A DNA stretch of 62,777 nt, counting the filler. It is 12 parts of 12 records of this genome, joined end to end, with 100 filler letters (N's around TTAATTAATTAA, not from the genome) between each part and the next. Parts side by side here need not be neighbours in the genome. Positions count along the whole stretch, not along the records: positions 12,969 to 19,265 come from SRR7504441_17303; 11 more parts are not named here. One strand, given 5' to 3'. The notes below the pieces were generated by a model, which had not been told where the DNA came from, did no database searches, and was given only the letters and a program-made list of their open reading frames with translations. Made by a program: the position numbers and the translations under genes. Shown in pieces: positions 1-62,777 of this stretch. Each line of letters starts with the position of its first letter. Within the stretch, counting starts at the first letter, position 1.

Positions 1-1239
1 CGACCCGATTGGGAAGGAAGCCAGTTGATCAACCAAGCGAAGCTGGTCATCCGGATGCTCCTCCTAGCGGCCTCCTCGCCGGCCGGCTGTATCGGATCGA
101 CTGCTACTGTGCACATATGATTATGATCATGCGGGACTCGTTGCAGCCGGGCTCGAGCTCGCAGCTGCACACGCGCAGTGTGGAGCACGCGCTCGGCTGA
201 ACGTGCGAGGTCAGAGCCCCGTCGACAGTCCCTGGCCGGATGAAGCAGCCGGTATCGTCCAAGTCTGGGCCGCGGACTGGCACGCTGCCTCGTCCTTGGC
301 GCAGGGGATCGGACTTCGCCCAGGGTGACGGGGCCTTTCAGTGTCTGGGCGAGCTCGGTCCCCTCGGCGGGGCCATCATCCGGCACGGTTGGCCGATCCG
401 GCTCGGGCATCTGCTCTAGGAGGTCCTGCGTGTCTTGCTCGCCCAGGAAGCCAGGGACAGGCCGAGCTGCTTGGGCGGGGCCTTGCCTCCGGTTGTTTTG
501 TGCGGGCCATGGAGTTGTCCGCGGAGATCTCGGCCAAGTTAGTCTCGGGCATCACCAGGTCTTGCACGAGGCCGGTGTGCGCGGCATGAGAGGCGGCCAG
601 GATGGCGCGCGACCTCTTCTCTCTGGGCAGCCTGATCAGACTCGACTAGGCACTAGGACGCGAGCAGCGCATGCAGAGCGTCGGCGGTCGACTCATTCAA
701 CTGTTCCTCGGAAGGAGCCGCTGGGTAGGTGGAGGCACAACTGCATCATGTTTGGAGACGAATCTGAAATCCAGAGACGAAATCCTTGTTCGGTGGCAAG
801 CGCGATTGCAAGATCGGTTGCAGGTAGGTTGAAGGCAAAGCAAAGGTCGCTGGAGACCACCGATGCGGCAATGATCTTTACCATAGTTCCGGGCAGAAAG
901 CGTTACAATGTAGTTTTGAGAATACGGAAGGTTGTACAGACTGGCTTTAAGTTTGCTTGAACTTCGAAGTTTATTTGCCGATACTCACGATCGCATGCAT
1001 TCAATCCAAAATTATATTAATGGTGTACATCTAGTGTTAATCTAGTGTACATCTATCTGACGTGTAGAGAGCTAAGAGCGGCTAAAGAGCGGCGTTATCT
1101 CCAGGCACCTAGCGGTTTTATCATTCAGACCCAGAGAGTACCCAGAGAGTTAACATTAGTGGTGATTTTAATTTATTTACATGTACATGTTCAAATAGTC
1201 GGAAGCGTGTCAGAGCGTTCAAGTTTCATAAATAATGAA

Positions 1240-3557
1240 TCAATACTTGCAAGAGCCCTGCACATTGTACGGGCCCGTGCCCCCTGCGCAGCCTTGCCAA
1301 TACGGCATGAGAGTTTCCCGGAAGAACGATGCGTCCCCGATTTGCAGCGCAAAGCGATCCGAGATAGATCTCTGTAGCTGGGGGTCGATCCCAGTCAAGT
1401 TGTTCCACACGGCCTGCAGCCTGCCGGCCGCCTCCACACCAGCCTGCGAGGCGGCGTCAAAGTGCTCGATGATGGTCAGGCCGCTTGTCAGCTTGTGCGA
1501 CCAAGGCAAGTTGTGAAAGAACAGCAAAAGCTCCTCCGGGCAGGTGGCAGGATCGTCAAACCGCTCCGTCCACTCAGCAGCGTACTGCGTCGAGTAACCC
1601 GAGCCTCGCGAGCTCCTGTCGCACCCAACCCCACGGATGGAGTAGTTGGCGTAGCCCCAGTTCGAGCACGGGTCCATCCAGTAGTGGCTCCCGTGCAGCT
1701 CGAGATACGCCGGCCAGCGGTCCTTGGGGCACCCGCCTTCACCGCAGCTGGTGTTGTGGTGGCAGTAAGGTTTTGCGCTGTCGTACGCCGGCTGGCCCAT
1801 GCACGGTCCACCGCCGTACCCGCCCGAGACCACGAATCCTATCCCTAGTGGGCTGGTATAGTTCTCATACACAGGCCACGTGTCCTCCATCAGACCCACC
1901 AGAGCGTCAAGAGAGCGCGAAACCTGCTGCAGCCCAAAGCTCTGCCGAGCCCAATCCCGGTGAATTGCCTTGCTGCTGGCCGTCGGCTCCCAGGCCAGTC
2001 TCCCGAACCCGTAAGTGTTGCTCTGGGCCAGAACGGAGCCGGTCCAGTTGTTGTTATCTCCCAAGTTGGATACGGCAGCAAGGCCGGTCAGCGAGCTGTT
2101 TCTGGCCTTGAACGGTCCCCGGCGGGCCAGCAGGTTGGCAACGGTCGAGTTGGGGCCCAGGCGGAGCGTGTCAAACCCGAGGTAGTGCACCCACTGAGAG
2201 GTGAGCCCCACAGCGTGCACCGCCTGCCCAGTGTACTCCTGGGCAGCCTGCACCTCCATCATCACGTTCGTGTTGGGCAGCAGCCCAGTCAGCAGCGGCG
2301 AGATCGGCTCCCGGACCTGGAAATCTGTACATGCGCTCAGCTAAAGATATAGCAGGCAGCTAAATAGCTATGTGCAGCACCGATCGGGCCGTTCTTGATC
2401 TGCACCACAACATTCGAATCAAACTGTCCATCGAGCGACCCAAACGTATCTGCCGCCTGTCGAGCCCTGTCTTCGGCCCCGATCTTGCCATTTCCATACA
2501 CAAACGCCCGCCACATCACAATCCGTGCTGGTCCGAGCGCCCTGGCGAGCAGATTCGCTCCATCGGCCTCGGTGCGATTGTAGCCCAGAGGCCCCTGGTT
2601 GCCCTCAGCGTCGGCCTTGACGAGGAAGCCTCCGAACCGCGGCATGAGCGAGACGATGGCCGAGGCCTTGCGCTCCCACCACTGGATCACCTTCGGGTCG
2701 AGCGGGTCCACCCCGCTGAGCTGTGGCAGGCCCATGTGTGGGCTCATCGGGGCTGCGTAGCAGGGCGTGATGAAGAGCTTGATGCCCCAGCGGGATAATA
2801 TCGGGTACACAGTGTCCGCCAGTCGCTTGAGCGCGCCAGGCTCGAGCAAAGCCGTGTTGGCCCCGCAAGCGTTCACGTTGTTGATGACCAGCCCGTTTAA
2901 TCCCACAGACTTGAGCAGCCTAGCCATATCGTTCACTCGCTCGGCCGCCGCAGCGGTCCAATTAGACAGTGCCATCGGCCAGAGCAGCGAGCGCCCGGCG
3001 TAGCCCCGCTCGATGCTCCCGTCCAGGTTGTCCCACAGATCCCAGATGCGCAGCCCCAGCGCTGGCACCTGAGTCTCGTTCCAGCCTGGCGACGGCAGCG
3101 GCTCGGACCGGGTCAGCCGCTGGAGCAGGTCGAAGGTCCCGTGCAGCAGACCACTAGCAGTGGCTGCTCGAGCCTGGAGGCGGCCCCTCGGAGCCCACGG
3201 CCCGAGCGGTCCGGTCCGAGCCACCTGGTACCCTTCGCTGCCCAGACTGGACTGCAGCGCGGGCTCCACGGAGAGCACGGCGCAGCCTTGGGACGGGCAG
3301 GCCGAACAGACCGCCACCGGGACTGGAGCGGCCAGGATGGCGGCCAGCCCGCGGGCCAGCTCGGCCCGGGCGCTCTCTAGCAGCTCGGCCTCGAACGATT
3401 GGCTGCTCGGCCTGATCTGGACGCAGCCGCCGAACGCGTCGCGGTAGTCCAGGAGCAGGGCGTCCGGCGCCGGTCTGTACCGAAGCCACGCCTCGTAGCC
3501 GTCCTCGGTCTGCACCGCAGAGCACAGCAAAAGCCAGCACAGGCCACTCCGCTTCAT
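1240..3557 (-). CDS. aguA: Secreted alpha-glucuronidase, glycoside hydrolase family 67; 2 exons (intron 2325-2380)
   Basis: Signal-peptide-like start MKRSGLCWLLLCSAVQT. GH67 motifs EDGYEAWLRY, WDNLDGSIERGYAGRS, NNVNA, FLVKADAEG, WRAFVY, QEYTGQ, YGFGRLAW, YENYT. Removing a 56-nt GT-AG intron joins ORFs 2337..3557 and 1240..2265 and restores QIKNGPID-FQVREP. Confidence 0.93.
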
Positions 3558-3769
3558 TCAACTCTAACGGATTCAACTGATTGGAGAGTACAGTGGTTAG
3601 GGTGGGCATCCCTAGCTAAACGTTCGCTATAGCGAACTAGAGCGCACACACGAGATGTTCTGATACATCCGAACATCTGGCTGGAAGGGATACTTACTTT
3701 AATTGAAACTAAATCATATTGGTCATACACGAATCCCAAGGTCGCCCAGAGGTCGCCCTTCTTTACTTG

Positions 3770-4795
3770 CTACCACACCGGCCAGAACTGTCTCCATAAG
3801 ATTGCTGACCGCCACGGCGCAAACCTGTACCACTCAATTAGCCTCGTCTCGATGCCGATCGAGGCGAGTGCTTCCGCGTTTTTCTCTAGGTAACTCCTTG
3901 TGAAAGATATGTGTGGCCCTATCCACCAAATCAGCATATAGTTCAGCCACCTCACGGGCCAGATTAGGTCATGGCGCGGGACGTCGCAGAAAAGGACAAC
4001 CCGTCTGGCACTCGGGTGGCCATTGTATGCATAGTGGATATTGGTGTCATCAAACAACACGTCGGTCTCGCTCCCTCGGCTATCGTACCCATGCCAGTGC
4101 ATCTTGCCGTCAAAGGCGCCCAAGTGGATCGAAGGCACAACCGTGTCTGTGCTGGGAACAGCATCTCGAAGAAGCAGCCGCCAATGGGCCCATTCCCGAT
4201 CAACGGTGCTCCAGTTGGTATATTCTAGCGGCGGGGTCTCGAGGGCCAGGTGGTAACGAAGATGGCCTGCCCCAAGCTCTCAGCCGTCTCAAGCCGACTC
4301 ATCTAAGGCGGCACCTTTATATTCGCCCACGTGCGGTTTGATGAAGACGCCAGGCGGCAGCACTGAGAACATGACGCTGATGAGCGGCGTCCGCCCGAGC
4401 AGTGCAATCGTTTGGGGGAAATGGATGCTCGCATGTTCATCGATGACGCCGTAATTGGCCAAGTATACGTTCTTCCACTTGCCTCCAGCAACAATCCCAT
4501 TACGGTCGTGGAAGGCGGTGATGCTGCCTAGGTGCTGCTCGTAGGCCCGCCACTCTTGCTTAATCACTGGGGCTGAATCCCGAAGCATCTTAGCCCAGGA
4601 GATCTCCCGCGTATCGAACATCGCCGGTGGGCTGGGCGGTGCCGCCCAGGCGAAGAGCCGGTTAACTGGCACGCCCAGCGACTGGGCAGACCCGAAGCGC
4701 ACAGGGTCTTGCGGCCAGGCGATGAAAAGATACAGCACGAATGCAGCGCTCAACAGGCCGCTGGCGGCCAGCGCTCGTCTCAAGATGGTGCACAT
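3770..4795 (-). CDS. Aspartyl/asparaginyl beta-hydroxylase family (LpxO-like) 2-oxoglutarate/Fe(II) dioxygenase, N-terminal membrane anchor; intron 4267-4314
   Basis: MFSVLPPG..IKPHVGEYKG|HLRYHLAL after splicing a 48-nt GT-AG intron; LFDDTNIHYAYN and RVVLFCDV motifs. Start chosen at MCTILRR. Confidence 0.8.
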
Positions 4796-4939
4796 CCGCA
4801 AACGCTTGCTCGAGCAGCGCCTAGAGACGAGCCCCAGGTCAGTCCGGGCTTTGCCCGCGCTGTCGCTAGTCATCACCCGAGCGGCTGAGTTCCCAACTGA
4901 CAACTTTAATTATAATTTAACGGATTCAAGGCCTGTGGC

Positions 4940-6725
4940 ATGCTCCAGGTGCAGCTCGCTACCTGCATGCTCGCCGTGGCCGCGGGCGCCGGATCTCCGT
5001 GGAGGCCGCCTCCGCCGCACGGCCCCATATCTAGGACGGCGCCCAACATCATCTTCTCGCTCACCGACGATCAAGACATCCAGTTGGGCGGGTGGGAGCC
5101 GATGGCCCAAACCCAACGGCTGCTCCAGCAAGACGGCGCGCTGCTCTCCAACTGGCGGATTCACACTCCGATCTGCTCGCCCAGCCGTTCACAGACCGTG
5201 AGCGGCCGCTATTTCCACAACATTAAATCCACGCTGCCGGTCCCACCACCCAAACTCCAGCCCGCCGCCGTCGGGCACATCAACGCCACGCTGTACGAGG
5301 GCGACACGTTCGGGGTGCATCTCCGGGCGAAGAAGGGGTACAACACGGGCATGTTCGGCAAATCCAATTTCAATACGTATGAGGGCTTCGACCGTTGGTT
5401 CCAGGCAGCCCACTGCGGCTACGGTGGCTCGTACGAGGACAACGAGTCGCCCTCTTTTCACACCAAGACCAAGAGCACCGACTATGTGCGGCTGGCTGCC
5501 CGCTGTGCACTGAGTAGGGGCCAGGCGACCGACGTGATTGCTGCCAAGGCGGTTGAATGGATCAAGCGAGACGATGTGAGTGGCGCTGCGGCCCAGGGCC
5601 GGCCCTTCTTCGTATACTTTGCTCCGCACTGCCCGCACACGCCGGCGGTCCCTCACAACAAGTACGCAGACGCCTGCAAGAACGTGAGCAGCCCGCGGCT
5701 GCCCAATTACAATTATACCTCTCCTCTGTTCCACCAGCTGGTTAGGGACCAGCCACCGCTCACACACGACGACGAGATCTTGATAGACGACCTCGCCCGC
5801 CGCCGGTGCCAGACACTCCTGAGCGTGGACGACGCCCACGCAGCGCTGGTGAGCGCGGTCAAGGCGCTGGGGCTGTGGGAGAAGACTTACTTTGTAGTCT
5901 CGAGCGATCACGGGTAGCTACCAAATGATCCCGCTGCAGCTGACCCTGAGCAGGTACAACCTGGGACACCACCGGATCCCGTCCAACAAGTTCCTGCTGT
6001 ACGACCACGCCACTAGAATCCCTATGGTCATCCGGGGCCCGGGCGTCAAGCCAGGAGAGAACCCGGTGCTCGGGACAAACGTGGACTACGCCTCGACCTT
6101 CCTTGCGATGGCAGGGATTCCGAACCCACCGAGCTTCGACGGCCGCTCGATCCTCTCGCAGATTGTAGACCCGTCGCTCGAGCACGAGCTCTTACCAGCG
6201 ACCAGGGCCCAGCTGCGGCTCGACAGGCGCGAGCTGGAGGCCCGGCCGTGGCGGACGGAGCAGTTCCATCAGTACTACAACCAAGGCGGCCCGAGCCCTT
6301 ACCACCCGCAGCAGTGCAAGCAAACCCCAGGTAAGTTCATGAACTGCGAAGGCTGGGCCCCTGGTAGCACGACAAACCCGTCCCAGGCGGCCTCGGACCT
6401 GTCACAGCCGCAGTTCGCCAGGGACAAGGGGCTCAAAGCCACTGTTCGACCGCTGGACGACTACTCCAACACCTATATCGGCCTGCATGTGCTCGACCCT
6501 ACCCTCGGCCACTACAAGTACGGCGAGTACCAGTACGTCTGCTCCAGCGAGCAGATCGAGCGGAAGGCGTGCTTCTCTAGTGTGGACCACTATCAGCTGT
6601 TTGATCTCGACAAGGACCCGTACGAGCTGCACAATATCTATGGCAACGCGACTAAAGAGCTCAAAACCGACCTCGCCAACCGCCTCCGGTTGCATTATCC
6701 GTGCCAAGGCAGAAACTGCCCGTAG
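4940..6725 (+). CDS. Secreted formylglycine-dependent sulfatase (N-acetylglucosamine-6-sulfatase-like); introns 5486-5524 and 5914-5953
   Basis: Signal peptide, PNIIFSLTDDQD, CSPSR (CxPxR) signature, QTLLSVDD, SSDHG|YNLGHHR restored by a 40-nt intron, C-terminal FDLDKDPYELHN. Confidence 0.92.
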
Positions 6726-6884
6726 ATGAGACCGGCGAGCTCGCATGTTTACTATTACATGTTGTACACTAAGTACCGATTTACGCAATATTTGACTACT
6801 AAAACTAAGTCAGTTACTAGTCAGTCAAGGTACATGATTGTACCGGTACATATTAATTTTTACTTCTAGTTATTTAATTATTAT

Positions 6885-8214
6885 TTAATAGTCCATGTCG
6901 TCATCAAACATTGCCAAACAATCTTCTCCCGCTGGTTCCACTTCTTTCACGTTGGCAAGCAGCAATTTTTTCGTGTAATCTTGCACAAATTTGTCCGCAC
7001 GTGCGTCACCGATAGCTTCACGAAACTCGGCAGCCGCCAGCAGGGACTCAAGCGCCACCTGAGGTATGTGCCTCAGAACCATCTCGAGCATACGGTGCTC
7101 ATGCCGCAGCTGGCTGAGCGGACTGACAGGGTCGTGAGTGCCCTCGAGCACAATTCGGACGGCCGCGATCCTCCACAGGCACCCGATGGGCAGATCTAAT
7201 CGGGTCGGCCATTCGTGGTTCAAGGCACGCTGCATGTGCAACCACACTAACCACGATGGTCCGCCAGCTCTTAACGCCTCGATCATGACAGAGTGGTCGA
7301 CTTGCAGCTCCGAGGAGGCACTTTGGAACGCCTCTCCATTTTGCTTGATTGCGCTCATCACTATGCTCCGATTGGCCCTGAGCGCTGGAGACGCCCACTG
7401 CAACGATAGCCCACAATTATGCACCACCGCTGCCACTAGAGTCCGGTCAGCCCGGAGCTCCTCCGAGGCGCCCTGTAAGCACATGGCCGCCATCACCACC
7501 TCACGGTCCGCCCTGAGCTCTTCTGACACGTGCTCCAGGGCATCAGGGTGGCACTTGCGCTGCCCGACAGCAGCTAACACCACCTCACGGTTAGACCTTA
7601 GCGGCTCGGATACATGGCACAAATTATAGCCGTCGAATTCCACCGCCATCAGCGCAACGTCTATGTCGCCCCTGAGATCGGTGTAACGAAACACATTGCC
7701 GTGTGACTTGAACACTGCGGCCCGGACCAGCTCTTTGTTCCGCTTGAGATCTCGTTCGCACCATTCCAGGCAGGTGATCGGACACCCGCCACACGCGAAC
7801 CCGTATCCGTCGTACCGCATGATCGTGTTCAGGACTGCCGTCGGATCCGTAGGCTCCGTGAACCGTACCCGTACCTGCACCCAGTGAATCGATCAGCTCA
7901 ATTCCAGCCGACACCTCGTCGCCATCCCGGAGACCCCTTTCGGCGAGCGAGCGCTCGTCGAACCGCTGATACTCAGGCGCCCCTGTGAGGCGCTCCTGAA
8001 TGCGCTGCGGCCCGGGTGGATCGCCCGCGCTGATACCGAGGGCCAGCTCTGTGGTGGCCGTGGCCAGCCGGAGCAGGTTGGCCGACCAGCGCTGCGCCCC
8101 GGGATGCGCCGCCTGAATGTGCTCCTGCAGCCGCTTCAGGGTCCAGCTGAGGTCGACACCCTCCAGATCCTCCCGCTCGCCGCCCACCGGCAGCAGCACC
8201 AGCTGCACGCTCAT
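6885..8214 (-). CDS. Protein with ubiquitin-like N-terminus and DUF4116-type helical repeats; intron 7875-7914
   Basis: Repeats of the form LxxASEELRADREVVMAAV (DUF4116 pattern). SLAERGLRDGDE|VRVRF is a ubiquitin-fold-like end after removal of a 40-nt intron. Confidence 0.65.
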
Positions 8215-8309
8215 CACGACATGGAGTCGAGCTGCATTGGCTTTGCCGTTAGACGGGCTTGCCGTTCGATTTGCGGCCACAGGTCTGCAAGCAGACTGGC
8301 AGAGAGACA

Positions 8310-8924
8310 ATGGGGAGCGCAAGCCTGGTGGGACAGGCCGCTCTCTCGGCGGGGGCCCGGCGGGAGGGGGGGGACAGCATCGGGCTGATCATCGGAGTGG
8401 TGATCGGGGGCCTGGCGGTCCTGGGCTGCGTCTGGGTCTTGACATACTTCTTTTGCAAGTTCCGCCGGACCGCCGGAGACGACCGGCCCCGGCTGAATGC
8501 GACCCAAAAGGTGAGGGCAGACCTGGACGCCGCCTTCCAGCAGCACGCCAATCCAATGCGCGCCGCCCCCAGGCCCGATCGGTCCCGCCGGAACAGCTCG
8601 GCTGTCCCGTACACTGGCGGCGAGGCCCCGGTACCGGTGTTTGAAATCGAGAGGAGCGACCCGGATGCCCCCCCCGACAAGCCGGACCCGACGCCCGATG
8701 GAGCCGCCCGGCCGAGCGAGGCCGTGCTCGATCTGGACTCCAGGCCGGCGCCAGCCCTGTTTGCCAACCCTATTCGCAATAGCAATCCGGACCCGGATCC
8801 GCGGACAGAGCCCCCACGGCTGCAGTTGCCGGTTGTCGCCCCGCGGCCGGGTCACGCACGCAAGTCGTCGGATGCGCTGGATGCGGCCATCGACGCGGCA
8901 CTAGGCCTGCGACCATCCAAATAA
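8310..8924 (+). CDS. Hypothetical single-pass membrane protein with Pro-rich tail
   Basis: TM segment IGLIIGVVIGGLAVLGCVWVLTYFFC followed by KFRR; ORF ends before an AT-rich convergent gap. Confidence 0.55.
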   Translation: MGSASLVGQAALSAGARREGGDSIGLIIGVVIGGLAVLGCVWVLTYFFCKFRRTAGDDRPRLNATQKVRADLDAAFQQHANPMRAAPRPDRSRRNSSAVPYTGGEAPVPVFEIERSDPDAPPDKPDPTPDGAARPSEAVLDLDSRPAPALFANPIRNSNPDPDPRTEPPRLQLPVVAPRPGHARKSSDALDAAIDAALGLRPSK

Positions 8925-8959
8925 ATCCGATTAAACGTGTGTACACGCGTGCTATTTAT

Positions 8960-10480
8960 TTAGTAACATCTGGTGCCGTACCCAATATCTGGATCGTTGT
9001 ACGCGTCCAGATTCGAAGCCAGCCCACCACCCGGCTTGGCCGTTGTCAGGCTCAGCGAGGCGTGCCGGCCCGCATCCTCGTCTACCATCTGATCCCAACG
9101 GCTCACCCCTCGCCCGTGCATCAAGCTCGCGGCCACAAACCCAACCGCCGCTGCCACCGCCATGATCGTGTTAGCCCAGGCCAGCCCAGAGTATGCTGGG
9201 CACGAGCCCCGGTCGCAGCCGCCTTCAGACCCAGCCACGTACTCCGCCGGGTCCGAGCAGGAGCAGTCGCCCGTGCCGGGCACCACCTCGCCGTACGTGT
9301 TAATCAGGAAGCAAATGGTGGAGGCTAGACCGTTCTGAGCTGTCACGTTCGCAAAAGCTGCGACCGAATCGCTGAAGTATTCCGCGTAGACCGCCTTGTT
9401 CACCCCCTCCCACACCCCGCGCCCGACCCCCTGCAGGCAGTAGAGCAGAACCAGCCCGCCCCAGCCGCCCAAGTCGTCGTAGCCCGCAGCAAGAGGCAAC
9501 AGTGTGACCAAACCGAACGAGAGCTGCCCAACTAGCATCCCTCCGGCGTGCGCCCGTGCTGACTGCACTTGGCCCAGCGGCAGGGACACCAGGGCGGCAC
9601 TGGCCGAGGTCACGGCAGACAGGTACCCGCCGTACCCGCCGCCTAGGTAGTAGGGCAGCACTACGGGAGTGACATACGAATTGATGTAAGCTGCGCTCGT
9701 GGCAAACGCAACCTGTATGAATGCCATCGTCGGCATCTTGGGATCTGTCACGAACAGGGCCGAGGCCGCCAGCAGCCGGTCAGTGGTGGTCTGGTGCTGT
9801 TCCTCCTCGCGAGGGCTCATGGGCAGGATCCACACACTTGCGAGCGCAGCCGCGGCTGCAAGGATCGTATTGATCACGTATATGAACTCCTTGCCGCCGG
9901 ACCAGTGAGCGCTGGCCGGACCGGACTCGACCCCGATGTACGACTGCATCACCTTGCACGCCACCTCCAGCCCCAGGAATATCCCTGCGAAGACCGCCGC
10001 GAACAACACCACCGCCCGTTGCCTATCCACTCCACCAGCAGCCGCATACAGCTCGGCGTTCCTGACCATGTACGCCCCCTGAGCAGTCCACAGGAACCCG
10101 GCGGCCAGCCCGCCCATGCAGCCCCCGAAGCAGGCGGCAGGCCATCGCGCGTCCGGGACCTGATCGGCAAGCAGGAACGACCCGACGTAAACCACGTACA
10201 GCCAGAGCCCGCTCACCAGGCTCGCCTTGAGTCCGAGCCAGCGCACGATCGGGCCAGCCAGCAGCAGCGCCACCCCGGTGTACACTCCGTAGAGCAGGGC
10301 GTTCTGGAGGTTGCCCAGCCGGGTGCCCAGCTCCGAGGTCGCCAGCGCCAGCAGGGCCGAGACGCAGCCGTGATTGAGCGAGAAGCAGCAGCTGACCAGC
10401 ACGAAGTTGAGCAGCAGCCTCGGCCCGCCGCTCGCCGCCGCTGGCTCGCTCTCCGAGCTCGGCAGCTGCTCGTGCTTCAT
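8960..10480 (-). CDS. UNC-93-like MFS transporter
   Basis: Intronless 506-aa ORF with about 11-12 hydrophobic segments; GLAAGFLWTAQGAY matches the UNC-93 family motif. Confidence 0.82.
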   Translation of the reverse strand: MKHEQLPSSESEPAAASGGPRLLLNFVLVSCCFSLNHGCVSALLALATSELGTRLGNLQNALLYGVYTGVALLLAGPIVRWLGLKASLVSGLWLYVVYVGSFLLADQVPDARWPAACFGGCMGGLAAGFLWTAQGAYMVRNAELYAAAGGVDRQRAVVLFAAVFAGIFLGLEVACKVMQSYIGVESGPASAHWSGGKEFIYVINTILAAAAALASVWILPMSPREEEQHQTTTDRLLAASALFVTDPKMPTMAFIQVAFATSAAYINSYVTPVVLPYYLGGGYGGYLSAVTSASAALVSLPLGQVQSARAHAGGMLVGQLSFGLVTLLPLAAGYDDLGGWGGLVLLYCLQGVGRGVWEGVNKAVYAEYFSDSVAAFANVTAQNGLASTICFLINTYGEVVPGTGDCSCSDPAEYVAGSEGGCDRGSCPAYSGLAWANTIMAVAAAVGFVAASLMHGRGVSRWDQMVDEDAGRHASLSLTTAKPGGGLASNLDAYNDPDIGYGTRCY

Positions 10481-10538
10481 GACACGACTGCGCCGCTGGG
10501 TCCCGCGTGGCGGCGATGTCCGTTATTACTTTGAGGCC

Positions 10539-12704
10539 ATGCCGAGGCAGCCGAGCTGGTGGCTGCTGCTCGTGTGCGCGGCGGGATTGGGCAGGGCCGG
10601 TGCCGACCCGGCTTGCGTGAACGCGGACAGCTGCGAGCACAACGGAATCTGCCAGCGGGACGGCCGGTGCGTCTGCCGGGACCAGTGGCAAGGCCCGAGC
10701 TGCGGCCAGCTGCGTCTGCTCCCGGCCCCGCGGACCGGGGGGCTACGGCTGGAGGGGTTCGCCACCTGGGGCGGCTCAGTGGTGCGGGACGAGCAGGGCC
10801 GTTACAACATGTTCGCCTCCCGGATCGCCGGTAAGAACTGCTCGCTCTGGCAGCACTGGAGCACCAACTCGCAGATCGTGCGCGCCGTGGCCAATTCGAG
10901 CCTCGGCCCGTTTACGGTGGAGCAAGTGGTGCTCGACTCATTCGCGCACGGACCGACCATTCACAAGAACAGCCCGGCCGCCGGAGGAGGCTGGCTGCTC
11001 TTCCACATCGGCTGCGGCCGGCACAACGGCACCATCCGCGACTGTACCGGGGATGAGGAGCACGGCCGGCATGATACTGCGCAGGCTGTTGGACTGAACG
11101 GAGCGGCGCCGGACGGGGCTAGCCATCTGGGCGGGCAGAGCTACTGCAACCCGGATTGGATGGCAGTGGAGCACGCGCCGGCCCTGACCGGTCCTTGGAG
11201 ACAGCACGGGCCGTTGGTTGACGCGAGCCACTGGAGCCAGTTTGGGGGCGGCGTCACCAACCCGGCCCCGTTTGTATTCGGCAACGGCAGCGTGCTGCTG
11301 CTGTACCGCGGGCACAAGCCCGAGAAACTGGGGGCGTCGGTGGCTGCTTCGTTCAACGGATCGTACCACAGTGTGGGGACGGTGCCGCTGTTGGAGGACC
11401 CTAACGAGGACCCATACATCTGGGAGGGGCCTGACGGGGTGCTGCATGGGGTCACCCACTGGATGGGGCACGCGCACGGCAGCCGGGCCGGCGGGCGGCA
11501 CATCTGGAGCCGGGACGGGATCCACTGGAAGGTGTCGACAGGGCTGGCGTACACTACTCTGCTCGAGTGGGACGATGGCACCAGCGAGCAGCTGTCGGCG
11601 CGCGAGAGGCCGCAGCTGCTAGTCGAGGACGGCCTGCCCAAGGTGCTGTACAACGGCGTGGACAGCAGCGGGGCCGGGCACACTTTCACTCTCGCCCAGC
11701 CGATCTACCAGGGCGAGCAGCACACAGCGTGGAGGCTGCCGCCCATCGATTGGCAGGCTGGAGGGGTGGTCGGCCCTACTGACCAGTACGCCGTGCGCGC
11801 GTTCGACATGGTGTACTGGCCGCCGGAAGGGCGCTGGTACCTGTACTGCGACCTGGTGCTCTTTGCCAATCCCGAGTGCCCTTCCTCGTTTGGAAGTGAG
11901 ATCGGAGTCTTCTCCGCGGATTCACTCGACGCCCCGTGGACTTATCACGGGATTGCAGTGCACAAAAACGCCTCGCTCGCAGACGCCGGCGGCCTGGCCA
12001 CGCCGACAGCCATTGTGAGTAACGGCACTGTCTTCGTGTACTTCGCTTACGAAGGGCTTCCAGTCGGTGCCGGGCTGCGAGGCATAGGTGGCGCCTCTGC
12101 TGCGCACCCACTCGGACCTTTCAGGCGGATGCGGCCGGTGGCTGAGGCTCCGGCGGGGTGGCACCGGCCTCGGGGTCCTGGCGGGATCCTGGATGACCCG
12201 GAGGTGATGTTGTACGGAGGGAGGTTCCACTTGTTCCACTCTCGAAAGCACGTATCTGACCTGAATTGCTCGACCGGCTCCGAGGTGGTCGACCACTGCG
12301 TCGAGTGGCGAACCTCCGATGACGGGCTGAGCTGGGAGCGGAGGGGCATTCTGCGCCCACCGAGGGTAGGCCCGGCCATGTCGGAGACCATGTCCGCGCG
12401 GGTGTATGGAGACAGGCTGGTGGTGATGACCGATGGCAAGGGGATGGTCGCCTTCACCACGGCGGCTGCCGGGCTGCTCGGCGATGACCCCGCCGCGATG
12501 GCCTGGTCGGAGGGCGAAGCAGTCAACGCGTACGCCGGACTCAATGGGTCGTTCGTCAATGTGGCGCTGCGGGTCCTGCCGGTTGATGCTGCGGAGCCCA
12601 CGCACGCGGCTCTAGGCTGGCACGTGCCGAGTGCCGACCGCGGCGGGGCGTGCCACGGCGGCATGACCTTTGCCGTGTTTCCGCTGAGCAAAGGCCAATC
12701 ATAG
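10539..12704 (+). CDS. Secreted protein: EGF-like domain plus two tandem five-bladed beta-propeller glycoside hydrolase domains (GH43/GH117-like clan)
   Basis: Signal peptide, then Cys-rich EGF (CEHNGIC...CVCRDQWQGPSC). Domain 1 has TWGGSVV, WSTNSQIVRAVA, TNPAP, EDPYIW, RERPQLL. Domain 2 has WYLY..., PWTYHGIAV, ATPTAI, ASAAHPLGPF, DDPEVM. Confidence 0.72.
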   Translation: MPRQPSWWLLLVCAAGLGRAGADPACVNADSCEHNGICQRDGRCVCRDQWQGPSCGQLRLLPAPRTGGLRLEGFATWGGSVVRDEQGRYNMFASRIAGKNCSLWQHWSTNSQIVRAVANSSLGPFTVEQVVLDSFAHGPTIHKNSPAAGGGWLLFHIGCGRHNGTIRDCTGDEEHGRHDTAQAVGLNGAAPDGASHLGGQSYCNPDWMAVEHAPALTGPWRQHGPLVDASHWSQFGGGVTNPAPFVFGNGSVLLLYRGHKPEKLGASVAASFNGSYHSVGTVPLLEDPNEDPYIWEGPDGVLHGVTHWMGHAHGSRAGGRHIWSRDGIHWKVSTGLAYTTLLEWDDGTSEQLSARERPQLLVEDGLPKVLYNGVDSSGAGHTFTLAQPIYQGEQHTAWRLPPIDWQAGGVVGPTDQYAVRAFDMVYWPPEGRWYLYCDLVLFANPECPSSFGSEIGVFSADSLDAPWTYHGIAVHKNASLADAGGLATPTAIVSNGTVFVYFAYEGLPVGAGLRGIGGASAAHPLGPFRRMRPVAEAPAGWHRPRGPGGILDDPEVMLYGGRFHLFHSRKHVSDLNCSTGSEVVDHCVEWRTSDDGLSWERRGILRPPRVGPAMSETMSARVYGDRLVVMTDGKGMVAFTTAAAGLLGDDPAAMAWSEGEAVNAYAGLNGSFVNVALRVLPVDAAEPTHAALGWHVPSADRGGACHGGMTFAVFPLSKGQS

Positions 12705-12868
12705 AGTTGCGTACAAGCGGCAATTCCACATGTCCGATTGTGTGCATACAATCATAATTATAGTCCGTGCACTCATGTTCGTGATTATCATAATGTAACT
12801 AATGATGTAATAACAAAACCTGTTTTCCAAAGGGACTGCTTTTGAAATAAAGATGTCGTCAACCCTTT

Positions 12869-12968
12869 NNNNNNNNNNNNNNNNNNNNNNNNNNNNNNNN
12901 NNNNNNNNNNNNTTAATTAATTAANNNNNNNNNNNNNNNNNNNNNNNNNNNNNNNNNNNNNNNNNNNN
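12869..12968. other. Artificial contig spacer (N44-TTAATTAATTAA-N44); identical spacers at 19266, 23039, 27468, 32184, 36046, 39455, 43253, 50087, 56322, 59593
   Basis: Eleven identical 100-nt blocks with stops in all six frames; genes are truncated at them. Confidence 0.99.
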
Positions 12969-13229
12969 CCCTGAGCGGTGCCGGCAGAGCTTAGAGGTCT
13001 GGACCAGTACCTGTGAGAAGATCGACGCGTGCAAGGAGCAGGCGGGCGCCGGGGGACGGCGCGGGGGGTGAGGGCGGGTCAGATCATGCTGCTGGAGGCG
13101 GAGCTGGAGAGCAAGTCGGGGAAGAAACCCGGGGATGAGATCGATAACAATGTGCTCGAATCCGGCGAGACGGCAAAGCAGTACATAGATCGGATCCGCC
13201 GGGAGGAAAAGGCGGTGGCCGGTTTCTAA
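12969..13229 (+). CDS. 3' end of a hypothetical protein, with GC-AG intron 13042-13082
   Basis: ...EKIDACKEQ|IMLLEAELESK... joins in frame when the 41-nt GC-AG intron is removed; the 5' part is lost at the spacer. Confidence 0.5.
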
Positions 13230-13341
13230 AATTAGCACTGAGCCGTTAATGGCAGCAACTGCAAGAGGAGATCCTGGCGCTGCCGTTAACTTCTATCCAG
13301 TTCGGGGCACAGGAGCCGCGGTCGGATTTAATTAATGTTTA

Positions 13342-16108
13342 ATGCGATCTGCCCGGGAGCAGATTGCCGTTACGAGAGCGGCGGGTGAGGTGGCGCGAGG
13401 GGCAGCTGCTGCAGGCCTTCCGGGTGCGGCACAGCCCCGGTGGCTGGTGACTCAAGGCCAGGCCCATTCAGCTGTGAACCAGGAACTAGGTGGGTTATTT
13501 AAGCCCTGCGCCGGCCGAGCCAGGGCAGCTGCGGGGGCCGGTGAGGAGATCATCCCGCTGACCGAAATCGGGAGGGACGGCGAGCCGGCTGACTCCGACT
13601 CCGAGGAGCAATCCAAGCATCTGGTGGAGGGAGAGCACGACGATGGCGGCGCGAGCGGACTGCCGGCTCTGGACAGCTCGGCCCTCCGGATGGTGCGGGT
13701 TGCGGTTGGCTGGCCGATGCCGTTATGGCAGGTGGATCAGAAGCTCGGGCCGTGCGTCGGCTCTTCGTTTCTGTTGTATCTGGAGGTTTTAGTGACGAAT
13801 GACGGAATTGAGCCTGTTTCAGGTGCTCAAAGTAAACGCTGTGCTGCTCTGCTGCTGGTGCCGGCTGGTGCCGGGTGGGAGGCCGATCCCCGGGGCAGGC
13901 TGGTTGCGCTGATTATTCCCTTCATTCTGTCACCACCTGACACGTTCAAGTGGTCCGAAATCACGGGCAACGGGCTGTACGGGGGAGAAGACCCAGGTGC
14001 TTCCTCTCGGACTAACGGACATTTAACGGACATTCAGGGCTGGATAATTCCTTCTTCTGCACTGGGGCGTACCCGACTGTGATAGATTTGTGGGGGTTTG
14101 CGTATCGAGTGGACGTGCCTGCCATCGCTTGCGAGCCAGTGACAATGTGTGAGTAGGTGGCTTACGCAATCACTTGGATCTTGTGCTTCGGACTTCAGCT
14201 GCTGGTTGCCTCCTAAAAGCCCGGGGCTTGACAGGCCAGCCAGGTCCTCGCTTGGCAGCTGAACGACGCAATCTGCGTCGCCGGGTGCGTTTCATCTCAT
14301 ATTTAATCCCCAACCGCCACGTCTGATGAGACCCTGGGCCAGCCGTGCTGACAGCGACTTTGCGGGGTCCGACGCCGGGAACACGCCGTTTCTGCACTCT
14401 GTGATGTGCTCGCTTTATTTCGGGATTCAGGACACTACAGTGGCGCGGCAGTACGCTCGTGACGTGACCGGCTGCTCGTCGGGCTGAGCTGAAATCTGAA
14501 GCAGGTGCTGGCTATATTAAAGCAAAAGGTGGAGTTCAAGCTGTTGATCGGGGTGTGAGCCGGCCAGTCTCTGCCTGACCTGCCGGCCGCAGGAGTTTCC
14601 TGTCGAGGATGAGGAGGAAGAAGAGCTAATTAATATGAGCTCCGTGGAGCTGATAGGCCGCGCGTTGGGGATTATTCTCTACATCGGTGACAGTGCCGGC
14701 GGCGGCAGCTCAGCCGGAGCAGGGCTCTTCCCGCTGACTTTCGCGGCGATGTATTATCTTTACGAGAACTACGACTCTTTCGGGTTCGCGTACGCTGTTC
14801 CGGCGATGGTAGCCCTGATGAGGTGGCAAGTACCGCCAAACGAGTTGAGCCCTCACAGGACGTTTGTGCCGTTGTTTGGAGTGCCGCTGTTGCTGAAACT
14901 CGAGACACGGGGCGGCAAGAACCTGTTCTGGCAGACCTTAGCTCGGAGTTTTGTGCTCAAGATCTTTATGGTCCGTTGCACGCCGTTGAATGCGGTTCGA
15001 ACGGAAGGCTAGGCGTATTCGATGCTTTACGTGTTTATCATAACTTCGCACGCGGAGAAGATCGGCGTGTGTCGGCAGATCTACATCGGCCAGGGCTTCT
15101 GGCAGCAGCAAGTTGTCGACCTGGCGCTTCTGGTGCCGACTGTTGGGATTAGGCCGACAGGTTGAGTGTAGGTGCTGCTCGATATCGTCGGCTGCTGGTT
15201 CAAGTGGCGGCAGGAGGTTCGGCCACAGTTCGACCAGGCGAGCTTAACACCTTCCTCATAAGGGAATAACCAGTCGGTCACAGGAGGCGCTGGCCGAGCG
15301 TGTGTCGGAGCTGGTCTACAGGTTAACACCTTCCTTATAAGGGAATAACTCGCTGGTAACAGGCAAGGCTATATCTGGACTGCGACCATGTACTCCCCGA
15401 TGCAGGTGCTTGCGCTATGGATTGAACCGTTGCTTGACCGGCCGTTCCAGCCTGCCTTGGGCATCTTGGGGACTGTACTGCTCTACTATCAACACACAGT
15501 CACTGTGGCCATCTCGCAGACACCGCCTCTTGTCGGCTGGAACTACCAGCAGGCACCGCCCTGCCCGTCCCAGTCCGACCGGTGCAGGTCAAGAGAATGT
15601 TCATCAGTGCCATGCTCGCTGTTCAAGTGTTCTCGCTGGTCGCGCCTGCCCGCCCAGCGTGCCTGACACCGGTTAAGGTGCCGGCGTGGACCTTTATTCA
15701 TGTAAAACCGGCCTGCGGACCTTACAACGGTTACCAGTCGCCTTACGACGCAATCAAGTGACTTAAAAATCCCGTTAGATCTCAGCTGGCGGTTCACAGG
15801 TCTCAAATCATGTGGGACTCGCCACACTGGCTCTTCACCGCTTTTTACTGGCTCTCGGGTGCCTCTCCTTGGCAGAGCCCTCCTCTGACTGGAGTGCAGT
15901 GCCCTCGATTGTATGGGCTCTGCTCACGGTGGTAGTGGTGGCCGCTGTCTCGTTCTCTGTCTGCAACGGACTTGTAAGCGGGGCTCGTGCCGGCTGAGAG
16001 GGCGCGCAGGTCAAGACACAGCTGGAGGAGAATTACGAGCAGCTCGACGATAATCATTTCGATAAGTCGCAGCTGCTCAACCGAGCCGAGCTCCGATTGT
16101 GGTACTGA
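13342..16108 (+). CDS. Transmembrane channel-like (TMC) family protein, multi-exon; start uncertain
   Basis: Spliced segments match TMC hallmarks: VDQKLGPCVGSSFLLYL, YIGQGFWQQQVVD, FDQEALAERVSELVYRQGYIWTATMYSP, PACGPYNG, C-terminal EQL..DKSQLL. Many ~40-nt introns. Confidence 0.72.
15238..15283 (+). mobile_element. Introner-like intron copy 1 (GC-AG, 46 nt)
   Basis: gcgagcTTAACACCTTCCTCATAAGGGAATAAccagtcggtcacag; removal restores FDQ|EAL; shares its core with copies 2 and 3. Confidence 0.6.
15322..15362 (+). mobile_element. Introner-like intron copy 2 (GT-AG, 41 nt)
   Basis: gTTAACACCTTCCTTATAAGGGAATAActcgctggtaacag; removal restores LVYR|QGY. Confidence 0.6.
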
Positions 16109-16392
16109 TACTAACTGATACTATAGATCGATAATAGATCGAGATCGATCTAAGAGCCTACACGTAAATAATCATTATACATACAGATATTTCATATAGG
16201 TCTACTACGTGTGCGTGCACGCCAATTGATCATAGATGTAGGTTTAATTATATCAAACGGTATTATAACTAGGAGTGGTGGCTTCTCGATAGCGCTTCAG
16301 AATGAAGCACACTTTAGCGATTCGATCCTATGGACACGACATCAACAGCTTGCAGCCCTGACTACAACATAACAAATACTCCCGCCGATTTC

Positions 16393-18990
16393 TCAGATGT
16401 TGGCGCTCGAGCCCTTGAATCCGTCAATATTGATCGGCTGCTGCGTCGCAGACTCCTCGGACCGGTCAGTGTGCTTATACTTAGCTAGCCGGCGCTGTGG
16501 CAGCTTCATCGCATCTCGTCTGAACGGGTCGCCCAGCTCGCGGGTGCACATGATCTCCACCACACAGGTCTTCTGCTCCTCCATCTGCAGCCTCAGCGCC
16601 TGCGCCCGCCGGTCACACCATCGCTGACCGTAGCCCGAACCTCCTTCAGGGCCGGGCCCACGTCCTCCTTGCGCTCCACCACAATCCCTACCAACCGTTC
16701 AGAGAGCAAGCCACTGCCAAGCCAAACCTTCAGCCATCATGCTCTTAGCCACAGCAGCGAACGACGGATTCTCGAGCTGAGTGCCGATGTAACGATCACC
16801 GAACCAGAGCACCTATCCCAACGCTCGAGGTGGGCACAGCCGCAGCGCAGACCTGATTCTTCTTCTCGGCGCCCCATTGGCCGTTATTGAACACAACAGC
16901 GGTGGTCGGGATCTGCTCGCGGACGCAGGTGAGCACTTCGTTCAGGCTCATCCCCCAGGCTCCGTCTCCCACGTATGCCACGCACGGCCGGTCGGGACGA
17001 GCCACCTGACAGGGCTTAACTCAGCACTGATGATAGACTGGGAGAGTGCACCTTGGCGCCCATTGCAGCAGGGAAGGCGTAGCCGCAGTTGCCGTAAGTC
17101 ATGGCTGCACAAGTCAAGTTAACCCATTATTCCCTTATGCGGAAGGTGCGTTAAGCTACCGGCCAGGAAGGAGCGCGGCTCGTCAAACTCCAGGTACCCA
17201 TTGGAGATCGAGCAAGAGTTGCCTAAACCACCCCCTCACACACACCCAGCGCCACTGCCGCGTACCAATGTCAGTCGCCACTACAGCGTCGCTCGGCATG
17301 GCCTCCCGCAGCGCCGCCAGCGCCTGCACCCGCGTTGGCTTTGTATCGGTTGAGAGCAGTTACCTCGCGTGGCCGAACATTACCCATCAGGCTCTCAGTA
17401 GGGACGCCCTCCGGCGCTTCGGCCGTCATCTGCTCCAACTCCTGCACAGCTATCAGCAGGCCCGAGCCCCGGCCGGGTACCTTCTTCCAGCGAGCCTTGT
17501 GCTCGTGCACCGCCGCCAGCCGCTGCTCCGAATTCTCCAAGCAGGCGATCCTCTGAGCTCGGTTCGCGAGTCTCGTACGAAGCGCGTCAGCTGCCAGCCG
17601 CGCGTCGGCTAGAATCCCAACGGCCGGGGTCTTGGTCAGCCCGATCCGCCGGTGGTCGATCTCCACTTGCACCTAAAAAGCTCTCAGGGCTCGTATTGCA
17701 GGTCGAGGGACCAATTTAGCACTCGAAGGCCAGTAGTCCATTCCATACTGCGGGTTGGTTCCAAACGGCGACATCCGGGTGCCCAGTGCCAGCACCTGGC
17801 CCAGTAGGTCGGCCAGCCGGCCCGCCGCCCGCGGGACACCACGTCGGCCTCGGAGATCTGGCGCATCGCTGCCTTGGAGCCGAGATACCCCAGGGGACCC
17901 ATCGCTAGCTCGTGGCTTGCCGGGAAGGCGTCGTTGTGCAGGTAGGTGGTGCAAACCTTCACCCGCCGGCTCAGCCCGTTCCGACCGAGAAACAACGGAC
18001 CGGTGAAGAGAGCAGCTCCGCGAGCGCCTTAGCAGACTCCATTGCGTTGCCCATCACAACCCCACCGCCCACAAGCAGCACAGGGTTACGCGCGTTGGCC
18101 AGCAGCTCGGCCGCCGCGTCCAGATCGGCCTCGGCCCCCGCCGATCGGCTGGGCAGCTGCGGCCGGCTCAGGGCTGGCCAGGTGCTGTGGCACATTCTCA
18201 GGCGGGATCACGAAATCATTTTCTCCGTAGAAGAAATCCCGGGGGATATTCAGCTGGGTAGGGCCGCACTCGGTCTTGGCGTAGTCAAAGCATCTGGCCC
18301 GGGTGATCTAACGGAATCTAACGGCCCCACACCGTGCGGTGATCTCCGCCATCCTTTGAGGGTTGTTCACGTGGCCCTGGAATTTGGTGCAGTCGGAGAA
18401 CATCGGCAGTTGATCCGCCTCTTGAAACCCGCCGAGCCCTTTTGTCAGGGTGCCAGCCTCCGGCGTGATGGCCACAACCGGCGAGTGCGCCCAGAAGGCG
18501 GCGTACATCCCGGTCACGAAGTTGGATATCCCGGGGCCTGCCGACCATACAGTCACCCATCATGGTTTTAACACTCTCGGCACCGTTCTGAGCCACGCAG
18601 ACGCCGTGCTTGTCCGAAACCCGGGCGTACCCGTCCGCCATGTGCACCGCGTTCTGCTCGTGCTGCCCGCCAGGCTCCGGCCCGCCCTCCTGCCAGCCGG
18701 ACCTGAACAGAGATGAAGCGTATCCCTGCGGCCGGGAAGAGGTCAAGTGCGTCCATGTAGGCCGAGCCGACGATCCCGAAGCAGTCACTCACCCGGCGCG
18801 ACCGGAGCGTCTCGACGAACGCCTCAGAGTTGGTCATGAGACCCTGCTCCACCTCGTCCGTGGCCGGGTGGGCGGCCGCCGCGACGGCGGGCTGGGCGGC
18901 GGGGGTGCGCGTGGCCGGCTTGGGGGCCTGGGTGGCTTTGGGGCGGCGGCAGGTCAGCCGGGCTGCGCAGAGGGCGGAGCGGCTGAGCAT
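16393..18990 (-). CDS. xsc: Sulfoacetaldehyde acetyltransferase (ThDP-dependent), 16 exons, N-terminal mitochondrial-type presequence
   Basis: Spliced protein: MTNSEAFVETL..FGIVGSAYMDALDLFPAAGIRF..HEQNAVHMADGYARVS..AQNGPGISNFVT..AAFWAHSPVVAITPE..GLGGFQE..YLHNDAFPASH..GPLGYLGSKAAM..TDIGN..PRSFLAAMTYGNCGYAFP..GDGAWGMS..FNNGQWGAEKKNQ..ELGDPFRRDA. These are Xsc-specific rather than generic acetolactate synthase motifs. All 15 introns are GT-AG (e.g. 18663-18702, 18538-18583, 18294-18332, 17105-17159). Confidence 0.93.
17105..17159 (-). mobile_element. Introner-like intron copy 3 (GT-AG, 55 nt) inside xsc
   Basis: gtagcTTAACgcACCTTCCGCATAAGGGAATAAtgggttaacttgacttgtgcag; removal restores SFLA|AMTYGNCG. 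Confidence 0.55.
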
Positions 18991-19153
18991 GGTGCGGCTG
19001 GGTTGTGTCCCGTACGGCCGCGAACAGGCAGTACGGAGCTCCTCGACGTGTGAAGAGGCGCCACAGAACGCCACGTGTCGTCCGTTAGTGTTAACCTCAT
19101 AGTAATTTCATAGGAATCGCCGCGTGGCGCTGACCCACCTCAGCACTGTGGCA

Positions 19154-19265
19154 ATGCGCGTGCTGGTGCTCAACGCCGGCAGCTCCAGCCTCAAGTCCGT
19201 TGGCCGGGCGGCAGGCCGGGACCGGCCGGGCAGGTGGGCGCTGTTCGGCTCGGGCGGCCTCCGGC
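19154..19265 (+). CDS. ackA: Acetate kinase family protein, 5' fragment truncated by contig end; intron 19195-19233
   Basis: MRVLVLNAGSSSLK|WALF after removing a 39-nt GT-AG intron; this is the acetate/propionate kinase N-terminal signature. Only ~24 codons are visible. Confidence 0.8.
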
Positions 19266-19705
19266 NNNNNNNNNNNNNNNNNNNNNNNNNNNNNNNNNNN
19301 NNNNNNNNNTTAATTAATTAANNNNNNNNNNNNNNNNNNNNNNNNNNNNNNNNNNNNNNNNNNNNGGCCCTCCTCGCTGCCCAGTGCCGGTGAGCTCACC
19401 CCCATATCCACCGGGGCATTACCCGACCCGTCCTGCCCGCCTCGCGCACCCTCCCCTTGCCTCCTCATGATCACCGTGTCTCGTCAGTACGGTTTGCGCC
19501 TCGCCGGCTGACCGCCTGTCGCTCCTGGCCGGTGGGCTCTTGGCCTGGCTGTACCCTCCATGCTTGGCTGTCACCCAAGCGGGGACCGGTCAGCCCCCCG
19601 CTCGGCGGCTGGCACTCCTCCGATCTGGGTCATCCCGCATGCCAAGTCATTGCCGATCGCTCCCCCGATCTGCTTGCACGTTGATCGTATGCCCTGCAGG
19701 ACAAG

Positions 19706-20680
19706 ATGTCGTTCTCCGCTCCCGCCAACGTGAAGCCCACCGCCAAGCTGTATGGGATAAACAGGCCAACCTGCCGGGCTAGAGGAGGCACGTTCTATCA
19801 AACGTTCGGATATATTACGAGGTGCGCTTCGTGGCTGTTTCTGCTGCTGCCCTTGGTGGTGGAGTCAGGGGGGTGGTCCGATGTGAATAGCTTGTCGGAG
19901 GCAATCTCAGCACAGTTTGGTGCGGTGGAGCCTACCAAACCGGTGCCGGTGCCTCAACTAAACCCCCCTGGCTGTTGTTTCAACGTCACCGATGAAATTC
20001 AGTATTCGATGTTGGTGTCTCCGGACGCGTGTTCGTACACCGGAACCGCCTTCAATGGCAATTCAACCGAGTATGGCTTGCATCACAACATGGTCGTCGG
20101 GTCGGATGGAAATCTTTTGCAGGTTGAGCTCACTGATGCTCAGGACAGGGTCAACTTCCTCCCGCAGGGCCCGCCGTACCAGACTATCGGGATTCGACTC
20201 TACGTCAAGTCACTTAATCGCAACTTCAATTTGGAGGGCGAAGTGTGGCCAAACAAGACTCGTTCGGCCACATGTTGGTCAAAACCAGGAAGTAGACCGT
20301 TCGTTCCTACGCGGATATGCTTCGGGATTCCGGGCGAGTCCAACAACAGCACCTTCCTTGAGAATGTCACAATTGGTGGAGTCCAAATGCAGAAGTTCAA
20401 CGTGACTGTGGCTGACTCAAGTCAGTTGATCACCGTGAATATGGCTAGCAGCTGTACCATTGTGTCGGTGGAGAATCGTGAACTCGATCGACTTGAATTT
20501 TCTGGCATTACCAGCTTTTATGACGTTGGCCCCGCAAAGCCCAGAGCAGATACGTTCCAAATCCCCAATGAATGCTACAAGGCGAACGGGGACTTTTGGG
20601 AGGCGAGTGAGTTGCATGTGGACGATCTCGCTATGATAGGTGAGAACCCTAATCAGTCTCGGTTCCCATGGGACGCCTAA
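19706..20680 (+). CDS. Ependymin-related (EPDR-like) secreted/lysosomal protein
   Basis: Hydrophobic signal-like segment, PPGCC, many N-glycosylation sequons. Cys spacing TCWSK..F..IC..P...FLENVTIGG...V...SCTIV..E...F.DV.....F.IPNEC resembles ependymins. Confidence 0.55.
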   Translation: MSFSAPANVKPTAKLYGINRPTCRARGGTFYQTFGYITRCASWLFLLLPLVVESGGWSDVNSLSEAISAQFGAVEPTKPVPVPQLNPPGCCFNVTDEIQYSMLVSPDACSYTGTAFNGNSTEYGLHHNMVVGSDGNLLQVELTDAQDRVNFLPQGPPYQTIGIRLYVKSLNRNFNLEGEVWPNKTRSATCWSKPGSRPFVPTRICFGIPGESNNSTFLENVTIGGVQMQKFNVTVADSSQLITVNMASSCTIVSVENRELDRLEFSGITSFYDVGPAKPRADTFQIPNECYKANGDFWEASELHVDDLAMIGENPNQSRFPWDA

Positions 20681-20879
20681 GGGCGGTACCGGTACTACTG
20701 CGTACGCATGATGTCGAGCGTGAACTGTGGTTTAAATAAACGCATGAACTAGAACCCCCCCCCTCGGACCCAGGCTCGATGAAAGTATTAAGGTTAGCAC
20801 TGGATCATAGGACAGGGCCTGCAAGTCGCTACATGTAACACTAGAGTGTTGACGGCAGTTGGCGGTAGTTGGCGGCCCG

Positions 20880-22820
20880 CTAGTGTCGCGTAATGGCGCG
20901 TTCATCGTAGTCCACTCCCTTGTGATTGAAATAGATGCACACGGCCGAGATATTGTCATCCGAGCCCAGATCCCAAGCCCGCATGCACAGCGCTTTGGCT
21001 CCAAAGTCCACGTGCCGCGCCGTCCGTGCCACATCCCTCGCCGCCTCCTCATTCGACACAGTGTCCCACACCCCGTCTGTGGCCAGCAGCAGGAAGTCGT
21101 CTTGAGGGCTCACACGCAACAAGCTAATCTCAGGCTCGGCCACCAGCCCGTGCTCTTTCATCGCCTGGTCCCCGATCGCTCGCGTGACTTGAATCTTCCC
21201 ACCCACGCGCGGCTTGCCATCCCGACCCTTAGTAATCGATCCGCCTGCCGCCAGCACTCGGTCCCTCTCGCTCTCCAGAGAGGCCGTGTGGTCCGTCGTC
21301 AACTGTCTGCCCTCACCTGCACTGTTCACCACAGCCCTGCAGTCGCCCGCATTGGCCAACAGCACAACCTGGCCTACCACCAGCACCACCAGCGCCGTGG
21401 CGCCACTCGAGTCGCCCAGCCCCGCGAATCCCCTATCCACCGACACGAACGCCCGCTGCAACGCCCCCGAAGCATCACCGGGTGTAAGTGCGAGCTCTGC
21501 CAGCACAGCACCAGGCATCTTCCGGTTAGCAAAATCCGCTGCGAGCTGGCCTCCGTGCCCATCAAACACGCCGAACAGGTGCACGCCAGCAGCGTGCGGG
21601 GCCGCGAGCTCGTGGCAGACAAAGCTCCTGTCTTCCATCTTGTCTGAACCCCTCCGGCCAGGCATCGCTTCGTGCCCACCAGCACAGCTGAACCCAGCGG
21701 TCTGATTGGCTTGGACCGACGCAAATACGGCCGACCAGTCAACATCGGCCGCGCTGCCCTCGCGGACCACTAACTCGACAGGTGCTGTCGCCGGTTCGGC
21801 AGAAGCCGGCTCAGGTGCCGCTGGGCTCAGCTCGGCAAGCTCTGACGGGGCAGACATGGGATATGCCCGGGCCGCCTGCTCCAGCTGGGAGCACACCACG
21901 GCCATGGTGGGCCGACTGGCTGGGTCGGCGGTCCAGCAGCTGTCCACTAGCTGGTTGAGTGCAGCCAGGCTATAGTCCGCTGACGGAGACCCTAAATCGC
22001 AGATAGCTTCGGGCGTGAGCTGGTGTGGTCGAAGCTGCTTTGTACAGACAGCCTGCATCAGCGCCTGCTGCGAGTACGAGGCCTCAATCACTGTGTGGAA
22101 CTGAAGGTCGTCGTCGCACCGCTTGACATCGGAGTACGGCACGGTGCCAGTGAGAAGTTCGTTGAGCGACACCCCGAACGAGTAGACATCTGAGGCCACA
22201 GTGAACGGCTCCTTCTTGAGCAGCTCGGGGGCCATGTACACCATTGTGCCCACCATGAACTTTTTAAAATACCCGCCCGACGGCCCGGTGGCCACCGAGG
22301 GCTCAAACCCACGCTGCAAGCTCTCGATGCTCTCCGCGTTCTCAAGGTCGCATAGCACCGCGCGCCAATCGGCCCCGACCACGCAGTTGCCCGGCTTGAT
22401 GTCCTTGCTCACGTGCCCCAGCCGGCTGTGCAGGAACTCGATCCCCTGGGCGAAGTCCAATCCAAGCGACAGCCGCAGTCCGACAGGCAGCTCGCTGGCC
22501 CCCGAATGGTGCAGCAGATGGAACAGGCTGCCGCGGGTGTACTCCGGCATCACGATCGCGTAGTTGGGCGCGCTGTTGATCACCCCGATGATCGGGACCA
22601 CCCGCGCGAACTGGGCGGCCTGCTGGAGGAGCCCGACCTCCTTCCAGAATCGGCCCAGCCGTTCCCGGCCGGTGATCTTGGCGCGCTTGACCACGACCGG
22701 TTGGCCGTCTGGGAGGGCCGAGAAGTAGACGTGGCTGTTCTTGGTGTTCTGGATCGTGCGGGCCACCGGCAGGCTCGCCGGGGCGTGCACACACACCTCG
22801 AGATCCACGGGCAATGCCAT
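20880..22820 (-). CDS. Protein kinase (TKL-like) fused to PP2C phosphatase
   Basis: Kinase: VVKR, DIKPGN, VGTMVYMAPELL, SDVYSFG, CWTADPASRP. PP2C: MEDR, FGVFDGHGG, ANAGDCRA, TRAIGD, ATDGVWD, GSDDNIS. Intronless 646 aa. Confidence 0.9.
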   Translation of the reverse strand: MALPVDLEVCVHAPASLPVARTIQNTKNSHVYFSALPDGQPVVVKRAKITGRERLGRFWKEVGLLQQAAQFARVVPIIGVINSAPNYAIVMPEYTRGSLFHLLHHSGASELPVGLRLSLGLDFAQGIEFLHSRLGHVSKDIKPGNCVVGADWRAVLCDLENAESIESLQRGFEPSVATGPSGGYFKKFMVGTMVYMAPELLKKEPFTVASDVYSFGVSLNELLTGTVPYSDVKRCDDDLQFHTVIEASYSQQALMQAVCTKQLRPHQLTPEAICDLGSPSADYSLAALNQLVDSCWTADPASRPTMAVVCSQLEQAARAYPMSAPSELAELSPAAPEPASAEPATAPVELVVREGSAADVDWSAVFASVQANQTAGFSCAGGHEAMPGRRGSDKMEDRSFVCHELAAPHAAGVHLFGVFDGHGGQLAADFANRKMPGAVLAELALTPGDASGALQRAFVSVDRGFAGLGDSSGATALVVLVVGQVVLLANAGDCRAVVNSAGEGRQLTTDHTASLESERDRVLAAGGSITKGRDGKPRVGGKIQVTRAIGDQAMKEHGLVAEPEISLLRVSPQDDFLLLATDGVWDTVSNEEAARDVARTARHVDFGAKALCMRAWDLGSDDNISAVCIYFNHKGVDYDERAITRH

Positions 22821-23138
22821 CAGTGCTCGAGCGAGATGAGTCGTTGTCAGCAGACCAATCGGAAGGAGTTGGAGCCTTTGACCGGCAGGCGGGAGCGCCT
22901 ATGTTGCAACTCGGGTACGAGTAGACAACAGGACTTCTCCTATTCTAGACTCGTGAAACGATTGCACTTGTGTCAGGTCTTAAATGAGTTACTGATGCGT
23001 TCAGTCTACGTTCAGTCTAACTAGTACATGACATGTAANNNNNNNNNNNNNNNNNNNNNNNNNNNNNNNNNNNNNNNNNNNNTTAATTAATTAANNNNNN
23101 NNNNNNNNNNNNNNNNNNNNNNNNNNNNNNNNNNNNNN

Positions 23139-23649
23139 CCCCCCCCCCCCCCCTCGCCACCCCGAGCAGGCGCAGGTTCCCCCGCACCACGGTCCAGGCA
23201 CAGAGTTTGGACAAGATCCTGAGCAAGTCCGGCGAGAAGGTCAACTCGGTGGTGGCGATCGAGGTGCCCGACGCCAAGCTCGAGGCCCGGATCTGCGGCC
23301 GATGGATCCACAAGAAGTCTGGTGGCCCAACCTTGAGGCCCCGCGCTGACCCGATGCAGGCCGGAGCTACCACGCGACTTACGAGCCGGCCAAGCCAAAG
23401 TCGCTCAAGCCCGGGATGTCGGTAGACTCGAGCACCATGATTGACGACGTGACTGGAGAGCCTCTGATCCAGAGGCCGGACGACACGCCCGCGGCGCTGT
23501 ACACTCGGCTTGAGAAGTACCACGCCGAGACAGTTCCGGTGCTCGACCACTACAGGCCAAAGGGGGTGGTGCACATGGTCAATGGCGATCAGGGCAAGAA
23601 GCAGGTTTGGGGCGAGATTGAGGCGGTGATTCCCAAGAACCAAGTCTAA
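23139..23649 (+). CDS. Adenylate kinase (AK2-like), 3' part; one 38-nt intron
   Basis: [54 protein letters not shown]. Confidence 0.9.
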
Positions 23650-24047
23650 CTTGGCTCCCGGAGCTCAGACGGGCCGATAGAGCGCTCGGAGCCCTCAAGC
23701 TAGCGCTTTGGGGTGTGTTGTTGTAGTTGTAAGAGTGTGGACACAGGGTGGACATCGGCGGCATGTCCTGTGAACTTGCGTGGAACTTTAAGTTTCAGGT
23801 TAATTACATGGTGAATTAAAAAGGCATGAGAGTTGCATGCGAAGACAATTATCTCACATGAGCACTCGCAAGCGTCGTTATTACAATGTCCGGTATGTCC
23901 TGGCATGTCTTGACTACATATATTGACTGAAACTCAGTTAGATGAGACACTGTCGTCGGAGCCATGATCGAGCAAGAGCACAAAAAGCCGGGTATGAACT
24001 TATTTTTAATATGATATGGTCCCCCATAATTACGGCTGTGGCTTGGC

Positions 24048-24931
24048 TCAGACCACCGCTTGGATCCGCTCTGCTAGTGCCAATTGCGTTCTGGTCAAAT
24101 TCGACAAGTAAATCACCATAAGAAGGTCCTGCAGCCCATTGTGGAAGGTCTTCTCATACATGCCCGGGTTGAGCTGCGGCACCAGTCCGATCGTGTCGGC
24201 CAGCAGCCGCCCGAGCTCCGGGTTAGCTGGGATCTTGCCGGCCTGAACGTCGGCGATGTGAGTTTCGAGCTGGTTCAACTGGCCTAGCATCTGCTTAATC
24301 TGGTTCTGCAGGCCTTCAATGTCGGCGTTGTCCCCCTCCAGCCCGCCCACCGGGTCCCGCTCGGCCAGCAACATGTCCAGCGCCACCTGCTCCGCCTGCC
24401 GCCAAACTCAGCACGGCCGAACCCGGGGGGAGGCACCGGCGATGCCACGACCTCGGTGCAGAGCTCGCCGAACCGAACCCCGAGGCTCTTCTCACCCAGC
24501 GTGACCGGGCTGCTCAGAAAGGCCCGGGCCGACATTTGCTTCTCGGGGTCGATCACTGGGTCGACCAGCAGGTGCACCGGGGCGTCCTCCCGGCTGTAAA
24601 AGTCATGTATCACGGCCGAGTGCTCGGTGATCGAAGTGCCGGTGGCGTACCAGCCGACGATCTCCTCGCGGACGTTGACTTGGCGGTGCAGCTTGTACAT
24701 GGTGTGGTGGAACTCCATGTCAACCGCCACGGTGGCCTCGTTCTCATTGTGTGGCACCGGGAAGCAATTGGTGATCTCGATCAGGCCGTCGGTCTGCTGG
24801 CCGAGCAGCGTGCCGATCACCCGGTCTTGTCCCTCCTTGCGCCGGCTGTGGTGGTCCAGGATGGTGAAAATCACCGACGGGTGCACCTTGCAGTGCCCCA
24901 TAGAGGCTACCAAAAGCGACTGCCCGGCCAT
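24048..24931 (-). CDS. eIF3f: Eukaryotic translation initiation factor 3 subunit F (MPN domain); one ~40-nt intron near 24396-24435
   Basis: VHPSVIFTILDHHSRR..RVIGTLLG..EITNCFPVPHNE..VAVDMEFH..IVGWYATG; C-terminal LQDLLMVIYLSNLTRTQL. Confidence 0.9.
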
Positions 24932-25005
24932 CGTCGAACGAGCGCGCGATAAAAGATTCCGTTGAATTCCTCAGTGGGCTGGGGGCCACTCTGTGGGGGC
25001 GCCGG

Positions 25006-26064
25006 ATGGAGGCGTACGAGGTGCTGGACAAGCTGGGCGAGGGGGGGTTCGGGGTGGTGCTCCGGGCCCGCCGGCGGTCCGACGGTCGGCCGGTGGCCAT
25101 CAAAAAGATCGGGATCCGGCGGCTGGACGACGGGTTGCCCAAGGAGGCCTTCCGGGAGGTACCCCCAGCCGCCGCGCGGCCGACCGGGGAGCAGGTGCAC
25201 GCGCTGCAGCTGCTGGAGCACCCGAACGTGATCCGGCTGCACGCAGTCTTCCCGCACGGGTCCGCGCTGGCGCTGGTGTTCGATCAAGCCCGGACTGACC
25301 TGGCCAGCGTGCTGAGGCGGCTGGGCCGGCCGCTGGGTGGGCGGGAGGTGAAGACGCTGCTCTGGATGGCGCTGCATGGAATGGCCCACTGCCACGCCAA
25401 TCAGCTGCTTCACCGGGATATCAAGCCGGCCAACATGCTGGTTGGGGCCGATGGCGAGCTGGTGCTGGCCGACTTTGGGCTCGCTCGGGTGGTCGAGCCG
25501 CCCGGCCGGCAGTACTCGATCCACGCGGCCACCCGCTGGTACCGGGCCCCGGAGCTGTTGTTCGGGGCCCGCGAGTACGGCCCGGAGATCGACATCTGGT
25601 CCATGGGCTGCACGCTAGGACAGATGCTCAACCAGGGCTCGGTGATATGGGCCGGCCAGCACGACATAGACCAGCTGAGTCGGATACAGCGCAGCCTGGG
25701 CACCTTTGGGCCCGCCAACTGGCCGGGGTTCGAGTTGCTACCCGATTTTGGCAAGATAACGTTTGGAGAGATGGAGCCGCAACCAAATGAGTTGCTCGCA
25801 CCCGGCGCCAGCCCGGCCGAGCTGAGCTGCTTGTTGGAGATGCTCCGGCCAGACCCCATTAAGCGAGCCTCGGCCGCGCAACTACTTCAGTCAGATTACT
25901 TTTTTAGCGAGCCGCTGCCTGCGCATCGCAGCCAGATTCACGACGAGCTAATGGGCGATTACGATGCCGAGCTTGCGCGGGTCGAGGCCAAGCAGCAACG
26001 GACAGCGCTCGACCCGGAGCGAATGCTCGAACTCGGCCCGGAGCGGCCCGGTTTTCTAGACTAG
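25006..26064 (+). CDS. Cyclin-dependent kinase-like kinase, CDK20/CCRK-like; one in-frame short intron after AFRE
   Basis: GEGGFG, VAIKK, HRDIKPANML, ADFGLAR, ATRWYRAPELLFGAREY, DIDQL, LPDFGKITF, YFFSEPLPA. Confidence 0.82.
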   Translation: MEAYEVLDKLGEGGFGVVLRARRRSDGRPVAIKKIGIRRLDDGLPKEAFREVPPAAARPTGEQVHALQLLEHPNVIRLHAVFPHGSALALVFDQARTDLASVLRRLGRPLGGREVKTLLWMALHGMAHCHANQLLHRDIKPANMLVGADGELVLADFGLARVVEPPGRQYSIHAATRWYRAPELLFGAREYGPEIDIWSMGCTLGQMLNQGSVIWAGQHDIDQLSRIQRSLGTFGPANWPGFELLPDFGKITFGEMEPQPNELLAPGASPAELSCLLEMLRPDPIKRASAAQLLQSDYFFSEPLPAHRSQIHDELMGDYDAELARVEAKQQRTALDPERMLELGPERPGFLD

Positions 26065-26188
26065 ATCCATGCAGCAGTTGATCCAGCCATCTCGTCAATA
26101 AATAATATTGAAAAGAAATCTTTTTATTTGCACCGGGATCCTCGCGGTGGGAAGGCCTTTGGCCTTGGGAAGAGCGCTCGCGGGTCGG

Positions 26189-26923
26189 ATGGAGCCGGCG
26201 GCGATTCCTTCCGCGGGCGGGATCATCCCCGCCCTGGCTGACCCGCTGGCAGCCCCGGTAGCCCCGGCCCCGGAGGCGAGACCGCCTACCGGACCACATG
26301 CGCCGACGGGCGGGCGGAAGGTGGGGAGCGGCCGGCCGGCCGGCGTGCAGTGCAAGTGCAAGTGCTGTGGGGCGCTCGGGTTTTACAAGCGGTCATGCGG
26401 TCGGAAGCATCAATGCCTGATCGGCAAGTGCGGCCCGCTCGGTGGCGACCAGGCGCCGGCCGCCAGCAGCCAGCCGGACTCGTCTACGCCCAACACAATG
26501 TACCAGGTCCTGTGCGCCAGCTGTGGGGTCCCGCTGCAGTTTGCGCTGCCCAACCACCCGGCGTACATAGTGTGCTACAACTGCAATGCCAAGATGGTGA
26601 TACAGCCGATGCAAGACGGCCAGGCCGGCGAGCCGGGAGAGGGCCAGCCGCAGCTTGGCGGCACGGCCGACCTGCCTGCCGCGTTAGAGGCTCCGCCCCC
26701 GGTTCAGTCGGACAACTCGGTCCCGAGTACCGACCCGAACTCTGTGTTCAACGCGCTTGTGTTGAAACCAGATCCAGAGCCGGTGGCAGAGCCCCCAGTG
26801 GCGCAAGTCGGGGAGAAGCGACCGCGCGAGGAGGACGAGGAGCTGCTGGTAGAGGCCAAGAAGTTGGAGCCGGCGCTGGATGAGCCTGCTGCTTTTGCTG
26901 AGCTCGCGGGGAGTGTTGACTGA
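26189..26923 (+). CDS. Hypothetical protein with two Cys-rich zinc-binding modules (second LSD1-finger-like)
   Basis: CKCCGALGFYKRSCGRKHQC and CASCGVPLQF...IVCYNC; basic KRPR putative NLS. Confidence 0.55.
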   Translation: MEPAAIPSAGGIIPALADPLAAPVAPAPEARPPTGPHAPTGGRKVGSGRPAGVQCKCKCCGALGFYKRSCGRKHQCLIGKCGPLGGDQAPAASSQPDSSTPNTMYQVLCASCGVPLQFALPNHPAYIVCYNCNAKMVIQPMQDGQAGEPGEGQPQLGGTADLPAALEAPPPVQSDNSVPSTDPNSVFNALVLKPDPEPVAEPPVAQVGEKRPREEDEELLVEAKKLEPALDEPAAFAELAGSVD

Positions 26924-27581
26924 CGGTGCGACAACGTGTTTACAGACTGTGCATCTATTGTGATAAGCGTGGCGTACGTATAATGTGCTGCTTGGCCGTG
27001 TGGATCAACCGATTCAACTGTGACTATTGATAAAATTATTGGGAGTATGTACACGTGAAGCAACTGCCGGAACTCGTCCGAGCATACGTACTAACGTGTA
27101 CATGTACGTACTCGACGGAGTCTGATGAATATTAATTATGTTATTGATGAGTGATGACTCTGATCAGAGTCGGCAAGCCGGACAATCATGATTGTACCGT
27201 ACGCCGCGCGAGCTCAACCGGTCGAATTCGTCGCTCAAACAGATCCATCGTGCATTTATCCTATCCGTGACTATAAGGTTAATTCTTCAAGCAATTTCTT
27301 GTATTGCCTATGTATTGACACTTGTAAAATTAATATCAATGATGATCGATTAAAATTCGACTCGTGAACCGGCCTGCTTTTAACTAAACGCCGGAATCGG
27401 CCGCCTTCCCAAATGCTGGCAGCTCCAAGTGCCCTGGCTCGAGAAAGTCGGTCGAGTTCGGATCGTANNNNNNNNNNNNNNNNNNNNNNNNNNNNNNNNN
27501 NNNNNNNNNNNTTAATTAATTAANNNNNNNNNNNNNNNNNNNNNNNNNNNNNNNNNNNNNNNNNNNNTACGAGCAGTTACT

Positions 27582-27625
27582 GAGTTAGTTAGTTAATTAG
27601 TTAGTTAGTTAGTTGTGGTAGTTAG
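27582..27625 (+). repeat. Imperfect (TTAG)n microsatellite
   Basis: gagttagttagttaattagttagttagttagttgtggtagttag. Confidence 0.8.
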
Positions 27626-27822
27626 CGACCGAGCTTTGAACATCGATCGAATGAAGTAATCAACTATCTGAGTAGTTAGATCATAGTTAGATCATAGAAT
27701 GATACATAACTATCACCGATTAGAGTTAGCGAAGATCATGGAAGACTTTATCTAATTATCAGACCCCAGAATATTACGAGGATCTGTGTAGATACACTCG
27801 ATACTATACAGCTCATGAATGA

Positions 27823-28324
27823 ATGATCAGCGCTTGCGAGTGGAGTCGTCGTTTCAAGGGGCACATTGATGCAGTGTTATGCCTGCACGTGATGCTGCTG
27901 GCTGAATTTGTGGCCGAACTCACAGCTGACCCGGGCAAAGTATCTGCCGACGACCTGAGAGCGTTGAAAGACCCGTGCATGCCACAAGTGATCCTTATAA
28001 CAGGCTCTGACGATCGCTCTATTCGATTGTTTGATGCCGAGAATGGCCAGTGCTTGCTGGTTCTGATAGGGCACACCGATGCGGTTTCCGCGGTTGTGGT
28101 TGACGACGGCGTGCTGTATTCTGGCTCGTATGATCGGTCTATTCGGTCGTGGCGGTTGGACGAGGCGTTGGTTAGGATCCAGCTACGGCGCACATTGAAG
28201 CAGTATGAGACAGAGATGCTCGCGGTGTGCAGGGCTGGTCTGTGTTGGCTGATCGGCCGGACAGGCTGAGGAATTGCTCGAGGCATGTAGCAGTAAGAAG
28301 AAGAAGAAGAAGAAAAAGAAATGA
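27823..28324 (+). CDS. WD40-repeat protein fragment with poly-Lys C-terminus; one intron
   Basis: FKGHIDAVLCL..LITGSDDRSIRLFD and GHTDAVSAV..LYSGSYDRSIRSW. Only two repeats, so probably 5'-incomplete. Confidence 0.7.
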
Positions 28325-28504
28325 TGATTAATTAACCTTGACGGTTGTCGCCTCTCGAAAACGATCGCGAGTACGTACATTGTCAAGTATGTATCAAGTA
28401 TGAGTACGAGGACACTAATAGCATTTCATGAATTAAGATCCGGTTATTTTGAAGATGCATACAATCAAATCTCTGCACAGTGCATCTAGTCTATCAATTG
28501 CAAG

Positions 28505-29023
28505 CTAGTTCCGCACGAACTTGCCGCCGCGGAATCCGACCTTTACTTGTTGCCCCCACCGCTTAATCTCCTCGTTGTACGCCTTGGTAGCCTCAGAGCC
28601 TTCCTTTCGACCGTGCGGGCTTGGGTGGTGCCGTGCCGGTAAGCCGGGCGGTTTCAAGAATCCGCTGGCGTCCCGCTGCATTAACCGATCCAACCGTCGC
28701 TTCTGTTCCATCTGCCACTGACCGCTGTTGTCTGTCCTCTCTGGCGCCGGCAGCTCGGGCGGGACCCACCGTCGGGTGGGCACCCCCCAACAGCAGTGTG
28801 CCTCCACCGTCTTGTGCGCCCGCTGCCGGCGCATGGCCTCTGCCACCGCCCGGGCCATGACTGTGCGGTGCGACGGCCGGCCAGTCAGCTGGGGGAGGAG
28901 GCCGCTCTCCATCCCGAACAGCCCCGGCTGCCAGGCCGTGCTCGGCTGGTCCTGGAACTCCCGCGGTGGCAGCGCCCGGGCGTCGGGCCTGTACAGCCCA
29001 GGGAACGTGCTCGAGCTGCTCAT
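28505..29023 (-). CDS. Hypothetical protein
   Basis: 172-aa ATG ORF, head-to-head with the TBC gene, ending at an AT-rich gap. Confidence 0.5.
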   Translation of the reverse strand: MSSSSTFPGLYRPDARALPPREFQDQPSTAWQPGLFGMESGLLPQLTGRPSHRTVMARAVAEAMRRQRAHKTVEAHCCWGVPTRRWVPPELPAPERTDNSGQWQMEQKRRLDRLMQRDASGFLKPPGLPARHHPSPHGRKEGSEATKAYNEEIKRWGQQVKVGFRGGKFVRN

Positions 29024-29077
29024 CGCTCCCTACCGGGGTGCCATAATGGTCCTGACCGCAACGGACATGGAGAGGCG

Positions 29078-30956
29078 ATGAGCGGACCCTGCCAGTTGTA
29101 CAGGCAGCGCCCGGGCGGGTTCGAGGCGCCGCCCAAGGCGGACCACGAGCTCGCAGGCCCGGCCGAGCCACCCGCCCCGGAGGAGCCCGCCCCGAGCCAC
29201 TCGCCCGCGCAGCAGCCCGCGGACCCGCTCCAAGCTGTTCCCGCCGAGGAGCCGGCCGCCACTGAGGCCCCGAGCACTCCGGCGGCCCAAGGGATTTGCT
29301 GGGACGACGACGACCCGCTGGGGGGCGGGCAGCGAGACGAGACCAACCGGCCGGGGCTGAGCTTCCCCACGGCAGGCCAGCCGGGGCCGTCGGCGTTCGA
29401 TCAGTTCCTGGGCGAGGAGCTGCCGGGCCCTTCGACCGAGCCGGCGGGGGGGGTCGACCTGTTCGGGATCCCCATCCCGGCCCACACACCCAAGCAGCCG
29501 GCCAACCTGCCGCCCGTGGTAAACTGGGAAAGCCCCCCGCCCAGCCCCCAGAAAGATCAGCCCAAACCGGCCGCTCCCGCCGCTCCCGAGCAGCCCGACG
29601 AGCCAGCCGAGCCGCCGCCGGAGCGCCGGGGCTCGGAGCGGGTGGAACAGCGGGTCCGGAGCTTCAAGGATGCGCTGGCCGCCCCGGTGCTAGACCTCAA
29701 AAGTGTTAGGTCGCTATCGCACACAGGACTGCCTGAGACCGACGGGCTCCGGTGAGCTGTGCGGGGACTGGGGCGAGCAAAGGGGCAGGTCGGTGTACTG
29801 GAAGCTGCTGCTCGATTACCTGCCGCCGGATCGGTCTGAGTGGGAGGGACACTTGGCACGGAGCCGCGAGCTGTATGGCGTGTACAGGGTGCCCGGCCTG
29901 GCTGCGAGCCGGCCGAGCCGGGCTTCAGGAGGAGTTCATCGATGGGCCGGAGAGGATGCGCCAGGGCTCCAAGGATGACGATCCGCTGTCCAGCTCGGAC
30001 CCAGCATGGAGTAAGTTCTTTCACGACGAGGAAATCCTCTCCGAGATCAATAAGGACGTGATGCGAACGTATCCCGACATGAGCTTCTTCTGCCAGGACC
30101 ACACGCACTACGACAGCCTCCGCCGGTCGCTATTCATCTATGCCAAGCTCAACCCAGGGATCCGGTGCCTGCAGCCAGAGAGCGCCGGTGAGCGCTGTTG
30201 TAGGTACGTACAAGGGATGAATGAAGTGCTGGCCCCGCTTTATTACGTCTTCGCCACTGACCCAGACCCAGCATTCCGCGAGGCGGCCGAGGTGGCCAAG
30301 GTGGTGGGCAGGGCCGAGCCCGGGGCAGGCTGATTCCTTCTTCTGCTTTGTGCATGTGATGAGCAATTTCAGGGACCATTTCTGCGAGGCTCTGGACAAG
30401 TCTGACTCCGGGCTGGAGGGCAGCCTCAAGGAGATGATGATCATGCTCAAACGAGCCGACCCGTCGCTGTGGCAGGTGCTCAGACCAGCCGATTGCTGCG
30501 GCTGGTGAACGGGTGGCAGCACTTGAGGCGGAACAATGTGAAGCCACAGTTCTATGGGATCCGTTGGCTGTCGCTGCTGCTTTCGCAGGAGTTCGACATG
30601 CCAGACCTGCTCCGGCTGTGGGACTCGTTCTTTTCCAACGTGCAGCGCGAGGTGCGACCTGCGAGACTCGTGCCGAGTCAGTTCAGGCGTATTTGCTGCA
30701 CTTTTGCGTGGCCATGCTGCTCTCAATCAAGGATCCGTTGGAGGCGGGCGACTTTGGGGATAACATCAAGCTGCTCCAGTCCTTCCCGTGTGACGACATG
30801 AACGCGCTGCTCCGGATGGCAGATAGGCTAATGGAGGGGTCGCTCACACAGCGCGACAACCCGCCCAGTGAAGCCGATTCTAGTATGATACCAGGGGTGG
30901 GCCACTCGATCCGCCAGAAGGCCAAGAAGATGTGGGGGGTGCTGTGGGGCACCTGA
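29078..30956 (+). CDS. TBC-domain Rab GTPase-activating protein (TBC1D13-like), multi-exon
   Basis: LR|SVYWKLLLDYLP, DDDPLS, EINKDVMRT (arginine finger), YAKLNPGI|RYVQGMNEVLAP (glutamine finger), FYGIRWLSLLLSQEF..LRLWDSFF. Confidence 0.9.
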
Positions 30957-31197
30957 TCCCGAGATCGTTGCATTAGTTGCATCAGGCAATCAGGCGCGTG
31001 CAGCCACGTCTGAAGTGCACCGGACTTTAAAATAATTGTGCAAATCGTTTACAGGAGCGTTGCATTTGATAAACAGCTAAGATATACGAACATAGCAACG
31101 CTACACTTGAAACTTACACTTTTAGACTCGTCCAACTTTATTGTCGGTTGCAAGCATTACATGTACGTGTATGCAAGCATGACGTCTAGGATCCCGA

Positions 31198-31839
31198 CTA
31201 GAAGATCCAGCCCGAGTGAGACATGACACCGACAAACAGCAACCCGTACCACACAACAGCCGCCCCGAAGGTCCGTTGGCCCTCATAGGAAGACAAGTCG
31301 GTGCATTTGGCCCAGTCCCACTGGGCGCTCTTGCCGCCATCGAGGCAGTTTTCGATTAGCCTGATTTGAGCCAACGGAGAGGGATGACGATCAGGCATCT
31401 CCTGATCGCTCCAGCGCACGCTCTTCTTGGGCGGCAACAGCTTGGCCCGGCTCGGCCGCTGGGAGAACCCGGGGCACCAGCCGGGGCCCTTGGCCAGGAC
31501 CGCCGCCGGCTGTGTGCGCGGCGCCAGCCGGATAGTGGGGCGGAGCTTGTCGGTTGTGATAACCGCGTCCGGTCGGACTTCGGAGCTCGACCAGAGCTTT
31601 TCCGTTGAGATCACCGCGTCGGTGGACTCCAGCGGCTCGTCCAGCCCCGGGGGGAGGACCGGCCCTAGCCTGGAGGCATCCCCGAGCGGGAGGGCGGGCG
31701 ACAGGCTCTCTTGGAGCGCCAATCCAGCGGGGTCGGCCCCGGCGTAGGAGAGTCCGTTGGCGGTTATGGCGCATGTGAGAAGCACCTGGGCGGTGGCGTT
31801 GAGCGCCGAGCGCTTCTTGCGAGCACTGCGTGACGGCAT
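31198..31839 (-). CDS. Hypothetical membrane-anchored protein with PP1-docking-like KKSVRW motif
   Basis: N- and C-terminal hydrophobic segments; KKSVRWSD...PLAQIRLI. Confidence 0.5.
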   Translation of the reverse strand: MPSRSARKKRSALNATAQVLLTCAITANGLSYAGADPAGLALQESLSPALPLGDASRLGPVLPPGLDEPLESTDAVISTEKLWSSSEVRPDAVITTDKLRPTIRLAPRTQPAAVLAKGPGWCPGFSQRPSRAKLLPPKKSVRWSDQEMPDRHPSPLAQIRLIENCLDGGKSAQWDWAKCTDLSSYEGQRTFGAAVVWYGLLFVGVMSHSGWIF

Positions 31840-32283
31840 GGTTGACGAGGTCTTGGCAACCACCCGTTCCGTTGTGCAACCGACAATCGCGTATCGAGAC
31901 CGATGAATGGTTAAATCATTTTATTCAGCAAATTAATGCTAAATAGCGTAGACTCGTGCTGCAACAGTCGATGCGTCTTGATGACGCCTTCGAACCACAT
32001 GCATGTCATATTGTACATGGTTGGGTAAAACATTCAGTTCACCTCAACCTCAAACCTGCGCTTAGGCTAGACACTTCCGACCCGCTGCCTCCAGCCTTGG
32101 TCTTGTGCTTGTCGCACGGGCCTGCGCTCTGTCAGTCAGCCCGGCCCGGCCGCTCACCAAATACTCTCCAGAATCGGAGTGTCNNNNNNNNNNNNNNNNN
32201 NNNNNNNNNNNNNNNNNNNNNNNNNNNTTAATTAATTAANNNNNNNNNNNNNNNNNNNNNNNNNNNNNNNNNNNNNNNNNNNN

Positions 32284-33895
32284 TGGAGCAGCTGCTGGCG
32301 GCCAAGGCCGACGCGGATGCCAAAGACCGGGTGCCGCCGGCTTCACTCGCGGCCGGAGCGAGCACCGGGGGCAGAACGGGGCGACGGCGCTGCACTTCGC
32401 GGCATTCGAAGGCGAGACGGTGACGATGGAGCTGCTCCTGGCGGGGGCGGTCGGGTTGGACGGGGTTGGCCTCCCCGTCAAGGCCGACGTTCGTGCCACT
32501 AACAAGGTCCCCCCCCCGGGCCTGAGGCCGGACCGGCGGGGTAGGATGGGGCCACGGCACTCCACTTCGCGGCTTACGCCGGGCAGACGGGGGCGGTCGA
32601 GCTGCTGCTGGGTCGGGGGGCCCAGGCGCAGGCCGAGACCTCCCAGTCGGAAACGCCGCTCATGCTGGCTGAGATGTACAAGCACCGCGAGACGGCCGCC
32701 GTGCTCCGGCAGGCGAGTGCCGGTGTGGTCGGCTTCGCGGGGCAAGACGTGCTGCGCGCGGCCGAGATGGGCGATGCGGGGCGGCTGGGCGAGATGATCG
32801 ATCTTAGTCCGATGGCTGTGCTCGCGACCAAGGACCAGGCGGGTCGGGCCAGGGGCTGGCGAGTCATGCTGGAGGGGCAGCTCGGGAGCACGGCGCTCCA
32901 CTTTGCGGCCTACGCCGGGCAGATGGCGACGGCCGAGCTGCTGCTGAATGCCAAGGCCGACGCAAATGCCAAGACGCTGGTGCGCTTGGTCAGCCGGATA
33001 GCCGCGAGCGCTGGGCAGACTGGGAGGACAGCCTTGCACCAGGCAGCCAGGTACGGGCAAGCCAGGGTAGTGCAGATGCTGCTCAACTTCAGGGCCGATG
33101 CGAATACCAAAGATGGGGTGAGTTGGAGCGAGTGCCGAGCTGAGCCTGGGCACAGGACGGTTACACAGCACTCGAGTGGGCGCAGTACAATGTGTGAGTC
33201 TGGGCCATCTTACTAAGCTGAGTGTTGCACTCCAGCGATGATCGGAAGCTCCCTCGCGCCCAAGCGCTCAAGCTGATGCGCGTGATCGACGTGCTGTTCA
33301 GACCGCAGACCGAGGAAGAACTGCAAGCCCTCAAAGTGTTCAACGCGGCCGGGCTTGGGAACGCGACCTTGCTGAGAGCCATGCTCAAGGAAGATAAGGC
33401 TGGGGTGCTGGCGCTCAGAGACAAGGTATGCTGGCCTGAGCATGGCTCAGCCCGAGGGGCAGGGCGGGGACTCGGTGCTCCACAAGGCCGCTTTCAGAGG
33501 CGAAGCGGAGACAGTCGGACTGCTGCTGAATGCCAAGGTCGACATCAATGCGGCCAACCAGGTGGTTTTAGTCAATGCTAGCCAGCTGAGCCCGGGCAGG
33601 CGATGGACACGGCGCTTCACTTCGCGGCTTACAAAGGCAACGTCGGCACCGTCGAAATGCTGGTGAACGCCAAGGCCGATCTGGATGCCAGGAATAGGGT
33701 GCAAACTGGAGCGGTGGGTTAGCTCAGGTACGGCTGCAGGTTAACGACACTCCGCTCCAGTGGGCCATAAAGAGGAAGCGTAGAGAGAGAGCAGAAAATA
33801 AAGAGAGACCAAAAGGCGTCAGCCTAAGTATGGAATACACCAAGACCATCGCCGTACTGCGCGCGGTGCTGGGCACGACTATGGCGTACACCTAA
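32284..33895 (+). CDS. Ankyrin-repeat protein, multi-exon, 5' truncated
   Basis: Repeats GATALHFAAFEG, GATALHFAAYAG, GSTALHFAAYAG, GRTALHQAARYG, GDSVLHKAAFRG, DTALHFAAYKG, separated by ~40-nt introns (GC-AG at 32839-32880). Confidence 0.88.
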
Positions 33896-34526
33896 GCTTG
33901 GGCTTGTGTTAGGCTATAACGCAACCAGAGCCGGAGCCGGATAACGCGACCAAAGCCGCAGGGAGAAAGTACCCGAGAGGAGACTGGTACAACCCCCAAA
34001 ACCATGCTCCGGTGAAGGCAGAGTCCGTCAGCAGTGGATTGGATCAGGCGGTCACCACTGAAAACAACACGGTCGTGGATCTTAACCTGCCCTCGAACGT
34101 GGTAGCTGCTCGAGCTGGTATAGGTGGGCACGTGAGCGCGAGCGGCCCCAAAAACAATCGTAGATCAAAGCATCTTCCGCGTTGTTCACCTCTGTCCAAA
34201 GACACCATCCAGGGGGCTCTGTCCGAAGCGCACGGTCCACAAACAAGCCGTGCTAGAATGCCAACGGGCCCCGAAGGAATCCCCCCGCCCCAAGCGCCCG
34301 ATATCTAGCTCAAACACCCAAGTCTCTAGACGTTTGAGCACGCTAGAGTTAACTCTAGACGTTAACTCCAGACCTGGGTGTGATCTAGAGCTCAATGAAT
34401 TTTACATTGTCCTGCACTATGTCTATGCTTGCTATAGATGAGTACATCTATGAATAATTTGTATACATGATTGTGTGCTGATTGCACGGTCATGATGTCA
34501 AAGTAACCCGGCGATGGTCTCTAGGG

Positions 34527-35945
34527 CTACTCGCTGAACACGAGCTGCTCGAGCTGGTCCTCGATGCACTCGGCCCGCTCGAGCTGCTCGAGCTGCAGGA
34601 TGGCTGCCCCCAGCGCCTCCACCGCATCCATGTTGGTTACACCCGCCGAGCTGCAGAGCAACAAAAACTTCTGGGTGAGCTCGGTGTCGGTCGGGGGCGG
34701 CTGGTCCTTGAAGCTGTCCCACTCGACTTGTTTGAGCCCCGAGCTGAGCGTCGGGCCGCCTGCCAAGTGAGCCAGCACCTCCGCGCAGTTGTCGTGCGTC
34801 TTGGTCTCGCCGAGTTTCTGTTGCTCAAACCGCGGGTGGGTAGAGGCTTTGGTCCGGGAGAGCAGCTGGGCCAGCGGCTGGTTGTGCCGGTACTGGGCCT
34901 CGCTCACATCGACCACTCCGCTCACCATGACCGAGGCCACCCCGTAGTTGAGGTTGTACTGCGCCTGGTCGCTGTTCTGCGGCTGCTGCTGGTACAGCGA
35001 GAGCGCCTCCGGGAAGGTGAGCACCTCCAACCGCTCGACCTCATCTACCGTCCGGCCGGCCTCGCCCAGCTGCCGCCGCAGCTCGATTCCGCCGTGGATC
35101 GCAGCCTGAGCCCAGTAGCAGCCCGGATGTCGCTTGTAGACGTGATACACACAGATCTGCCAACTCGTGCCCAGATCAGCCCATACCGTCCGGCCATCCG
35201 CGTCGGCCGTGAGCGTGCTGGCCCCGGCGGTGAACCCGGATGAGGCGAGCATCGCCCCGCTGACCCCGCTCCAGGCCCCAAACCCGCTCCCATCCTTCAC
35301 CATCGCCGGATTGCTCATCACAGTCAGCACGTCCCCGCGCGGGCTATGGTACTCGGCGATCGCCAGCGCGTGCAGCGTCTGCTCCTCGGACAGACCGAAC
35401 CGGCGGGCGCACATGGCGGCCACCCCGACAGTGTTCCAGGCCCCGGAGGTGTAGTAAGGCCCGCGGTCGTGATCACTTGTGGCCGCCAGAGTCTCGCCAG
35501 CCCGGTAGGCCACCTCGTAGCCCACCAGCAGCAGCGTGATGAGCTCCCGCCCGGTCAGCCCCTCCCCGTACCCCGGTCTCTCAGCCAGATGATCCAACCC
35601 GCCAATCTCCGCCAGCGGCCTAGCCAGCAGCAGCGCGGCCGGCACCAGGGCGGCCCCGGCGTGCCCCTTGGCGTTGTGTCCGGAGTCGTGCTGGTCGAGC
35701 TGGTCCACCGTCAGCGCGTTGGCCATCGCCGCCCCCACGGCCGACACTTGGCCACCCCCGCACCAGAGCCGGCCGCCGGTGCCTCCGTACATTGCCTGGG
35801 CGAACCGGCGGATGATCTTCGAGCCAGGGAGCGGGAGCGCGGCCACCGCCACCCCCAGTGTGTCGAGCAGCGCCCGCTTGGCCTCGTGCGCCGCCGCGGC
35901 CGGGACCTGATCGAACTCGAGCTCGTGAATCCACCTCACCGCCAT
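34527..35945 (-). CDS. MmgE/PrpD family protein (2-methylcitrate dehydratase fold), substrate unknown; start may extend upstream
   Basis: AKRALLDTLGVA, AAMANA..LDQHDS..KGHAG, LVGYEVA, YTSGAW, ALAIAE, MVKDGSGFG, YKRHPGCYWAQ, AQYNLNY, KFL. No introns in 472 codons. Confidence 0.85.
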   Translation of the reverse strand: MAVRWIHELEFDQVPAAAAHEAKRALLDTLGVAVAALPLPGSKIIRRFAQAMYGGTGGRLWCGGGQVSAVGAAMANALTVDQLDQHDSGHNAKGHAGAALVPAALLLARPLAEIGGLDHLAERPGYGEGLTGRELITLLLVGYEVAYRAGETLAATSDHDRGPYYTSGAWNTVGVAAMCARRFGLSEEQTLHALAIAEYHSPRGDVLTVMSNPAMVKDGSGFGAWSGVSGAMLASSGFTAGASTLTADADGRTVWADLGTSWQICVYHVYKRHPGCYWAQAAIHGGIELRRQLGEAGRTVDEVERLEVLTFPEALSLYQQQPQNSDQAQYNLNYGVASVMVSGVVDVSEAQYRHNQPLAQLLSRTKASTHPRFEQQKLGETKTHDNCAEVLAHLAGGPTLSSGLKQVEWDSFKDQPPPTDTELTQKFLLLCSSAGVTNMDAVEALGAAILQLEQLERAECIEDQLEQLVFSE

Positions 35946-36345
35946 CCGCAGGCGTTTTTGCCGGTTCGGAGCAGCTGCAGGCAGAGAGTTGGGACAGCCG
36001 ACAGCAAGGATGCCTTGCCCCCATGGCCGGCGGCGCAGCCAATGCNNNNNNNNNNNNNNNNNNNNNNNNNNNNNNNNNNNNNNNNNNNNTTAATTAATTA
36101 ANNNNNNNNNNNNNNNNNNNNNNNNNNNNNNNNNNNNNNNNNNNNGTGTCCTCTCGACTCAAAAAAAAAAAAGAGTACTCGTATACTCGTATTTTAAATG
36201 TTGGCCACAAGCACACTTCATCCTTACCTTGCAACCTTACCAATCATCGTGGAACTCCGGGGTTACTCGTAATACTCGACATTACTCGTAACGTCGTACT
36301 TAATAACGGAATAAGGACGCACAGATTGTCAATTAATTAATTGGT

Positions 36346-36876
36346 TCATGAGGCTGAGGAGCTACTAGATGAATCTGAGCTGGACGACGATGAAGATGCC
36401 GACTCGTTGTTCTGGGACTCGCCACGCTTTGTTGGGCTACTTCGTAGTCGCTTTGGGGCCACGCGGTCTACATCCTTCGCCCCAGGCTCGCCAGCACCGG
36501 GCAGCGGCACACCTGCGGCCGGATGTGCTTGAGCGAGACGACCCGAGTGTCCAGCCTCTCGAGCACCCACTGGCCGCTCTGGAACACCAGCAGGAACTCG
36601 CGGCCGGTCCCGCCCTCCTTCTCGGGCTGGTCCTGCCCCTCGAGCACGATCTCGTCCTCGCCCTGCGCGCCAGCTCAGCCCAGCGGAGCAGCAGCGCGCC
36701 TTTGGGCCTTGGAAGCTCACAATCCGGGTTTTGCCGCGCTGCTCCATGGCGCCGTCCCGCCCGTCGATCGAGGCGGGCTTAAAATCGTACTTGAAGGTGG
36801 CGCAGCCAGTGGCCGCGCCCTGCATGCTGCTCCCGAGCACCACATTGTACGCCTCGTCCGGGGCAGGGGCCTGCAT
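36346..36876 (-). CDS. ELL-associated factor (EAF)-like transcription elongation factor; one intron
   Basis: YNVVLGSS..TFKYDFKPASID..EFLLVF..WVLERL; Ser-rich tail. Confidence 0.75.
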   Translation of the reverse strand: MQAPAPDEAYNVVLGSSMQGAATGCATFKYDFKPASIDGRDGAMEQRGKTRIVSFQGPKARCCSAGLSWRAGRGRDRARGAGPAREGGRDRPRVPAGVPERPVGAREAGHSGRLAQAHPAAGVPLPGAGEPGAKDVDRVAPKRLRSSPTKRGESQNNESASSSSSSSDSSSSSSAS

Positions 36877-36984
36877 CCAGCTCTGCCCAGCGCGAGGTGG
36901 CCCCCAGTGCCCCGCAAGGCGGTGCCCGCGCCGTGCAGTTGGGTGAAACAACGGAACGATCTGCCGGCCGGCCGCGGCTACAGT

Positions 36985-37933
36985 ATGTCACGGTGGCTGA
37001 TGGTGACGCTGGTGGCGACGCTGGCTTGGGGCAAGGAGCTCACCCGAGATAGCTGGGATGCGGATACGCGCGGCAAGCATCTTCTGGTGGCGCACTTTGC
37101 ACCCGGGTGCCCCCAGTGCGAGGCGCTCAAGCCGATCTGGACCGAGCTGGAGCAGCAGCACGCGGCCAGCCCGGAGCTGCTGGTCGGGCACGTGGACTGC
37201 AACGCCGAGCACAAGCGGTGCGCGCACCAGCCCAGCGCCGGACTCAGGCTCCGGCAGGTACAGCGCTCAGGATAAGAAGCGAAGAGCGGGCGAGTGCACC
37301 GCGGCCGACGACGGGCTGCCGTGGCCGAGCGTCTGCGAACTGAACAACATCAGCTCCATTCCGACAGTGATGCACGGAGACCCGTACAACTTGACTCGCT
37401 ACCTCGGAGAGCGCGACCCCCAAGCTCTGGCGGCGCTGGCACAGCAGACCGCAGAATCCTGCTCGATCTCGCGGACCGACAGATGCAGCGCCGAGCAGCT
37501 GGCGGGGATAGCCCAAGTCAAGTCAATGAGCGCGGCCCAACTCACCGCTGCAATTGATCAGGTAGAAGCCGACTTGATGGCTGCGTATGCCGATTACAAA
37601 GTTCAGTTTGACAAGCGGCTAGCTCAGTACGTCAAAGCATTCCAGGCCAAGGAGAGGGGAATCAAGGCGAAGAAGAAGGAGCTGAGCCAAGCTGAGGCCA
37701 GTGATGAAGTAGCAAAGCAGATCAAACATCAAGATATCTTGATGAAAGGGCTCCACTATTCTACGGGTGCAGAATTCAAAGCGATTGATGCAAAGATGAA
37801 CGCGGAGCGACTCGTAGCCTACAACGCTTTCAGGGACTCAAAGTTGGCAATGATGAAAGCAGCGTTGCTCCAAACTCTCTCAGGGAGTGGTGAGGGCCAC
37901 AGTATGGGCCGTCACGAGAAGAACGAACTATGA
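36985..37933 (+). CDS. ER-lumenal thioredoxin/PDI-like protein with coiled-coil C-terminus; one intron
   Basis: Signal peptide, FAPGCPQCEALKPIW, GHVDCN, IPTVMHGDP, C-terminal KNEL (xDEL-like). Confidence 0.78.
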
Positions 37934-38068
37934 ATGCGCCACGTACCGTACTCTCTGTTCGAATTCGATTGTATTCGACGCGTATAATATTAAAGTTTAC
38001 GTAACTACACGGCCTAAGGACTTCAAGCGTGTTGACCGGTAATACATGCGGCATTGGTATTACATGTA

Positions 38069-39454
38069 TCAAATTCGCTCGCCTCGCAATATTTTTGTCA
38101 TGTGAGTATGTGAGTGCTCAAAAAAACTCAATGGGCGCCTCCTCACGTACACGTGCATGTCTCTGTCCTGAGGGTACGCTGCGTACAACTTGTGACTGGG
38201 CTTTGGATGCTTCTTGTTCCATCTGCTCGGCATCCAGTTGTGCTTTGTGCGCATTTGCTTCCAGTTTGGATGCAAAAGAATGCTCCCTCTAGCTCACTGG
38301 ACCGTTTCATAGCCACATTCAAGTCCTTATCAACTGTAGAGAGAGCAGCAACTGATGTCTGCTCACCGTCTTTCTTGGTCAGACTTTCCACCCTGTCTTT
38401 GGCTTTGGTACAACCCTTTGAGCTCTCTGCAACTTTCTTAGCAAGAACAATGGCCTCATTCCATGTTTTGGGATCAAATCCAGCAGTCAAGGCCTTGAGC
38501 TTAGCCTTTCCTTGCTTTTTCAACTCTTCCACACGTCTCTCAGCTTCTTGGCGTGCCTCTGGTGTTTTGGCCTTATGCAATTCCTGCTCTGCTTGATCCA
38601 CCTTTTCTTCAATCGCCTCCCGCGTGGACTTGAGTTTCTTGTCTTCCTTCTTAATTTGCTGGGCAATGATCTTCTCCTGAACTCTGTCACTGTCCTGACG
38701 TTTAACATTTGATTCTATTCCAGAGAGTTTACCTTGAACAATTGAAATCTGTTTTGCAATTTTCTTCCTTTCCTTTAGGTTTGAAGCAGCTTTCAACGCG
38801 GCCTCGTCTCTTTCAAGCTGCAGAACTAATGACTTTCGCTGCAATTGCTGTTGCTTGGGCTCTCTGCCGGGGGGTAGTTTGCAGACACCACATGATAGTG
38901 GACACATCTTCTGGTACATCTGTCCTACCTCTGCATGCCGGCACAAATCTGGTCTAAGCGGACAAGTCTTCTTATGCTTTGCTTCATCAGCACAGTTTGC
39001 CTCGACTTTTGGAATGGGTTTTGGAAGCTGATTGCGCTCGCTGCTCCGCCTCTCGCGCAGCAATCCTAGCCTGTTTGAGGAATTTTACCCTCTCCACAGA
39101 TTGGGACCTGGCTGCAGATGCGCGTAGATCAATCAACAGGGCCTGTGCACTATCACACTTGCTCTCTAGCTTCTTCGTACTCTGATAAAGCGCCTCCTTA
39201 CGGGCTTCCTTTCTTCTTCTGGCCTCTTCCGCTGACATTGATTTCTCCATTTCTGCTGAATGCTCCACTGTTAAAGCGTCTGAGGCCCCTCTAGCAGCAT
39301 TGGCTGCATCGCAAATTTGCTTCATCGCTTGTTGTGCGGTACGAGCCTGTGAAACCAAGGTCAAATTACCAGGTGTAGCATTCAGCTCGTGCTGCAAGGT
39401 GTCCAACTTTGCTCGCGGCCTTCGCGCAAGTAGCTTCTGCCTTTGACTTTGCAG
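38069..39454 (-). pseudogene. Coiled-coil protein containing a ShKT domain (38881-38994); frameshifted or rearranged, 5' truncated
   Basis: CADEAKHKKTCPLRPDLC...YQKMCPLSCGVC has the ShKT six-Cys pattern. The frame changes near 39000-39035 (and possibly near 38280) with no GT-AG intron visible. Confidence 0.55.
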
Positions 39455-39554
39455 NNNNNNNNNNNNNNNNNNNNNNNNNNNNNNNNNNNNNNNNNNNNTT
39501 AATTAATTAANNNNNNNNNNNNNNNNNNNNNNNNNNNNNNNNNNNNNNNNNNNN

Positions 39555-41585
39555 CTTGGAGACGAAGCGTGCTTTGTTCCCACGATTTTACTTCGTATCT
39601 GATCCAGTTCTTCTGGAAATATTGAGCCAGGGATCTGCTTCTATTTCAGCTAATTTGGTTTCAATTGCGAGCTCCTTATACGGGTCGATTCCTGGTACAC
39701 TTGGACCATTCTTCTCGTAGCTGTCCCGGAATGCTTTTGCATTCTTTGTAAACTGCGTAACATCCTGAACTAAGCCACTCTTATAGGCGACTTGTGGAAA
39801 TTGATTAAATATTGTTGAATTTCCTGCTCTGCACCGAGCAAGGCACCTGTAAGCAACAACACCAGCTTGCAGACTTCCTTTTCCTTACAAAGGGGCTCAT
39901 AAAAGGACAACAGCTTGTTGTCATCCTCACGGTCCTGCATCCCACATGTCATTAACGACAAGCATGCAAAAGCAATAACATTCAAAAGGGAAAACAGAGA
40001 GGTTAGATGTACCTGCCCCCAAACCATCCTGCAAGAACAAAGGTGTATCAAAAAGCGAAATCCGGGAGAGGACATACCGATTCTCAATGATGTCAGAAAT
40101 CTTGGAGACTAGTTCACCCATCTTAGTCATTGCTTCTTCAATATTTTTGAGGTAGTCATCAATTTTGAGTGACGACCATGTTATGTGATGTAGCCCAGGC
40201 AAGATTCGAGCGTCTAGGTCATTCAGGTGATACTCAAGGAGCTTGCGCAATTGAGGGGTAGCAATACGGCTTTGTATCTGCTCATACTCATGTATTGTGG
40301 ACAGAATCTTACTGTAGTCAATCTTAAACTTCTCCCCTTGCATAGACACCATCCGAGCCTCATCTGGTACAGCAGCACCCAGCCAAATAAGCAACTTAGT
40401 TTCTCGGATCAGCTGCAAGATTTCTAAGTCAAAGTTTGCATAGAGCTTCTGGTGATTATGAGGATTTGCAATGATCAGCGTAGCTTGCAGCCCAGCTTTT
40501 GCTGTAGAAATGGATGAACACCAAGCATCATGCCACAGAGCTTCAAACTGGACCAAAGCAGATGCAACGCGATTATAAGTGCGAATGATCTTGCGAGATT
40601 CCTGCAAAGCCATTGTTACCTTATTCGCTTGAAACTTCTTCATTTGAGCAATTGAATTAGGCTTTTGACAGTCACAGGTGCTGCTCACCTGTGATATGGT
40701 CGAGAAAAGTTCAACAACCATCTGAAGCCTCTTGTTGAACCTGCTTAGTTCAGCAAATATACTATCTTCATCTAGTTCAAAGTCGTCATGGACTTGATTT
40801 TGGTTCTGTTGAACGTCTCCTTCGGTCGCGCTCAAAGATCTTGACGACGCACCTCCAGCCAGCAACGGACACGATGCTGAGGTGGATACGAGCATCGTTC
40901 AGGACGAGGCTGTCGCCTCAAAAGCTATTTATTTCCAGCGAAATGGCAATAAGGCGCTCTCCCAAAATATGGAGCAGGCACGCTCTGTGCACCAGGATTT
41001 CACATCAGTTGATAAAGGTATAATTCAGGGTTGTGCTTCTGACCTGACCAACTTGTTGGCAGGTATGCAGAGGCTGGATTGGCACAGCAGATTCTTTATG
41101 GGAGGCAGCTCCTCTTGATGTGTGTTGCTTTGCTGCCCCTGAACTCACAACAACTTTTCCAGGTGGTGAAACGGAGTGAGCAGTGCATAGAACTGTATGA
41201 ATCGTACCTGACGGCGTACAACAAGGTCTGTAAGCCATCATTCATTATGGGCTATTTGACAGATTTTGATGTGCTAGCATTTATGACACTAGTTGCTCTT
41301 GTGTTTTGCAACGAAGTTGATCTGATACTGCAGGTCAAGGACAAGGCCCTACTATCACCAAAGCCTGTGGTGCCGTCAAAGTGAAAGGTCAGCTGGGACC
41401 GTCCATTCTGTTTGAAAAAGTCCTCCAGGCGCTCCACCACCTGCGTGCAGTGTGTTGGGCAGTGCTCAGTCACTGCGGCGACGCACCTGTGGCTGTGTAA
41501 AGTATCTTTCGATCTGTGAGGGGTCATCTTCAAGATTGCAGCAGGTGCACAGCCGGCTGATTAGGAACTTGTGCCGGGGGTCCAT
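39555..41585 (-). pseudogene. Axonemal outer-arm dynein heavy chain (gamma / DNAH5-8-like) N-terminal region, internally deleted with inverted segments
   Basis: Minus strand: [73 protein letters not shown]. Plus strand: KAIYFQR, SLWE..CIELYESY (40824-41369) and [26 protein letters not shown] (39556-39635). Confidence 0.8.
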
Positions 41586-41833
41586 CCCGGTGGGGCGAGC
41601 TGCCGGCTGCCGTGCGCACCAGGGACCGGAGCGCTGTTAGGGCTGCCCAGCTAGCCGTGCATGGATCCGCACAGCATCGGGCTGCGTCTCATACCCATCA
41701 TCCCGGGAGCCGCTCCACAGCAGGCCCGAAAATAAAATTGCTTTCCGTTACGCGTTCAACGTTCCTCAGACGGCGGCGTCAGTTGTAGTCGGGCGACTCG
41801 CATCGAGAGCCTCGTGACAGGGCGACAGAGGCG

Positions 41834-43252
41834 ATGGCTAAGGGAGACGACGAGGGCACCGCCCAGGTCGGCCTGCAAGGGCAAGCCACACAGCCGGCGG
41901 CCCCCCAACATCCGGCACCCAACGCGACTATCGTCGGGGCGGCGGCGGGGCTCCGGATGATCCCGTCGCGTGCCAACGAGCTGGCCGTGCGTTCTGCTTC
42001 CAAGGTGCAGCGACACCTCCATGCTATCAGACTCAGTGTCTCGTACAGGCGGCTGGGCTCACCGCAGGCCAGCAGGCGGCCAACCCGATGCTGTCGAGGG
42101 TGCGTCGTACTAATTCGCTGACCTCACGCTGGTTTGTAGGCCTGTGGCATGAACGAACCGGGGGCTGATCAGCCCACTGACGTGCGGGACCTGAACGACC
42201 AACGCGAAGATGCCGAGGTGGATCACGACCAGGCCGAGATGGACGTGATCTTCGAGCACACGCTTGCGGTCAAGGACGAGGCCACCACGCTCACCAACTT
42301 CGACCAGCTCTGGGCCATCAACCCAGCTGTAAAGTACGGCTGGGGCCCCAACGGAATCACATCGGATAAGGCTGCCGAGGCGCTGGCCGAGTATGGTGAC
42401 GGAGTGCCTCTCGTCTCGTGCTGAGCTGTGCGGGCAGGTCCCAACCAGCTGACACCTCCTCCGCAGCTGCCAGAGTGGATCAAATTCCTGCTGCACCTGT
42501 GCGGTGCCCTGTTCCCGGTCCGGCCGCGCCAACTCAATTGCGTGCTCCAGGTGGGTTTTCGTTGCTGCTCTGGGCTGGCTCTGTCCTCTGCTTTGCTGTT
42601 TATGCGATCAACGGCCTCAACGACAACCTGTGAGCAGCGAGCCTCTTGCGTAGGGCTAAAGCTGTGAATGCTCTCAGGTATCTGGGTGTCGTGCTCGCCG
42701 CTGTGGTTACAGCTACTGGGATTTTTTCGTACTATCAAGAAGCTCAGGCAGACGACACCATGAAGGCCTTCGCCAACATGGCTCCGGATCAAGTCTACGT
42801 CTACCGTGACGGAAATCGGAGGCAGGATAAGATGAATGCCACCGAGCTCGTGCCTGGTGACGTGGTCGAGGTGAATAACGGAGACAAAGTGCCGGCCGAC
42901 ATTCTGTGCTTGGAAGTGTCGGACTTCAAGGTGAACAACTCATGCCTGACCGGAGAGCCCGAGGCTCTGGAGCGCACCATCTATGTAACCGACCCAGATG
43001 TGATGGAGACCAAAAATATCGCTTTCTTTGGCACATTCTGTGAATCTGGAACATGCAAAGGCCTGGTGCTCAGGACTGGAGACAACACCAGGATGGGGCA
43101 GATTGCTTCGGAGACATCAAAGGACGATGAACAAGAGACATTGATGCAGATGGAAATTCGGCACTTTATTCATATTGTTGCCATCTGTGCTGGAGTTATT
43201 GGAATTGTCTTTTTCATCATTGCTATTCCCAATTACGGGATTGTGGATGCTC
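41834..43252 (+). CDS. P2C-type Na+/K+-ATPase alpha subunit, 5' part, multi-exon, truncated at spacer
   Basis: GPNQLTPP..PEWIKF..GGFSLLLW.GSVLCF..DNLYLGVVLAAVV..TGIFSYYQE; GDKVPAD; KVNNSCLTGEPE; ETKNIAFFGT; EIRHFIHI. Confidence 0.9.
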
Positions 43253-43352
43253 NNNNNNNNNNNNNNNNNNNNNNNNNNNNNNNNNNNNNNNNNNNNTTAA
43301 TTAATTAANNNNNNNNNNNNNNNNNNNNNNNNNNNNNNNNNNNNNNNNNNNN

Positions 43353-43644
43353 CTTGGGGAGAGAGAACTGGAGCCAGTTCCGTTTGTACAGCGGCTGCAC
43401 AATCCAGTAGGACAGCTCCAGCTTGGACCCCTTGCGCACCTGCCCGGCCGCTCCGGCCGCCGGTCGCCGGGGGGCGCACGTCGGGTTCTAGGGCCGGGTC
43501 CAGGGCCGGATCTAGGTATCCGAGGCTCAGCGCGTCAATCTCGAACATGACCGGGACTCGCTGCTACCCGGGTGAGCGGCCGGTGGGCTCGGGCCCAGGC
43601 ACCTCTTCCTCGGCCAGGAAGGCGTCCAGGTCGTAGTAGGACAT
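43353..43644 (-). CDS. PSF3: GINS complex subunit Psf3, 5' part
   Basis: Spliced MSYYDLDAFLAEEE|RVPVMF..LGYLDP..|..GSKLELSYW; truncated at the spacer. Confidence 0.75.
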
Positions 43645-43759
43645 CTCCGGAGACCCTACTACCCGAGCCCGTGTCTGCTCCGGCGCTTCAAAAATCTCCC
43701 TCCGATTTGATTTGCACAACCAGGCGGAGTGCGCCGGGCTGGGGCCGGCTGTCGTTGCG

Positions 43760-44629
43760 ATGCTGCGCGGGTTGGAGGCGGCGGTGGAGCGGCTGGGCGG
43801 GTTCGGGCCGATGGTGCTGCCGGCGGCAGGCAGGGTCGAGCTGGAGCGCCAGTTCGGGATCGGAACCGACCAGCTTCTCCCGGCGCTCTCGGAGCTCGTG
43901 AAGCGCCGGGCGGTGGCCCCGATCTCGGGGTTCGAGGTGGGGGCCGCCGGGCTGGGGAACAGCGGCCGGGTGTTTTTCGGGGTGAACATGGAGTTTATCG
44001 GCGACCGTATCGGGCAGACGGTGCACGGGGAGCAATTCATGCTGGCCAACGCGTTCAACCGGGCTGAGACTGGGATCAAGGCGCTCGCGGTGAACGCCGC
44101 CCCGTGCGGGCACTGCCGGCAGTTCTTGAACGAGCTGCCGGAGGCCGGGAGCATTAAGGTGATGGTGGACCAGGAGCAGTGGCGGCTGAGCCAGCTCCTG
44201 CCGGCCTCGTTCGGGCCGGCGGACCTCGGGTCCGACACCCGGCTGCTCGACGCTCTCGACCACCAGCTGTTGCCGCTGAGGGAGCGCGATGAGACCGACC
44301 GGCTGCTGATGAGCGCGGTGCGGGCGGCCAACCGATCGTACTCGCCGTATACTGGCTCGCCGTCCGGAGTGGCGCTGGAGGTGGACGGGGAGAGCTACTC
44401 GGGTGGGTATGTGGAGAGCGCAGCGTACAACCCGTCGCTGCCGCCGCTGCAGGTGGCGCTGGTGGCGCTGCACACCGGGGGGATCGTGGAATTCGGGAGG
44501 ATAGAGCGAGCGGTGCTAGTGGAGCAGGAGCAAGCTCCGGTGCAGCAGCACGCGGGCACCAAGGAGCTGCTGCGGGTGGTGGCGCCGGAGATTGAGCTGG
44601 AGCGGGTGCTGATCGGACCCAAACCGTGA
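43760..44629 (+). CDS. cdd: Homodimeric (two-domain) cytidine deaminase
   Basis: APISGFEVGAAG, GVNMEF, TVHGEQF, PCGHCRQFLNEL, LLPASFGPADL, SYSPYTGSPSGVAL, ESAAYNPSLPPLQ. Intronless. Confidence 0.93.
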   Translation: MLRGLEAAVERLGGFGPMVLPAAGRVELERQFGIGTDQLLPALSELVKRRAVAPISGFEVGAAGLGNSGRVFFGVNMEFIGDRIGQTVHGEQFMLANAFNRAETGIKALAVNAAPCGHCRQFLNELPEAGSIKVMVDQEQWRLSQLLPASFGPADLGSDTRLLDALDHQLLPLRERDETDRLLMSAVRAANRSYSPYTGSPSGVALEVDGESYSGGYVESAAYNPSLPPLQVALVALHTGGIVEFGRIERAVLVEQEQAPVQQHAGTKELLRVVAPEIELERVLIGPKP

Positions 44630-44835
44630 ACATGTGCCCAGATGACTTAGTATGCACTTATTGCATGAGTGGCCGCCCCTAATAAGTAAGAGTACTCGCA
44701 CGAGTACGTTACCTAAACGTTACCAATATTGTTGTGGAGGCCACGGTGCGCGTGTGAAGATTACTGGGCGACGGGACTGCGCGCAAGGTGTTTATTACTG
44801 TCGGGTCATATTAAAAGACACCACGAGCCACGCAT

Positions 44836-44915
44836 CGAGGCGCCAGGCGAATCGTCCGGCAGCTAAGCCCTCAAGACGGGCCTTTGCGCCGCCGGAGTCA
44901 CGTGCCTGCGCCTCG
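44836..44915 (-). promoter_or_regulatory. Eukaryotic SECIS element (type II, GUGA core) in the SelW 3' UTR
   Basis: CGAGGCGCAGGC ac GUGAC UCCGGCGGC gc AAA GGCCC gucuuga GGGCU ua GCUGCCGGA CGAU uc GCCUGGCGCCUCG: helix I, UGA/GA quartet, helix II, unpaired AAA and apical mini-stem. Confidence 0.88.
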
Positions 44916-44965
44916 TCGGCCGCCCGCCGCGCCCCTACCGCACACCCGGCGCTGCCAGGCGCCGC

Positions 44966-45267
44966 CTAGGCGTGGCTCTCCTGGATCGATTTGAACAGGG
45001 CTTCGAACTTGGGCTCGTCAGGAAAGCCATCACCCCCGGCCTTGGAATGGACCTTCTCGCCGTCAAAGAAGATCTCGAAGTTGCCGGTGGTCCCGGCGTC
45101 CCGGATGAGCCCAATGTCGTCCACAAGGTCCCCCACAGCCTGCACGAATCGTTGCTGGGCTGCGTTGGCCTTGGGACCGTACCCTCAGCCTCCACTGACC
45201 CCACGGGCTCAGCCAGGCCGCGGCAGCCGGCAGACCAATACTGGATTTTGATATCTTTGACTGGCAT
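44966..45267 (-). CDS. SELENOW: Selenoprotein W (Rdx family), 86 aa, in-frame UGA=Sec at 45185-45187; intron 45195-45235
   Basis: Spliced: MPVKDIKIQYCGGUGYGPKA...GTTGNFEIFFDGEKVHSKAGGDGFPD..; CxxU motif plus downstream SECIS. Confidence 0.92.
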
Positions 45268-45429
45268 TCTCTGCTCCCGCAGCTCAGAACACCCGGCGCC
45301 GCCGCCGCGCAGCGCACCGTGTCGCCGGTTGACCTCCGTGACCGAGTCCGCTTTTTTTATTATTCGCTTTCACCGGTTGGCTGAAGTGCTTGTGTGGTAC
45401 AGGTTGTGCAGACCATCCGCAGACCATCC

Positions 45430-46262
45430 ATGTCTGAGCCGGCGACGTCAGAGCCAGCGACCAAGCGGAGCCGGCTCCAGCGGGAGAACCGGATCATGCA
45501 CGAGATGATGCAGTGCCAGAACAACGAGAGCATGCTCTTTATTAAGGACATCGAGGACGTGGGCGGTGCCCCCGGCCCGCGGCCGCCGCTCAGCCCGTGC
45601 CGGCAGAGTGGCAGATCCGGCTGCCGATCAAGGGCGGGGGGCTGCCCGAGGCGCTGGTGAAGGACATGGAGGCGGTTGGGGTCAAGGGGCTGGACATCAT
45701 GATTCTATTCTCCGAAGGCTACCCGTTCCAGCCGCCCAGCATAAGAGTAATCTCGCCGAGACTCCAAAAGGGCACCGGTGCCTTGCTCGGCCGGGGGCGC
45801 GACTCAGCCGGCCGGGCAGGGTTTGTGATCAACGGCAGTCTGTGCATGGAGCTGCTAACGGCCGGGGGCTGGTCGCCGGCCCTTTCGATGGAGAGTGTGC
45901 TGCAGAGCGTGGTGCCTTGCTTGCCAGCATCAGGGCTCACTCTGCCCTGGGCGCAGCGTGGGATCCTCTCGGAGGGCAAAGCCCGGTTAGACCTAGCGCC
46001 CAGCGAGCCGCCGCCCGCACCAGCGCCGGCGCCTGCCGAAGGCGAGCCTCCAGCTGCGGTGGCTGCGGCTGCTGTGCCTGCGGGGCAGAGGGGGGCCAAG
46101 AGGGTCAGGCCGGCGAATGTAGAGAACGCTGGCCTGACTCCGGAGCAGCGACAGGAGCGGTGCATCAAGGGTTATACCAAGCACGAGGCGGACCATGCCT
46201 GGAATCATATTGTAGCGTTTCATGAGAAGCACGGTTGGAGCAAGAAGCCTCGCAAAAGTTGA
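45430..46262 (+). CDS. Ubiquitin-conjugating enzyme E2, UBE2Q-like, multi-exon
   Basis: YPFQPPSIRVISPRL..GFVINGSLCMELLTAGGWSPALSMESVL; C-terminal YTKHEA..W.HIV..HEKHGW. Confidence 0.85.
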
Positions 46263-46505
46263 CTGATTGACACTTTGATTAAGAGCAGCTATCATCAAGC
46301 CGATCACACTTGTAAAACGAGCCACACAGACTAACGCCCCACCACGTGTTCAATAAGAAATAGGCATTAAACATGATATTTATGCACAATCCTTAGCTCT
46401 ACATTCGCTCGTCATCATCAATCAATTACGAGTATCTACTCGTATACCGTGTTCACGGAACCATCATGCAATTCGTACACCTACCGAAGCTTCACGCCTT
46501 GCCGC

Positions 46506-48586
46506 TCACAGCTCGCCGCGCGCCCTGTGCGATTGCGGATGGTCTTCCGGCACCCTCCAGCTTGCTGCCAGCACCGAGTCCGAAGCGTCGAGCCTTGAGG
46601 CTCCGATCCGGCTCGGGCCATACATCGCCACTTTACTCGAGTCAAAACAAGGGTTGAGCTCAGGCGTGAGCACATCGCACAGAGTTGAGCCGGCCGCAGC
46701 CGCTGCCTCGCTTCCACTGGACAGTTGGCCGGCCCAGTAGGTGTTGCCGACGTTGGCGACACCAGACGCGTTGAAGCCAGCCACCAACAGTTTGGCTGAA
46801 TGCTCCGCCGGCAGCGCTGCGGCCGGGGCGCGGCCGGTGCAGTGGATGGCCACCTGATTCGGCCCGCTCTTGATCTCCTGCGGAAGCGTCTGGCCGTCGT
46901 TCAGGCCGTCTTGGGTAGAATGGACCAGCTCAGTGGCAAGGTCCACGTCTGAGATGAACGGGAGATTGAGCTCACGGAGTGCGGAGAGCACCACCTTGAG
47001 GTACTCTGCGGCCTGGACCTCGGCGCCCCCGGCGCAGGCCCATGGGCCGGGCAGGGCTCCAGTCCAGCGCTCCCTTCCGAGCAGCCCAGTGCCGCATGGT
47101 CGGATGTGCACGTATGCGGTCAACCCTTTCTCAGCTGCACGCTTGTTGGCTGGGCCCAATGGTGAGCCAGAGCAAGGCAGGGAGGGGCACCGTCGAGCAG
47201 CATCGGGTGGACGATGGCTTGGATCCGCTTGCGGTAGACAGCCAGATTGAGCAGCTTGTCGGCCGATGGAGTGATGGCGACAAACTTACCAGTACCAGCT
47301 TCGTATTCCTTGTGCGCAGTCACAAAATCGGGCAAGTAGTACCGGCCGTCGCCTCCCTCGCCATAGTACTTTGCCCACACCTCCAGCAGCCGGCCCCGGG
47401 GCTCTCGGCCATACCGTGCGTGAGGTCCTGTGTTCCCAAAGGTCGGGAACTGGGCAGCAGCGTCAGGTCCGTAACCCGTGGCGGCGGTGCAGCTCTCATC
47501 TACCACCATGTGCTCATACTCGAACGGCCTGGCACCTGCGCCGCCCGCTCAGCCGGCAGGGAGCCTATCGCGGCTCACCGGCGCTGCCCACCAGAACTCC
47601 TGTGCCGCAGTCTGTTGGGTTCTGGGTCGGGGTAGAAGCCAGCCCCGACAGGCCGTTGTTGCCCCCGGAGCAGTCATTGATGAAGTGCACCCCGGAGCTC
47701 AGACCGACCAGCCCGGCCAACTGGATCTCGTCGCAGCTGAGTAGATCTGCCAGCCTGAGCTGCCCGTCATCCGCTTCACGCTCGCTCCCAATCGTGTCCC
47801 ACTCGCCCTCGCCGCACCGCCGGTCCTTGAGCAGCCAGCACTGCTCCGGCCCGCAGAACGCGAGCGGCCGGGCTGTGATCAGCCGCCAGACCAGGTCAGA
47901 GTCATTCATGTTTGAGTAGAGCTGCCTTTCAGTGGCTGAGCCAAACTTGCGCTTGTGCTGCATGAAGTCCTGGCAGAGCCGGACCATGCTATCCGCGCAG
48001 ATCGCCCGGGCACCACGCACGTGCTCCGACCCGTCGTCCCACCGGGCCGGATCCTGACATAGAACCGCCAGACGATTGCCGGCGGTGGGTGCGCTGAACC
48101 TCTCGCATCCAGGCAGCGGCCAAGCCGCGGCGGCCTGCTGGGCCCTCAACGACTCGGGCGCGAGCAGATCGAGCTCCGGCAGCTGGACCGCCGGGAAGCT
48201 GGCCTCTTGCAGCCACCAGCCACGCTGCCCGGGCCGGGTGGGCGAGAGAGGAGATGTGTATACCCCGCTTTCCAGTCCGCCGAGGCCACCTTGATTGAGC
48301 GCGGGGGCGCCCTCCAGGACTTGGGGGTCGGGGACCAGCCCGGCCTTGGCCCCGCGGTCGGCCCGAGACTGCTCAGCAACGGTCCAGGCCGCGAGGCCGT
48401 TCTCCTCGGCCAAAGACTCCAGCTCTTCGATCGAGCCGCAGCTGGCCACCACCGCCGGGTCGATGCGCTTGGCCAGGTAGCGCTTGAGCAGCTGCGCCTG
48501 CGATGCAGCCTCCCCTGCCCTGCGCGCTCGGCTAGCCCCCCTCGGCCGCCCGCACCTTGGGAGAGGGGACTCAGGAACTCGGCCAT
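46506..48586 (-). CDS. MavL-like / DUF4804 atypical macrodomain protein, multi-exon
   Basis: FMQHKRKFGSATERQLY, RLITARPLAF, GEWDTIGSERE..LRLADLLSCDEIQLAGLVGLS..HFIND, EYEHMVV, NVGNTYWAGQL..S.EAAAA.ST..ELNP; pattern recalled from this family. Confidence 0.62.
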
Positions 48587-48632
48587 ACGATCGTAACAGC
48601 TTTTCCGTTATCGATAAAGTGGAGGCTCACTG

Positions 48633-49309
48633 ATGCCGCAGGAGTGGGAGCGGACCCGCCTGCGGCAGCTGCGGCAACAGCTCACCACGCCCCCAATGGC
48701 CTACACTCCAGGTGGCCGGTGCCGTCCAGGAGGCCTGACCGGTGGCCGGCAGCCAAGCCGCACAAGCTCCCGAGCCGGCCGGCCGTACCCGAACCTGCCG
48801 ACCTGCGCGTCCGGCTGGCTCGGGCCGAGGCACGGGCGGCCGAGGCCGAGCAGCTGTCCCAGGACCTGGCCACGGCGGCCAGTCGGCGGATTGACGAGCT
48901 GGAGGCGGTGCTGGCCCAGCCGTCGGACCTGCGAGTCCGGCAGCTAGAGCGGCAGCTAGCCGCGAGTGAGGCAGAGCGGGAGAGGGCGGTAGCCGGGTGG
49001 CGGCACGCCGAGGCGAGGCTGACCGAGATGGAGACTCGGCTGGGGTACCACAGGGCGTGCGCGCTGGGTGGAAACAGGGAAACTCAAGAGCCGTTGGGCC
49101 GGGCGGCGGAGCGCGCAGTGCTGGACCTCGAAATGTCGGCCGAGCTCATCCAGGCCCAGGTGGCGTGCGAGCAACGGATCGAGCAGCTCGAGGGGAAAAT
49201 GGGCGGGGAGGGCGAGCTGGGGGCGCGGGTGAAGGCCAAGAGGCCACCGTGGCATTGGGGCGCAGCGCGGAAGGCGGTGGCAGAGCAGAATGAAAGGGCC
49301 ATCCCTTGA
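48633..49309 (+). CDS. Hypothetical coiled-coil protein
   Basis: Heptad-rich LARAEARAAEAEQL.., RQLERQLAASEAE; probable short intron near the 5' end. Confidence 0.5.
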
Positions 49310-49440
49310 TTGAGCGAGGGACCTGTTTAACGTGGTACGACACTTAATGCGGACGCAATTTAATCCATCAGGACCCGCAATGCATATCTATAGCTGCGAG
49401 TATTCATATTATCTTGATGCGCATTCACCAGCGGCGACCC

Positions 49441-49914
49441 TTAAGTAGCTCCTCCGCCGGAGGACGTGACCGCAGCATCCTGGAGCCGCCAGAGCTGCAC
49501 CGGATCCCGGGCCACGAAGAACCCAGCCCAGGCCCCGTCTGCCTCCACCACTCCCGCCCCGTCCGGGTAAGGGTCGTGCACAGTCCGCAGCTCCTGGCCC
49601 TCGGTCACCGCCACCACGCAGTGCTTGTGCTCCCCGCGGGGCGAGCCCGCCGCCAGAATACACACCGAGCCCTCCGCCACCGGATACGGCAGCCGGAGCC
49701 CCGCCCCGAGCGGCAGCTTGAGCAGTGCGAGCCCGCTCGGGCGGAGGAAGTGATCTAGCGCCGACAGGTAGCCCTCGGGCGACTTGAGGAAGTTCGGGAC
49801 GGCCGGCAGCGGTAGCTGCAGGACAGTACACACGGCAGCCTGCAGCGCGTTCCCGCCGCCTGGGCTGAAGTCGTCCTGGTGCACCACCGGCCGCTCCCCG
49901 GACCATGGTGCCAT
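49441..49914 (-). CDS. Small protein resembling phage/bacterial papain-fold (C39-like) proteins, lacking the Cys nucleophile
   Basis: GNALQAAVCTVL.LPL..VPNF, GSPRG..KHCVV, VHDPYP. Confidence 0.5.
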   Translation of the reverse strand: MAPWSGERPVVHQDDFSPGGGNALQAAVCTVLQLPLPAVPNFLKSPEGYLSALDHFLRPSGLALLKLPLGAGLRLPYPVAEGSVCILAAGSPRGEHKHCVVAVTEGQELRTVHDPYPDGAGVVEADGAWAGFFVARDPVQLWRLQDAAVTSSGGGAT

Positions 49915-50365
49915 CGGAAGTGATGTCGTTATTCTCAATATTCTCCTGTCCGTAAAAAGGGAGTCTGTTACTCGCTCCGACGGCTAGATTGCTGAGAGAC
50001 CATGCGAGGAGACACCACCACCACCAAAGTGATTGCGGCTTGTTTGATCATCCACCTGTACTAGAGTACTCGTAGGATCGAGAATANNNNNNNNNNNNNN
50101 NNNNNNNNNNNNNNNNNNNNNNNNNNNNNNTTAATTAATTAANNNNNNNNNNNNNNNNNNNNNNNNNNNNNNNNNNNNNNNNNNNNGGTGTGTATTGAGC
50201 TCTAATGAACTAATTTCGTTTAACATGCAAATTAATACAGTATGCAAATGAGTAAGGTCATCTTTATGTGAAGTTAGTATCCCACGGGCACGCCACATGC
50301 ACATGCCTTGCCCCTAATTCTTGATAATCTGCCACAAAGAGCTTGGTTTGCATGAATGCACTATG

Positions 50366-50920
50366 TCATGAACTAGTCATGAACAATGAATTGCAAGATG
50401 CAAGCAAGATGTAAGCACCTGTATAAAACATACAACTGTCGTCCAAGAACGTGTCTAAGGATCCCAAGACACAACCCCCCGCCCAGATTGAGTGATGAGC
50501 AGCATTTGGGTGTGAGGGTGTGACTTCCACCTTGAATCCGGGTAGCTCATTCGACAATTCTACTTGTAGCCTCGGAACAAATCCATGGGCGTTGCATGTC
50601 CCTCCAGACACGAGCACATTGGCAGCTAAGGACTTCTGGTTATCGATCTCTGCGTTTCGAATCGAAGTCCTCACTAGTTGCTGTATCGATAGCACCTGAC
50701 AAACTGGTGAGGTCGGGCTCCTTGGAGTTTGATACCTCTGATGATAGTCCGATCAACCGGGGTTCGAATAAGGGCTCCAGGCAATCCTGCCTGATCCAAC
50801 CTGGGATCTTCTAAGCAAAAGGTAGGACTCGGGCTTCAGGGAGCACCTTCTATCTGTATTTGACTGCCGCAGCCTTTTCTCATCGAGCTGGTTCCAGTCA
50901 GCCCTCTGAGCCGCTGCGGC
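50366..50920 (-). pseudogene. Actin-related protein, C-terminal fragment only
   Basis: CLEPLFEP, SIQQLVRTSI, NVLVSGGT...GFVPRLQVEL, SIWAGGCVLGSLDTF; no N-terminal half is present upstream. Confidence 0.7.
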
Positions 50921-51523
50921 TCAGCTCCAACATAACTGTTGCTGCTCTGCAGCACACGGGTCGATGTGGCACCAGCTGACGCAAACGAGGACACTTCGAT
51001 CGGTCGAGGACCACTGCGAGCGAGGAGGAGCCTGTTGCAACTGATGAAGAGCCCGCTGCAGAGCGCCTACTTGGAGCACGAGAATGAGGGGATCAAGGAG
51101 ACTGCTCGGACTGCACTTCATGAAGTCATTGGCTAGCCGCAATAACACGTGTTCAGTACTCAATCATACTTGATTGCGCAACAATCGCTCGACACATGTA
51201 CATACGAATGTCCACCATTAGTTTATGAGAGACCGTGAACCAAGGTTTGAAAAAGCAGCGTTAACTTTGTACAAATTCAATAATCACATGACGACGTACA
51301 AGTTTGTTACAAGTTTGTATATAATGAATGTCTGTCGTATGTCTTTCATCATTTGAATAATAGGTCATACGAGTCTAGATAGTAAGGCCATAACACTATA
51401 AGTCTTCATTTTCATCTTTTGTGTTGCACACTAGTCACTTTGTGCGCACGTGTGTACGAGCACGATCTCGATTCTATATCAATCCATAATAATATCATAA
51501 TTTCATGACTTGAGTGGTGTGGT

Positions 51524-53089
51524 TTAGCTGTGGTTGCTGCGGTTGAAGCGCCACGATTTCACATTGTTGCCGCAAGGACATTTGATACTGCTCTCAGACT
51601 TGCTCTTGATGGCCTGAGCGAGCAGTGTGTCGGGTTCCATTGTGTATGCCCCTGACTTGTACTTCCCCATACACAGCCAACAGAACTCATACTTGCAGGA
51701 GGTGCAGCTCATATGCGAACAACCGCCTGCATGAATGATTGGGGTCGAGCACTGTGGACACGGCCGAGTGTTTGCATCCATCCATTCCAGAGACTCAGCG
51801 ACTCCACTGCTCGTAAGCTCAGCGCAGGTCAGTCCCTTGTGCCCTGCCCAGTTGTGCTGGCAATGCACGCAGAAGTGATAGCCACATTCAGAGCACTCGG
51901 CATCTGCACATGAAGCAATCCCGCCACCGCTGCATCGCGGACACCACACCCAGCCAGGTATGGTCGCCGCTGCCCGCTCCAATGAATGGCGATCAATCAG
52001 CTCGAGCGCCTCAGTGTGGCCAGCCCGCTGCATCCAACAGGCCGCAGCCTCGGGTGGCACTCCACCAAGGCAGACAGGGCAGCTCAGGCTATCGAATGTA
52101 CAGCCATCGTGAGCAAGTGCAGAGAACCATCCAGAGAGAGTCGTGAGACAGACTCGATGATGGCAACCTGGGACCACTTCCAGCCGGTCGCAGCAAAGGT
52201 GATGCTCGTCCCCACACACGTCACAGTCTGGCAGCCTGCCCGAAGATTTGTATCCGAGCAGCCTCTTGAGCAGTTTGATCTCTCCAGAGGCCCTGGCCAT
52301 CGTGACCGGACTGGACGCTGGCCCTGCGAGCTCCGGACGGCCCCATATGATATCAGGCCGGGAGAGTAGCGTCGGCGAAGCACCAGCGTCCAATAGATCA
52401 TCCAGGAGCTGCTTGCCATGCGCATCGAGCCCATCCTCGAGTGAGGACGCCACCAATAGATGCAACGCAGTCCTGCCTGCGTCGTCCTGCTCATCAACGG
52501 GCTGTTCTCGAGGCCTGAGCAGCTGTCGGGCTGCACTCCAGTCGTGCCACTCACAGGCCTGTAGGAAGCGGGAGCTCTTGTGCTGGAAAGTTCCGTGCCC
52601 GTGCTTTCGCATGTGATTGAACAAGTGGCTCCGGCAGCGGAAGTCCTTGAAACAGGTCAGACAGATCTCACGAGGCGGCTTGCCAGTAGTAGCCATCTCT
52701 TTCATCGCAGCCGCCCGATTCTTCTTGACGCGCAGCGCGTCCTGCCGGGCCTTCTTCTCGGCTTCGCGCCGGGCCTTCTCCTCGGCTTCACGCCTGGCCA
52801 TCTCCTCGGCTTCACGCCTGGCCATCTTGGCCTCCATCTCCCGATGTATTCGAGCGTACTGGGACGCACTCGGACGTCTCAGACGTGCCGAGGCAATGTC
52901 AGACCGCCATGGTATCCCGTTCTCCGCGGAGCGCGTCGTGCTGTTAGTCAGCGTTGTGGTCGTCCGGTACCCCAGCTGGGGCGCAGTGGCGTTACGGTCC
53001 TGGATCTGTCGGAGAACGCTCTCGTGCTGGCCCGGGGCGGTCCTCGTGTCCCCGGGCCTCGATCGACGGCACAGTAATAGACGGTCCAT
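51524..53089 (-). CDS. RBR (RING-IBR-RING) E3 ubiquitin ligase with C2H2 finger and ankyrin repeats
   Basis: CLTCFKDF...HMRKH; GRTALHLL; RING1 CDVC..CHHRVC..CPVC; IBR WCPRC..CSECGYHFCVHC..H...C; RING2 CPQC..GGCSHMSC..FCWLC. Confidence 0.88.
   Translation of the reverse strand: MDRLLLCRRSRPGDTRTAPGQHESVLRQIQDRNATAPQLGYRTTTTLTNSTTRSAENGIPWRSDIASARLRRPSASQYARIHREMEAKMARREAEEMARREAEEKARREAEKKARQDALRVKKNRAAAMKEMATTGKPPREICLTCFKDFRCRSHLFNHMRKHGHGTFQHKSSRFLQACEWHDWSAARQLLRPREQPVDEQDDAGRTALHLLVASSLEDGLDAHGKQLLDDLLDAGASPTLLSRPDIIWGRPELAGPASSPVTMARASGEIKLLKRLLGYKSSGRLPDCDVCGDEHHLCCDRLEVVPGCHHRVCLTTLSGWFSALAHDGCTFDSLSCPVCLGGVPPEAAACWMQRAGHTEALELIDRHSLERAAATIPGWVWCPRCSGGGIASCADAECSECGYHFCVHCQHNWAGHKGLTCAELTSSGVAESLEWMDANTRPCPQCSTPIIHAGGCSHMSCTSCKYEFCWLCMGKYKSGAYTMEPDTLLAQAIKSKSESSIKCPCGNNVKSWRFNRSNHS
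52741..52830 (-). repeat. 24-nt coding tandem repeat encoding (M/K)ARREAE(E/K)
   Basis: MARREAEE MARREAEE KARREAEK KARQ within the RBR ORF. Confidence 0.85.

Positions 53090-62777: not shown

Follow-up and report, generated by a model that had tools for sequence, protein, structure and literature searches.

Where spliceosomal introns come from is a long-standing question, for which introners, with known lengths of 67 nt to several kb and target duplications of 3–9 bp, are the best-documented source. The locus described here raises the question of whether three near-identical introns in two adjoining, unrelated genes of an uncultured marine protist arose from such an element, as the first-pass annotation of this DNA had proposed. 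The introns and the block of sequence that they have in common are located as follows, with positions counted along the window, the whole 62.8-kb stretch of DNA that was analyzed.

Copy 1, 15238..15283, plus strand: intron of the orphan gene, 46 nt, GC..AG as first drawn; from sequence and prediction
Copy 2, 15322..15362, plus strand: intron of the same gene, 38 nt downstream of copy 1, 41 nt, GT..AG; from sequence and prediction
Copy 3, 17105..17159, minus strand: intron of the Xsc-like gene, 55 nt, phase 1, GT..AG; validated by RNA
Core of copy 1, 15249..15269, plus strand: 21 nt, exact pattern match
Core of copy 2, 15328..15348, plus strand: 21 nt, exact pattern match
Core of copy 3, 17127..17147, minus strand: 21 nt, exact pattern match

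Sequence relationships of the three introns

The three introns are copies of one another. Their 21-base core, ACCTTCC-NN-ATAAGGGAATAA, comprises 19 fixed and 2 variable bases and is preceded by TTAAC in each copy, with a GC insert in copy 3. All three cores lie on one 6.3-kb contig, inside GT/GC..AG segments, and span 1.9 kb. The coordinates and the shared sequence had been drawn correctly by the first-pass annotation, and the sharing is not due to chance: at up to three mismatches the core is matched three times in the window versus 0 times in 100 dinucleotide shuffles. Extending the search to six mismatches over the 19 fixed bases yields three matches at 0, none at 1–4, one at 5 and two at 6, where the shuffle means at 4, 5 and 6 mismatches are 0.1, 0.8 and 3.5. 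The other 11 contigs of the window (~56 kb) hold neither the core nor degenerate copies of it with up to six mismatches, and on both strands of the 62.8 kb it is absent from promoters and from all other introns. The palindrome CCTTATAAGG, described earlier as perfect in copy 2, is indeed so, and only in that copy.

Copies 1 and 2 share 84% identity over 44 nt. This repeat (15241–15284 and 15320–15363) stops at the intron borders, and thus the flanking exons are not duplicated. The two copies differ at none of the 19 fixed core bases but at 6 of the remaining 23 aligned ones. The likeness of copy 3 to the other two is limited to approximately its first 33 nt and does not extend over the whole intron. 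An all-against-all comparison of 21 introns from both genes gave scores of 47, 46 and 34 for the pairs within the trio, compared with a top score of 28 in 200 shuffles. The remaining pairs score 21 or less, near the shuffles, and the claim that the other introns are unrelated to one another therefore holds, with the exception of one weak 13-nt match.

The donor sequences are GCGAGC in copy 1, GTTAAC (G|GT) in copy 2 and GTAGCT in copy 3. In all three copies the common block is closed by a branch-site-like TAAC exactly 13 nt before the acceptor AG; the same zone reads TGAC, TGAG or TAAG in other RNA-proven introns of the locus. The 13-nt tails that follow TAAC are not alike among the copies. 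With a GC content of 0.41–0.50, the three are the most AT-rich of 23 modeled introns, the other 20 averaging 0.63, which equals the exon GC; AT-rich copies amid introns of this composition fit a foreign origin. Their lengths of 41–55 nt compare with a median of 42 nt for the 23 modeled introns.

No stable RNA structure is apparent in the copies, whose folding z-scores against shuffles are 0.32, −0.58 and 0.39 and whose ends are complementary only in a short GTTA..TAAC. An Rfam search of the 6.3-kb contig at E ≤ 1 returned no match. Cargo of the snoRNA or mirtron type was ruled out by the lack of extra folding, the missing Rfam match and the small size. Introns of the U12 (minor) type have the donor consensus /RTATCCTT and a TCCTTRAY branch site near the acceptor. 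This class was likewise rejected, since the donors GTTAAC, GTAGCT and GCGAGC do not fit and the contig has no Rfam match.

Host genes and splicing

The two host genes were delineated as follows.

Host gene 1, 14635..16108, plus strand: predicted multi-exon orphan with ~8 introns of 39–67 nt, from a codon-usage scan and a gene model
Host gene 2, 16393..18810, minus strand: sulfoacetaldehyde acetyltransferase (Xsc)-like thiamine-diphosphate enzyme with more than 12 introns of 37–57 nt

Host gene 1 is predicted to be a membrane-like orphan. A Pfam search assigned it to no family, and its exon 1 has 0 matches at E ≤ 0.001 among 1.84 billion representatives. Host gene 2 carries the Pfam domains TPP_enzyme_N and TPP_enzyme_C, and the Xsc models NF005713 and TIGR03457 are the best matches for all eight of its exon ORFs (8/8). 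Seven of its introns are skipped by RNA contigs; the 5′ end of its model is uncertain. A word-based search with one Xsc exon scored no full-length relatives. The 20 other introns of the two genes lack the core. Within the window, genes with tiny introns occur alongside long uninterrupted ORFs. The products of the window also include a kinase-PP2C fusion that is 34–35% identical to plant VTC3-type proteins, and a CDK20-like kinase whose best match (61%) is unnamed and whose best named matches are at ~50%.

Copy 3 is proven to be an intron. In a contig of marine poly-A RNA, ~98% identical to the locus, 17104 is joined to 17160, so that exactly 55 nt are skipped; the joint has CT..AC ends on the plus strand, a depth of 4.06 and a shorter side of 56 nt. 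The exon ORFs on either side match positions 409–431 and 429–456 of NCBIfam NF005713 and are colinear. DNA contigs ending or jumping near 17050–17102 and 16933 were discarded: at below 90% likeness, they resemble the xsc genes of other organisms. The RNA-seq check of splicing that the first-pass annotation had suggested was thereby successful for copy 3. Copies 1 and 2 lie in bins (15046–15627) in which contig depth is 0 for RNA and DNA in both sequencing runs used; the region's share of sampled words in the two runs is 0.07 and 0.06, and both contain a population ~95–98% identical to the locus. DNA contigs of the related run span none of the three intron sites.

Splicing of copies 1 and 2 is predicted. 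By the codon-usage scan, the coding frame shifts from 0 to 1 across copy 1 and back from 1 to 0 across copy 2. The gene model, which recovers copy 3 and places six of the seven RNA-supported Xsc introns exactly, gives the exact borders of copy 2 at all four intron penalties tried. It also places the acceptor of copy 1 at 15283, but chooses a GT donor at 15217, resulting in a 67-nt intron that is in frame. The earlier assignment of a GC donor to one copy thus agrees with the sequence of copy 1, which reads GC..AG, but not with the model's preference. By this modeling the GC donor is ambiguous, as the GT located 21 nt upstream fits equally well. The transcript-sense orientation ascribed to the copies is found in 3/3; however, these are only three cases, and the orientation is required of any spliced intron.

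Target duplication and coding capacity in the window

The copies in the window show weak evidence of target-site duplication, not significant overall. The last 11 nt of copy 2 are similar to the sequence in which the upstream exon ends (GCTGGT..ACAG), with a score of 6 (p ~0.03); among 110 mismatched exon/intron pairs, 3 reach this score. For copies 1 and 3 the similarity does not rise above the null. Close repeats number 19 in the window versus 4–11 in shuffles and are mostly coding repeats; duplication-flanked units show no overall enrichment. The transposase that the first-pass annotation had proposed to look for was not found, the 36 window ORFs scanned including no member of the transposase, integrase or reverse transcriptase families.

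The core in a second organism

A metagenome scan for the core returned 12 matches at 11 loci, one locus having two. Five copies on four contigs of one metagenome share the extension ..AATAATCAAT and are identical at 19/19 fixed bases in 5/5 cases. These four contigs belong to a different, lower-GC marine eukaryote. Its core is opposite in orientation relative to splicing, reading ..TTATTCCCTTAT-NN-GGAAG|GT. Flanking direct repeats, 34, 43 and 31 nt long (one mismatch in the 31-nt pair), enclose three of the five copies, and each of these three yields a single GT..AG excisable unit, confined to one strand, in which the duplication gives the GT and the core gives the AG. At one locus (L002) the strand of the excisable unit is also the one that encodes a Slo-like RCK channel. 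The remaining two copies (L007 and L009) have no simple flanking duplication. The core-bearing contigs of this organism also hold (TTAGGG)n tracts with duplicated host sequence on either side.

That another marine eukaryote has the core in several inserted copies with long target duplications favors a mobile sequence over a regulatory motif. The opposite orientation of the core relative to splicing in the two organisms means that one common splicing role cannot explain its conservation. The two families have nothing in common beyond the 21-base core, and the metagenome scan gave no further copy in the TTAAC context of the window. The other six metagenome loci (seven matches) are single, AT-rich and chance-like. 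A search of 596 Gb of prokaryote genomes with an 18-base version of the core gave 14 single matches in 14 taxa, versus ~17 expected, and viral contigs gave 0 matches.

Comparison with known intron families

Introners are described from Micromonas (IE-A to IE-D), Aureococcus, dinoflagellates, haptophytes and others (Verhelst 2013, PMC3879977; PMC9860276; PMC12130899; 10.1101/2020.10.14.339549). As characterized in the portions of these accounts that we draw on, they resemble copies 1–3 in being near-identical introns at non-homologous positions of unrelated genes that are removed by the spliceosome, in taking one splice site from the element and the other from flanking or duplicated sequence, in the possible use of a GC donor and in having marine protist hosts. 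The relevant section of Gozashti 2022 (PMC9860276) describes Chrysochromulina-type introners that carry the 5′ site and Symbiodinium-type introners that carry the 3′ site, and transfer of introners between lineages is on record according to the part of Gozashti 2025 (PMC12130899) cited here. The definition of Gozashti et al. 2022 includes location in non-paralogous hosts at non-homologous positions, which is found here in Xsc and the orphan gene, and splicing from transcripts, which is found for copy 3 and predicted for copies 1 and 2. There are also differences, again as far as the cited descriptions go. Introner families have at least four members and usually hundreds to thousands, whereas three copies are known here; the shortest class compared, Micromonas IE-C, averages 67 nt, whereas copies 1–3 measure 41–55 nt with a common block of ~30 nt; introner target duplications are 3–9 bp long, in contrast to the 31–43 nt of the units in the second organism; and many introner families, though not all, have target-site duplications, terminal inverted repeats (TIR) or both, whereas no TIR or transposase link is seen for copies 1–3.

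A second comparison is with the same-gene duplications (SGD) and low-copy duplicated introns (LCI) of fungi, for which Collemare 2013 (PMC3609843) summarizes van der Burgt 2012. In that summary, so far as it is cited here, these are also few near-identical introns in the same gene plus an unrelated gene, with ordinary length and folding energy and without exon duplication around them. Two of the features by which this class is described there, near-identical introns lacking flanking exon duplication with an unrelated gene involved, and length and folding like those of non-duplicated introns, are present at our locus. A third, a family that a profile (HMM) search expands no more than two-fold, separates low-copy from high-copy families; within the window, matching with up to six mismatches gave no extra copy. 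The fungal introns belong to a different kingdom and are much longer than copies 1–3, and they differ in that the core here is also a duplication-flanked insertion in another organism.

The BOC1 introns of Mamiellales (Moreau 2012, PMC3491373; Verhelst 2013), in the passages concerned, share with the window the presence of many 40–65-bp introns per gene in one compartment and long uninterrupted ORFs elsewhere. However, they are AT-rich singletons, whereas the ordinary introns here have a GC content of 0.63, as do the exons, and three are copies. This type was rejected in spite of the fitting size, since the 20 ordinary introns are not AT-rich relative to exons and no Mamiellales occur among the named best matches (34–61% identity).

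The (TTAGGG)n tracts of the second organism, and only these, resemble telomeric-repeat insertion, as the window has no telomeric repeat. Such repeats are reportedly inserted at double-strand breaks, in work attributed to Nergadze in 2007. In coccolithophores, interstitial TTAGGG tracts are described as pervasive in the portion of PMC13518057 consulted. Among the matches listed for published text containing 12–13-nt strings of the core, none is about introns by title and abstract in the literature searched, and for introns with telomeric and direct repeats that literature gave no description of the duplication-plus-filler units.

Origin of the three introns

We favor, at about even probability, the explanation that copies 1–3 constitute a low-copy, introner-like family with a common mobile core. 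The three segments would be spliceosomal introns descended from one short unit consisting of a donor, TTAAC, the core and the branch-site-like TAAC, which would cover the minimal needs of an intron here except for the last 13 bases. This unit would have been inserted or copied into new exon positions and, by spreading locally, would have given rise to the three copies, which lie 1.9 kb apart at most and are divided between two convergent genes. It would be removed by the spliceosome, with the TAAC at the end of the block probably acting as the branch site. The variable and long duplications of the second organism would fit staggered-break or target-primed insertion better than a fixed-cut transposase, a suggestion that concerns that organism and not the window. 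What is observed is the mutual likeness of the three introns, the removal of copy 3 from RNA, and duplications around the core in the second organism. Origin by insertion in the window and the route of mobility are inferred, as are the splicing of copies 1 and 2 and the branch-site role. The introner signature claimed by the first-pass annotation is borne out by near-copies in Xsc and an orphan gene, by the splicing of copy 3 and by the mobile-like behavior of the core in the second organism; on the other side stand the lack of a copy in the other 11 contigs and the weak target duplication. Further points against the favored explanation are the absence of additional TTAAC-context copies from the metagenome scan, the reversed orientation of the core in the second organism, the two copies there with no simple duplication, the negative result for transposase and reverse transcriptase among the 36 ORFs, and the status of host gene 1 as an orphan gene model.

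The lack of copies elsewhere and the weak target duplication suit purely local copying, in which a single ordinary tiny intron gave rise to two duplicates within 2 kb, with no dispersed family and no mobility encoded by an element. We consider this the main rival, though the less probable account. The copying could have run through RNA, with the excised intron reverse-spliced into transcripts of the neighborhood and then reverse-transcribed and recombined, or through local recombination. The confinement of all three copies to 1.9 kb of the 62.8 kb speaks for it, as do the likeness of copies 1 and 2 over their whole length, the insignificant target duplication at copies 1 and 3, and a length and folding like those of ordinary introns, which the fungal SGD/LCI introns also have in the part of PMC3609843 cited. 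Sense orientation is kept in both genes in spite of their opposite strands, which is what copying through RNA would give. Nonetheless, copy 3 matches the others over only ~33 nt, and local copying leaves three observations unexplained: the repeated, duplication-flanked insertion of the core in a different organism, the status of the three copies as compositional outliers, and the contrast between 0/19 changes in the core and 6/23 elsewhere in copies 1 and 2.

The contrast in substitutions is what would be expected if the core were a functional intronic motif under selection, i.e., a protein-binding, splicing or regulatory element shared by convergence or conservation, an alternative that had also been raised earlier. 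The core resembles the CArG box of MADS/SRF factors, whose consensus is CC(A/T)6GG. Copy 2 has a perfect palindrome of this form, the 19 core positions are invariant amid variable flanks, and the fixed distance of TAAC from the acceptor in 3/3 copies is compatible with a splicing role. However, CC(A/T)6GG occurs in only one of the three copies, copies 1 and 3 having a C or G inside the six, where the two variable bases fall; promoters, other introns and the rest of the 62.8 kb have no copy on either strand; the two host genes have 20 further introns that lack it; there is neither a stable RNA structure nor an Rfam match on the contig; and the target duplications that accompany the core in the second organism mark insertion and not a conserved site. 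A function of this kind is improbable on these grounds. The argument from the second organism would fail if its match were a coincidence, a chance hit of a 19-base pattern in a repeat of an unrelated genome. Chance matches do occur, such as the six metagenome loci with seven matches and the 14 prokaryote singletons, and the families are alike in the 21-base core only and opposite in orientation relative to splicing. Yet such a match would have to fall, within a tiny share of the metagenome, in a multi-copy, GT..AG-forming insertion in marine eukaryote genes, and to be identical at all 19 fixed bases in each of the five copies, which renders coincidence very improbable.

Implications

A further-reaching version of the introner-like explanation is speculative and, in our estimate, rather unlikely to hold in full. 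It proposes a minimal insertion element of ~20–30 nt that would generate introns, with the core as its working end, and that would be common to unrelated marine protists, probably via horizontal transfer. Entry would be by staggered or target-primed breaks that duplicate 10–40 nt, and the element would be spliceable in either orientation, supplying the branch site and AG in one host, where the GT comes from the duplication, and the GT and branch site in the host of the window. It would then be the smallest introner known and would have a new insertion chemistry, with long, variable target duplications beside telomere-repeat fillers.

If the trio stems from local duplication only, it represents a clear-cut though unremarkable instance of low-copy intron copying. 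If the low-copy, introner-like family is real, a 'donor + branch site' unit of ~30 nt would show how little sequence is enough to found an intron where introns are ~42 nt long, and the core with its 31–43-nt duplications beside telomere-repeat fillers in the second organism would point to the creation of introns by break repair or target-primed insertion.

Host contig and genes

The 22 runs of 44 N in the window form 11 pairs, each flanking a 12-base spacer, and the window therefore consists of 12 contigs placed end to end. The joints are located at 12869-12968, 19266-19365 and nine further places, and arguments from neighbourhood are valid within a single contig only. The GC content of the contigs spans 0.45 to 0.68, and because of these differences they may not all derive from one genome compartment, or even from one organism. 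All three copies of the repeated tiny intron are located on one 6.3 kb contig, which carries two convergent genes.

Features of the host contig (12969-19265)
about 14635-16108, plus strand: host gene 1, positive codon-usage scores with frame changes
15238-15283, plus strand: copy 1
15322-15362, plus strand: copy 2
about 16393-18810, minus strand: host gene 2, Xsc-type thiamine enzyme with Pfam TPP_enzyme_N and TPP_enzyme_C
17105-17159, minus strand: copy 3

The NCBIfam models of sulfoacetaldehyde acetyltransferase (Xsc) were the top match for all eight exon ORFs of the minus-strand gene. For the plus-strand gene a Pfam search returned no family, and a search of 1.84 billion representative proteins found nothing related to its exon 1. 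Both genes are interrupted by a ~42-nt intron roughly every 100-200 nt (23 modelled, 7 RNA-supported), in strong contrast to other contigs of the window, where ORFs with Pfam domains run uninterrupted for 500-776 codons. This combination resembles the BOC1 compartment of the Mamiellales; unlike those of BOC1, the ordinary introns of these two genes are not AT-rich (PMC3491373).

Within 16393-19265 the intron-rich, eukaryotic Xsc gene stands head to head with an ORF that the contig edge cuts off after 37 codons; its first 13 residues show a weak similarity, short of the cutoff (E 0.14), to the acetate kinase family. The product of Xsc is acetyl phosphate. If the match is real, Xsc and acetate kinase would form a functional pair through which a protist draws ATP from sulfonates.

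The window proteins have no close named relative. Among the window genes are CDK20-like and dynein heavy-chain genes, a set compatible with a flagellate. A single-exon kinase and PP2C fusion at 20880-22898 (minus strand) best matches plant VTC3-type proteins at 34-35% identity; from 5.8 billion clusters, the candidates that were scored included nothing closer, which suggests sparse sampling of the lineage.

Observed and predicted splicing of the three segments

In a marine poly-A RNA contig of 671 nt, which differs from the window at 9 of the 478 aligned letters listed (~98% identity), position 17104 is followed directly by 17160; the segment left out is exactly 55 nt long and, read on the plus strand, has CT..AC ends. 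Copy 3 is a spliced intron. Five further segments of the Xsc gene, 40-46 nt long, are likewise skipped by this RNA contig, and one more by a second contig, making seven in all. On the Xsc profile NF005713 the two ORFs flanking copy 3 align to positions 409-431 and 429-456, and the spliced codons, as read from the sequence, continue the profile gap-free.

Neither RNA nor DNA contigs reach copies 1 and 2. A gene model combining codon log-odds with GT/GC..AG introns of 36-70 nt recovered six of the seven RNA-supported Xsc introns exactly. In the plus-strand gene it predicted copy 2 exactly; for copy 1 it predicted the end at 15283, but placed the start at a GT at 15217 and not at the GC at 15238. 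Thus, of the three introns proposed in the first-pass annotation, copy 3 is established by the RNA joint, and copies 1 and 2 are gene-model predictions. The GC donor proposed for copy 1 is possible but not established, since the GT and the GC are in frame with each other at a distance of 21 nt, and the model favours the GT. The first 10 bases from this GT, GTTCGGCCAC (15217-15226, plus strand), are those of the modelled Xsc intron 17324-17378 (17369-17378, minus strand), and the donor is also similar to GTTCGGGCTAC, the RNA-proven donor at 16640.

Sequence and composition of the shared block

The coordinates and ends of the three segments agree with the sequence, and each segment contains TTAAC followed by the 21-base core ACCTTCC-NN-ATAAGGGAATAA and a tail, as first described. 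Allowing up to three mismatches, the core pattern matches three times in the window versus none in 100 shuffles. Extension to six mismatches gave no match at one to four and chance-level matches only at five and six. The family in the window thus comprises three copies within 1.9 kb, and the remaining ~56 kb contain no copy of the core.

Over 44 nt, copies 1 and 2 share 84% identity, with no change in the 19 fixed core bases and six in the 23 other aligned bases. Their repeat ends at the intron borders and is thus no segmental duplication taking in exons. In an all-against-all comparison of 21 introns of the two genes, the pairs of the trio score 47, 46 and 34, and the maximum of 200 shuffles is 28. 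The next pairs score at most 21, which bears out the earlier statement that the other introns are unrelated to one another. The trio is also a compositional outlier, with a GC content of 0.41-0.50 versus a mean of 0.63, equal to that of the exons, for the 20 other modelled introns. A weak second motif, AT(T/C)CCGTTAGATC, occurs in introns of both genes (18294-18332, minus strand, and 15758-15799, plus strand; 12 of 13 positions identical) and is tandemly duplicated within its Xsc intron; its score of 21 does not exceed that of the best chance pair among the shuffles.

As read from the sequence, the shared block runs from the donor, or from just behind it, to a terminal TAAC. The distance from TAAC to the acceptor AG is exactly 13 nt, AG included, in all three copies, and the 13-nt tails are unlike one another. 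The RNA-proven neighbouring introns have TGAC, TGAG or TAAG at 9-13 nt from their ends. Because of this fixed spacing and the similar motifs in the neighbours, the shared block plausibly supplies both the donor and a putative branch site. The palindrome forms no stable hairpin (folding z-scores of 0.32, -0.58 and 0.39), and an Rfam search of the host contig returned no match.

Target duplication was assessed by comparing the upstream-exon end with the intron end, and the intron start with the downstream-exon start. Copy 2 scores 6 (p ~0.03 for random 13-mers; 3 of 110 mismatched pairs score at least as high), which is weak evidence, and neither copy 1 nor copy 3 exceeds the null. A scan of 36 ORFs found no family of transposases or reverse transcriptases.

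The core in a second marine eukaryote

A metagenome scan with the 21-base pattern yielded 12 matches at 11 loci, one of which has two. Six loci (seven matches) are single matches on AT-rich contigs with no common context, two of them (L006 and L010) having the same sequence, and look like chance matches. For calibration, an 18-base version of the core gave 14 singletons in 14 taxa across 596 Gb of prokaryote genomes, versus about 17 expected from size; viral contigs gave no match. The remaining four contigs (L002, L003, L007 and L009) come from one metagenome, have a GC content of 0.43-0.52, and carry five core copies, two of them on L003, with the common extension ..AATAATCAAT. Direct repeats of host sequence bracket the core in three of the five.

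Direct repeats bracketing the core
L002: 34 nt, perfect, period 54
L003, one copy: 43 nt, perfect, period 68
L003, other copy: 31 nt, one mismatch, period 61

In the two perfect cases a scripted search found exactly one GT..AG way to excise one period, on the strand reading ..TTATTCCCTTAT-NN-GGAAG|GT, and none on the opposite strand; the same result was derived by hand for the third. Excision leaves a single target copy, and in L002 a Slo-like RCK-domain channel gene is encoded on the excision strand. The duplications at the L007 and L009 copies are degenerate or nested. The GT is provided by the duplication and the AG by the core. Relative to splicing, the core here and the core in the window point in opposite directions. 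These duplication-flanked, excisable units indicate that the core belongs to a repeated insertion forming intron-like units in this second organism. Its duplications are long and variable, which would favour staggered-break or target-primed insertion there over a fixed-cut transposase.

The same contigs are rich in units made of a filler, either (TTAGGG)n or a short local microsatellite (ATTCAAG, GATCTT and similar), placed between direct repeats of host-gene sequence 10-55 nt long; the periods range from 54 to 102 nt. The telomere-type fillers begin with AATT.

Filler units on the second-organism contigs
L002: 611-690, 433-545, 1170-1245
L003: 545-665, 245-335, 1283-1354
L007: 1761-1850, 1905-1990
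L009: 609-735, 820-960

They have the look of introns, or of insertions, arising from a staggered break together with filler or telomerase synthesis. A literature search for duplication-bracketed filler units found no description.

Origin of the trio

The introner interpretation of the first-pass annotation is retained in part: near-copies occur in unrelated genes, copy 3 is spliced and the core appears mobile, but the window holds three copies, and no transposase among the 36 ORFs scanned. We give about even chances to the trio being a low-copy, introner-like family with a mobile-sequence core. Purely local intron copying, the main rival, is a distinctly weaker but serious possibility. It accounts for the clustering and the sense orientation, and matches the fungal "same-gene duplication" and "low-copy intron" classes, likewise ordinary in length and folding energy (PMC3609843), but leaves the second organism, the composition and the invariant core unexplained. 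The alternative of a protein-binding or splicing motif is improbable, as the CC(A/T)6GG form is kept in only one of three copies and the motif does not occur elsewhere in the window. That the link to the second organism arose by chance is rated lower still.

Introner families have been defined by at least four introns; their target duplications are 3-9 bp, and either splice site may be element-borne (Gozashti 2022, PMC9860276). Target duplications of 3-8 nt are described for Polarella/Symbiodinium introners (10.1101/2020.10.14.339549), and the IE-C class of Micromonas has a mean length of 67 nt and 221 copies (Verhelst 2013, PMC3879977). A later survey lists 1,093 families in 201 species, some retrotransposon-derived, with eight horizontal transfers (Gozashti 2025, PMC12130899). 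The passages of this literature that were compared describe neither 41-55-nt members nor 30-40-nt duplications. Provided that the mobile reading holds, the trio may be a new form within this known kind, unless it is already listed among the published families.

Follow-up and report, generated by a model that had tools for sequence, protein, structure and literature searches.

Sulfoacetaldehyde acetyltransferase (Xsc) is a thiamine-diphosphate (ThDP) enzyme that converts sulfoacetaldehyde and phosphate to acetyl phosphate and sulfite. In the sea, carbon and sulfur flow to a major extent as taurine, isethionate and related sulfonates. In the literature searched, bacteria are held to carry out sulfonate breakdown (e.g. 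PMC11293860, in the part of the text available), and an Xsc that feeds acetate kinase (AckA) is documented in Taurinivorans muris, according to an excerpt of PMC10507020. Eukaryotic acetate kinases (ACK) need a partner that forms acetyl phosphate; the accessible portion of PMC9983610 gives PTA and XFP as the known partners, describes the source of acetyl phosphate as still unknown in some protists and includes no animals among the ACK-bearing eukaryotes. In Chlamydomonas, the genes for PAT2 and ACK1 adjoin each other, the gene of a eukaryotic acetyl-phosphate producer lying beside that of its consumer (PMC3660698).

The locus described here is part of a window, a stretch of 62,777 nucleotides composed of 12 small contigs with artificial linkers between them. 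An xsc gene and the start of an ackA gene are both located on the contig 12969–19265, which has linkers at both ends; position 19265 is the contig end and hence the end of the region singled out by the first-pass annotation. That annotation had read the two genes as a eukaryotic, co-regulated module for sulfonate desulfonation with ATP gain. Its coordinates for the Xsc ATG, the ackA ATG, the 163-nt gap and a CCGTTA hexamer all proved correct by a direct check of the sequence. The spliced Xsc adjoining an acetate-kinase start is real, and the interpretation given to the pair is partly supported. The Xsc gene and the contig boundary are as follows:

16393–18990, minus strand: nuclear Xsc gene (sulfoacetaldehyde acetyltransferase family), 16 exons, 654 codons plus stop
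18990–18703, 18662–18584, 18537–18333, 18293–18194, 18156–18001 and 17956–17840, minus strand: Xsc exons 1–6 of the gene model (high to low)
17795–17712, 17672–17481, 17441–17364, 17323–17266 and 17222–17160, minus strand: Xsc exons 7–11 of the gene model (high to low)
17104–17052, 17005–16853, 16812–16728, 16687–16641 and 16599–16393, minus strand: Xsc exons 12–16 of the gene model (high to low)
18838–18990, minus strand: N-terminal extension of Xsc, about 51 codons, a probable mitochondrial presequence from its composition and from where the family profiles start
19266–19365, no strand: artificial linker between unrelated contigs, 44 N + TTAATTAATTAA + 44 N, 11 copies in the window

The Xsc gene is intron-dense and is expressed in the sea. 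Its start codon (18990–18988, minus strand) is the first in-frame ATG past an upstream stop, the TGA stop codon occupies 16395–16393 on the same strand and all 15 introns are of the GT–AG type, 37–55 nt in length. No gaps arise when the 654-aa model is aligned with a homologue of 656 aa derived from a transcript. Exact skipping of nine of the 15 introns is seen in marine poly-A RNA contigs from two studies; the RNA pieces that contain the splice joints (records 1, 2 and 10 of the listed pieces) show 96–99% identity. The complete, spliced minus-strand Xsc proposed at first reading is thus borne out by the 16-exon model and, for nine introns, by RNA. Introns 7, 9 and 10 are read through in one probable DNA run, and in eight sequencing runs only 0.06–0.10 of the words of the stretch were present.

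Profile scores and tree position show that the predicted protein is a genuine member of the Xsc family and not an acetolactate synthase (ALS). Xsc models (NF005713, TIGR03457) are the best match for all ten Xsc exon pieces, and ALS models, where they score at all, lie two to three times below them. Over the exon pieces, with six small exons left out, NF005713 sums to about 540 bits; the curated cut-offs, 676.4 bits for the equivalog TIGR03457 and 620 bits for NF005713, are for whole proteins. The EukProt transcript P0001, 81.5% identical to the window Xsc, scores 843 against the 676.4 cut-off on TIGR03457 and 878 on NF005713, and fails the ALS cut-off (348 against 538). On an HMM built in this analysis from 83 bacterial Xsc proteins, the spliced window Xsc reaches 917.9 bits across positions 6–582 of 584, P0001 919.4 bits, E. 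coli IlvI 263.7 bits and PoxB 191.4 bits. ThDP enzymes are defined by a GDG-X24-27-NN motif together with a glutamate of the N-terminal domain. In the window Xsc, the ThDP/Mg motif GDG-X24-NN spans residues 504–532 and HEQ, with the cofactor-activating glutamate, is found at residue 97 of the model. A branch with 100 support splits IlvI and PoxB from all 177 Xsc rows of the tree, and the window protein falls inside the Xsc set, which is how the phylogeny against acetolactate synthases, proposed earlier as a check, came out. Identity as an acetolactate synthase was rejected on the top rank of the Xsc models, the tree placement and the failure of P0001 at the ALS cut-off.

Eukaryotic Xsc appears to form a broad, old clade that is already present in databases and is not peculiar to the protist in question. 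The closest relatives of the window Xsc are eukaryotic transcripts, P0001 being its sister with 100 support. Apart from P0001, its EukProt member, the clade includes the jellyfish Rhopilema esculentum, whose RefSeq protein is named ‘sulfoacetaldehyde acetyltransferase-like’, an MMETSP transcript and, from poly-A metatranscriptomes, contigs that resemble mRNA; these sequences answer the earlier surmise that Xsc-like genes might already be known in marine eukaryotes. A metagenome scan with P0001 returned bacterial and mRNA-like contigs and no intron-bearing eukaryotic genomic contig.

On balance, it seems probable that the divergent pair represents the lower half of C2-sulfonate breakdown, with a eukaryotic Xsc and an acetate kinase under a shared short control region. 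Taurine, isethionate or sulfoacetate would be the upstream substrate and would yield sulfoacetaldehyde; the protist Xsc would convert sulfoacetaldehyde and phosphate to acetyl phosphate and sulfite; and the acetate kinase, provided that the rest of ackA matches its start, would use acetyl phosphate and ADP to form acetate and ATP. Transcription of xsc and ackA would proceed from the shared short control region, and Xsc would join Pta and Xfp as a third kind of enzyme supplying acetyl phosphate to a eukaryotic acetate kinase. The coupling of Xsc to AckA, the co-regulation and the compartment are what we infer. A wider proposal is put forward more tentatively, as one that falls somewhat short of even chances: an old, eukaryote-wide, mitochondrion-targeted Xsc lineage may desulfonate sulfoacetaldehyde that stems from taurine, isethionate or sulfoacetate, and in this protist it may have been wired to acetate kinase via the 163-nt region. 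The lineages covered by this wider proposal are protists, dinoflagellate-like plankton and at least one cnidarian.

Pfam searches of ORF pieces found no sulfonate-feeding gene on the contig 12969–19265. In the remainder of the contig (12969–16105), nine of ten ORF pieces had no Pfam match and the tenth (15779–15994) had three sub-threshold, chance-level matches, the best being DUF3309 (E 0.023, 15.3 against 22.3 bits). A 125-aa ORF (14635–15009) had no homologue in either of two large protein libraries.

The strongest of the competing explanations, in itself rather unlikely, is that the two genes are neighbours and not partners. Xsc would be mitochondrial and the kinase cytosolic, their adjacency being due to chance or a historical leftover; the acetyl phosphate made by Xsc would go to Pta, acylphosphatase or acetylation, and the kinase would be fed by Pta or Xfp. 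The N-termini of the two proteins speak for it. Family profiles begin to match the window Xsc at residue 51–52, and the first 52 residues contain seven K/R and three D/E, all three acidic residues being located after residue 44. A pattern script identified basic N-terminal extensions of 31–79 aa in 23 of 27 eukaryote-type Xsc homologues, and a 24th, missed by the script pattern, is also extended; the window Xsc shares this feature, and the median extension of 81 bacterial Xsc proteins is 7 aa. The ackA ATG, in turn, opens directly onto the catalytic motif; no ATG comes earlier, and a stop is found 16 codons upstream. The presequence-like extension of Xsc and the immediate catalytic motif of the kinase argue against a simple shared compartment, and the two proteins may be located in different ones, although the targeting of Xsc, probably mitochondrial, is judged from composition only. 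Moreover, PTA and XFP are the ACK partners known from eukaryotes, and the jellyfish lineage, which has Xsc, is not among the ACK-bearing eukaryotes in the accessible portion of PMC9983610, so Xsc does not need AckA.

Against mere neighbourhood stands, first of all, the adjacency itself: it is very unlikely that two rare genes sharing one labile intermediate would lie side by side by chance; for a genome of thousands of genes, our own estimate is about 1e-3 or less. Secondly, xsc–ackA is a recurrent bacterial operon. Among 68 bacterial-type metagenome loci, 47 of which have at least 1 kb downstream, ten have xsc followed by ackA. In all ten pairs ackA is downstream and on the same strand, none being divergent, and in the tree none of the ackA-linked bacterial xsc is sister to the clade of eukaryotic Xsc; the protist pairing is therefore not a preserved operon.

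The region between the genes contains several elements, the repeats being recognised from sequence only:

18991–19153, no strand: divergent intergenic region of 163 nt, read directly from the sequence
19068–19081, no strand: CACGTG palindrome
19069–19080 and 19118–19129, no strand: imperfect inverted repeat
19082–19087, plus strand: CCGTTA hexamer between xsc and ackA
19092–19113, no strand: 11-nt tandem

Owing to the divergent geometry, both transcription starts lie within these 163 nt or the transcripts overlap; the two 5′ UTRs, and a promoter if one is shared, must fit into the region. The CCGTTA hexamer noted in the first-pass annotation is present, but it cannot serve as a regulatory sign. 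The window has 24 copies against 14.3 expected, a number reached by one of 100 shuffles, and 11 of the 24 are in the contig 12969–19265, several of them inside exons or introns; its position between the genes is thus no evidence for a promoter.

The plus-strand gene looks, at its start, like an acetate/propionate kinase gene. Three features were assigned to it:

19154–19194, plus strand: exon 1 of an acetate-kinase-family gene, ATG plus 13 2/3 codons, translating to MRVLVLNAGSSSLK
19195–19233, plus strand: putative 39-nt GT–AG intron (phase 2) of ackA, the removal of which joins the motif to W-A-L-F
19234–19265, plus strand: start of ackA exon 2, ended by the contig end, WALFGSGGLR after the split codon

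This piece might not be a working gene, whether as a pseudogene or truncated relic or because a contig-end misassembly has put an ackA 5′ end beside xsc; such an explanation is improbable. It draws on the shortness of the piece, only 24 codons in the contig (41 nt, the 39-nt intron and 32 nt; 73 coding nt), and on the lack of any other ackA-like exon in the whole window, the other 11 contigs included, in a tblastn search with E. coli AckA. In addition, no reads or contigs from four sequencing runs cover 18973–19265, and the xsc–ackA join is for that reason without independent support. Nonetheless, the frame is intact from the ATG, the intron ends are canonical and the sequence between 18990 and 19265 bears no junction mark. 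The 5′ octamer of the putative intron, GTCCGTTG, also opens Xsc intron 5 (nine copies in the window against 2.1 expected), and the length of 39 nt is within the 37–55 nt range of the Xsc introns.

An N-terminal phosphate motif of AckA, (hydrophobic ×3)-N-x-G-S-S-S/T-x-K, was derived from 11 proteins, E. coli AckA and ten metagenomic ones. It has a single match in the six frames of the window, at ackA residues 4–14, where 1.9e-6 are expected analytically. The ackA N-terminus agrees with that of E. coli AckA and of ten bacterial AckA proteins linked to xsc; past the intron, three of four residues fit the AckA pattern, and W-A-L-F aligns with F-A-V/L-F/Y of bacterial AckA. Searched with E. coli AckA, the whole window has its best match at ackA exon 1 (tblastn, 11 of 12 residues identical, E 0.8). 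For ackA exon 1, Acetate_kinase PF00871 is the sole Pfam family reported up to E 10, with 11.2 bits against a gathering score of 22 (E 0.14, profile positions 2–14), a threshold out of reach for the 24 residues available. A phmmer search of the PDB with the fragment gave two chance matches and no kinase, and the 53-aa read-through, used to look for homologues, gave 149 word-sharing candidates, none at E ≤ 10. The other roughly 380 residues of an acetate kinase, which include the second ASKHA domain and catalytic residues, would lie past 19265. Motif, E. coli AckA match and intron size class together uphold, for 24 codons, the earlier placing of an ackA start at ATG 19154.

A still less probable explanation concerns Xsc itself, which in eukaryotes may act on another substrate or in a biosynthetic direction, its C-terminal tail reflecting the changed function. 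Eukaryote-type Xsc and all sampled bacterial Xsc are located on opposite sides of a well-supported branch (98 and 99 support). The tail, 28–44 aa with an ES-x-T-G/Q-Q-P motif, is common to eukaryote-type Xsc and absent from 81 bacterial proteins, and no assay of any eukaryotic Xsc was found in the literature searched. The window Xsc, however, is 61–63% identical to two NCBI-named bacterial Xsc proteins, its cofactor motifs are intact and its relatives score far above the equivalog cut-off. Finally, bacterial contamination of a eukaryotic assembly, to which the typically bacterial nature of Xsc and ackA and the short, unplaced contig might point, has a negligible likelihood and was rejected, as the first-pass annotation had also held, since the Xsc gene has 15 spliceosomal-type GT–AG introns, nine of which are seen spliced out in poly-A RNA contigs, and the protein lies outside the bacterial clade with eukaryotic transcripts as its closest relatives.

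The sulfonate-breakdown reading of the pair suggests that the degradation of taurine-type sulfonates, with a gain of ATP, is a trait of some eukaryotes as well as of bacteria. As planktonic eukaryotes have a nuclear Xsc that is spliced and expressed, part of the sulfonate flux may be eukaryotic, and ‘Xsc’ counts in poly-A metatranscriptomes reflect a real eukaryotic enzyme; in the available part of its text, a 2016 paper gives such counts without comment (PMC5012681). The acetate-kinase start beside xsc provides a concrete, testable pathway, in which eukaryotic acetate kinase would gain Xsc as a new partner. If the eukaryote-wide proposal is true, carbon–sulfur cleavage of sulfonates is not only bacterial and Xsc provides eukaryotes with a third source of acetyl phosphate for making ATP at the substrate level.

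With the ALS/POX–ALS superfamily, the window Xsc has in common the three-domain ThDP fold families PF02776, PF00205 and PF02775, but E. coli IlvI is 29% identical to it and ALS profiles score roughly 2.5–3.5 times lower. The N-terminal extension and the C-terminal tail of the eukaryote-type Xsc clade are also found on the window Xsc; the other records of this clade are transcripts or automatic annotations that came without genomic neighbours, and an acetate-kinase start adjoining xsc is seen only here. Known eukaryotic ACK pathways employ PTA in Chlamydomonas and Phytophthora and XFP in fungi, whereas the candidate partner here is Xsc, which is absent from the eukaryotic partners in the introduction of PMC9983610, and the protist kinase is known from 24 residues only. 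The bacterial Xsc–AckA step, as in Taurinivorans muris, involves the same two enzyme families, the same implied chemistry and physical adjacency. In contrast to the co-directional, co-transcribed genes with a short gap that make up a bacterial operon, the protist pair is nuclear and divergent, with introns in each gene, and in contrast to bacterial Xsc, the protist Xsc bears a presequence of organelle type and, at its C-terminus, a tail specific to eukaryotes. The protist pair would thus resemble the bacterial xsc–ackA module in its implied working, without being a member of it.

The identical 100-nt linkers of the 62,777-base window join 12 small contigs. These contigs are unrelated, and anything spanning a linker is an artefact. 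The first-pass annotation described divergent xsc (sulfoacetaldehyde acetyltransferase) and ackA (acetate kinase) genes on one contig. This observation is confirmed; the pair lies on contig 12969–19265 (6,297 bp), position 19265 being the contig end. All results below derive from this contig and from public collections. The remainder of the contig, 12969–16108, contains long open frames. Pfam gave sub-threshold matches only, in a single piece (15779–15994), and the 125-aa ORF in it matched no homologue in two very large protein libraries. Long, apparently intron-poor ORFs occur on other contigs of the window, and intron density clearly differs from gene to gene in the organism.

12869–12968, 19266–19365 and nine further sites, no strand: linkers, 44 N + TTAATTAATTAA + 44 N
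2340–3557, minus strand: GH67 alpha-glucuronidase middle domain, long, apparently intron-poor ORF
ATG 14635: hydrophobic 125-aa ORF, open frame in contig 12969–19265
Ending at 16108: open frame convergent with Xsc, same contig
ATG 18990 to TGA 16393, minus strand: Xsc gene, 16 exons, 15 GT–AG introns, 654 codons
ATG 19154, plus strand: ackA-like start, 14 codons, intron, 10 further codons, contig end
19195–19233, plus strand: putative ackA intron, 39 nt, canonical GT–AG, phase 2
20883–22898, minus strand: protein kinase–PP2C fusion, long, apparently intron-poor ORF
34530–36089, minus strand: PrpD/MmgE protein, long, apparently intron-poor ORF
57385–59283, plus strand: TPR–CHAT protein, long, apparently intron-poor ORF
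59644–61233, minus strand: RRM–MraW methyltransferase, long, apparently intron-poor ORF

The Xsc gene was modelled on P0001, the closest database protein (656 aa, transcript-derived, EukProt), with which it aligns with zero gaps across the mature part. The introns are 37–55 nt long, mostly about 40 nt; an upstream in-frame stop is followed by ATG 18990 as the first in-frame ATG. The gene is real and complete. RNA contigs from two oligo-dT marine runs of two studies skip nine of the 15 predicted introns exactly (5 and 8–15; introns 1–4 and 6 lie outside the RNA support). All nine joints read CT..AC on the plus strand, that is, GT..AG on the Xsc strand, and one 671-nt RNA contig (641 nt aligned, 12 mismatches) joins seven exons. 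A probable DNA run retains introns 7, 9 and 10, with small indels within an intron. Exact skipping in RNA together with read-through in DNA confirms the tiny-intron architecture, and the complete, spliced minus-strand Xsc with host-type introns claimed earlier is upheld. Bacterial contamination is ruled out by the spliced oligo-dT RNA contigs as against the intron-retaining DNA run: Xsc is a eukaryotic gene that is expressed and spliced in marine waters.

The protein groups with Xsc and not with acetolactate synthases. NCBIfam scoring was done per exon-bearing ORF piece, and the whole protein was judged by two proxies. The top models for all ten pieces were the Xsc models NF005713 and TIGR03457, with acetolactate synthase models 2–3 times lower, where they scored at all. 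P0001 and four further eukaryote-type proteins pass the curated Xsc equivalog cut-off (798–865 bits against 676.4), and none of the five reaches that for acetolactate synthase (326–364 against 538). On an HMM built from 83 bacterial Xsc proteins (584 positions), the window Xsc scores 917.9 bits over positions 6–582, compared with 919.4 for P0001, 263.7 for E. coli IlvI and 191.4 for PoxB. Its identity is 61–63% to NCBI-named bacterial Xsc and 29% to IlvI. Model matches, HMM scores and identity rule out the acetolactate synthase reading. Its cofactor motif, GDG-X24-NN, is intact, as is the glutamate of HEQ.

The homologue search matched a jellyfish protein that RefSeq annotates as Xsc-like, a transcript from MMETSP and the EukProt transcript, as well as many single-gene contigs of 2 kb and short, exon-sized fragments on megabase ENA contigs. 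The eukaryote-type set includes 14 such fragments, their ENA contigs reaching 1.8 Mb, and about a dozen mRNA-like single-gene metagenome contigs, two ending in A-runs.

Eukaryote-type Xsc entries, side list: P0038, P0033 cluster, L002–L012, L023, L031, L046

Trees were built with FastTree (179 rows) and IQ-TREE in quick mode (56 rows), both rooted with IlvI and PoxB. In both, one branch (support 98 and 99) parts all bacterial Xsc from 27–28 eukaryote-type rows, and the window Xsc is sister to P0001. The label 'eukaryote-type' is tree-independent for four rows only (the window, P0001, P0064 and P0038), which are scattered through the group. Judging from these sequences, eukaryotic Xsc is evidently a widespread clade, not an oddity. 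Because taurine degradation is not known from animals, an Xsc in one would be unexpected.

Of the 27 eukaryote-type rows, 23 carry an N-terminal extension of 31–79 residues, typically basic; the median in 81 bacterial proteins is 7. L046 is a 24th such row, outside the scripted pattern, and the other three look 5′-truncated. All scorable eukaryote-type rows have a C-terminal tail of 28–44 residues with a conserved motif; the bacterial tail has 15–17. The extension is probably a mitochondrial presequence, given its composition and its presence in a jellyfish, which lacks a plastid. Residues 1–17 of P0001 resemble a translated library adapter, presumably a Nextera end sequence; the double M at residues 18–19 is the probable true start and would leave a presequence of some 31 aa. 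L012, an mRNA-like Xsc contig, opens (1–25) with GGCTCAAG, a putative match to the 3′ terminus of the spliced leader of dinoflagellates; this hints that dinoflagellates express an Xsc.

The ORF at ATG 19154 is very probably the start of an acetate-kinase-family gene. Exon 1 contains the phosphate-binding motif found at the N-terminus of acetate/propionate kinases and is the best tblastn match of E. coli AckA in the window (11 of 12 residues identical, E 0.8); the same search found no second ackA-like piece on the other contigs. Up to E 10, Pfam gives a single family for exon 1, Acetate_kinase (profile positions 2–14), at 11.2 bits (E 0.14; threshold 22 bits). E. coli AckA and 10 metagenomic AckA proteins were used to define a motif pattern, which has one six-frame match in the window, at this start (1.9e-6 expected). 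Of the first four residues beyond the intron, three agree with what comes after the motif in these proteins. PDB sequence and large homologue searches returned nothing useful for the fragment. Motif and intron speak for the acetate kinase start claimed earlier; the Pfam score is sub-threshold, and the kinase half of the pair is known from 24 codons only. The 5′ octamer of the ackA intron, GTCCGTTG, is also that of Xsc intron 5. The window holds nine copies where 2.1 are expected, a number reached in none of 100 shuffles.

14971, 15964, 17993, 19195, 25996, 29059, 31271, 31752, 40863: sites of octamer GTCCGTTG

Two or more of these copies form the 5′ end of an intron, so the octamer may be favoured as an extended donor site in this genome.

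The two starts are divergent and 163 nt apart, a geometry that places both promoters inside a short stretch. It contains a CACGTG palindrome, an imperfect inverted repeat and, as previously noted, the hexamer CCGTTA; these are candidate elements at most. Of the 24 window copies of CCGTTA, 11 lie within this one 6.3-kb contig (13243–19087), including a tandem pair within Xsc intron 3 (18309–18324) and a cluster at 13243–14029.

In the most likely pathway, Xsc would yield acetyl phosphate and sulfite, and acetate kinase would convert acetyl phosphate into acetate and ATP. It is unlikely that two rare genes sharing one labile intermediate are such close neighbours by chance. The main counter-argument is that the products may act in different compartments: the Xsc protein starts with a presequence-like extension, whereas ackA opens at its catalytic motif and leaves too little space for an exon upstream. 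In addition, Xsc is found in an animal lineage absent from the ACK-bearing eukaryotes listed in PMC9983610. Functional coupling is accordingly rated only slightly better than an even chance. The first-pass interpretation, a co-regulated pair for sulfonate dissimilation, is partly supported: a eukaryotic Xsc does stand beside a kinase-like start, and the compartments may differ.

In the abstracts and open passages searched on Xsc or sulfoacetaldehyde in eukaryotes, Xsc was treated as a eukaryotic gene only once, by a table row giving its transcript counts for a metatranscriptome of the Amazon plume (PMC5012681). Functional, evolutionary or localisation studies of eukaryotic Xsc were not found in this open text. 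The window pair belongs to a wider eukaryotic Xsc lineage that is little described.

The pairing is ordinary in bacteria: among 68 bacterial-type metagenome loci, of which 47 have at least 1 kb downstream, xsc is followed by ackA in 10, always co-directionally and about as often as by pta. Bacterial xsc genes with an ackA neighbour fall at various places within the bacterial clade and in neither tree is any sister to the eukaryotes, so the protist pair is not a recently imported operon. Taurinivorans muris is a documented case of Xsc–AckA coupling (PMC10507020), and the partners of known eukaryotic acetate kinases are given in PMC9983610 as PTA or XFP, that of Entamoeba being unknown. In contrast to the co-directional bacterial operon, the window pair is a new divergent, eukaryotic, intron-bearing form of the known Xsc–AckA module.
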